Positions 1 through 39,864 of a stretch of DNA of 39,864 nt are shown here, piece by piece (position 1 is the first letter of the stretch; each line of letters opens with the position of its first letter). The position numbers and the translations under genes were made by a program. Origin of the DNA: Thermoproteota archaeon (GTDB lineage: Archaea > Korarchaeota > Korarchaeia > Korarchaeales > Korarchaeaceae); the NCBI GenBank assembly GCA_027491735.1, contig JAOZGP010000018.1:1-39864 (forward strand). Direction: 5' to 3'. Under the pieces are notes generated by a model. That model worked only from the letters and a program-made list of their open reading frames with translations. It did not search any database and was not told the DNA's origin.

Positions 1-2
1 CT

Positions 3-977
3 CCGGCTATACAGATGACAGGACACAAGGTGACCTGATTCCACCTCAATGAGCTTGGGTTTTTCCTCCCTGCAGATCTCCTTGGCATAGGGGCACCTAG
101 GGTGGAAGCGGCAACCTGGCGGTGGATATATTAGATTAGGTATTGTGCCTGGTATTGGTTCTAACCTGAGCTCATGTTTTCTCTTTGCTATGTGAGGCAC
201 GGCCTTGAGCAGGCCGTTCGTGTAGGGGTGCATGGGTTTTCTGAACAAGGTGAACACATCGGTTATCTCCACGATGTTCCCTGCATACATTACTGCAACC
301 CTATCGCACATCTCAGCAACTAGGCCTAGGTTGTGGGTCACTAAGATCATAGTGAGCCCTCTACTTCTCTGAAGATTCCTCAAAAGATCCATTATCTGGG
401 CTTGTATCGTCACGTCAACAGCAGTTGTAGGCTCATCAGCTATGATCAGATCTGGCTCGCAGGCGAGTGATGTGGAGATTACTGCTCTCTGTCTCATTCC
501 ACCGCTCAGCTCATGAGGATACATGTTCGCTGTTCTCTCAGGTGAGGGCATCCTAGCTTCCCTCAATGCCTTTATAGCATGTTTTATCGCCTCCTTAAAC
601 GAGTTAACTAATTTGTGATGAAAGACAGGCTCTGCAACTTGATATCCTATCTTGAATATCGGATCCAAGGCCGTCATCGGCTCCTGAACTATGTAGCTTA
701 TCTTTTTTCCTCTTATCTCTCTCATCTCTTCCTCGGAGAGCTCTAGTAGATTCCTACCCTCAAAGAATATCCTCCCGGAGACTATTCTACCAGGGGGTGG
801 GATCAGCCTCAGTATGGACCTCATGGTGACGCTTTTTCCACAGCCTGTTTCGCCCACAAGACCAAAGCACTCTCCCCTAAGGACTGCGAAGGACACTCCC
901 TCTATCGCTTTGACCACTCCGGCGTATGTATAAAAGCGAACGATAAGGTCCTCAACCCTGAGAATCTCCTCAGACAT
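3..977 (-). CDS. dppD: Oligopeptide/dipeptide ABC transporter ATP-binding subunit (DppD/OppD type), stop codon lies just beyond the window edge
   Basis: Not in ORF track; manual translation from ATG 977 gives MSEEILRVEDLIVRFYTYAGVVKAIEGVSF...GETGCGKSVT (Walker A), ELSGGMRQR, IADEPTTAVDV, PGCRFHPRCPYA...GHLVSCHLY. Start overlaps the dppC stop. Confidence 0.93.
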   Translation of the reverse strand, partial: MSEEILRVEDLIVRFYTYAGVVKAIEGVSFAVLRGECFGLVGETGCGKSVTMRSILRLIPPPGRIVSGRIFFEGRNLLELSEEEMREIRGKKISYIVQEPMTALDPIFKIGYQVAEPVFHHKLVNSFKEAIKHAIKALREARMPSPERTANMYPHELSGGMRQRAVISTSLACEPDLIIADEPTTAVDVTIQAQIMDLLRNLQRSRGLTMILVTHNLGLVAEMCDRVAVMYAGNIVEITDVFTLFRKPMHPYTNGLLKAVPHIAKRKHELRLEPIPGTIPNLIYPPPGCRFHPRCPYAKEICREEKPKLIEVESGHLVSCHLYSR

Positions 978-2013
978 TTTGCTCCTCTCCCCTTCTCTCT
1001 ACCTTTTTCTTTTTCTTTTTCTCCTTCATTTTGAACTCAAGTCTGCGCCTGTATCTTGGATCGAGAACATCCCTGAGACCATCTCCTAGCAGATTAAACC
1101 CAAGAGCCCAGATGAACAATATGAATCCTGGTATCAGGGAATACCACCACTTCTGTGGTAGAAAGTTGAGCCCGTCGTAGACCAACCTGCCAAGCTCTGG
1201 AGTCGGTGGTTGAGCACCCAGACCTATGAAAGACAGACCAGCGCCCATCAGAACAACACCTGCCATGTCCATGGTCAGGTATATTATCACAGGAGTCAAC
1301 ACATTCGGTGCTATGTGCTTTATTATTATCTTAAAGTCGCTCATGCCTGCTGCCCTAGCTGCCTCGACGTAGAGGTTCTCTCTCACGCTCAGCACCTGTC
1401 CCCTTATCAGCCTGACATATCCTGGCCACCAGACAACGATCATTGCTATTATTGCTGACTCCATACCGGCTCCCAGGGACGCCGCCAATGCCATCGCTAA
1501 TATCAGTGAAGGAAAGGCAAAGAAGATATCAGTTACCCTGGATATAAGCTCATCCACTTTACCTCCGTAGTACCCAGCCACGAGTCCAAGTATTATTCCC
1601 AAGGGGACACCTAAGGTTATGACGGTAACTGCATACGCTAGAGATATCTGTAGTCCCAGCATACACCTAGCGAACATGTCTCTTCCGAACTCATCTGTAC
1701 CAAACCAGTGTCTCCACGACGGTGGCTGGAGGAGATCCATGCTGTAGTCGAAAGCATTAAACTCAGGTGTCTCTTTTATCATCTTGTGGACAGAAAGGAA
1801 GTTCATCAACTGCTCGGTACCTGACAGAACCTGTGGTGAGAAAAGGGCAAACACCATCATGAAGACCACTATGATCAGGCCTGCGACCGATATAGGTGAT
1901 CTCTTAAAGGCGTACCACATCAGTCCATATTCCTTCAGCTTGCTCTCGTTCTTCTCCTTCCAACTCTGGTATTTCCTCCTGAGAGGCCTGGGTAGTAGTC
2001 TGGAAAGACTCAT
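970..2013 (-). CDS. dppC: Oligopeptide/dipeptide ABC transporter permease (DppC/OppC type)
   Basis: HWFGTDEFGRD, YVEAARAAG EAA loop, LLGDGLRDVLDPR. Confidence 0.93.
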   Translation of the reverse strand: MSLSRLLPRPLRRKYQSWKEKNESKLKEYGLMWYAFKRSPISVAGLIIVVFMMVFALFSPQVLSGTEQLMNFLSVHKMIKETPEFNAFDYSMDLLQPPSWRHWFGTDEFGRDMFARCMLGLQISLAYAVTVITLGVPLGIILGLVAGYYGGKVDELISRVTDIFFAFPSLILAMALAASLGAGMESAIIAMIVVWWPGYVRLIRGQVLSVRENLYVEAARAAGMSDFKIIIKHIAPNVLTPVIIYLTMDMAGVVLMGAGLSFIGLGAQPPTPELGRLVYDGLNFLPQKWWYSLIPGFILFIWALGFNLLGDGLRDVLDPRYRRRLEFKMKEKKKKKKVERRGEEQNV

Positions 2014-2029
2014 TCTTGAAGCCCCCCTC

Positions 2030-3034
2030 TCAAAGCCTGACGCGTGGATCTAGGAAAGCGTACAGTAGATCCGCTATCAGGTTCATGATAAGGAAGGTAA
2101 GACCCATGAGGAAGGTCACCCCCATTATCGACGGGAAATCTAGCGCATAGGTGCACTGTAAACTGTACCTGCCGACTCCAGGCAGCGCAAATATCGTCTC
2201 AGTTATCACTGCCCCTCCCAAGAGACCTCCAAATTGAAGTGCAGCCACGGTGACTATGGGTATAAGAGCGTTCTTCATGGCGTGTTTCCAGACAATTATC
2301 CTCTCTGGTAAGCCCTTCATCATACAGAAATCTATGAAGTCTGAACCAAGGGTATCCAAGAGACTTCCACGCATGAGTCTAGCTATCACGGCCATGCCCG
2401 GTATGGATAGAGTCCAGGCGGGAAGAATAAAGTGTTTTAAATTATCTGTAAATGAGGAGAAATCACCGCACATCAGGGAGTCTAGTAAATAAAGACCTGT
2501 CACATGGCATTTTGGCTCTTTGCCTAAACCAAATCCTGGTAGCAGGTTGGTGTAGTAGAAAAAGATGTACTGCAGCACTATCGCCAAGAGGAAGTACGGC
2601 ATGGAGTATCCTATTATCGCTATTACCCTTATGGTCTGATCGATGATTGTGTTTTGCTTGGCAGCAGCTATAACTCCCAGGACTATGCCCTGAACTATTA
2701 TGAGGATCTCTCCCAGTATCGCCAGCTGTATTGTAACAGGATAATATGTCTCTAAATCTCGTATCACAGGTCTATTTGTCATCATTGATGTGCCCCAATG
2801 CCCCGTTAGGAGATCTCTTGTGTAGAGGAAAAATTGCTCCCATGGGGGCTTATCCAAGTAGAATTCTTTTTTAAGAACCTCTAAGACCTGTGGATTTACC
2901 TTATGAAAGAATGCATTTTTAGCGGGCATCGCTGGCACTACGTGGGAGACAATGAAGGTTATCAGAATCACGCCTATCAGCGTGGGTATCCAAGTGGCGA
3001 GTCTTCTCATTAGATAGTATTTGAATTCCGACAT
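2030..3034 (-). CDS. dppB: Oligopeptide/dipeptide ABC transporter permease (DppB/OppB type)
   Basis: KHAMKNALIP, GGAVITETIFALPGVG, DLLYAFLDPRVR. Start placed at ATG 3034 (MSEFKYY) rather than 3058. Confidence 0.92.
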   Translation of the reverse strand: MSEFKYYLMRRLATWIPTLIGVILITFIVSHVVPAMPAKNAFFHKVNPQVLEVLKKEFYLDKPPWEQFFLYTRDLLTGHWGTSMMTNRPVIRDLETYYPVTIQLAILGEILIIVQGIVLGVIAAAKQNTIIDQTIRVIAIIGYSMPYFLLAIVLQYIFFYYTNLLPGFGLGKEPKCHVTGLYLLDSLMCGDFSSFTDNLKHFILPAWTLSIPGMAVIARLMRGSLLDTLGSDFIDFCMMKGLPERIIVWKHAMKNALIPIVTVAALQFGGLLGGAVITETIFALPGVGRYSLQCTYALDFPSIMGVTFLMGLTFLIMNLIADLLYAFLDPRVRL

Positions 3035-3190
3035 CAGCCTATCAGGAGGGGGGTTCATAAAAAATCTTTATTCTTTCTAAAGGAATTCTAGGAGTTGGAG
3101 AACTGACTTTTCTCCGCTCACCGCTAAGCACATTCCCTTGTCCAGATTAATTAGCAGTTCCCCACACGAGATCTTCTAGCTAAATTGACG

Positions 3191-3213
3191 TAAATAAAAA
3201 GGAAAAAGAAGGG
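3191..3213 (-). terminator. Oligo-T archaeal terminator candidate after dppA
   Basis: Minus strand reads CCCTTCTTTTTCCTTTTTATTTA about 10 nt after the dppA stop. Confidence 0.55.
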
Positions 3214-3222
3214 TTAGGAATC

Positions 3223-5577
3223 TCATAGAACAGATTTAACGGCAGTTATTTCTTCGAACTCGACTGCGCCATCGCCGTTCTTGTCAACCCACTTGACTAT
3301 AACAAGCTTGGCGGATAAGGTCATCTGAGTAGCATACAGCAGAGCTGCCTCTGTTCCAAACCTGTTGGTTCCGGCCACGTACAGGTTGCCGTTCTTCAGC
3401 ATCACTACACCATAGTCCTCCTTACCCCATACGCTCTCATAGACTGTTTCGTTAACCTTCATGAAGCCTCTACCGAACTCTATACCCATGCCAGAGAAGG
3501 CCTTCTTAGTGAACGGGTTGGCCATCGGACCGCCGACGAACATGTTCACCTCCTGTGGACCAGTTACTACAGGCTTACCGGGCAGGTACTTGGAGACTAT
3601 CTCCTGATCCACCCCGGTGACAGCCACCACGGAGTACTTCTCGGAGGTGACAAAGTAGTTTATTCCGCTCTTATATACTGCCTTTATTCCCTCGAATCTG
3701 TAGCCACCCCACATCAGCGGATAAGCGTAGTCGTCGGGATCATTGTAATCGGGAGCCCATCCAAGGATGGCTACCTGGAAGTCGCCAGTGCCTATCTTCT
3801 TGAGATAGGTTGGCCAGGTGAGCGCCTGAGCCTTGACATGGAAACCGAGCTTACTCCAAGTGTTCTGAAGCACAGTAGCCATCATCTCACGGTTCTTGTT
3901 GCCCTGATTGTAGTAGATCGTTATTGTGTACTTGGAGGGATCCACTCCGGCCCTGGCCAAGAGATCCTTGGCCTTGGCAAGGTCGAGGTGATAGTGGAAC
4001 GGAACTTTGTCAGTCCAGCCGGGCATGCCTTTGGGTATGACGCCGGTTACAGGCATCAGGTGTCCTCTATATATAGCATTGATTATGAAGTCATAGTCCA
4101 CAGCCCATGCGAGGGCCTGCCTGACGAGGGTCTTGTCGAACGGATCCTTGCGGCAGTTAAGGTATACATGCACTATGTCGAACGTCGGTCCCAGCCAGGG
4201 CATCTCAAACTTCCAAGTCACTCCATTGTATATGTACTCCTTGCCCTCGAGTTTGTACTCGGATATCGCAGCCACAGCTCCAGTGTCAGCCTGACCCTTA
4301 GCGAGGGCCATTATCCTAGTCTCCTCCTCAGGCACTATTTTTATGTCAACCTCAGTCAGTTTTGGTTTCGGAGAGCCCCAGTAGTACGGGTTAGCCTTCA
4401 GAGTTATGTGATCCTGATGCTTCCACTCAACCAGGTAATAGGGACCGGAGCCACATGGGTGTTCGTGAAGGTATTTGAGGGCCAGAGGGTCGTCCTGAGT
4501 TGCATGTTTCTCAACGAAAGTTTTAGAAACTACATCTCCCAAGTTAGTGGCCAGACACGGAAGTATGGCTAAGTAGGGCCTCTTGAGCTCAACCTTGACG
4601 TAACCGGCTATCTTAGTGCAGTTGCTCTGCCAAGGCACGTAGGAGAACTTCGTCTTAAACAGGTTGTACCACTGGTCGAGAGAGGTGATGAAGTAGGTGG
4701 ATCCCAGCACTGGAGCGTAAGCTCCCTTACTTAAGGCAGCCTCCACCTCGCTTTTGTTGACAGTAACGGCCTTGTCTATGAAGTCAGCCAATATCCATTC
4801 GGGATAGTCAACCTTTGCGTAGTTAGCACTCTCAATTATCCTGTTTATCGAATAAGCCACATCCTCAGGTGTGAGCGAGTAGGTTGTCTTGTCCCATGGA
4901 TCATAGAACTTTATCCCATCCCTTACTGCCAGGTAGAGCGTCTTTCCATCGGGCGAAAGAGCCCAAGCATAAGCTACCATTGGAACTACGTGATAGGAGT
5001 CGTTACCCCAGTACCAAACTATTCTATCGTATATCTGCTCGTCGATCCCCCAACCACTAGTTTCATAGGTCTGAGCTGGGTCCAAGGATTCAGGGTCGCC
5101 TATATCGAGTATAATCAGTTTGTCGGGATTAGGTGCTTTGGGATCCTTCCACAGAGTGGGGTAATACTGAGCAGCAAGCACAGGGTTGAAGTAAGGAACG
5201 TGAAGCCAGTTCCAGCGGTGGGCCCTGGCCTTGGCTTGCCCAATCCATATTAGAGGAACTTCATAATTAGATATTGCTTGTATCACGTTGTACATCTTAG
5301 TCCTCAGCACGGGATCGGTCTCGTATTTGGCAGCGACCATGAGGGCATCAAGAGTTTTGTTTGTATAGAAGCCGGGACCTATGGTGCCAAAGGCTATCAG
5401 CTTATTCGGGTTCGGGGGTGTGGCCTTATCATAGCATACATAGAGACCAGGTATTTCAGGTATAGGGATACAGGTCCCTTCGTCAGTTCCCTGAGCAGCC
5501 ACGCCCTGTAAGGTCGGCCCTATTAGAAGGACTAGCACTACTGCGGTAACAACAAGCCACCTAACTACCTTATGCAT
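3223..5577 (-). CDS. dppA: Family-5 (peptide/nickel) ABC substrate-binding protein, circularly permuted, with C-terminal S-layer-like domain
   Basis: Signal peptide; DPESLDPA, GSGPYYLVEW, NPYYWG, PFDKTLVRQALAWAVD, GWAPDYNDPD; C-terminal FVGGPMANP...VAGTNRFGTEAA. Confidence 0.9.
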   Translation of the reverse strand: MHKVVRWLVVTAVVLVLLIGPTLQGVAAQGTDEGTCIPIPEIPGLYVCYDKATPPNPNKLIAFGTIGPGFYTNKTLDALMVAAKYETDPVLRTKMYNVIQAISNYEVPLIWIGQAKARAHRWNWLHVPYFNPVLAAQYYPTLWKDPKAPNPDKLIILDIGDPESLDPAQTYETSGWGIDEQIYDRIVWYWGNDSYHVVPMVAYAWALSPDGKTLYLAVRDGIKFYDPWDKTTYSLTPEDVAYSINRIIESANYAKVDYPEWILADFIDKAVTVNKSEVEAALSKGAYAPVLGSTYFITSLDQWYNLFKTKFSYVPWQSNCTKIAGYVKVELKRPYLAILPCLATNLGDVVSKTFVEKHATQDDPLALKYLHEHPCGSGPYYLVEWKHQDHITLKANPYYWGSPKPKLTEVDIKIVPEEETRIMALAKGQADTGAVAAISEYKLEGKEYIYNGVTWKFEMPWLGPTFDIVHVYLNCRKDPFDKTLVRQALAWAVDYDFIINAIYRGHLMPVTGVIPKGMPGWTDKVPFHYHLDLAKAKDLLARAGVDPSKYTITIYYNQGNKNREMMATVLQNTWSKLGFHVKAQALTWPTYLKKIGTGDFQVAILGWAPDYNDPDDYAYPLMWGGYRFEGIKAVYKSGINYFVTSEKYSVVAVTGVDQEIVSKYLPGKPVVTGPQEVNMFVGGPMANPFTKKAFSGMGIEFGRGFMKVNETVYESVWGKEDYGVVMLKNGNLYVAGTNRFGTEAALLYATQMTLSAKLVIVKWVDKNGDGAVEFEEITAVKSVL

Positions 5578-5645
5578 TCCTAGATCACCCTCCTGCGCTT
5601 CCGCAGGACTTCAGGCTTTCAGCCAACAACCTCTTAGGTGGATTT

Positions 5646-5662
5646 ATTTATTAAGTTTTTCC
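5646..5662 (-). promoter_or_regulatory. BRE/TATA promoter candidate for dppA
   Basis: Minus strand GGAAAAACTTAATAAAT upstream of the GGGTGA SD and ATG 5577. Confidence 0.5.
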
Positions 5663-5934
5663 GCGAAAGCGAGTCTTACTGAAGGAAGACCATAATTCAG
5701 GATGTGTTAATGAGAAGAAGATCAACATATCTCCGGTATCTGTACCTCAACCTACAGAAGATTTGGGTGGGCTCTCATATAATACAGTCAGTTGCTGATG
5801 GCTCTTTTCCAACGGAGTAACGCCTTTCACTCTTGCGTTGTAGGTGATCCTTTCATCTTCCCGTTGCTTGCAAGACCATTCCTTTGGGAAGAGGATACGC
5901 AAGAGGGCAGGTTGGTAGTTAAGCTTAAGTACAA

Positions 5935-6150
5935 AAGAACCTTTACAACTTCACGCTCTACACAGTAAGACGGTCTACCTTATCAACGAGAAATACTTAC
6001 AGTACGAGTCAGGCTTATCACTTGGTCAAGCACAACGGGAGTTACAAACTGCTTCCTTCATAAGTTGTACAGCAGACGATGAGGGTCATTGACGGAGCCA
6101 TGCATTCTTTATTCCATATCCTTAACAAGAGAAGGAAGGGAAACTACAAC
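5935..6150 (+). pseudogene. tnpB: Degraded N-terminal part of an IS200/IS605-family TnpB
   Basis: Joining frames gives KNLYNFTLYTVRR/YLINEKYLQYES/AYHLVKHNGSYKLLPS*VVQQTMRVIDGAMHSF/FHILNKRRKGNYN, matching the TnpB N-terminal pattern (KNLYN...LPSxVxQQ...SFF) with 3 frameshifts and a stop. Confidence 0.8.
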
Positions 6151-6435
6151 CGTTCAGTTTAGCTGTCGGAATATTTACCGAAAAGGAGGGCATGTTCAAG
6201 ATTAATGGGGATAAGCTAAGCCCGAATGGGCACAGGCTCTTGAAATATGAATGTGGTTTGAAAGCAGATAGAGATGTTGTTAGTAGTTGGAATATTAGGT
6301 TAAGAGGTTTGAAATCTTTAAAGATAGATGTGGGGAGTTCCGTTCCCCCCTGAAAACCCGTCGATGAGCGGAGATGGGAGGTTCTCCGCTACAAAAGTCT
6401 CGAAAGCTATAAAAGTAGCAGAGAACCAGAACAGG
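6150..6435 (+). mobile_element. Internally deleted TnpB-encoding element (IS607-like ends) carrying only the tnpB 3' end
   Basis: Begins CCGTTCAGTTTAGCTG and ends GCAGAGAACCAGAACAGG (imperfect inverted ends). Inside: GDKLSPNGHRLLKYECGLKADRDVVSSWNIRLRGLK, a TnpB zinc-ribbon/RuvC-III DRD..NI motif. IS607 assignment is from recalled end sequences. Confidence 0.7.
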
Positions 6436-6448
6436 CCAAACTCCTCAC

Positions 6449-6480
6449 GAAGCTCCACCCTTTAGAGTGGGGTAGTTCAC
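6449..6480 (+). mobile_element. IS200/IS605-type right end hairpin
   Basis: GAAGCTCCACCCTTTAGAGTGGGGTAGTTCAC: subterminal hairpin followed by TCAC. Confidence 0.75.
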
Positions 6481-6565
6481 TAATCTCTTAGCAAACGAGC
6501 TCTAGAGAGCTAGAAAAGCACTTTAGTTTAACATCGTATTGAACATATAATTTTAGGTGATATTG

Positions 6566-7822
6566 ATGAAGTTGCTCTTTCTCGTTTTAGATGGGGCCCC
6601 AGACGGTTTTAAAGGAGAGTCTTGCCTCGAAAAAGCCATAAAACCTAACCTGGATGGACTTGCATCAGAATCCCTGTGTGGACTCATGTACACGGTGGGG
6701 AGTGGCTATGCTCCAGAGAGTGATGTGGCAGTCATGTCTATACTTGGTTATAATCCTCACAGCCACTATACAGGTAGAGGTCCTATAGAGGCTGTAGGAG
6801 CAGGTCTGGAGTTCAGGGATGGATGGCTCGCCCTGAGAGCTAACTTCGCTACAGTAGATGAGAGCTTTAAGATAATAGACAGAAGAGCTGGAAGGGATAT
6901 CAGGCCTGAAGAGGCCAAGGAGCTTGCCTCTCTGATTGATGGCATGAGGATAGATGAATGTGAGGTCCGCATCAAAGCCACTATAGGACATAGAGCTGTG
7001 GTGGTTTTCAGATGTGAGGAGAAGCTTTGTGGAGAGATAAGCAACACTGATCCAGCTTACGAACGAGTCGGGAGGATAAGCACAAGCAGAAAGGAGTACA
7101 TCCCCTTCGTAGCAATATGTAAGCCTTTATTAGATGATGAAAGGGCTAAGCTCTCCGCTAAACTCGTGAACGAGTTCACGAGGAGGTGTTACGAGATCTT
7201 GGACTCTTCTGAGGTAAATGAGAGGAGGAGGGCTGAAGGAAGGCTGGCAGCCAATATACTCCTCATGAGGGACGCAGGATCAGAGCTCCCCAAGGTGGAA
7301 CCGATAAATAAAAAGTTTAGGAGATCTTTTGGTTTTATAGCTGAGATGCCTGTGGAGAAAGGGATAGCCAGGGTTCTGGATATGAGCGCGTGGGAGGTTC
7401 CATCTCCAACAGGAAATCTCGAGGAGGACCTCCCGTCCAGAGCTGAAGCAACCTTAGCTCTTATGGAGACTGTTGACGTCGCTTATGTCCACTTAAAGGG
7501 ACCTGACATTTACGGTCATGATGGTGATCTGGAAGGAAAGATCAAATCCATCGAGTTGATAGACTCTCTGTACGTCGGACCTGTGATGGAGAAACTGGAA
7601 GGTTCTGCCGTGCTTGTGACCTCGGACCATTCGACGCCTTGGTACCTCAGGTCCCACTCAGATGATCCCGTACCTACAATACTTCGTATACCTGGTATGA
7701 GAGGGGATCTCTCCACAAAGTTTTCGGAGAAGTCATGCAAGAACGGTTCTCTGGGGATCATAGATCACGGTTGGATGCTTCTACCCATGGTTTTCAAAAA
7801 GCTAGAGATGAAGGAGGGATGA
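6566..7822 (+). CDS. apgM: 2,3-bisphosphoglycerate-independent phosphoglycerate mutase (archaeal ApgM type)
   Basis: LVLDG, APESDVA (catalytic Ser), YTGRGPIEA, HLKGPDIYGHDGD, TSDHSTP, HSDDPVP; SD AGGTGA before ATG 6566. Confidence 0.92.
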   Translation: MKLLFLVLDGAPDGFKGESCLEKAIKPNLDGLASESLCGLMYTVGSGYAPESDVAVMSILGYNPHSHYTGRGPIEAVGAGLEFRDGWLALRANFATVDESFKIIDRRAGRDIRPEEAKELASLIDGMRIDECEVRIKATIGHRAVVVFRCEEKLCGEISNTDPAYERVGRISTSRKEYIPFVAICKPLLDDERAKLSAKLVNEFTRRCYEILDSSEVNERRRAEGRLAANILLMRDAGSELPKVEPINKKFRRSFGFIAEMPVEKGIARVLDMSAWEVPSPTGNLEEDLPSRAEATLALMETVDVAYVHLKGPDIYGHDGDLEGKIKSIELIDSLYVGPVMEKLEGSAVLVTSDHSTPWYLRSHSDDPVPTILRIPGMRGDLSTKFSEKSCKNGSLGIIDHGWMLLPMVFKKLEMKEG

Positions 7823-7860
7823 CCTCCTCTCATGTCTAAAAGGGATTTTACCTTCTGTCG

Positions 7861-8079
7861 CTAAGAAGGCCCGTCCATAAGGGCGGAGATGAATTAGGGG
7901 AGTTGGTGGTAGTTACTTTCTGTACTCAGACTTCGATGAAATATCGATGAGATCGTGGCTATACACTGCGGTCGGGGGCTGTAGTGACCCAGCCCGAAGG
8001 AGTGTGCATCACAAAGCTGCACACTACCCAACCTCCGTAAGGCTTCCGGTGGAAGCCCCCTAGAGGGCGAGGAGGTCAC
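7861..8079 (+). mobile_element. Non-autonomous IS200/IS605 mini-element with both ends and an omegaRNA-like structured 3' part, no protein
   Basis: Left end CTAAGAAGGCCCGTCCATAAGGGCGGAGATGAATTAG (7861-7897); right end GGAAGCCCCCTAGAGGGCGAGGAGGTCAC (8051-8079); internal stems 7976-7995, 8001-8025, 8041-8057. Confidence 0.7.
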
Positions 8080-8202
8080 TTGGGTAAACGAGGAGAATCT
8101 AACATGATTGTGAAAGAAGAAAAAGGTAGGAGCAGACCTCGAACAAGGAAATGTTTAGATCTCTGAACGGATATTTTCCAACGTTATGTCACTTGAAAGC
8201 CC

Positions 8203-11022
8203 TCAAACCTCGGTCAGCTTCTCCTTAACTGCGGCTCTGGCAGCCGCCAGCCTGGCGACGGGTATCCTGAACGGTGAGGCACTGACGTAGTCGAGCCCTG
8301 CCTTGTGGAGGAACTCTATCGATGCAGGATCTCCTCCATGCTCACCGCAGATTCCTATCTCTATATTCGGGTTCGCTGCCCTCCCTGCCCTGACACACAT
8401 CTCTATGAGCTTACCCACTCCCTCAACGTCCAGCGTCTGGAACGGGTTGTCCGGCAGAATCTTCTCCTCCAGATAGATCGGTATGAACTTGTTCTCTGCG
8501 TCATCCCTGCTGAAGCTGAAGGTGGCTTGGGTGAGGTCGTTGGTCCCAAAACTGAAGAACGCAGTTTCTTTGGCTATCTCGTCGGCCGTGAGACAGGCTC
8601 TGACGCACTCTATCATCGTGCCTATCAGAACCTTGTGCTCCCTACCATCTTTCATCTTAAAGATGTAAGCGGCTGTTCTGTCCTCCTCCATGAACTCTAT
8701 ACCGTGAACCCTAGCAACATCCTTTAACATGGGAAGTATGGCCTTCTCCTTTACGTATATGATCTCATTGACCTCGGAGACCTGGGGAATCATTATCTCC
8801 AGTTTGGGGTTCCTGCCCTCCTCCATCAGCTCGACGGCCGCCTCGACCATGGCCTTGGTCAGGTAGTAGTAGATCTCGGGATAGGTAACTCCCACCCTGA
8901 CGCCTCTGTGTCCCATCATCGGATTGGCTTCCTGCAACACCTTCACTCTTCCATACAAGCGCTCTAGCTTTCCTATCTCCTCTCTAGGGCCGTTTCTCAT
9001 CTTGAGATCAAATATCTGGTGAAGGATCTCCTCGGAGCTGGGCAAGAACTCATGAAGAGGGGGATCTATCAGCCTTATTATCACGGGCTTACCGTCCATA
9101 ATCTCGAGTATCTCCTTGAAATCGGGCTTTATCATCTCGGTCAGTTCCTCCAAGCGCTTTATCCTCTCCTCCCTCGTCTCAGCTAGTATCACATTCCTGA
9201 GGACTTCAAGCCTCTCAGGTTTCCTGAACATCCTTTCTATCCTCAGAAGCCCTATGCCCTCTGCTCCGAACTCAAGCGCCTTCCTGGTGTCCTCTGGCAG
9301 ATCAGCGTTGGCCCTGACCCCGAGCTTCCTGTATTTATCCGCCCAGTTCAACAGCTCCTTGAGCTCCGGAATGAGGCCTGGCGTCACCGTGGGAACCTCT
9401 CCAAGGTATACCTTCCCAGTGTTCCCGTCTATCGTGATGAAATCTCCTTCCCTGACCACAACATCTCTCACCTTGAGGTACCTCTCCTCCTCGTGCACTT
9501 CCACGGCCTCAGCTCCCACTACGGCGGGCTTGCCCATAGCTCTCGCTACCACAGCGGCGTGACTTGTCATCCCGCCTCTGCTGGTGAGCACGCCTACAGA
9601 AGCGTAGAATCCGTGTACATCATCTGGCTTGGTCTCCACCCTGACCAATATGATCTTCTCTCCTCCTCTTGCCTTCTCGACAGCATCATCTGGGTGGAAC
9701 ACAGTCTTCCCAGACACAGCTCCTGGAGAAGCTGGTAGACCCTCAGCGATGGGCTCAGCCTTCACCTTTGGATCTATCCTGGGATAAAGGAGCCTGAGAA
9801 CGTGTTCAGGAGAGACCTTGAGCAAGGCCTCTTTCTCACTGATTATCCCCTCCTTGGCCATGTCAACAGCTGTCTTGACCCTAGCGAGAGGGGTCATCTT
9901 GGCATTTCTCGTCTGAAGAAAGTAGAGCTTACCGTTCTCCACAGTGAACTCTATGTCCTGGACGTCCTTGTTTACCTCCTCCAGCTTCTTGGCGGCTCTG
10001 TATAACTCATCATACAGCTCAGGGAACCTCTTTCTGAACTCATCTATCGACATCGGGGTTCTTATACCAGCGACAACGTCTTCCCCCTGAGCATTAGGCA
10101 GAAACTCACCGTAGAGCTTGTTCTCACCATCAGCGGGGTTTCTGCTGAAGACGACTCCAGTACCACTGTCCCAACCCATGTTACCGAAAACCATTGTCAC
10201 AACGTTTACAGCAGTACAATCCGCTATGTCTGATGATATCTTGTTCATCATCCTATAGAAAATGGCTCTAGGGTTCATCCAGGATCTGAATACAGCTTTT
10301 ACGGCGAGCCTAAGTTGCTCCCATGGATCCTGAGGGAAAATTCCCCACTCCTTACTTATAACCTCCTTGAACCTATCCACCGCTTCCTTAAGACCTTCAA
10401 CTGGTATCTCTGGATCCTCCTTGGCGTTGTATCTTTTCTTTATCTCCTCCCAGATCTCAGTGAACATCTCCTCCTTTATTTCCAGCACGATCTTGCCGAA
10501 CATCTGGAGGAACCTTCGATAGGCATCATAAGCGAACCATTCGTTCCCAGTGAGATCTGCCAAGGTTTTGACAGCCTCATCGTTTAGGCCTAGATTGAGC
10601 ACAGTGTCCATCATTCCTGGCATGGACACAGCAGCACCGCTCCTTACAGACACGAGGAGGAGGGTTCCATCCTCTCCTCCAAACTTCTTCCCTGATCTCT
10701 CCTCAAGCCTGTGCATCTGCTCGACTATCTGCTCCCACAATCCCTCTGGGAGATCAAGACCATCTATCGCATTCCATATTCTCTTCATGATCTCATCACG
10801 AACTTCAGGAGGGGGGTTCTTCTCAAACTCGAAAACCAAGCTATCGATCTCCTTCTTTCTACATAGATAGAAATCCCTGCACGCCTCCGTGGTTATGACG
10901 AAACCAGGCGGAACGTTGAGGCCTAGTTTACTCATAAGTATTAGACTGGATCCTTTGCCGCCAAACAGCTTTTTATTTCTCCAATCAGCCTCATCAAACA
11001 TATACACGTACTTCTTGGTCAT
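8203..11022 (-). CDS. ppdK: Pyruvate, phosphate dikinase
   Basis: GGKG, LLVSVRSGAAVSMPGMMDTVLNLGLN, NAQGEDVVAGIRTP, GGMTSHAAVVAR (phospho-His), FSFGTNDLTQ, GICGEHGG. Confidence 0.97.
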   Translation of the reverse strand: MTKKYVYMFDEADWRNKKLFGGKGSSLILMSKLGLNVPPGFVITTEACRDFYLCRKKEIDSLVFEFEKNPPPEVRDEIMKRIWNAIDGLDLPEGLWEQIVEQMHRLEERSGKKFGGEDGTLLLVSVRSGAAVSMPGMMDTVLNLGLNDEAVKTLADLTGNEWFAYDAYRRFLQMFGKIVLEIKEEMFTEIWEEIKKRYNAKEDPEIPVEGLKEAVDRFKEVISKEWGIFPQDPWEQLRLAVKAVFRSWMNPRAIFYRMMNKISSDIADCTAVNVVTMVFGNMGWDSGTGVVFSRNPADGENKLYGEFLPNAQGEDVVAGIRTPMSIDEFRKRFPELYDELYRAAKKLEEVNKDVQDIEFTVENGKLYFLQTRNAKMTPLARVKTAVDMAKEGIISEKEALLKVSPEHVLRLLYPRIDPKVKAEPIAEGLPASPGAVSGKTVFHPDDAVEKARGGEKIILVRVETKPDDVHGFYASVGVLTSRGGMTSHAAVVARAMGKPAVVGAEAVEVHEEERYLKVRDVVVREGDFITIDGNTGKVYLGEVPTVTPGLIPELKELLNWADKYRKLGVRANADLPEDTRKALEFGAEGIGLLRIERMFRKPERLEVLRNVILAETREERIKRLEELTEMIKPDFKEILEIMDGKPVIIRLIDPPLHEFLPSSEEILHQIFDLKMRNGPREEIGKLERLYGRVKVLQEANPMMGHRGVRVGVTYPEIYYYLTKAMVEAAVELMEEGRNPKLEIMIPQVSEVNEIIYVKEKAILPMLKDVARVHGIEFMEEDRTAAYIFKMKDGREHKVLIGTMIECVRACLTADEIAKETAFFSFGTNDLTQATFSFSRDDAENKFIPIYLEEKILPDNPFQTLDVEGVGKLIEMCVRAGRAANPNIEIGICGEHGGDPASIEFLHKAGLDYVSASPFRIPVARLAAARAAVKEKLTEV

Positions 11023-11120
11023 GAGACCGCCTCTCCTAGAGCTGGCAATGGATAAATTTATTCTTAACCTGACTGAAGGTTCTTTAACACTGCGAAGTAG
11101 ACAAGCAGCGGTCGGTGACT

Positions 11121-11345
11121 ATGAGGCTGAAGGTCCTCATCCATCCCAATAGCAGAATGGAGAGGGTGGAGAGACATGAGGGATATATGGAGGTCTGGAT
11201 CAGGGAGCCAGCTAGGAGAGGAAAAGCCAACAAACGCCTGGTGGAGGTTGTGGCCGAACACTTCGGGATCAGGAGGTCCAAGGTGAGGATAGTGGAGGGG
11301 TTCACCTCGAGGGAGAAGGTGCTGGAGATCGATCTAAAGAAGTGA
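11121..11345 (+). CDS. DUF167 (UPF0235) family protein
   Basis: VWIREPARRGKANKRLVEVVAEHFGI...VRIVEGFTSREK pattern. Confidence 0.85.
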   Translation: MRLKVLIHPNSRMERVERHEGYMEVWIREPARRGKANKRLVEVVAEHFGIRRSKVRIVEGFTSREKVLEIDLKK

Positions 11346-12559
11346 TCTCGATGCACTTCGGGTTCAGCTATATCACTGAACTGTTCCCTGTATATCTCGC
11401 TGTCTTCTCAATGAGACTGAGCTTTGGGCTTGTGGTCTTCACGCTTCCACTCTATCTCGGAAATCATTATCTTTCCATAGGCCTCGTGGCCTCCTCATAT
11501 CCCCTGCTGGAGCTTCTGTCGATATTTCCTTTAGGCATACTATCGGATAAATACGGAAGAAAAACGGTCCTGGTGATGGGTCTTCTGCTGTCGGCGTTGG
11601 ATCTTCCCTTGTTCTCCCTCACCAGAAGTGTGGTGTTGCTAGCTGGAATACATGCCATTCAAGGATTGGCAGCTGCCGCGGTCATGGCGAGCTCGTTGGC
11701 CGCCATATCCGATAAAGCAGAGAAGAGCCACAGAGGAAGAGAGATGGGGGTCTTCGACTTCTCTAACATGGCCGGCTACATGCTCGGCTTTCCTCTCTCA
11801 GGCCTACTGGTGGATCTTACCAGGGAGCTGAGGATCTGCTTTTTCATTGCCTCCCTGATAGCAGCGATCGGACTGATCTTTGCCATTAGGGTCCTTCCAT
11901 CGGAGAGGCCACCTTTTCCCGAGATAAACGTCGTGGAGAGGATCATTCTCACGATGAGGAACATAAAGATAAGCAGAGAGGCTCCTTTATTGGCGATCCT
12001 GTGGTTTATCGTCATGATGTACGTAAGCTTCGTCCTCTCATTTGGATCCTCTCTCTGGAGGGAGATATCCAGAGGCTCAGGACTAGGCTTCACGGAATTC
12101 GGTCTTGGATTTGGCCTCATCATATCGATCTTAGCGGTTACTCAACCAACTCTGGGAGCCATATCAGACAGAATAGGAAGGGATAAATCACTGCTGATAA
12201 GCAGCTCATCCATAACGGCCCTACTCGTTGTGTTCGTCTTACTGCTTCAGGGATCTCTCGATCTCCTGATGGCAACACCTTTGGTGGCGTTCTTCGGTAT
12301 CGGAGCCCTCATGTTCTCTCCAGCTGGTTTGGCTGCCCTGGCGGACGCCTCCATGGAGGAGGTGAGAGGATCCTTCATGGGTTTCTACAGCTTCACAATG
12401 AACCTGGGCAACCTTACAGGTCCTGTGGTCGGAGGAATTTTTCTGAGCTGCTTCGGGATGAGGGAAGGGATAACAGCAATGCTGATCTTGGGGGTTCTCC
12501 TGACGGGAGGATGCTCCTTATCCCTAGCAAAAAAAACCTTCAGAGGAGGTTCTCCTTAA
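11342..12559 (+). CDS. MFS transporter
   Basis: About 12 hydrophobic segments; motif A twice (GILSDKYGRK, GAISDRIGRD). Confidence 0.9.
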   Translation: MISMHFGFSYITELFPVYLAVFSMRLSFGLVVFTLPLYLGNHYLSIGLVASSYPLLELLSIFPLGILSDKYGRKTVLVMGLLLSALDLPLFSLTRSVVLLAGIHAIQGLAAAAVMASSLAAISDKAEKSHRGREMGVFDFSNMAGYMLGFPLSGLLVDLTRELRICFFIASLIAAIGLIFAIRVLPSERPPFPEINVVERIILTMRNIKISREAPLLAILWFIVMMYVSFVLSFGSSLWREISRGSGLGFTEFGLGFGLIISILAVTQPTLGAISDRIGRDKSLLISSSSITALLVVFVLLLQGSLDLLMATPLVAFFGIGALMFSPAGLAALADASMEEVRGSFMGFYSFTMNLGNLTGPVVGGIFLSCFGMREGITAMLILGVLLTGGCSLSLAKKTFRGGSP

Positions 12560-12845
12560 GAGCCTTTCTGGCAAGCTTCAGAGCCTTCCTACCCTTGTCA
12601 GTAAGTTTATAGACTTTTCTTCTCTTCTCCCATGATCCCTCTATCATTCCAAGTCTTAAGAGGCCGTAGATCACTGCATATACCGTGGTAGCTCCCATCT
12701 TAGCTCTGGACATCTCGAGTATCCTCTTCCTTATTCCATATCCATGCATTGGTTCTTTATCTATTATAGCTAACACAAGGAATGGCAGGAGATCCTTCCA
12801 GACGAGATCCTCGGGCTTCTCAGATTCCCTCTTGGGCCTCGCCAT
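12540..12845 (-). CDS. PadR-family transcriptional regulator
   Basis: EPMHGYGI...TVYAVIYGLLRLGMI...RRKVYKLTDKGR. Confidence 0.88.
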   Translation of the reverse strand: MARPKRESEKPEDLVWKDLLPFLVLAIIDKEPMHGYGIRKRILEMSRAKMGATTVYAVIYGLLRLGMIEGSWEKRRKVYKLTDKGRKALKLARKALKENLL

Positions 12846-12956
12846 CTCTGATTCACTATTACATAAAATCTCTACTCCTATATTTAAACTTTATTTAACG
12901 ACAAATTCATTGCGAAAAGCCGGTTATCTGCTTGGAATCTCTGGTTCAGATCTGGC

Positions 12957-13367
12957 TCACAGGGATCTAAACCTGAACAGCTTGAGAACCTTCACCCCTC
13001 TGAGTCTAGATATCCTCTTAGCGAGTTCCTCTATGGCTCCGGGATCGCCCTTGACTACAGTAACTTCTAAGCAGGTCCTCTCATCTACATGCACGTGCAG
13101 GGTAGAGATAACCTCCCCTATGTATTCGTGCTCCACTTCCAGAAGCCTCTCGGCAGTTTCAGCGATCTCATGGTCGTACAGAAATACGATCACTCCGAAG
13201 GGGGCGCCCTCTCCCTCCTCCCACTCATACTCCGTCATCAGGATTCTTATAGCCTCACCGATGGCCTGAGATCTGCTGGAGAAACCCCTCCTCCTCACAA
13301 ACTCATCAAACCTATCCATGAGATCCTTAGGAAGAGATATACCCGCTCTGACAACCTTCTCGGACAT
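12957..13367 (-). CDS. nikR: Nickel-responsive regulator NikR
   Basis: RHH N-terminus (RAGISLP...SRSQAIGEAIR); Ni ligands EHEY...LHVHVDERTCLEV. Confidence 0.9.
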   Translation of the reverse strand: MSEKVVRAGISLPKDLMDRFDEFVRRRGFSSRSQAIGEAIRILMTEYEWEEGEGAPFGVIVFLYDHEIAETAERLLEVEHEYIGEVISTLHVHVDERTCLEVTVVKGDPGAIEELAKRISRLRGVKVLKLFRFRSL

Positions 13368-13382
13368 GTCCAACACCGAAAT

Positions 13383-13784
13383 TCAATCCAAAACATTACT
13401 CGAGGGCTCGACTCTCAGCTCGTCGGCCAGCCTTATCACTGATGCCAGAGATAACTTCATGTCGTCCTCACTCAGGTGTTCTCCCTTCACGTTGGATACT
13501 ATGATCACCCTGCCGTGCTCGTCCGAGGCATAGTGTGCGAAGTTGTAGTCCCAATTCTTCATCAGAAGCCATCCTTCTCTACCCTCCACCGAGACGGGGA
13601 GATTGGAGAAGACCACGACCAGGTTATCGGAGGAGACTATGTCTATCTGTAGGCTGTCCCACCTATCCGTCTTCCATACTGTGGTGAAGAGCGTAGCGTC
13701 CCTGAGCTTCTTCTTCTCGAACCTCACACCTATAGCGTTTAGTATATTCTCCACCCTAGACCCGAGGTCCTCAGATTCACTCAT
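13383..13784 (-). CDS. YbjN/type-III-chaperone-like fold hypothetical protein
   Basis: About 130 aa with WLLMKNWDYNFAHYASDEHGRV (LLxxN...F pattern); 15 nt from the nikR start. Confidence 0.55.
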   Translation of the reverse strand: MSESEDLGSRVENILNAIGVRFEKKKLRDATLFTTVWKTDRWDSLQIDIVSSDNLVVVFSNLPVSVEGREGWLLMKNWDYNFAHYASDEHGRVIIVSNVKGEHLSEDDMKLSLASVIRLADELRVEPSSNVLD

Positions 13785-13840
13785 GAGACACACTGGGAAA
13801 GTTATTATTCCGATCAAAATAAAAAGGTAGGGGTGATTTC

Positions 13841-14641
13841 TTGACGAACCCTTCAGATCTGGCTCACAGGGTATCGACGCTGACAGCTGTGTTCCTAGCT
13901 ATGTTAACACTTGTACTCGGCTTAGCAGGATCAGCTGGCGTGATCCAGATAGGGGAGGACTCCCTGATCATGATACTGCTGGGAGCAGCGACTCTAACGG
14001 CGCTCATCCTCTATCTCAGGGATTTCGACTGGGGTGCTTGGATCGGAGCTATCTGCTTGTTGGCGAATGCTTACTATCTTGCTTGGCCATCCGAAAACTT
14101 CCTGAACGGATTACCATTTCTCATGAATTCACATAGATATCTGTCTGTGCTTTACGGGCTGGTGAGCCTGGCGTTCATAGGGACATCCTCGGGGCAGCTG
14201 CCCTCGATGGCTCCGGCCTCAGCGAGTTCGATGAAGACGAGACCGCAGTCAGCTCTAAGAGAGGTCACGGAGGAGATGGACGAGAGCATGTTCAAATACT
14301 CTTTGGAGCTTCCAGATGGGAGGAGGCTCGGGGTTATGGACGACTACAGGGTGTTCGGGAGGAAGGACTTCGAGAACCTCGTTCCGAGGAGGAAGCTGAA
14401 GTACATATCCTTGAGACACTTCCTCATACGGAGGGTCAGGGGGAGCTACATGCTAAAGGATCTCCACAGCACCCACGGCATCGTTGTAGACGGACACGAG
14501 CTCCTTCCAGGTGAGGAGGTTCCTCTCAGGTATGGAAGCACTATAGACGTGGCAGGGGTTTTGGAGCTGATCTTCTATCCAAAAAGGGAGGAGAGGAGGA
14601 TTACCTCCTCCTCACGAGGAGGACGACCATCGCCACGATGA
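13841..14641 (+). CDS. Membrane protein with C-terminal FHA domain
   Basis: About 4 N-terminal TM helices; FGRKDF, ISLRHF, LKDLHSTHG; SD GGGGTGA before TTG. Confidence 0.8.
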   Translation: MTNPSDLAHRVSTLTAVFLAMLTLVLGLAGSAGVIQIGEDSLIMILLGAATLTALILYLRDFDWGAWIGAICLLANAYYLAWPSENFLNGLPFLMNSHRYLSVLYGLVSLAFIGTSSGQLPSMAPASASSMKTRPQSALREVTEEMDESMFKYSLELPDGRRLGVMDDYRVFGRKDFENLVPRRKLKYISLRHFLIRRVRGSYMLKDLHSTHGIVVDGHELLPGEEVPLRYGSTIDVAGVLELIFYPKREERRITSSSRGGRPSPR

Positions 14642-16544
14642 GCACCAGAGCAGCAGCGGCGATGATAATCTCGGAGGTTAATAGCGAGCTGACAGTTGTC
14701 TTGCTCACGACTTGGCCTGAGGTGGATGTGCCAGCAGAAGTCTTCTCAGTTAGGTTGAATACCCTGGTCACATGGTTGCCGGCCAGATCCGTGGCCTTAA
14801 CCTTCAGCTGTGTCCTGTCCGAGTAGGGTATCCAGACGATGTAACTTACGGTTCCGTTGTTCGATGGCTGAAGATCCACTAGAGGAGGCCTTCTCCAGGA
14901 TCCGGAGGAGTTGTACTCCACCTCCATCGGACCCGGTCCCCATCCGGAGTCGCTCTCCTTCAGATAGATCAACAGCCATGAGCCTCTCCCTGTGTGGTTC
15001 ACCACCTCAACTGACGGAGGAGATAGGTCCTTGAAGGAGTACATCACGATGCTGATGATGGACTTGGCCGGAAGCTCAACTCCCTCGAACACCACGAACT
15101 TGTACTTATCACCTACAATCACCTTGAACCTGGGCTCAGTCGTCCCGGAGAACTTGAGCTTCATCTTGCCGATGTTCGCGTTCTTTGGAAACCTGAACAC
15201 AACCCTCACGTCCTTGAACTTCTGCTTCAGCTCGTTCATAGCGAAGAAAGACACATCTCTGTGCTTACCATCGTTGTTCACGTAATAATACTTTAGAAGT
15301 CCTATCTGATAGGGCTCGACGTCCTCTCCGGAATCAAGGGGTATGGAGTTCGGATATTTGGCAAATCCAGTGTCGTCGTAGTAGGTGGTACTCAGATTGA
15401 TCGTGCCGTTGGAGTAAATGCTCAAAACCTTGTATCCCCTTATGTCGTGCTTTCTTATATCGTAAGCTATGGCCGCGGGCGATATGAAGTAGTGTCTATG
15501 TCCCTCAGAGTCCACAACCACGACGTTCAGGTCGGTGTGTATGTGCTCAGATGTTATCAACCTCACGTCGTGCTTGAGCACCAGATCGAACAGGTACTTG
15601 GCCTCTCTCGGGTGCTCCGCCCAGCTCGGATATATGTATCCGTTGCTCAGGAACTTGTTGAAGTCATCGGTAGAGTTCACGGTGAAGTTGTAAATCCCGA
15701 GCTCCTTGAGCCTCGGATTGAACAGCGGGTGATGGAAGGCTACGATCTTAAAACATCCCTCATTCTTGGACATGACCTCATCGGCCCAGTGAAGGTATTT
15801 CATCCTGACCCATCCATCCTTGTCGCTCGGGAGAACCACAATCAGAAAGTCTCCTATTCTGACCGAGTAGTTCAGCGGTCCAACTATGCTCTGATATATG
15901 CCCGCCTCTCCGGTGCTCTCGTACTCGTGATTGCCGACAACAACGTAGGTAGGGACTCTCAGCATCATGAATGAGCCCAGAAAGTACTGCCAAGCGGACT
16001 TTATCACCGGTGTCTCCACCAGATCTCCCAGGAAGATTGCCACGTCAGGGTTGATGAGGTTTGCCTCGCGCACAGCCTCGTAGAGGTAGGGAGCACCTGT
16101 GGGAGTCTTCACGTCACCGAAGAGGAGGAATCTGAGGTGGGTTGGCCAGCTCCTCAGAACCCACACGGAGTTGGGCTCCACTACACTTCCTGAGGGTGTC
16201 TCAAGCGTCAAGTTGTACAGACCCGGGAGGACTTCCTTTGGAAGGCTGAAGGAATAGTTGACCAGCTTTCCCTGCTTCTCAGATTTCACTAAGGACAGAT
16301 CATAGCTTCTGAACTGACCCACAATCTTGGCAGACTTGACCCCCAGGGAGCTCACCACAAGGCAGCTGATCCTCCCTCCGATAAGCACCGGCTCAGGCAC
16401 CGAGAATAGCGGATATTTCACCTTATCAGCATAGAAGACCACATGAGCTTTTGGGAGAGCTGCGACGGACATGGGGGGAAGTGCTAGGAAGACAAGGAGC
16501 GCTGCCCAGAGCAATCTCACGCGCATGCAGTCACCAAGACTCAT
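14601..16544 (-). CDS. Secreted, membrane-anchored calcineurin-like metallophosphoesterase
   Basis: Signal peptide; GDVK, GDLV, GNHE, FHHP, EHIH; S/T-rich linker, TM helix and RRR tail. Confidence 0.85.
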   Translation of the reverse strand: MSLGDCMRVRLLWAALLVFLALPPMSVAALPKAHVVFYADKVKYPLFSVPEPVLIGGRISCLVVSSLGVKSAKIVGQFRSYDLSLVKSEKQGKLVNYSFSLPKEVLPGLYNLTLETPSGSVVEPNSVWVLRSWPTHLRFLLFGDVKTPTGAPYLYEAVREANLINPDVAIFLGDLVETPVIKSAWQYFLGSFMMLRVPTYVVVGNHEYESTGEAGIYQSIVGPLNYSVRIGDFLIVVLPSDKDGWVRMKYLHWADEVMSKNEGCFKIVAFHHPLFNPRLKELGIYNFTVNSTDDFNKFLSNGYIYPSWAEHPREAKYLFDLVLKHDVRLITSEHIHTDLNVVVVDSEGHRHYFISPAAIAYDIRKHDIRGYKVLSIYSNGTINLSTTYYDDTGFAKYPNSIPLDSGEDVEPYQIGLLKYYYVNNDGKHRDVSFFAMNELKQKFKDVRVVFRFPKNANIGKMKLKFSGTTEPRFKVIVGDKYKFVVFEGVELPAKSIISIVMYSFKDLSPPSVEVVNHTGRGSWLLIYLKESDSGWGPGPMEVEYNSSGSWRRPPLVDLQPSNNGTVSYIVWIPYSDRTQLKVKATDLAGNHVTRVFNLTEKTSAGTSTSGQVVSKTTVSSLLTSEIIIAAAALVLIVAMVVLLVRRR

Positions 16545-16617
16545 GGGGTCAGGGAAAAATTAAAGTCTGAAAATTGAAAAGTATAAACTAGGTGAGAGAA
16601 CGACGTCGAGAGGCAGA

Positions 16618-17703
16618 TCATAGTTCCTTGGAATAAGCCATCGCCTCCTCCTCTGGATGGAGAATCAAGACGTCCTCAGAACTTGCATACAGCTTGATCT
16701 CGGATCCAGTCTCAGCTCTGAAGTTGGAGCTCACGTTAGCAGTGATGACTCTTCCGTCGCTTATCTTGAGGAGTATTTGGGTGTATGATCCTGCGAAGGA
16801 TATCCACTCAACAGTCCCCCGGAAGAGGTTCTCTCCCTCCCGCACCGAGAAGGACTCAGGTCTTATTATGCAGAACGCCTTGTCCCCTTCGTTTAGGGGC
16901 TTCCCTGTCAGAACTCCCCTCAGCTTAAGGCCGTTCACGACCACATCCACCAGGTCGTTATGTCTCCCAATGACTTTTCCTTTGAGGATGTTGCATCTTC
17001 CCAGAAAGGTGGCCACAAACAGGTTTTTTGGCCTTCTATAGACCTCAGACGGAGTTCCCACCTGCATTATTCTTCCGGCGTTCATCACGGCTAGTCGATC
17101 CGACATGACCATGGCTTCCTCTTGATCGTGGGTCACGTAGATTGTGGTCAGCTCCAGCTCCTTCTGTATCCTCTTGATCTCAGTCCTCATCTCTATCCTA
17201 AGTCTTGCATCTAGGTTGGAGAGCGGCTCGTCCAGAAGAAGTATCCTCGGCTCTATAACCAAGGCTCTAGCAAGGGCCACCCTCTGCTGCTGACCTCCTG
17301 ACAGCTGTGTGGGGTATCTATTCTCCATTCCCACGAGCTTTACGAGCTCCAGTATCTTTCTGACCCTCCTCTTCACCTCATCTCCTGGGAGCTTCATAAC
17401 CCTGAGTCCATAGGCTATGTTGTCGAACACAGACATGTGAGGCCAGAGAGCGTAGTTCTGAAAGACCATGCCCGTTCCTCTCTTGTAGGGAGGAAGTTCA
17501 GTCACGTCCAGATCATCAAAGTAGATCTTCCCCTCATCTGGATGCTCTAATCCAGCTATTATCCTGAGAAGGGTTGTTTTTCCGCATCCACTCGGACCCA
17601 GAACTGTGAAGAACTCTCCATGATTTATGTCCAAGGAGACACCGCTCACAGCGGTTACCTCCCCAAATCTCTTGACCACGTTCTCCAACCTGACCCTCAC
17701 CAT
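16618..17703 (-). CDS. ABC transporter ATP-binding subunit (FbpC/AfuC/PotA type, with TOBE domain)
   Basis: GPSGCGKTT, LSGGQQQRVALARAL, LLLDEP, YVTHDQEEA. Start likely ATG 17703. Confidence 0.93.
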   Translation of the reverse strand: MVRVRLENVVKRFGEVTAVSGVSLDINHGEFFTVLGPSGCGKTTLLRIIAGLEHPDEGKIYFDDLDVTELPPYKRGTGMVFQNYALWPHMSVFDNIAYGLRVMKLPGDEVKRRVRKILELVKLVGMENRYPTQLSGGQQQRVALARALVIEPRILLLDEPLSNLDARLRIEMRTEIKRIQKELELTTIYVTHDQEEAMVMSDRLAVMNAGRIMQVGTPSEVYRRPKNLFVATFLGRCNILKGKVIGRHNDLVDVVVNGLKLRGVLTGKPLNEGDKAFCIIRPESFSVREGENLFRGTVEWISFAGSYTQILLKISDGRVITANVSSNFRAETGSEIKLYASSEDVLILHPEEEAMAYSKEL

Positions 17704-17704
17704 C

Positions 17705-19549
17705 TCAGACACCCAGGAAGGCAACCCTCTGCTTGAGCAGATAGTTGGACACGGTCATCACCACAAGCTGTATGCTCATGAGCAAGACGCCCAGAGCAGC
17801 GGCCACGCTGACAGTCCCCACAGCACCACTAGAGTATATGACCTGGCTCATGTAGAAAGTTATCGGTCCCTGTTCTGGCTTCAAGCTGCTCAAGGTTATG
17901 CTCGTGCTGACCTCGTTCATCGAGTAGACAAACGAGAGGAGACCTCCTCCTATCACATTAGCTGCTATCAGCGGTATGGCTATTGTAGCGAAGGTCCTCC
18001 ATCTATTTGCTCCGAGATTCAGAGCAGCCTCCTCCAGGCTTTCATGTGTCTGCTGAAGTCCCGCGAATACTGATCTGGCGGTGAATGGTATTCTTCTGAC
18101 TGTGTAGGTGAATATCAGCAGAAATCCCGGATTCAAGAAGGGGTCGAAGGGAGTGCCCGAGAAGAACGTCGCAAAGAAGAGCAGGTAACCGACAGCCAAT
18201 ATTATACCGGGAACTGCTATGGGAACAGTGACCAAGCTGTCCAAGGCATCCTTTCCTGGTATCTTCCTCCTGGCTATGACGTATGCAGCGCTAACACCGA
18301 CCACCAACATGAGAATGGTGGCCATCGACGAGTACGTGAGGCTGTTCATTATGGATCGAAGCACGTCCGGCTCGCTGACGAGCTCACTCATGAACTGAGG
18401 TGTGAACGCTGTGGGGACTGGAAGACCATTGTAGGCCCAATCGCTCATGGCAAGCACAACGACGCCTATTTGTGGAAAGGAGGCGGTGATCACAAGCCCT
18501 AACAGGAACAGATAGACAGCGATAAGTCCTAGAGGGCCCAACTTCCTGATTCTCGGATTAAACCTCCCTCCCTTGGAGATCATAGCATACTGCCTCAGGG
18601 TGACGTACTTCTTTATCGAGAGGAAGACGGCCACAGCTATAGCGAGCATTATCACCGCTAGGGCGTAGGTTGAGGCGTGAACCTGCTCCACTGATCCCAG
18701 ACCTCCGATGAACTCGCTGTATATGTAGAAGCTTATGAGTTTCTGGTGAAGCCCGCTTCCAAAGGCTCCGCTAAGACCTATAGGAGCTCCTAAATCCTCC
18801 AGACTTATTATGAAGACTATGGCTGCTCCAGCAGCTATCCCGGGGAGGGCCAGGGGAAGCGTCACGCTCCTGAACACCTTGAACCCCCTGGCTCCAAGGG
18901 TCTCCGCCTGCTCCTCCATGGACGGATCTATGCTTATGAAGGAGCTGAGGGCGTTCAGGTAGACTATCGGGAAGAAACTTATGGTCTGGATGAGTATGAC
19001 GGCTGGAAGACCGGATATCTGCACCTTAAATGGAAGCAGGCGGAGAATGTCGTGGAACACATAATTGAACAGGCCGTTCTGTCCCAGAACCTTGCCTATT
19101 ACGAATGCGTTCACGAAGGGGGTGGCGAGCATTGGTATCAGGAGAACGACCCTGAAGAAGATCTTGCCGAGGAACTCATACCTCGCCATTATGAACGCAG
19201 CCGTCACACCCAAAAGTATGGAGAAAACGGTGACCGTGATGGCGACGAACAGGCTGTTAAACAGGACTCCGAAGTCAGGACCTCTGTTCCCCACAAACAA
19301 GAAAGTTCCGAGAGACGTCCTACTCATGTAGGCAAAGTTGAGATTTGGGGGATAGGTTACGAAGTTCGGGTCGGATAGCAGAGCTTGAAAGTAGTAGGAA
19401 GAAAGCCTTCCATTGTGGAAAAAAGCCCTGATCACCATGTAGAACAGGGGGACTATTAGGAAAAAAATCAGGATGAAGAGGGAAGCTGAAAGTTGGGTTG
19501 TTGTCAATGAGTCCAGTTCTCTCTTCAATCTCTTGGTGAAGCTGCTCAT
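17705..19549 (-). CDS. ABC transporter permease, duplicated-domain FbpB/AfuB/ThiP type
   Basis: Two EAA loops (MEEQAETLGA, LEEAALNLGA). Confidence 0.9.
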   Translation of the reverse strand: MSSFTKRLKRELDSLTTTQLSASLFILIFFLIVPLFYMVIRAFFHNGRLSSYYFQALLSDPNFVTYPPNLNFAYMSRTSLGTFLFVGNRGPDFGVLFNSLFVAITVTVFSILLGVTAAFIMARYEFLGKIFFRVVLLIPMLATPFVNAFVIGKVLGQNGLFNYVFHDILRLLPFKVQISGLPAVILIQTISFFPIVYLNALSSFISIDPSMEEQAETLGARGFKVFRSVTLPLALPGIAAGAAIVFIISLEDLGAPIGLSGAFGSGLHQKLISFYIYSEFIGGLGSVEQVHASTYALAVIMLAIAVAVFLSIKKYVTLRQYAMISKGGRFNPRIRKLGPLGLIAVYLFLLGLVITASFPQIGVVVLAMSDWAYNGLPVPTAFTPQFMSELVSEPDVLRSIMNSLTYSSMATILMLVVGVSAAYVIARRKIPGKDALDSLVTVPIAVPGIILAVGYLLFFATFFSGTPFDPFLNPGFLLIFTYTVRRIPFTARSVFAGLQQTHESLEEAALNLGANRWRTFATIAIPLIAANVIGGGLLSFVYSMNEVSTSITLSSLKPEQGPITFYMSQVIYSSGAVGTVSVAAALGVLLMSIQLVVMTVSNYLLKQRVAFLGV

Positions 19550-19570
19550 TCCACGAGCACCTGCTCTATC

Positions 19571-21046
19571 TCAGCTTCCCAAGATCTTCAGTGCCTCTTC
19601 ATATCTCTTAACAGCCGCCTTGTACCACTCATCAGTTATCTTTTTCCTAAAGTCCACGTTGTTGAACAGCAGACTATTTATGCTCTGAGCGTAGCTCTGT
19701 GTGAAGGTCTTGATCTCACCAGTTCTCGGATCCTTAAACTGCAGCTTGGTTGGATTCGCCAGCATGTCTATGAGCTCCTCAAACTTCTGCTCTGATATCT
19801 TGCCCTCAAGCTTGGCCTTAGCGAGAGCCTCCCATGCCTGCTGGAGCTTGTCATGCGGCACGTATATGGTCCAGTGATAAAACTGGATGAGGCTGAACTC
19901 ATAGCTGCTGGCAAGCGCATCACTGAACTCTATGGATATGAGGCTGAGAGTGTGCTCATAGGCTGCTTTGAGATCGCTCCTCTTCTTTCCCTCCGGTGTC
20001 TCAAACACCTTTGGGTTGGCGGGCATTCTGTTCACCTTCGGGTTGAGCCAGATCTTCTGGCCTTCGGGGCTCAACACCCAGGCTATGAAGGCCTGAGCAG
20101 CCTCCTGATGCTTAGAGGTCTTCAGAAGGGCAATGGGATCTCCGTTCACTATGGATCCATCCTTGGGGACGAGGTATCGACACACTTGTGGGTTCTCCAG
20201 CTGGGCTGTGTACCCATAGAAATCTATAGTGGTGCCTGCACCTATGTCGCCTCTTATGACGGCATCCCTCACCAGACCCGACTTATCGTATATTCGGGCG
20301 TTGGCTCCTATCAAGGTGAGGATCTCCCATCCTTTCTCCCATCCATAATCCTGCAGTATTATCTCAAACATCCTGGTGTTGCTGGTGCTGTACATGGCAT
20401 CAGCTGTTCCTATGCTCGGTATCGGCAGAGTCTTAGCGTAGGTCTCGTTGGCGAGATCTATCCATCTCCCAGGTACTGGAAGACCTGCTTTCTGCAGATA
20501 CTTCTTGTTTATCGTGAATCCAAAGGAGGATATGGCAGCAGCTACCCATACAGGCCTGCCTTGTGAATCAAATCTCTTCATCATGGCTCCAGCGAGCTTA
20601 TCTGGTATATCCTTGGACGCTAACAAAACCTTCTGGCTTGTCATCGGAGCTAGGTAACCTTTGTCAGCCAACAGGTTGAAGAGGGTGGGTCCTCCTCCCC
20701 AAGCCACGTCTATCTCCTTTCCGGGCTTATTGGCGCTTGCCTTGATTATGTCTATCCACTCACCTGGATCAACGGAGAGCCATTCGACATTCACGATGTG
20801 GTACTCCTTAGCTAAATCCGATGCCAGAAACTCCTTTTTGGCGACGTCCAGTATATCATACCCATGTCTCGTTATGACCCTCAGGGTTATCCCTTGAGCC
20901 TGAGTGGTCGGTTTGGAGGGCCTCCTCCTTCCTCCCATGAGGAGGGCAGCTGCGAAGATGATTACTATAACCACAACTGCGGCGAATATAGCACCCCTAC
21001 TGACGCCCTTCCTCCTCAAAAGTTTCACCACGAGCCCCTCACACAT
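19571..21046 (-). CDS. ABC substrate-binding protein, AfuA/FbpA-like
   Basis: N-terminal TM anchor; DVAWGGG, TIDFYG, DPIALLK...AQAFIAWVLSPEGQ. Confidence 0.87.
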   Translation of the reverse strand: MCEGLVVKLLRRKGVSRGAIFAAVVVIVIIFAAALLMGGRRRPSKPTTQAQGITLRVITRHGYDILDVAKKEFLASDLAKEYHIVNVEWLSVDPGEWIDIIKASANKPGKEIDVAWGGGPTLFNLLADKGYLAPMTSQKVLLASKDIPDKLAGAMMKRFDSQGRPVWVAAAISSFGFTINKKYLQKAGLPVPGRWIDLANETYAKTLPIPSIGTADAMYSTSNTRMFEIILQDYGWEKGWEILTLIGANARIYDKSGLVRDAVIRGDIGAGTTIDFYGYTAQLENPQVCRYLVPKDGSIVNGDPIALLKTSKHQEAAQAFIAWVLSPEGQKIWLNPKVNRMPANPKVFETPEGKKRSDLKAAYEHTLSLISIEFSDALASSYEFSLIQFYHWTIYVPHDKLQQAWEALAKAKLEGKISEQKFEELIDMLANPTKLQFKDPRTGEIKTFTQSYAQSINSLLFNNVDFRKKITDEWYKAAVKRYEEALKILGS

Positions 21047-21147
21047 GTCTTCTCTTAAACCCTACGTCAGGAATCTAAATAAATCTATATAGATCTTTAT
21101 AGTTAGTTCGAAAAAGGGTTTTTAATGAACCTTGGGGCACAGTTCCG

Positions 21148-22140
21148 GTGGACGAAATGAGAAGTTCTCTTGTTATGGCCGGGCTTCTTGCAGTCTTTCT
21201 CCTCTCTGTAGCGGTTCCCGTAACTGCCCAAGAAAAACCTCTGGTTGTAGTCTTTGCCAAGGGAATGCTGAAACCGGACAACTCACTGAAGTGGATGGAG
21301 GGAAACATAACTCAGGTGAAATGGAAGATCTACACTGACACGATAACATACGACGAAATAAAGGACGCATCCATGCTGATACTGGTGCAGGTCGACACCT
21401 CGCAGAAGTACACGTCGGATGAGATAGCAGTCATAAAGAAGTGGTTCGACCAGGGAGGGAAGACCATATGGGTTACCGGTGATTCCGACTACAAGGGAGG
21501 AGATTACCTGAGGATAGGGCCTGCAAACGATGTCCTACAGGCTGTGGGAAGTGTGCTGAGGATAGATAACTGCGAGGCCACAGATCCTCAGTCCAATGCT
21601 GGTAAGCCATACCGTGTGATAGGAATGATCTCTCCAGATCCCGCCCTAAAGTTCCTCGCGGATGGTGTGAGTCATGGCGTGTTGTTCCATGGACCCGGGC
21701 CTGTGGTCGCTTACGTCAATGGCCAGTGGAACAATTTGGTCGAATCCGCTCCTCAGAATGTCTACAGGATTGCTTGGACCAGCGATCAAGGAGCTGTTGC
21801 CGAGTTCGTCAAACCTCTACCTAAGGCGTTCGACGTGAGCTACAGAGGCAAGATGGTGCTCATGGCAGCTGAGATCATGTCCAACGGCGGCATAGTTATA
21901 GCCAGTGGTGAAGCACCTTTTGACCACTACAGAGGGATGTGGACCCCTGAATATCACGATAAACCACTATCAGGTCCTCAGTTTGTTACTAACACGGTTC
22001 TCTGGGGAGTTGGCCTCAAAGGATCTAAGCCATCTGCAGGAGGACCCTCTGCTGGACTGAGTCCTGTCTGGATAGCCGTTATAGTGATAGTCATAATACT
22101 GATAATCATAGCTGCCTTCGCCGCCACCAAGAAGAAGTAA
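21148..22140 (+). CDS. Secreted, C-terminally anchored protein with GATase-like (GIFT/DUF4350-like) domain
   Basis: Signal peptide; IKDASMLIL...YTSDEIAVIKKWFDQGGKTIWVTGD; C-terminal TM helix and KKK; divergent from the ABC operon. Confidence 0.7.
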   Translation: MDEMRSSLVMAGLLAVFLLSVAVPVTAQEKPLVVVFAKGMLKPDNSLKWMEGNITQVKWKIYTDTITYDEIKDASMLILVQVDTSQKYTSDEIAVIKKWFDQGGKTIWVTGDSDYKGGDYLRIGPANDVLQAVGSVLRIDNCEATDPQSNAGKPYRVIGMISPDPALKFLADGVSHGVLFHGPGPVVAYVNGQWNNLVESAPQNVYRIAWTSDQGAVAEFVKPLPKAFDVSYRGKMVLMAAEIMSNGGIVIASGEAPFDHYRGMWTPEYHDKPLSGPQFVTNTVLWGVGLKGSKPSAGGPSAGLSPVWIAVIVIVIILIIIAAFAATKKK

Positions 22141-22150
22141 ACCGTGAAGA

Positions 22151-22185
22151 TCTCTCCTCTCTCTTTTTCTCAGACCTTTTTCTCC
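22151..22185 (+). terminator. Pyrimidine/oligo-T terminator candidate
   Basis: TCTCTCCTCTCTCTTTTTCTCAGACCTTTTTCTCC shortly after the stop at 22140. Confidence 0.5.
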
Positions 22186-22243
22186 AAAACGAGATCACGA
22201 CTGAACTCCTGTTCTGGAGAATTGTCGAAAACGGAGTCAGAAC

Positions 22244-22555
22244 CTAACCTGTGACTACAAGGGGCCTCCTCTGAACGAGGGCTGTTGCGATCTTCTTTCT
22301 AGCACTATCGAGCATCCTCCACAGAGTCCCTCTGGAGACACCCATCCGTCCAGCAGCGGTTTCTTGGTCTAAACCATCGAAGTAAGCGAGTTTGAAGGCC
22401 TCAAACTCATCTGGGGTCAGTAAGACAGCATTACAGTAGCCTGCCGACGGAATGAAAGGGGTTGGCACGAACGCAATGCCTCCCGTCCAGGAGCCTATGA
22501 ACCTGGGCTTCATAGGTCTTCCTGGTCCTCTTCTCCTTCCTCGCCACCTATACAA
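22244..22555 (-). CDS. DUF134 (UPF0251) HTH protein
   Basis: GRPMKPR...LTPDEFEAFKL...DQETAAGRMGVSRGTLWRMLDSARKKIA. Start likely TTG 22555 after GGGGGA. Confidence 0.88.
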   Translation of the reverse strand: MYRWRGRRRGPGRPMKPRFIGSWTGGIAFVPTPFIPSAGYCNAVLLTPDEFEAFKLAYFDGLDQETAAGRMGVSRGTLWRMLDSARKKIATALVQRRPLVVTG

Positions 22556-22995
22556 AAGATCCCCCGTGAGGAACCTGATCTCATCAAATAAAAAAATCAT
22601 AATCACAATATCACAATGTCCGTGCATTGTCGCGTAATCCTTTCCCTACCTTCAGTCTCCACCGTGAGGCCCTCACAGAGATTGAGAAGCGTGCAACACA
22701 GAACTGCTTCCTTCGGTCTGGGTCACGCAGCTCGTGCCACACCAAATTGCTGAGCTCTTTTCAGCACTTCATGTCCTTAAACACAAAAGCAGATCACCTC
22801 CAATCCAATCCTTTCGTTAAAACGGTGGGCTTTCTCAGACTTTCCTTAAACGGTTTTCTTCACAATCTCGGGTTTTGACCCAATCTTCCTCAAATACAAA
22901 CTCATCCCCCAACAATAGGATCAGATCAGGAGGTCTGCCTTAGTGGATGATAAATCCGAGGTAGAACTTTAAGGCTTGAGGTTTCCAAGTGGAGT

Positions 22996-23319
22996 ATGTA
23001 CGACGTCGAGGAGTTCTGGGAGTTTGATCTCAGGATCGGCCTTGTGGAAGAAGCTGAGAGGATACCAAAGTCAAGAAAGCTGATAAAGCTCTTGGTGAAC
23101 TTTGGAAGCGAGAGAAGGGTCATAGTCACAGGAATAGCTGATCAGTACTCACCTGAAGACCTCAAGGGAAAGAGGATGATATTCGTCCTGAACCTCAAGC
23201 CTAAAAGGATAATGGGAATTGAAAGTCAGGGGATGCTTCTCCTGGCGGAGGAGGGATCGGGGAGAGTACACCTCATAACAGTGGGCGAGGACGTCCCACC
23301 GGGAACCAAGGTCTGGTGA
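22996..23319 (+). CDS. Stand-alone tRNA-binding OB-fold protein (Trbp111/CsaA/MetRS C-terminal-like)
   Basis: DLRIG...KLIKLLVNFG...NLKPKRIMGIESQGMLL. Confidence 0.9.
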   Translation: MYDVEEFWEFDLRIGLVEEAERIPKSRKLIKLLVNFGSERRVIVTGIADQYSPEDLKGKRMIFVLNLKPKRIMGIESQGMLLLAEEGSGRVHLITVGEDVPPGTKVW

Positions 23320-23510
23320 CCCGATCCAGCAGATAGGCTAAAAGGCGCTGGTGGTGGACACCTGATCCATGAGGTTCATCAGCTAAGTAGAACGAGAGGC
23401 GCATGAGAAGTTGGGTCTGACCCGGAGTCATGCTCTCCAGAAGCTGTCTCTAGCGATACACTGCCCGGCTGAGGTAAGCTTCTTTAAGTTTTAGAGAGGC
23501 GAGTTTGTCG

Positions 23511-24617
23511 ATGAAAGCGGTGGTGCTCGCTGCTGGCAGAGGTGTGAGGCTTCGCCCTCTGACCGACTCCATGCCGAAGGCGATGCTCCCCATATGCAAC
23601 AAGCCATTGCTGGATCACATAATGGATCTCCTCAGAAGGCATGGGATCGACGAGGTGGCGGTGGTCGTCGGTTACAAGGAGGACGTTGTGAGGAATCATC
23701 TGAAGGGCAATGTGACCTTTTTCAGGGACGAAAAGATATGCGGAACCGCCTCCGCATTATATGCGGCCAAGGACTTCATAGACGAGGACTTTCTGTTGGT
23801 GTACGGCGATCTCTTCATAGACGCCTCTCTTGAGGGGGTGGTAGAAACCGAGAACTCCATGGCAGTCTACAGAGTTAAGGACGTCTCTAGATATGGAAAG
23901 GTGATCGTCAAGAACGGACTCCTCGCGAGAATCATGGAAAAGAGCGGGTCAGGAGAGGGCCTCATAAACGCCGGCATATATCACCTCGATCCGGAGATAC
24001 TGGACTTCGTTGAGAAAACTCAAAGGAGTGAGAGGGGGGAGTATGAGCTCACCGACTCCATAACAATGCTCTCTGAGAAGAAGGGAATCAAAATCATTGA
24101 AATAGATGGGTACTGGAATGACATCGGATATCCTTGGGACTATCTCGACGTAAACGAGTATTTGCTCGAGAAGCATGGCATGATAGTTGGAGAGGACGTG
24201 GAAGTGTGGTGCACGTCCGTTGTGAGGAAACCCGTGGCGTTGGGGGACGGTTGCGTTCTCCGGGGATGTGTCGTGGAGGCCTCGGTCATCGGAAGAGGAT
24301 GCATCATCGGAGAGTTCTCATCGGTGAGGAACAGCGTCCTGATGGACAGCACGCGTATATCCCCGAGCTGCACTATCTCTCACTCAGTGGTGTCTGACAA
24401 CTGCTACATAGGTCCTGGCTCCGTTTTGAAGAGCACTCCCTTGGATGGATCGACGGTCAGAATGAGAATAAAGGGCGGGATGGTGGATAGCAAAAGGGAG
24501 AACATGGGTCCTCTCATAGGATCCGGAGCCCGCATAGGAGCATGCACCGTCATCATGCCGGGGGCAAAGATAAGCTCCGGCTCGACGGTGAGGGAGGCAT
24601 CAGTTGTGAGCGCTTGA
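23511..24617 (+). CDS. Sugar-1-phosphate nucleotidylyltransferase with C-terminal left-handed beta-helix (archaeal GlmU-like)
   Basis: LAAGRGVRLRPLT..PK, YGD, RGEYELTD, WNDIGYPWD; hexapeptide repeats. Confidence 0.88.
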   Translation: MKAVVLAAGRGVRLRPLTDSMPKAMLPICNKPLLDHIMDLLRRHGIDEVAVVVGYKEDVVRNHLKGNVTFFRDEKICGTASALYAAKDFIDEDFLLVYGDLFIDASLEGVVETENSMAVYRVKDVSRYGKVIVKNGLLARIMEKSGSGEGLINAGIYHLDPEILDFVEKTQRSERGEYELTDSITMLSEKKGIKIIEIDGYWNDIGYPWDYLDVNEYLLEKHGMIVGEDVEVWCTSVVRKPVALGDGCVLRGCVVEASVIGRGCIIGEFSSVRNSVLMDSTRISPSCTISHSVVSDNCYIGPGSVLKSTPLDGSTVRMRIKGGMVDSKRENMGPLIGSGARIGACTVIMPGAKISSGSTVREASVVSA

Positions 24618-24666
24618 CCTCAGCGATCCCAATATTTTTTATCCAAGTTTAAGTTCCTAGAAATCA

Positions 24667-26208
24667 ATGGCCTCCGAGTATGTTGTAGCGACCCTAACCA
24701 ATGCTGGCATGGACGAAAGGACTGCTAGGGTGATCTTAGAGAGAATTCGGAGATCTGGTCTCCTTGAGGATTTGGAGAACCTGTACGATGTGATAGGGCG
24801 AGCTAAGGAGTCCTTGGAGGAGGTGAAGGACAAAGATCCGACCACATACACTCGCCTTAGGGCGAGAGCTGAGGCGGCGGAGGGAAGGTTCAGAGAACTG
24901 ATAGAGGATATAGGCAGGGATCCAGCGTTCTCGAAACTAGTCCGCCTTTCATTCCGGGTCGAGATACCTCTTCGCGTTCTCATTCCTTATAGAAATAAAG
25001 TAATAGAGATAAAAGATATATTTGAGGAGATATTATCTGAGTCGAGAGGAGCGGGTCCCCTATCCAGAGCCTCAATGGGAGTCTCCAAGGAAAGCTTATC
25101 GGAGATCAAAGGCGAGGTGGATAAAATAAAAGAGCAGATATCTCGAATGGAGGGTGAAGGCGTCTCTCTAGATTTCATTAAGGCTGACGTAAAGCGAGCT
25201 GAAGACCTCCTGTCTCGAGCTGATGAGACTGCCTCCATCGCGGCCATAAAAATGGTTCAGAAATCGCTGGATCAGATAAAAGGGGACATGAACAAGATAA
25301 GCGAGATAATAGCTAGAAAGGAGAGGATAATATCTGTTCTCTCCAAGGTTAAGAAGGTATGTCAGTACCTGGACAGGCTGACCTCCTCGGACATATACGA
25401 GGCCTTCTATGAGAGACTCTCCTCTCATATCTCAGCTGTAGAGAACGAACTGACATCGAGAGAGGATGTAGGCAGGCTGTTAGATGATACAAAAAGATTG
25501 GAAAATTACGTGAACACGCTTCTTGATCTGTATCCATTCATGGACCGCGGCATGAATCCGTTCGATGCACTCTCCTTGATGGAGGAGGGTCTCGATGTTC
25601 TGGATGCCATGAAGGCCGTCATGGCCGACGAGGGCCTGAGCAAGGAGGACAAGGCAGCCAGATGTCTGGACCTCATGAGGGGGAGGATAGCAAATGTGGA
25701 CGAGTTCATGGAGATAGTCTCTGAGGCCAGGAGGTTGTATCCATTCTGGAAATCCTACATAATGAGCCTCCTCAAGGAGAAGGGTTACATGGTCCATGTG
25801 GATGACCTGGAGAAGATACCAAAGAAGTGGAGGGGACTCATAATGAGAATGGTGTCCTCCGAGGATGACGACATAGTGATGGAGGGAGATCTCGTAATTC
25901 ACAAAAGAGCGATCTCTGATCAGGTGCTCGAGGAGGAGTTGAACAGCATTTATGAGGACGCCAGGATCCTTCGGGATGTGTTCGAGAAGCTGCTGAGGCT
26001 TGAAATTCCGTCTGAGGGTTTCATCAGTGATATCAACGACATCATCGCTGAGGTAGGGAGAATGAAGCGCGATCCGGATGAAGCATCCTTTCTTGAGGTG
26101 TACTCGATTAAAAAGAGGATCAATGAGATAAAAGACCATCTGAAATCACTGTTTTCTCAGCTGACATCTGAGGAGGCTGAGGAGGGAACGAATAAAGGTG
26201 CTGAATAA
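24667..26208 (+). CDS. Uncharacterised coiled-coil-rich protein with possible internal winged-helix segment
   Basis: 513 aa, E/K/R/L/I heptad-rich; no TM segment or NTPase motif seen. Confidence 0.8.
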   Translation: MASEYVVATLTNAGMDERTARVILERIRRSGLLEDLENLYDVIGRAKESLEEVKDKDPTTYTRLRARAEAAEGRFRELIEDIGRDPAFSKLVRLSFRVEIPLRVLIPYRNKVIEIKDIFEEILSESRGAGPLSRASMGVSKESLSEIKGEVDKIKEQISRMEGEGVSLDFIKADVKRAEDLLSRADETASIAAIKMVQKSLDQIKGDMNKISEIIARKERIISVLSKVKKVCQYLDRLTSSDIYEAFYERLSSHISAVENELTSREDVGRLLDDTKRLENYVNTLLDLYPFMDRGMNPFDALSLMEEGLDVLDAMKAVMADEGLSKEDKAARCLDLMRGRIANVDEFMEIVSEARRLYPFWKSYIMSLLKEKGYMVHVDDLEKIPKKWRGLIMRMVSSEDDDIVMEGDLVIHKRAISDQVLEEELNSIYEDARILRDVFEKLLRLEIPSEGFISDINDIIAEVGRMKRDPDEASFLEVYSIKKRINEIKDHLKSLFSQLTSEEAEEGTNKGAE

Positions 26209-26253
26209 TATTTAAAATAGTCCTAACGCTGGGTCCTACAAGGTGTTCCCCCG

Positions 26254-27453
26254 ATGAAGTGGTACGGGGTGGGTCTCGGTGGAGCTGGCGGTAACATAAT
26301 GGACACAACTTACGGATTGATGAGGGAGAACTTCATCGGTGTTTCTGTGTTCAACACCGCTGAACCAGATAAGGCAAAACTGAGCTTCCTCAAGGAGAGG
26401 TTTTTCCTCTTCGGGGATTTCGGGGGGGCTGGTGTCGGGTCAAAGTGGAAGGACTCCAGGGATGCCATAACTCAGGAGAAGTGGAAGAAGGTTTTTGTGG
26501 AGAACGTGGTCTCCGATGGAATAGCAGAAAGCCAGGCGGTTCTGCTCGCTTCCTCAACCGGAGGGGGTACCGGAAGTGGTGCCATACCAGTTGTTTCCGG
26601 TTATATTAAGGAGATCCTCTCCTCCGGCGGCAGGATTGTACAGCCCATGATAGCTGGCGTAGTTCTTCCCTTCAGGTATCCGAAGGAGACCATGAGATTC
26701 AGCTACAACACAGCCATCTGCTTGGCTAACCTTCTGGATAAGGTGGACGCCATCTTGATCGCGGACAACGATTATCTCATGGAGAGGATAACTCAGGAGA
26801 CGCCCAACATAAGCGACGTCGAGCTTTTAGACAAGATAAATGTGAGCATCGCTGAGGCCTTGAGAGTTCTCTCCTCAGCATCTGAAACTCCAATAAAGGG
26901 TGGATTTAAGACAACCTTTGATTCTCAAGACCTCAAGAGCTCGCTGAGCATGTTCGAGGCTGCTCTCGTGGTTCCATATTACTTCAGAACCAGGGTGGAT
27001 GTGCTGGGCGGCAGTCTGGAGTTCCTGGTGGAGGCAGCTCTTGAGGCGGGAGGTCTCGCGAAAGCAGATCCGAGCACAGCTATCAAGGCTGCCTTCGTCG
27101 TGAAAGGTCCTGAGACCTTGGTCACTGTGGACAACATCTTCCAAGCCAAGAGGGTACTTGTGGAGAGGATAGCTGGAGTTGACGTCCGGGAGGGAATTGC
27201 AGCGACTCCTCCGGACTCCAAGTATATAGAAATAGCCGTGCTGCTTGTGGAGCCCAAGATAGACAGGATAGATGAGGTAGCTGAGCAGGCCAGAGTATAC
27301 TACGACCTGTTTGAGGATGACCTGACAGCGAAGGAGAGCACCCCCCGAGAGGAGTTCGAGTCGTACCTCAAGAGGCTCGAGGATCACATGAACAGGGTGG
27401 ACACTAAGAGAGAGCAGCTAGTCAGGGTTAAGGGGACGATGCAGTCACCATAG
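26254..27453 (+). CDS. Tubulin/FtsZ-superfamily GTPase, not canonical FtsZ (CetZ/TubZ/tubulin-like)
   Basis: GLGGAGGNI, NTA, GAGVG, signature GGGTGSG (26560-26580), VLPF, YNTA, ADND, T7-like TTFDSQDL. Confidence 0.93.
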   Translation: MKWYGVGLGGAGGNIMDTTYGLMRENFIGVSVFNTAEPDKAKLSFLKERFFLFGDFGGAGVGSKWKDSRDAITQEKWKKVFVENVVSDGIAESQAVLLASSTGGGTGSGAIPVVSGYIKEILSSGGRIVQPMIAGVVLPFRYPKETMRFSYNTAICLANLLDKVDAILIADNDYLMERITQETPNISDVELLDKINVSIAEALRVLSSASETPIKGGFKTTFDSQDLKSSLSMFEAALVVPYYFRTRVDVLGGSLEFLVEAALEAGGLAKADPSTAIKAAFVVKGPETLVTVDNIFQAKRVLVERIAGVDVREGIAATPPDSKYIEIAVLLVEPKIDRIDEVAEQARVYYDLFEDDLTAKESTPREEFESYLKRLEDHMNRVDTKREQLVRVKGTMQSP

Positions 27454-27474
27454 TACTCCGACGAGGGACTCTCC

Positions 27475-28242
27475 TTGTCTACGGATGAGCTCAGAACTCT
27501 TCTGGAGGACAAGACCTCAGGAGCCTCTCGGATAGCTCTAAGGGCTGCTAAGGTCCTCTCATTGCTCGAGATGGATGAGGCGCTGAAGTGGGCCGAGATG
27601 CTTCGCAGAGCCCATCCGGAGATGATCCCTCTTCAGAACCTCAACTTGGTCCTCAGGTCATCTGGACTTGATGGTCTGAGGAGATTTCTCAATGCTCTGG
27701 AGACCGGAAGGGATTTGATACCTAGAAAGGCAACACTTCTCCTAGAGAAGCTTGGAGTAAGTCGTTTATCCACAATGAGCTGGTCTTCCACAGTTTTCGA
27801 GTGCATTTTGGCACTCCAACAGAGAGGCCTGCTGGACGACGTGCTCATAGGGGAATCTCTCCCGGGAGGGGAGGGCCACAGGACCTCAAAGCTTCTGTCT
27901 GAACGTGGAATCATCACGAGGGTGGTGCCCGACGCTCTTCTCCCGTGGTCATCGGTCTGTGAGAGAAGAGGAGTTCTGGTCGGAGCTGACGCCATCTACT
28001 CGGATGGAACCGTAGTCAACAAGGTGGGAACCATGCCCCTCGCCTTATCCTGTAAATATCATGACCTTCCGGTGATCGTCGTCTCAGATACGACGAAGAT
28101 ATGGCATAATCCGATAAGCGAAGAGAGAAGGCTCGCGATCTCCGAGATGTTCGATGTAACACCTCCCGATGCCCTGTCAGCGATAGTAACTGAGAGGGGC
28201 GTCTTCAAACCTCCGTTCAGGTTTTCCTCCTTCTGGATCTGA
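27475..28242 (+). CDS. eIF-2B alpha/beta/delta-family protein (ribose-1,5-bisphosphate isomerase-like)
   Basis: DKTSGAS, ESLPGGEG, VLVGADAI..DGTVVNKVGT, FDVTP...IVTERG. Confidence 0.87.
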   Translation: MSTDELRTLLEDKTSGASRIALRAAKVLSLLEMDEALKWAEMLRRAHPEMIPLQNLNLVLRSSGLDGLRRFLNALETGRDLIPRKATLLLEKLGVSRLSTMSWSSTVFECILALQQRGLLDDVLIGESLPGGEGHRTSKLLSERGIITRVVPDALLPWSSVCERRGVLVGADAIYSDGTVVNKVGTMPLALSCKYHDLPVIVVSDTTKIWHNPISEERRLAISEMFDVTPPDALSAIVTERGVFKPPFRFSSFWI

Positions 28243-29167
28243 TCTCCGCTCTGATTCTAGCAGCCTCTCTCCTGGACTCTCTGTGAGCTATGACGAGGGG
28301 ATCAGGTTGCGGTCCTCTGAAGATGAAGTTCTCAGCTATCCTCCTGGAAGATTCCAGGCTGACTCTGTTTCCGGGAGACACAAAGATCTTCCTTCCCCTT
28401 CTGAGGACCCATCCCACATGGTCTCCATCCACGAGGATCCTGTCATCGATCACCCTTCCGACCAGGAGGGACTTAGCTACCCCTACCGATGGGACATCGA
28501 GAACTACCCCTAGGTGGCAGGCATCTCCAAACCTCTCCGGGTGTGCCAAGCCATGTCCATCGACGAAGAGGACGTCGAAGGAGCACCTCTTCACGACCAT
28601 GACGCACGGTCTCAACTCTCTGAAAGCTAAGAAGGTTGGTATATAGGGAAAGACAGGCTCGGTTCTGACAGTCTTGACCTCCACAACCTCCCCACTCCGG
28701 TTCATCACAGCGCAGGAGGCTACAGCTATCTCAGGGCAACCGTCAACATAGGAGACATCGACTCCCGCTGCCAGCTCGATCTGATCTGGATCCAGAGAGT
28801 CCTCGAGAGACATGAAGCTTCTCAGAACCCTTTGCGAGTTCCTAGCTCTCTTCAGCACAGGAACTATCCTGATGCCGATCTCGTCTGGTTTCACCAAGTG
28901 ATCCTCGGACACTCTCCCGCCTCTGATCTCCACGCCCTCCATCAGGAGAGGAAGCTTTGCCTCTCTTTGTATGGAGAGATCCTCCCTCACGACCTTGTAC
29001 CACTTCTCAAAACCGCAGAGCCTTAGTTTTCTCACACAACCAGCCAGGTACCTGGCGGCCCTTCTCCATCCAAGGAGCTCTGCCAGAGATCCGTAGGTTA
29101 TCACCTTTCCCTTTGGGAGCGAGTCGATCACCTGAGCTATGAGAATATCCACTCTGTTCATCTCCAC
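28217..29167 (-). CDS. nfi: Alkyltransferase-like (ATL) domain fused to endonuclease V
   Basis: N-terminal PKGKVITYGSLA...AAR...KWYKVV; C-terminal GVDVSY, FPYIPTFLAFRE, VDGHGLAHP, GVAKS, FVSPG. Confidence 0.92.
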   Translation of the reverse strand: MEMNRVDILIAQVIDSLPKGKVITYGSLAELLGWRRAARYLAGCVRKLRLCGFEKWYKVVREDLSIQREAKLPLLMEGVEIRGGRVSEDHLVKPDEIGIRIVPVLKRARNSQRVLRSFMSLEDSLDPDQIELAAGVDVSYVDGCPEIAVASCAVMNRSGEVVEVKTVRTEPVFPYIPTFLAFRELRPCVMVVKRCSFDVLFVDGHGLAHPERFGDACHLGVVLDVPSVGVAKSLLVGRVIDDRILVDGDHVGWVLRRGRKIFVSPGNRVSLESSRRIAENFIFRGPQPDPLVIAHRESRREAARIRAEIRSRRRKT

Positions 29168-29212
29168 ACTGGGAAAGGATTAATACAGGCCCTCAATAAA
29201 AACCTCCTTTGG

Positions 29213-29434
29213 GTGGTCCAGCTGTCGGAGCTCGACCAGTGGACTCTAGAGATCCTCAAAGCTATGGACGAGATGGGAGGCTTAGCCACATGTAAAGAAC
29301 TTGCAGGAAAACTCAGATGTTCTCCAAAAAGGCTGGCGGGGAAGTTGAGATGGGTCATCAAGCTAGGACTGATAAGGAGGATAGATAAGGGGAGGTTCGA
29401 GATCACGGACCTCGGTCGGTCTGTCTTGAGGTGA
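29213..29434 (+). CDS. Small winged-helix DNA-binding protein
   Basis: ILKAM...ATCKELAGKL...LIKLGLIRR...FEITDLGR; 4 nt before argS. Confidence 0.75.
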   Translation: MVQLSELDQWTLEILKAMDEMGGLATCKELAGKLRCSPKRLAGKLRWVIKLGLIRRIDKGRFEITDLGRSVLR

Positions 29435-29438
29435 TTCC

Positions 29439-31289
29439 ATGAATGATCCTCTGGGAGAGATCAGGGAAGCCATAATCTCAGCTGTTAAGGAGGTTTCTCC
29501 CGTTCCTATAGAAGAAGTTCCATTGAGTAGAACTCCTCCGGGTCATGAGGGGCATCTAGGTACTCCCATAGGGTTTAAACTAGCTAAAAAACTAGGAATG
29601 AGTCCTGAGGAGGTTGCTGAGAGAATAGCTTCTGAGATGAAGCTTCCTTCTGGGGTGAAGAGGGTAACAGTGATGAGAGGATTCATAAACTTCGAGGTGG
29701 ATAGAGATCTCCTCTTCAGGAGAGTTCTGGAGCTGGCGATCAGGGAGGAGCTCGGTAGAGATGGATTTTTCGGGAGAGTTATCGTTGAACACACGAGCGC
29801 CAACCCTGTCCATCCTCTGCATGTGGGGAGTGGAAGAAATGCCGTGATAGGTGATACCTTAGCAAGAATGCTCTCCTACATGGGGTTTGACGTTGATAGA
29901 CGTTATCTCGTGAATGATAGTGGGCTTCAAATGGCTTACCTAGTTCTGGGATCCACGTTCTCACCTCCTGCTCCAAGTGACGTCAAGAAGGACCACTGGT
30001 ATGGAATAATCTATGCAAGCTCCAACATGGCTGTCATGCTGAGAGAGGGAAAGAATGTCGAGGAGGTGAGGGTCAACCTGGAAAAACTTCGATCCAAAAA
30101 TCGTGAGCTGGTGGACTCCGTGGTCGAGGGTGTTTCGAAGATGGATGATCCCTCGGCGAAGCTTCAAGAGCTGATACGCAGATACCAGTCTGGAGATGGG
30201 GAGATCTCTCACATGTTCAGGAGGTGTGCTGAGGAAGTTCTCTTGGGTTTCAAAGAGACCTTGAGCAGGTTGGGAGTAATACATGACGCCTTCGACTGGG
30301 AAAGCGATCTGATATGGTCGGGGCTCGTGAGGAGAACTGTGGAAAGGCTCTCCAGATATATAGGGGAGGAGGAGGGGGCCTTGTATCTGGATCTTCACAA
30401 GGCAGCGGAGGACAACGATGTGGTCCTCAAGGTCTTTGGATTCTCGTCGCTCGAGAAGTTCAAGCAATCGGTTCCCCAGAAATTCTTCCTCACCAGGTCC
30501 GATGGAACCTGGCTCTACACGGCCACCGACATAGCATACTCATGTTACAAGCTTGAGGAGCTTAAGTTCGACAGGTGCTACAACGTCGTAGGCGCTGAGC
30601 AGAAGGTTGAGCAAAATCAGGTCAGGTCGAGCATAGCTCTCATGGGGATAGATCCAGACCGTCTGGTGCACTTCAGCTATGAGATCGTGGAGCTCACCAG
30701 CGGCAGGATGAGGGGGAGGATGGGAACCTATCTCACACTGGACGAGTTAGTGGATGCCACAAAGAGGAGGGTAGAGGACCTTCTCAGGGGTAGAGGAATG
30801 AGCGACTCTGAGATCTCTGAGATAAGCGATAAGGTGGCTGTCGGAGCGATAAGATACGCTCTTCTAGCGGTGGATCCCAATAAGGTTGTCAGGTTTGACT
30901 GGAGCAGGGTTCTCAACCTCAACGAGAACAGCGGACCCTTCATTCAGTACTCCTACACCAGAGCGACTAGCATCCTTAGGAAGGCTGGATCAATGCCCAC
31001 AAGCTTTAATCCATCGAACCTTGAGGAGGAGTTGGAGGAGGAGCTGATATTCAAGATTGCGGAGATGCCTTCGATAATGAGGTCATCGGTTGATCTCATG
31101 AGGCCAGACATGTTGATACAACACGCAAATGAGATGGCTCTGCTCTTCAACAGGTACTACGAAAAGTACCCAGTCCTAAAAGCCGAAGATGGTGTTAAAG
31201 AGGCAAGAATGTTCTTGGTAGCGGCTTTCAAGGGAGCGCTGGGCATCCTCATGGATCTAACGGGCATACCCAGACTGGACAGGATGTGA
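29439..31289 (+). CDS. argS: Arginine--tRNA ligase
   Basis: VEHTSANPVHPLHVGSGRNA, RSDGTWLY, GPFIQYSYTRA, terminal LDRM. Confidence 0.96.
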   Translation: MNDPLGEIREAIISAVKEVSPVPIEEVPLSRTPPGHEGHLGTPIGFKLAKKLGMSPEEVAERIASEMKLPSGVKRVTVMRGFINFEVDRDLLFRRVLELAIREELGRDGFFGRVIVEHTSANPVHPLHVGSGRNAVIGDTLARMLSYMGFDVDRRYLVNDSGLQMAYLVLGSTFSPPAPSDVKKDHWYGIIYASSNMAVMLREGKNVEEVRVNLEKLRSKNRELVDSVVEGVSKMDDPSAKLQELIRRYQSGDGEISHMFRRCAEEVLLGFKETLSRLGVIHDAFDWESDLIWSGLVRRTVERLSRYIGEEEGALYLDLHKAAEDNDVVLKVFGFSSLEKFKQSVPQKFFLTRSDGTWLYTATDIAYSCYKLEELKFDRCYNVVGAEQKVEQNQVRSSIALMGIDPDRLVHFSYEIVELTSGRMRGRMGTYLTLDELVDATKRRVEDLLRGRGMSDSEISEISDKVAVGAIRYALLAVDPNKVVRFDWSRVLNLNENSGPFIQYSYTRATSILRKAGSMPTSFNPSNLEEELEEELIFKIAEMPSIMRSSVDLMRPDMLIQHANEMALLFNRYYEKYPVLKAEDGVKEARMFLVAAFKGALGILMDLTGIPRLDRM

Positions 31290-31449
31290 GTTCATCCCTC
31301 CTCTAGGAAGAGCTTTGGTGATGCGAAGGTCCCCCTCAAGACTCGGCTTTCTAGCTGAACAGTCTGAGCACAGCTCACCTCAGAGGCATTGGACTGGAGG
31401 AGGAAACTCTCTCATAGGGGGCTCTCCGAGAAAGCCTCACTTCAGTAGG

Positions 31450-31519
31450 GAGGGTCTTGTCGAACGGATCCTTGCGGCAGTTAAGGTATACATGCATCAT
31501 GTCGAACGTAGGTCTCAGC
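31450..31519 (+). repeat. Dispersed direct copy of 4126-4195 (internal dppA fragment)
   Basis: 66/70 identical; the first 47 bp are exact. Confidence 0.95.
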
Positions 31520-31739
31520 AGGATCGCTTCATAAGCCCTTTTATCCTGGAATGAGGGGCTCCCTCTGGAGGGTTTCTTGTGTGATAGGCGGCCTTCCTTA
31601 CGATCCTCCTTGGAAGCCCGAGACCTCCCATCTCAGCATATCGGATATGTCCAGATTCAGTGGAGGAGGTCTAAATCGACAGATCATCTGTGCTGCGGTG
31701 TGGGTAAAGCTTTAAACATTTAGCGTGGGATAACCTCAG

Positions 31740-32150
31740 GTGAGCGAGCGAGAGGTACGCAGACTTCTCGGCGAATGCGGGCTGGACAGGTACGCCACCG
31801 TAATGGTGGAGGGATCAAAGATAAGGGTGATAATAAACTATGATCCACTCATAGAGGACAAGAGGAGGACCTTGACCTTGGCCAGAAGGATAAACGGTGG
31901 TAGATTTGCCGGGATAAAGGCAGAGGAGCTTATTGAACAGCTCCACATGCTCACCAAAAACATGGAGGATGTCGCCGTTCGTGAGGAGATAACAGTTCAG
32001 AGGTCTAGATCAGGGTTAAACAGACTCAGAAGGTTTTTGGGGATTGTTCGGGAGAGAATCAACGATGTCGACAGGAAAGCTAAGGGGATGAGGTCTCTGG
32101 TAAGGCAGGTTCACTTCTACGCCTATGAGCTTCTCAGAAGTAGTAGATGA
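31740..32150 (+). CDS. Hypothetical protein
   Basis: 136-aa ORF preceded by TTTAAA TATA-like box; helical C-terminus. Confidence 0.65.
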   Translation: MSEREVRRLLGECGLDRYATVMVEGSKIRVIINYDPLIEDKRRTLTLARRINGGRFAGIKAEELIEQLHMLTKNMEDVAVREEITVQRSRSGLNRLRRFLGIVRERINDVDRKAKGMRSLVRQVHFYAYELLRSSR

Positions 32151-32594
32151 TCACAAGAGCTTCGATATGTCCTCCATGGATTCCATCCAAGATCTGTTCA
32201 TCTTCTCCTGAAGGTCAGCTATCTCATCGTCGGAGTAGAAGAGGAAGTCCTCCTCACCGGATCTCTTGAGGTCCACAGTCTTGAAGGCATTGGACACCCA
32301 GAGCAGAGCAACTACTTTTTTCTTCAACCACTCCACATAGTTCTCGTCTTTGGGAGCAAACTCAGCTATCCACAGCTCATCTCCGTCAAACTTCAGATGA
32401 ACCCTCCCCCTCTCATCCCTCAAAGCTCTGACTATGGTCGCCTTTCCGAGCTTGAGGTTGGAGATCTCTCCTCCTCTCCTCAGTTCGAGGATAATGGGAT
32501 CGACGTCCGTCCCCTTCTTTGCGAACGTCTCCTTGAGAAATCTCTCTAGGGAGCCGACACTCTCAAAAACTATCTCGCCGAAGGCATCTCCCAT
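32151..32594 (-). CDS. Hypothetical protein
   Basis: Protein-like ORF; likely start ATG 32594 after AGGTG; its stop abuts the stop of the convergent ORF. Confidence 0.65.
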   Translation of the reverse strand: MGDAFGEIVFESVGSLERFLKETFAKKGTDVDPIILELRRGGEISNLKLGKATIVRALRDERGRVHLKFDGDELWIAEFAPKDENYVEWLKKKVVALLWVSNAFKTVDLKRSGEEDFLFYSDDEIADLQEKMNRSWMESMEDISKLL

Positions 32595-32693
32595 GAAAGC
32601 ACCTTCAAATGAACCCGTTCCTCCGTAAAAAAGTTTTTCCACGTGGGGCTGGAAACTATTATCAATCCCTGGCAGCTGGAATGTTGGGTGTTA

Positions 32694-33968
32694 ATGTCCC
32701 TGATGATCGTGGCTGGAACGAGACCCGAACTGATAAAATTAGCTCCGGTCATTAAATCATTGAACGAACTTGGATTGGATTACACGTTTGTCTGGAGCGG
32801 ACAGCACTACGACTACCGACTGAGCAGGATATTCCTCGAGCAACTAGCGCTTCCCAATCCGGACGAGAACTTGGGAGTTGGTAGTGGCACTCACGCTGAG
32901 CAGACGGCGAGGCTCATGACGGCGCTCGAGAAGGTCATCGAGAGAAGAAAACCCGAGATCGTGATCGCTGAAGGAGATACGAACACTGTTCTGGCGGCGG
33001 CCATGACCTCCACAAAGATGGGGGTTCCCTTCGCTCACGTCGAGGCTGGACTCAGGAGCTGGGACAGAACTATGCCTGAGGAGATCAACAGGGTGGTGGC
33101 AGACTCCTTGGCGACCATGAACTTTGCCCCCACGGAGCTGGCGGTTGTGAACCTCACACATGAGGGCATCGATCTGGGAAGGATAGAGCTGGTCGGGAAT
33201 ACGGTGGTCGACGTGCTCATGGAAAACCTGTCGAGGGTCAAGGAGCTTAAACCCAAGGTCCTCAACGAGCTAGGTCTTGGTGAGAACGAATTCCTGCTCG
33301 CCACGGTACATCGACAGGAGAACACCGACAACGGGGTCCGGCTGAGGAACATAATCTCAGCCCTGAGGGAGCTGTCGGAGGAGATCCCAGTAGTTTTCCC
33401 GATGCATCCCCGGACCACCTCTAGGATAGGAAGGTATGGAGCTCTCCTCGAGGGAATAAAAGTGATAGAGCCCCTTGGTTATCTACAATTCCTATCCCTC
33501 CTATCGGCCTGTCTGGCCGTTCTCACCGACAGCGGAGGGGTGCAGGAGGAGGCCTTCACCTTGGGCATTCCAACGGTGACCCTCAGATACAACACGGAGA
33601 GGCCAGAGACTGTGAGGTTGGGAGGCAATTACCTGGTCGGGGCGAACAGAGATGAGATAGTGGAGCGTACCAGGCACGTGATTGAGAGACGAGACGAGAT
33701 AGTCAGGAGGATAAGGGAAGCTGAGAACCCCTTCGGAGATGGTAGATCTGGAGAGAGGATAGCCAAGATTCTGGCGTCCAGAAAGTTTGAGATCAGATCA
33801 TCTGATACGAGGACAGATCCCTACATAACCTACGCCCTGAGAAAAAACTTCTCCGGTGAGATTCTGTCGATGTACGATTCCGGGGGCGTGGCTGTAGCTT
33901 CTAAATCACTGGCCAAGTTTTTCACGGTGAGAGGTCCTGCGAGCAGATTGCTGACGAACAGCCCATGA
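32694..33968 (+). CDS. wecB: UDP-N-acetylglucosamine 2-epimerase (non-hydrolysing)
   Basis: GTRPELIKLAP, GQHYD, HVEAGLRS, PEEINR, TDSGGVQEEA, TERPE, NPFGDG. Confidence 0.93.
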   Translation: MSLMIVAGTRPELIKLAPVIKSLNELGLDYTFVWSGQHYDYRLSRIFLEQLALPNPDENLGVGSGTHAEQTARLMTALEKVIERRKPEIVIAEGDTNTVLAAAMTSTKMGVPFAHVEAGLRSWDRTMPEEINRVVADSLATMNFAPTELAVVNLTHEGIDLGRIELVGNTVVDVLMENLSRVKELKPKVLNELGLGENEFLLATVHRQENTDNGVRLRNIISALRELSEEIPVVFPMHPRTTSRIGRYGALLEGIKVIEPLGYLQFLSLLSACLAVLTDSGGVQEEAFTLGIPTVTLRYNTERPETVRLGGNYLVGANRDEIVERTRHVIERRDEIVRRIREAENPFGDGRSGERIAKILASRKFEIRSSDTRTDPYITYALRKNFSGEILSMYDSGGVAVASKSLAKFFTVRGPASRLLTNSP

Positions 33969-34163
33969 GGGGTACTACAGGCCTCGATCGAGGCGATCGA
34001 TCACCAGGCAGAGGAGGTCATAACGTTTATTTGTTAAGGATTGCCTATAAAGCATAATTGTGTCAATGTCGACTTCTTCCCCATCTAATCCCTCAAAGTG
34101 CTGGTTCGATCATCGAACGGACACGCAGAGAGTTTTTGGCAGGTTCAGGGCTCGGTGTAGGAG

Positions 34164-35528
34164 GTGTCAGTGGTCTTGATATCGATCATTTCGAGAATAT
34201 CTCCTGCGGTGCGGTTGAACAGGGAAACTTACGGGGTCGTCATTCATGACGTCGATCTGAACGTTGTCGGGGTCACGGATCCCCTCTCTGGATACATGCT
34301 CAATCTGATGGTGAAGTACGGAATTAACTCAGCCGTGGACTCCCTCAGTCCTCTGATAGGTGAGAAGGAGGCCGTTAACCTCGCCTACAAGATGATCTCG
34401 AACATGCCAAATCTCTCCCTGTACGTTGGAAAGTACACCAAGGACTACTACTCCATTTACTACAGGAGGATCTCTGACGAGGCCCTTCTCTCGCATGATG
34501 TAAAGCTCGAGGACCTGATAAGAGCCAATCTCGGATATAGATCTTCCTTGGTCCCGGAGAAGATATACATATGGAACCTGAACGGTCCCAAGGCTTCAGA
34601 TGTGAACTTCTTCTTCTATCCTGCTGTGGACGATAGGAGGCTCCTCCCGAACCATGTCATAATACTGGAGGCCCGGAGGATCTATTTCATAGAAGATGTC
34701 TTCAGATTCCTTCCGGACTGGACCTTCAAGGAGGTCAGGGTAAGCAGGATACCTAATTCCGAGGATGAGCTCCTCAGCTTGAAGGGCCTGCTGGACAAGG
34801 TGAGCATCGAGGTGAGCCACAACTACCTCACCAAGAACGTTGACAGAGTGCAGGACTTCATAGACGCCATCAACGAGCACGGCATAAGAACGGAGCTGGC
34901 GTATGTACCTCCGGCTCATCCGGAGGACCTCGGGATCTTGAGGAGGTTCCTGGCGAGAACAGATGTCCTCAAGATAAAACCCTTCAGCGTGATGCAGGGA
35001 CCCAGCTGGAAAACAACACCGTCGACGCAATCAATAAGATCCCTCAAGAAGCTTCTGGAGGGGGAGGTCAGTGAAGCCCAGAGAATCGGTTCCTACATCG
35101 TGTATGAGGACTGCCAGGTGATTGATGTCAGGCATCTGGATAGAACGCTCGACTGCAGTGGTGGAGGTGTAGCTCCTCGGAGGTTGCCCTATAGATGCCC
35201 AGCTTACAGGACGGTGATGGCCGTACTCCCCAATGGAGATGTGGTGGGGTGTCCTTGGATGCTGTTCATCAGCAAGAAGTCGCTCGAGGTCCTGAAGATG
35301 GGCAACATACTTCGAGATCACTTCGATGGCATATGGGGCGAGAGGATTGAGTACTTAGCGTTCCCGAGGAGGACCTACTTCGTCAACTCCAGATGTCATG
35401 ATTGCGAGTATTTCCCCGTTTGCAGCAGATACTTCGGCTTCTGCTATGTGTGGAACGACTTTTTGACAGGAAATCCCTTCTCCAGGGACAGGTTCTGTGG
35501 GAGGAGCAATCAATCCGGCACGACGTGA
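34164..35528 (+). CDS. SPASM-domain protein with degenerate radical-SAM-like core (no CxxxCxxC)
   Basis: CPAYRTVMAVLPNGDVVGC...GNI...CHDCEYFPVC...FC...RFC; no Cys in the first ~310 aa; SD AGGAGGTG suggests GTG 34170 as start. Confidence 0.8.
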   Translation: MSVVLISIISRISPAVRLNRETYGVVIHDVDLNVVGVTDPLSGYMLNLMVKYGINSAVDSLSPLIGEKEAVNLAYKMISNMPNLSLYVGKYTKDYYSIYYRRISDEALLSHDVKLEDLIRANLGYRSSLVPEKIYIWNLNGPKASDVNFFFYPAVDDRRLLPNHVIILEARRIYFIEDVFRFLPDWTFKEVRVSRIPNSEDELLSLKGLLDKVSIEVSHNYLTKNVDRVQDFIDAINEHGIRTELAYVPPAHPEDLGILRRFLARTDVLKIKPFSVMQGPSWKTTPSTQSIRSLKKLLEGEVSEAQRIGSYIVYEDCQVIDVRHLDRTLDCSGGGVAPRRLPYRCPAYRTVMAVLPNGDVVGCPWMLFISKKSLEVLKMGNILRDHFDGIWGERIEYLAFPRRTYFVNSRCHDCEYFPVCSRYFGFCYVWNDFLTGNPFSRDRFCGRSNQSGTT

Positions 35529-36079
35529 TGAGCTCTGCATCTGGGTTCGTATCTCTCCTTTCCAGCCACTAATATTGTTGGAGAGCTTCTAGGGGCCGGT
35601 CTTCCATCAATAAGACGCTGAGTCATGGTGGCCGGTCCTCCGCATACCGTGCAAACGGCTGTTAACTTAATCACCTCGTCAGCTATGGCCAGGATCTTGG
35701 GCATGGGCCCGAAAGGATCGCCTCTGAAGTCCTTATCGAGTCCTGCCAGGATGACCAATTTTCCGGAGTTAGCAAGCCTTCTCACGACGTCAACAATCCC
35801 GTCGTCGAAGAACTGAACCTCATCCACAGCGATCACGTCGTAATCCGAGGCCAGTCTCTCCACCTCAGCAGATCCCTTGACGGGGACTGCTTTCATCTTT
35901 CTGCCATCATGACTGACGACCTCGTCTGTTGAATATCTATTATCCAGCCTGTGTTTCAGGATTAAAACCCTCTTCCTCGCCAACAAATGCCTCTTGACCT
36001 CTATCAAGAGCTCATCGGTTTTCCTAGCGAACATCGGTCCTGTGAAGACCTTGATCCAGCCAGCCCTTGGGGACCCCAT
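35510..36079 (-). CDS. tdk: Thymidine kinase
   Basis: GPMFARKT, VDEVQFF, AGLDKDFRG, zinc site CTVC...CRAHH. Confidence 0.95.
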   Translation of the reverse strand: MGSPRAGWIKVFTGPMFARKTDELLIEVKRHLLARKRVLILKHRLDNRYSTDEVVSHDGRKMKAVPVKGSAEVERLASDYDVIAVDEVQFFDDGIVDVVRRLANSGKLVILAGLDKDFRGDPFGPMPKILAIADEVIKLTAVCTVCGGPATMTQRLIDGRPAPRSSPTILVAGKERYEPRCRAHHVVPD

Positions 36080-36121
36080 CCCCTCTTCATCAAGCTTTTT
36101 CTTTAATTATCCTTTCTTCTC

Positions 36122-36787
36122 ATGATGCTGAGGTCGGACGAGCTTCTAAAAGCGCTCAGGAGAGAGTTCAAAATAAATCACAAGGATTTCGTCGCCTTAG
36201 CGACAAGGGATCCCTTCGAGCTTCTCGTAGCCACGATCCTCTCACAGAACACGAGTGACAAAAACTCCTCCAGGGCGCTTGAGGAGCTAAGGAGGAGGGT
36301 AGGGACCTCCCCGGAGAACCTCTCCAGAGCCAGCGGGGAGGAGATAGCTGAGGCCATAAGGACTGCTGGGCTCCACAGAACGAAGGCCAAGGCCCTGAGA
36401 AAGCTTGCAGATGAGGTGATGAGGAGGTACTCAGGAGACATCAAGAGGCTACTCGCCATGCCCCTTGACAAGGCTAGGAGAGAGCTGATGAGCCTCCCTA
36501 AAGTCGGGGAGAAAACTGCAGATGTCTTTCTTCTATTCCTTGGAGAAAAACCCACCTTTCCCGTAGACACCCACATCAGAAGGGTGTCCAGAAGGCTGGG
36601 AATCGCTGAAGGAAGCTATGAGGACATAAGAAAATCATTGATGAAGTTCTTTAATCCAAAAGACTATTTAGAAGCTCATTTACTGCTGATATCCCTTGGA
36701 AGAAGGTACTGCATGGCTAGGAAACCTGCCTGTGGAATCTGCCCGTTAAAGGATATCTGCCCCAAGGTTTTCGAGGAGAGAGGCTAG
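36122..36787 (+). CDS. nth: Endonuclease III (HhH-GPD glycosylase)
   Basis: LLVATILSQNT, LPKVGEKTA, VDTH, 4Fe-4S motif CMARKPACGICPLKDIC. Confidence 0.95.
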   Translation: MMLRSDELLKALRREFKINHKDFVALATRDPFELLVATILSQNTSDKNSSRALEELRRRVGTSPENLSRASGEEIAEAIRTAGLHRTKAKALRKLADEVMRRYSGDIKRLLAMPLDKARRELMSLPKVGEKTADVFLLFLGEKPTFPVDTHIRRVSRRLGIAEGSYEDIRKSLMKFFNPKDYLEAHLLLISLGRRYCMARKPACGICPLKDICPKVFEERG

Positions 36788-36997
36788 ACCCTCTCTCACA
36801 ACCCTGTCCGATCTGTCTCCAAGCCATCTAGGTCCTTCAAGCATGCCCCTTATCTCCTTTTTCATCTCTTCAACACCTTCAGCCGTAAGGTGGATCTGTA
36901 AACCCCTCCTTCCATCATCGTACAGGGACAGCCTGGTCACAAGGAGGTTCTCCCTTCTAAACACGACTCCGTCCACTCTCAGTCTCCCCATCTCCAT
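36746..36997 (-). CDS. Hypothetical small protein
   Basis: 83-aa ORF filling the gap between nth and the next gene; no family recognised. Confidence 0.45.
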   Translation of the reverse strand: MEMGRLRVDGVVFRRENLLVTRLSLYDDGRRGLQIHLTAEGVEEMKKEIRGMLEGPRWLGDRSDRVVREGLASLLENLGADIL

Positions 36998-37053
36998 GAT
37001 GTGTTGTCAGCCATCGTGAAGAGATAAATTTTAGCGAGCGATGAAGTTCTGTT

Positions 37054-37749
37054 ATGGTCGTTGTGGGGGTGACCTGTCACAACAACTGGAAGGAAGACCT
37101 CCTTGAGCTGAGAGGCGATTATGTGAGGAGGCTCATGGAGGCGGGTGCCACACCCATGATCCTCCCATCAGTTCCTGAGCTTGCCGACGAGATAGCGAAC
37201 GAAATAGATGCTCTTCTCCTCTCCGGAGGTGAGGACGTAAACCCTTTGATCTACGGGGAGCCACCTTCTCACAACATCAGGTCGCTCGACCCGATCAGAG
37301 ATGAGTTCGAGGTAAAACTGATAAGGAGAATTACAGCGGCGAGAAAACCTATCCTCGCCATCTGTAGAGGAATACAGATTCTAAACGTATCCCTCGGAGG
37401 AACCCTAATTCAGGACATCTCGAGCCAGGTGAAGGGCAGCATCAAGCACGACTGGGACAGGAAGTCCTACCCACCATGGACACCGGTCCACAAGGTCTTC
37501 ATTGAGGAGGGAAGCCTCCTTCACAGGATTGTTGATCGGACGGTCTTGGAGGTCAACAGCTATCATCATCAAGCAGTTCTTAGGCCAGGAGAAGGGCTTA
37601 AGACGTCAGCTAAAAGCGAGGATGGTATCATAGAGGCCGTTGAGAGGGAGAAAGGGTTTATACTCGGAGTTCAGTGGCATCCTGAGGGTATGAGCGATGA
37701 GCCCTCAAGGATGATCTTCAGGGCCCTGATCCAGGCATCCAGAAGATGA
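37054..37749 (+). CDS. Peptidase C26 / gamma-glutamyl-gamma-aminobutyrate hydrolase (PuuD-like)
   Basis: LLSGGEDV, AICRGIQ, VNSYHHQA, GVQWHPE. Confidence 0.92.
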   Translation: MVVVGVTCHNNWKEDLLELRGDYVRRLMEAGATPMILPSVPELADEIANEIDALLLSGGEDVNPLIYGEPPSHNIRSLDPIRDEFEVKLIRRITAARKPILAICRGIQILNVSLGGTLIQDISSQVKGSIKHDWDRKSYPPWTPVHKVFIEEGSLLHRIVDRTVLEVNSYHHQAVLRPGEGLKTSAKSEDGIIEAVEREKGFILGVQWHPEGMSDEPSRMIFRALIQASRR

Positions 37750-37795
37750 AAGAAAACCCTTTTATGGTGCAGCGCTGAGGTTATAACGATGACCC

Positions 37796-38098
37796 ATGTT
37801 AAACCTGAGGTTCGAGGTTATTGAGGTCAGAAAGACTGAGGAGTATGTGGAGCTCCTTTTGAACAGGCAGATGAGTACTATTGTTCAGGAATATCCTGCT
37901 CCTGAGAGCGAGGAGGAGGAGATGGTCTACTCGATGATGAAGGCCTTCGAGAGGTTCTTCAGATTTCCTCTTCCACAAAAGCAGCAGTTCAGCATGCTCC
38001 TTCGCCTGTCCACGGATGAGTACTCCAGACTCGGCAGGCCCACTGTGGGCGATCTCCTGGATATCACCCTGAAGAGGACCGAGGAGGTAACTGGATGA
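37796..38098 (+). CDS. Hypothetical protein, arcadin-1-like pattern
   Basis: C-terminal LRLSTDEYSRLGRPTVGDLLDITL; beta-beta-helix-beta layout. Confidence 0.5.
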   Translation: MLNLRFEVIEVRKTEEYVELLLNRQMSTIVQEYPAPESEEEEMVYSMMKAFERFFRFPLPQKQQFSMLLRLSTDEYSRLGRPTVGDLLDITLKRTEEVTG

Positions 38099-38508
38099 GG
38101 GTTGTTCAGGGGGAGTTCACCCTGAGCACCAGGAGAAAGCTGGAGCTCGTTGACATAACAGGCAGAGTGGAGAACTTCGTCAGAGGATCTGGTGTGAGGA
38201 ACGGGATCTGTCTGGTGTACCTTCCTCACGCCACAGCAGCCCTCATAGCCAACGAGCACGAAGAAGGGCTCATGGAGGATATCATCAGGAAGATATCTGA
38301 GGAGTTTCCTCACGATTCTGAATGGAAGCACAACCTGATAGACGATAATGCACCAGCTCATCTGGCGTCCTCGTTCATGGGGAGCTCTCGAGTATTTCCG
38401 ATCTCCGGCGGGAGGCTTGTGAGGGGAACCTGGCAGAACATATTTTTTGTGGAGCTCGATGGTCCTAGACCTGTGAGGAAGGTTTTTCTGACAGCTATGG
38501 GTGATTGA
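38095..38508 (+). CDS. yjbQ: YjbQ/UPF0047 family protein
   Basis: HATAALIANE, DNAPAHL, GTWQNIFFVELDGPR. Confidence 0.93.
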   Translation: MRVVQGEFTLSTRRKLELVDITGRVENFVRGSGVRNGICLVYLPHATAALIANEHEEGLMEDIIRKISEEFPHDSEWKHNLIDDNAPAHLASSFMGSSRVFPISGGRLVRGTWQNIFFVELDGPRPVRKVFLTAMGD

Positions 38509-38691
38509 ATGCCTAAAAGCGTGGTAATAAGCGTGAGGGTGGATGAGAGGATCAGAAGGATATTAGAAGAGGCTGGAATCGACATCCCCAGGGAGGTGAA
38601 GAGATTCTTGGAGGACCTCGCCGTGAAGGTGGAGACCAGGAGGTCCATCGATCGAATAGATCGGATACTCAGGAGGATCGCCGAGGAATGA
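38509..38691 (+). CDS. VapB-like antitoxin (ribbon-helix-helix)
   Basis: SVVISVRVDERIRRILEEAGID..REVKRFLE; overlaps the PIN gene by ATGA. Confidence 0.75.
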   Translation: MPKSVVISVRVDERIRRILEEAGIDIPREVKRFLEDLAVKVETRRSIDRIDRILRRIAEE

Positions 38692-39056
38692 GGATATTTG
38701 ATGACAGCTGCTTTGAGGGTCTTCTCTCAGCGAAGAGGGATAGGATAGAGAAGCTGATGGTGGATGGAGTTGTGACCTTTGACTTCGTTCTGTTTGAGTT
38801 CTCGGTCAGCGTGCTCGAGAGGTACGGCAGGAAGGGAGCGGATCTGGTCTCAGTGCTAGCTGACATGCCCATCAGGGTCTTGAGCTCGAAGAGATTTCTA
38901 AGGGCCGCACTAGACACCTTCTTGGAGTTGAACATTGACCTGAAGTACTCCTTATTCATAGAGGCAGCTAAGAAATCGAAGAGGGTTCTGGTCACCTGCA
39001 GAAGAGATCTAGCTGAGCAGGCGACCAAGCTGGGGGCGGAGGTCCTCCTCATCTAG
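38688..39056 (+). CDS. PIN-domain (VapC-like) protein with degenerate active site
   Basis: IFDDS, TFDFVLFEF, SLFIEAA...LVT...LAEQA.KLG. Confidence 0.7.
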   Translation: MRIFDDSCFEGLLSAKRDRIEKLMVDGVVTFDFVLFEFSVSVLERYGRKGADLVSVLADMPIRVLSSKRFLRAALDTFLELNIDLKYSLFIEAAKKSKRVLVTCRRDLAEQATKLGAEVLLI

Positions 39057-39534
39057 GAGGCTCGGGGGGCCATGTGCTCGTGCTCTCGTAGTACCAGCAG
39101 ATCACATCTCCATTCCTCAACCTGTAGCTGCTGGCAGCCACGGAACCCATCCTCCATTTTCTCGAGGAACTATCCCACACCCAGTAGATCCAGTATGTTC
39201 TGTTCGAGGGGTTGTTTCTGATACCCTCTATTGACCTCACAAATGCTCCATACTTGCTCCATGTGTAGTTGACCTGGACAACGGACTCCGTGGCGTTCAG
39301 GAGGGTTGCTCCTATAGGCACTATGGTATCATTATACCACCTCTTGAAATCACCGTGCTCTATGAGGAGGTTGACCTTGACCGTGTACTTGCTGAGCTCG
39401 GCAGAGCATCGCCTCAACGAACTCACATACATTGACTTGTAGTAGTGTGCATCCCTCCAGCACTTCACCACAGCCCCAGCAAGCAGGAGGACCATCACGA
39501 GAAGAACCCCTATCATCACGTTTTTAGTATCCAT
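39049..39534 (-). CDS. Membrane-anchored DUF4430 (transcobalamin C-terminal-like) protein
   Basis: N-terminal TM helix; YGAFVRSIEGI...YWIYWVW...VAASSYRLRNGDVICWYY. Confidence 0.82.
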   Translation of the reverse strand: MDTKNVMIGVLLVMVLLLAGAVVKCWRDAHYYKSMYVSSLRRCSAELSKYTVKVNLLIEHGDFKRWYNDTIVPIGATLLNATESVVQVNYTWSKYGAFVRSIEGIRNNPSNRTYWIYWVWDSSSRKWRMGSVAASSYRLRNGDVICWYYESTSTWPPEPPR

Positions 39535-39807
39535 AACACCTCAGTGCGATTCAGGTTTCCCTTTCCTTAATATCTTTTCCGCCCAGTTTCATGGAGCGGA
39601 GTGGGACATCTGGGTGATGTTCACGGCTGTATGCTCGCTGGTGGGAGCAAGTAGATTCCTTTGACATTCTCCACAGCTAAAGCGGGTAATCTCGCTCTTG
39701 AAAGCTCCATTCTTATCTACATCCGCATCGAGCTTTTACAGGAGGTTCTGAGAAAGTCCCTCGCCTCAGCGGGAGGATGAATCAGGGAGTGGGTTGGAGA
39801 CTGTTCG

Positions 39808-39864
39808 TCAGATCAAGTACCCTGCATCGAGCTTCAGGATGGTGAGGTCCTGACTGTACGCTAC
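39808..39864 (-). CDS. Possible 3' end of a gene entering from beyond the window
   Basis: Open frame VAYSQDLTILKLDAGYLI* ending at TGA 39810-39808. Confidence 0.35.
   Translation of the reverse strand, partial: VAYSQDLTILKLDAGYLI

Follow-up and report, generated by a model that had tools for sequence, protein, structure and literature searches.

Two adjacent korarchaeal genes, one for a helical protein and one for a tubulin-family GTPase, raise the question of whether their products act together and, if so, on which cellular structure. The genes lie on the forward strand of a 39,864-nucleotide stretch of DNA, referred to here as the window. The upstream gene (CC, positions 24667-26208) encodes a soluble all-helical protein of 513 amino acids, according to the list of open reading frames and an AlphaFold2 model. 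The downstream gene (TL, 26254-27453) encodes a 399-amino-acid protein of the tubulin superfamily, according to the same list and Pfam. The 45-nucleotide gap and the shared orientation of the two genes agree with the original prediction, which saw in them a filament with an adaptor or scaffold for chromosome segregation or cell shape. The prediction also stated that division genes are absent from the neighborhood, and this holds for the 33 of 34 non-overlapping window reading frames of at least 90 amino acids that were scanned with Pfam or NCBIfam (the 90-residue frame at 11087-11356 was left out). None of them encodes SepF, Snf7/Vps4 or FtsZ; they contain transporter, glycolysis, sugar-nucleotide, tRNA-ligase and repair genes. 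A SepF-like match on another contig is weak, its 24 bits being below the cut-off of 27.

The TL protein matches the tubulin/FtsZ GTPase family PF00091 with an E-value of 8.2e-15 (56 bits, cut-off 33), which bears out the predicted superfamily. The earlier description of TL as a tubulin other than FtsZ stands in that its score against the FtsZ equivalog TIGR00065 (36.9 bits) is far under the cut-off of 295.2, and the Pfam scan did not find FtsZ_C (PF12327) in TL. TL is not an unplaced tubulin, however, but of the CetZ type. The CetZ_C domain (PF21011) is a marginal match to TL (22.4 bits, cut-off 21.6) that spans only profile positions 103-179; it is also present in the TL orthologue P0002, according to a precomputed domain list. 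The best matches of the TL sequence among solved structures are three CetZ entries. The AlphaFold2 model of TL (pLDDT 85.1, pTM 0.86) ends in two helices formed by residues 337-361 and 365-396. In a Foldseek search with this model, ranks 1-4 (E-values 2.0e-24 to 6.7e-21) are occupied by CetZ1 (4b46, 2.0e-24) and CetZ2 (4b45, 8.3e-24) of Haloferax volcanii and the A and B chains of CetZ from Methanosaeta thermophila (3zid, 1.9e-21). The TM-scores with CetZ folds, normalized to the target, are 0.79-0.88. The best FtsZ is placed behind the CetZ entries (1.4e-18), and TubZ (4ei7) is found at rank 24 (4.5e-17). TL shares with CetZ the GTPase and the CetZ-type C-terminal domain, but is only 22% identical to the solved CetZ chains. 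Its closest homologues outside Korarchaeia, which carry CetZ_C, are about 29% identical to it.

In a tree of 29 sequences, nine TL proteins form a clade (support 100/100) inside a 15-sequence clade (100/100) holding every CetZ_C-bearing protein, where the CetZ sequences are labeled by Pfam content and not by named reference proteins. FtsZ sequences and a five-gene korarchaeal tubulin array fall outside this clade. A 34-sequence tree repeats the topology, with a support of 99 for the clade of TL and CetZ_C proteins. The TL stem is long, about 1.0 changes per column, and the placement of TL within the CetZ_C clade is weak (83/84). Domain content, fold and placement in the trees all mark TL as a divergent CetZ-type protein, on an offshoot of the tubulin superfamily's CetZ branch that is specific to Korarchaeia. 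Two other tubulin genes of the window's genome, located on other contigs, both contain FtsZ_C. TL brings the tubulin paralogues of the genome to three, the others being of the FtsZ1 and FtsZ2 types, and this coexistence is another likeness to CetZ. Since the genome has these separate FtsZ genes, TL filaments are probably not a division ring. Most likely, TL would form GTP-dependent filaments of another kind.

The nucleotide-binding signature GGGTGSG, identified by alignment, comprises TL residues 103-109 (26560-26580, forward strand). Across 14 TL orthologues, residues G103, G104, G105, T106, G107 and G109 never vary, and the position of S108 is variable, with alanine or glycine in genus g3. 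In the alignment with CetZ and FtsZ, G104, G105, T106, G107 and G109 are invariant. The T7 loop contains the acidic pair D223 and D226 in the motif TFDSQD (26920-26931, forward strand), which aligns with NVDLAD of FtsZ and VDAS[E/D] of CetZ. The role of the T7 acidic residue is established for FtsZ and tubulin, and by analogy D223 and D226 are predicted to activate GTP hydrolysis across the filament interface. Model confidence is low in the T7 region, with a pLDDT below 50 for residues 210-222. Both acidic residues are lost in the g3 orthologues; hydrolysis-driven dynamics are therefore not general to the TL clade.

CetZ is stated not to be found in TACK archaea in the consulted part of one study (PMC10606840), and Korarchaeia lie outside the CetZ distribution given in the consulted sections of another (PMC9856176). 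The terms Korarchae and TACK do not occur in the main text, as retrieved and supplements aside, of Santana-Molina et al. 2023 (PMC9871819). No korarchaeal CetZ is described in the consulted portions of the literature on CetZ and Korarchaeota, supplementary tables aside. The CC-TL locus is not described among the matches listed for korarchaeal tubulins, and a literature search for CetZ with ScpB returned unrelated papers only. TL also differs from CetZ in having a conserved upstream gene for a helical partner; the consulted parts of the CetZ literature make no mention of a partner protein of any CetZ.

The AlphaFold2 model of CC (pLDDT 83.5, pTM 0.50) is all-α and is built from hairpins, three-helix bundles and a winged-helix-like unit, with no single long coiled coil. 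CC had been called heptad-rich, and a crude heptad score is indeed high at residues ~140-240 and 470-508, but the term misses the helical bundles, the winged helix and the paralogues elsewhere. The predicted solubility is confirmed by hydropathy: the maximum mean over 19 residues on the Kyte-Doolittle scale reaches 0.96 in CC and 1.26 in TL, and neither protein has a membrane-span-like stretch. The winged-helix-like domain (residues 344-412; 25696-25902, forward strand) was delimited from alignments and DSSP of the model. It consists of helix 344-371, strand 375-377, helix 386-399, and strands 403-406 and 409-412. Conservation within the family peaks in this domain, with the pattern LYPxW...IPxxWR and residues Y358, W361, P385 and W388 invariant in alignments. 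The region has 12 lysines and arginines versus 14 aspartates and glutamates; as it is not basic, DNA binding is not favored. A relationship of the winged helix to ScpB was considered and rejected, because hhalign against the ScpB alignment gave a probability of 4.4%, that is, no detectable homology.

The original prediction would not have applied to a member of an unrelated known family, and CC has no Pfam, solved-chain or fold match. Thirteen CC orthologues contain no Pfam family above cut-off, only sub-threshold coiled-coil noise; an NCBIfam scan of CC gave nothing useful, and an ESM Atlas search no usable match. A phmmer search against the PDB reached an E-value of 0.92 and matched no solved chain, and a profile of the conserved block reached 0.075 at best, against designed helical proteins. 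Foldseek with the CC model found no PDB match at E<=0.001. The best whole-chain match in VIA-align is the cytoplasmic domain of EzrA (4uxv; Z 11.8, 328 residues, rmsd 24.7), short of the value of about Z 13 under which the tool advises caution with helical proteins. EzrA is a spectrin-like regulator of the tubulin-family filament FtsZ in Firmicutes. The modeled architecture of CC, with repeated antiparallel helical bundles, may resemble that of this known tubulin-family regulator. In contrast to EzrA, CC has no membrane anchor and contains the winged-helix-like insert; the two lack sequence similarity, and CC is not hit by the Pfam model of EzrA. FtsZl1 (Makarova and Koonin 2010; PMC2875224) also combines a GTPase of the tubulin family with an extended coiled coil and an α-helical globular domain. 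As described in the consulted part of that paper, these parts form a single polypeptide in FtsZl1 and the GTPase domain is far more divergent, whereas CC and TL are encoded separately and the C-terminal domain of TL is of the CetZ type.

We hypothesize that CC, with its spectrin-like helical bundles and embedded winged-helix-like domain, is a dedicated adaptor or regulator of TL, which would bind the TL filament and couple it to a second structure. We give this functional filament-plus-adaptor unit an even chance. TL orthologues are present in 16 of the 40 Korarchaeia genomes searched, all from one family and five genera; because only one family is involved, the adjacencies do not count as independent cases and may go back to common descent. 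CC is immediately upstream of and co-oriented with TL in ten of the 16 (genera g1, g2 and g3), so that the proposed check of conserved adjacency came out largely in favor of the pair. The rest comprise one genome with an extra gene between CC and TL, two in which the locus is cut by contig ends, and three in which the genes are non-adjacent. The extra gene, found in genus g5, encodes 464 amino acids in G007, where it has no Pfam family and no BLAST relation to CC-family members at E<0.01.

The non-adjacent cases are G002 and G003, of the window's own genus, and G049; in G002 and G003, CC stays near ArgRS and EndoV genes, and TL is elsewhere. This separation favors an alternative in which the two genes are neighbors by descent only. 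CC would then be a scaffold of MglA/Roadblock-type polarity systems or unrelated to TL, TL would act alone from its own promoter, and inertia within one family would account for the adjacency. Such inertia exists in the clade: an ADP-forming acetate-CoA ligase alpha gene (TIGR02717, E 1.1e-140) is directly downstream of TL in 11 of 11 g2, g3 and g5 loci. As this adjacency is equally kept, conserved adjacency in the clade is by itself no proof of shared function. The pairwise identities of CC and TL are correlated (r 0.92 over 78 pairs), which is no more than shared phylogeny predicts, and the correlation was rejected as functional evidence. Descent alone accounts less well for the fact that the pair persists although its neighbors on both sides differ among g1, g2/g5 and g3. 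The flanking GlmU-type and IF-2B-family genes occur in G000 and G001 only, and the upstream neighbor is ScpB in g2 and g5 and an aminotransferase in g3. In four g3 genomes, moreover, the CC stop and TL start overlap by 4 nt (TTGA), with AGGAGG inside CC; this overlap indicates co-translation of the pair in g3 and argues against a mere neighborhood.

The spacer points in the other direction in g1 and g2. It contains TATTTAAAA (26209-26217, forward strand), a TATA-box-like element and candidate internal TL promoter, which is represented by TGTTTAAAA in G001 and by the analogous GTTAATATTATTCCC in four g2 genomes. Because TATA-like elements are kept in g1 and g2, TL can probably also be transcribed alone from its own promoter. 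This upholds a caveat of the original prediction and favors neighborhood by descent. The candidate promoter of CC is the AT-rich TATA-like element AATATTTTTTATCC (24631-24644, forward strand), 23-36 nt before the start codon, and a similar T-rich stretch precedes CC in G001. A Shine-Dalgarno-like element, AAGGTG (26240-26245, forward strand), is located 8 nt before the TL start codon and is conserved in G001; the corresponding element is GAAGAGGTGG in g2 and AAGGGTGAGGGG in G002. A scan for sigma-70-type promoters, a model not applicable to archaea, found no more sites than in shuffled sequences.

The relatives of CC bear on the same alternative. A profile of the conserved block matched 47 proteins among 1.84 billion representatives; the CC family is small, centered on Korarchaeia, and matches no Pfam family or solved structure. 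Some paralogues do not adjoin any tubulin gene. At eight g3 and g4 loci, they adjoin the gene of a small GTPase resembling MglA, genes of the Roadblock/LC7 and Arf families are close by, and in three weak remote family members the conserved block stands directly before a Roadblock domain. These surroundings associate the CC family with GTPases, in favor of the proposed adaptor role, but as the GTPases beside the paralogues are not tubulins they also favor neighborhood by descent. They resemble the MglA/MglB-type modules of small GTPase and Roadblock proteins described in the consulted part of PMC4316618. The window's CC, however, adjoins a tubulin-family GTPase instead, and the g3 small GTPase has no match in the window's genome (88% complete). 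The single CC-family gene in each g2 and g5 genome is the TL-adjacent copy, which counts against neighborhood by descent only. The same holds for g4, where TL orthologues occur in one of 21 genomes and the CC-family genes seen belong to another branch of a 24-sequence tree with deep nodes lacking resolution. With these nodes, the TL-adjacent CC of g3 cannot be assigned as orthologous to those of g1, g2 and g5. Counting against the proposed unit, the g4 genome G024 has kept a CC-family gene although a TL orthologue was not detected there, and two complete g4 genomes that lack a TL orthologue have a CC-family gene 4-6 kb from other tubulin genes. On balance, we regard adjacency by descent alone as unlikely. 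We speculate that branches of the CC family may serve different GTPases, tubulin-like in one branch and MglA/Arf-like with Roadblock proteins in others.

The genes upstream of the pair in g2 and g5 suggest what the second structure might be. All five loci of these genera have the one-strand order smc-scpA?-scpB-CC-TL. The smc gene matches SMC_N (1e-44 to 1e-46) and SMC_hinge, scpB matches PF04079 (2e-26), and the scpA candidate encodes 200-220 amino acids. In G007 and G008, the smc of this locus is the only SMC-hinge gene found. The condensin link is indirect for the window, because in its genome smc-scpA?-scpB is on a separate contig, followed by an unrelated gene. The linkage in five of five loci suggests an unexpected context for the idea of chromosome segregation, a process that, to our knowledge, is largely unknown in archaea outside Crenarchaeota. 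The SMC-ScpAB-organized chromosome is the second structure that we consider most likely, and the pair would then be part of an apparatus for chromosome organization or segregation. A link of the pair to the chromosome in particular remains a tentative proposal, less probable than the unit itself. The gene order in two genera also hints at a possible hook from CC to condensin. The fullest version, in which the CetZ-like TL is the cytomotive element that segregates or organizes the chromosome in Korarchaeia, the CC winged helix hooks the filament to SMC-ScpAB, and the CC family is a general class of GTPase adaptors, is improbable as a whole.

The nearest characterized relatives of TL suggest a different target. 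CetZ functions in rod-shape development and motility, according to the consulted parts of PMC9856176 and PMC13644373. TL could act like haloarchaeal CetZ1 in cell shape and the positioning of surface machinery, with CC as a cortical scaffold and the condensin genes of g2 and g5 as incidental neighbors. The sole korarchaeote imaged is a long, thin filament (PMC7613921, consulted in part), which would suit such an envelope cytoskeleton. Two genes of the window would suit it too, a sugar-nucleotide gene of the GlmU type as the immediate upstream neighbor of CC and a UDP-GlcNAc 2-epimerase gene at 32643-33965, as conserved cetZ neighborhoods include cell-surface sugar epimerase genes (consulted part of PMC9856176), but the GlmU neighbor is kept only in G001. 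In G002 and G003, TL is followed by a gene for a 471-482-amino-acid protein with hydrophobic N- and C-terminal segments, which favors an envelope role; this protein matches EzrA weakly (E 6.2e-6, 25 bits, cut-off 39.6). CC and TL themselves have no membrane-binding segment detectable by hydropathy, and a role in cell shape leaves the gene order of the five g2 and g5 loci unexplained. We consider this role rather doubtful, slightly below the chromosomal link in probability.

The original prediction drew an analogy to TubZ and TubR. The TubZ-TubR-tubC systems of plasmids and phages combine a tubulin-family filament with a small winged-helix DNA-binding adaptor, TubR, and centromere-like repeats, tubC. 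CC-TL would share their logic of filament and adaptor, as a gene for a protein with a winged-helix-like domain stands upstream of a tubulin-family GTPase gene, and TubZ is among the fold matches of TL. On these grounds the locus could serve the partitioning of a plasmid, virus or integrated element, with TL as the motor and CC as a centromere-binding adaptor. However, the analogy fails on the chromosomal housekeeping context, the scanned reading frames of the window including neither integrase nor replication or phage genes, and on the lack of centromere-like repeats: positions 22600-28400 contain no iteron-like array, only two-copy matches of 14-18 nt. TL ranks with CetZ and not with TubZ. 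CC is a 513-amino-acid multi-bundle protein with no detectable TubR homology and no sequence match to solved chains, and vertical conservation of the locus extends over four genera. A partition system of this type is close to refuted, and we give it a very small probability.

The filament-plus-adaptor reading can be approached directly, since the three proteins are small, soluble and from thermophile-type genomes, so that binding and polymerization are testable in vitro. The locus places a CetZ-type clade in the TACK lineage, from which the consulted parts of the literature report none, and adds a candidate for a dedicated partner whose protein family has no annotation. In sister genera, both genes are physically linked to the genome's only SMC-ScpAB genes. 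If binding were shown, a tubulin-family filament would be tied to condensin, and if the coupling of CC, TL and condensin is true, the locus would encode a chromosomal, tubulin-based, condensin-coupled segregation machine in a prokaryote. If not, a new CetZ-like cytoskeletal element remains, in very thin filamentous archaea.

The two open reading frames of the pair lie on the forward strand of the window, as in the original prediction: a 513-aa helical protein (CC; 24667-26208) is followed, after a 45-nt gap and in the same orientation, by a 399-aa tubulin-superfamily GTPase (TL; 26254-27453). The first nucleotides of the spacer are TATTTAAAA (26209-26217), and AAGGTG is positioned 8 nt ahead of the TL start. 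TL probably has its own promoter, which is a candidate by sequence. Hydropathy analysis detected no membrane-span-like hydrophobic stretch in CC or TL, in agreement with the proposed solubility of CC. A gene for an archaeal GlmU-type enzyme is located immediately 5' of CC, and one for an IF-2B-family protein immediately 3' of TL. The rest of the window is composed of ordinary chromosomal housekeeping genes, including those for ABC transporters, pyruvate phosphate dikinase, phosphoglycerate mutase, UDP-GlcNAc 2-epimerase, thymidine kinase, arginine-tRNA ligase and an endonuclease V fusion. SepF, ESCRT and FtsZ were not found among the 33 of 34 window open reading frames scanned, so the reported absence of division genes nearby holds for these. 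The genome assembly (G000) totals 1.36 Mb, divided among 41 contigs, with a completeness of 88%. Public names of homologues ("Candidatus Korarchaeota archaeon" and "Candidatus Methanodesulfokora sp.") assign the organism to the Korarchaeia.

Two other features of the window were recorded. In the endonuclease V fusion (28217-29167, reverse strand), the nuclease (PF04493, 2.6e-45) is preceded at the N terminus by a DNA-binding domain of the methylguanine-methyltransferase type (PF01035, 1.4e-8); its gene and the end of the IF-2B-family gene share about 25 nt. A gene for an FHA-domain protein (13841-14638, forward strand) is convergent with that of a 647-aa calcineurin-like phosphoesterase (14604-16544, reverse strand), and the two (13841-16544) may form a phospho-signalling pair.

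TL matches the Pfam Tubulin/FtsZ GTPase domain with 56 bits and CetZ_C marginally (22.4 bits against a cut-off of 21.6), and reaches 36.9 bits with the FtsZ equivalog model, the cut-off of which is 295. Its three best solved chains by sequence are the CetZ entries 3zid, 4b46 and 4b45 (E 2.6e-7 to 1.6e-6). The AlphaFold2 model of TL has a pLDDT of 85.1, with the five models spanning 56.9-85.1, and a pTM of 0.86. Foldseek ranks CetZ1, CetZ2 and the CetZ of M. thermophila at the top (E 2.0e-24 to 6.7e-21; TM 0.79-0.88 on the CetZ targets), with FtsZ from 1.4e-18 and TubZ at 4.5e-17. In a 29-row maximum-likelihood tree, the TL orthologues group together with 100/100 support on a long stem, nested in a 100/100 clade that includes all sequences with CetZ_C. 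Outside it are the FtsZ-type proteins and a tandem array of five tubulins from another korarchaeal genus. A 34-row tree under a site-heterogeneous model agrees; for the 29-row tree, two long-branch rows and four near-duplicates were removed and genome G049 was added. Contig C31 of G000 carries two further tubulin genes, each encoding an FtsZ_C domain, and TL is therefore a third paralogue. By sequence, predicted fold and tree position, TL belongs, as a divergent member, to the CetZ type of tubulin relatives, which corrects its description as simply a non-FtsZ tubulin relative. A mobile partition system of the TubZRC type is very unlikely: the neighboring genes are chromosomal housekeeping genes, the fold of TL is nearest to CetZ, and no repeat array is present at the locus (22600-28400).

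A TL profile search identified orthologues in 16 of 40 Korarchaeia genomes. They occur throughout four genera, namely g1, to which the window belongs (4/4), g2 (5/5), g3 (5/5) and g5 (1/1), in 1 of 21 genomes of genus g4, and in none of the four genomes of families f2 and f3. A word-indexed search of a 5.8-billion-protein collection returned only close relatives from Korarchaeia and, after them, CetZ_C-bearing proteins of about 29% identity. A CetZ survey gives the range of the family as Halobacteria, Archaeoglobales, Methanomicrobiales, Methanosarcinales and Thermococcales (PMC9856176); its text mentions neither Korarchaeota nor TACK archaea, which may still be listed in its supplement. According to the introduction of another study, no CetZ had been found in TACK or Asgard archaea (PMC10606840). 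Further CetZ-like groups have been described in a paper whose main text does not mention Korarchaeota, although its supplement may list them (PMC9871819). TL represents a novel, lineage-restricted form of the CetZ kind.

Across 14 TL orthologues, the GGGTGSG signature varies at the serine alone. The acidic pair D223 and D226 of the TL T7 loop (TFDSQD) aligns with FtsZ NVDLAD and CetZ VDAS[E/D]. In FtsZ and tubulin, acidic residues of the T7 loop activate hydrolysis in the adjoining subunit. The g3 orthologues have DLSAQS at this position in the alignment and have lost both acidic residues (L030:5691-6875, L033:4939-6123, L037:1728-2909 and L035:4396-5580), while GGGTG[AG]G is retained and the CC gene still overlaps. 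These proteins may form filaments but be deficient in hydrolysis.

CC and 13 orthologues belong to no Pfam or NCBIfam family at cut-off. CC has no match among PDB sequences or in the Atlas, and its model has none in Foldseek at E<=0.001; by these searches CC belongs to no known family. The model is all-alpha (pLDDT 83.5, pTM 0.50), which fits the earlier description of a coiled coil in part, but the helices are predicted to form bundles of three (at about 130-214 and 415-500), together with a winged-helix-like unit of helix, strand, helix and β-hairpin at 344-412. This unit coincides with the sole strongly conserved block, LYPxW...IPxxWR, in which Y358, W361, P385 and W388 are invariant in the alignments. 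VIA-align of the whole chain ranks the cytoplasmic domain of EzrA best (Z 11.8, 328 aligned, rmsd 24.7); since helical proteins attain such Z scores by architecture alone, we count this as a resemblance and not as family membership. Searched with a profile of the block, 1.84 billion representatives yielded 47 proteins at E<=0.001, 22 of them at E<=1e-10. CC is accordingly a novel protein, helical with one winged-helix-like domain in the model, and founds an unannotated protein family. G000 holds two CC paralogues, neither adjoining a tubulin gene (L045:1486-3099 on contig C32 and L046:580-1911 on C23). Their N-terminal domain differs from that of CC and looks, to the eye, thioredoxin- or glutaredoxin-like; after it come helical segments and the winged-helix-like block known from CC.

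CC is directly upstream of TL and co-oriented with it in 10 of the 16 TL-bearing genomes (G000 and G001 of g1; G004, G008, G011 and G014 of g2; G005, G009, G012 and G015 of g3). The region is cut by contig ends in two genomes (G017 and G018), and in one (G007, g5) a single unrelated gene separates CC from TL. The adjacency is conserved to this extent, but the genes are apart in three genomes (G002 and G003 of g1; G049 of g4). The spacers are 45-60 nt long in g1 and g2, whereas in g3 the CC stop overlaps the TL start (TTGA) and AGGAGG lies within CC. The flanks vary while the pair stays: the window's neighbors recur in G001 only, and an aminotransferase gene lies upstream in g3. An acetate-CoA ligase alpha gene directly follows TL in 11 of 11 g2, g3 and g5 loci, and all genomes of the count come from one family; the synteny should therefore not be over-read. 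That the adjacency is merely inherited is rather improbable in our estimate, with the probable promoter of TL and the split pair in three genomes speaking for it.

Helical proteins also occur at the exceptional loci. The gene between CC and TL in G007 (L031:6714-8105) encodes a 464-aa, all-helical-looking protein that matches no Pfam family and is unrelated to the CC family by BLAST. In G002 and G003, the separated TL is followed by a protein of 471-482 aa (L025:2501-3946 and L027:3649-5064, respectively), hydrophobic near both termini and helical over a long central stretch, which matches EzrA weakly (E 6.2e-6; 25 bits, cut-off 39.6).

The three genes directly 5' of CC, on the same strand, are smc, a scpA candidate and scpB in all four g2 loci and the one g5 locus (L029:1737-5011 and L031:1312-4703, for example). 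The SMC protein is short, at 758-787 aa compared with the approximately 1170 positions of SMC_prok models, and contains SMC_N and SMC_hinge (SMC_prok_A 398 bits). The ScpA candidate of 200-220 aa has no family match, and its G000 counterpart matches ScpA weakly (E 1.6e-4); ScpB matches PF04079 at 2e-26. In G007 and G008, no SMC-hinge gene other than this one was found. In G000, the three genes are located on contig C24 (L062) and are followed by an unrelated gene. Across five korarchaeal genomes searched, the short SMC (758-802 aa) is the only SMC-hinge gene in four, and G009 gave no hinge match.

The best-supported reading is that TL forms a filament and CC is its adaptor. TL would polymerize with GTP, and CC, as a soluble bundle protein, would bind the filament and tie it to a second structure; we propose this filament-plus-adaptor unit at roughly even confidence. 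Because condensin genes adjoin the pair in g2 and g5, the chromosome is the leading candidate for that structure, if a tentative one. A role in cell shape or at the surface, suggested by known CetZ biology and by the sugar-nucleotide genes near the window's copy, is possible though doubtful. The conserved adjacency and the condensin context lend partial support to the predicted filament and adaptor, but not to the analogy with TubZ-type partition.

The CC family is also found beside other GTPases. In a neighbor search covering 12 CC-family loci, an MglA-like small GTPase adjoins the CC paralogue in each of the eight loci of g3 and g4 whose flanks are long enough, and is absent at the other four (the short locus L022 and three g1 paralogue loci). 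A Roadblock/LC7 gene (5.8e-15) is next in the g3 island (L057:5470-8526, G009). The g4 islands (L056:2048-7014, G024; L061:3466-9012, G013) contain, divergently placed, genes for a Roadblock-like protein and a GTPase of the Arf family (Arf 3.8e-53 and 1.6e-49); they also encode a 247-258-aa helical protein. In three weak remote members (E 2e-5 to 6e-4), the CC block directly precedes a Roadblock domain. A korarchaeal Arf-related GTPase (bioRxiv 10.1101/2024.02.28.582541) and a korarchaeal MglA (PMC4316618) are on record, with no mention of a helical neighbor in the portions of these sources consulted. About 4 kb separate the island of G013, a complete genome, from the tubulin array (L048:1092-6655; G013:C1, about 900.6-906.2 kb). 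The array consists of five tandem genes for proteins of 323-342 aa, with Tubulin domain scores of 97-142 bits and FtsZ_C above cut-off in the fifth only, weak or absent in the others; in the trees they form a separate clade outside FtsZ and CetZ. The link of the CC-TL pair to smc-scpAB and the wider association of the CC family with GTPases provide new leads.
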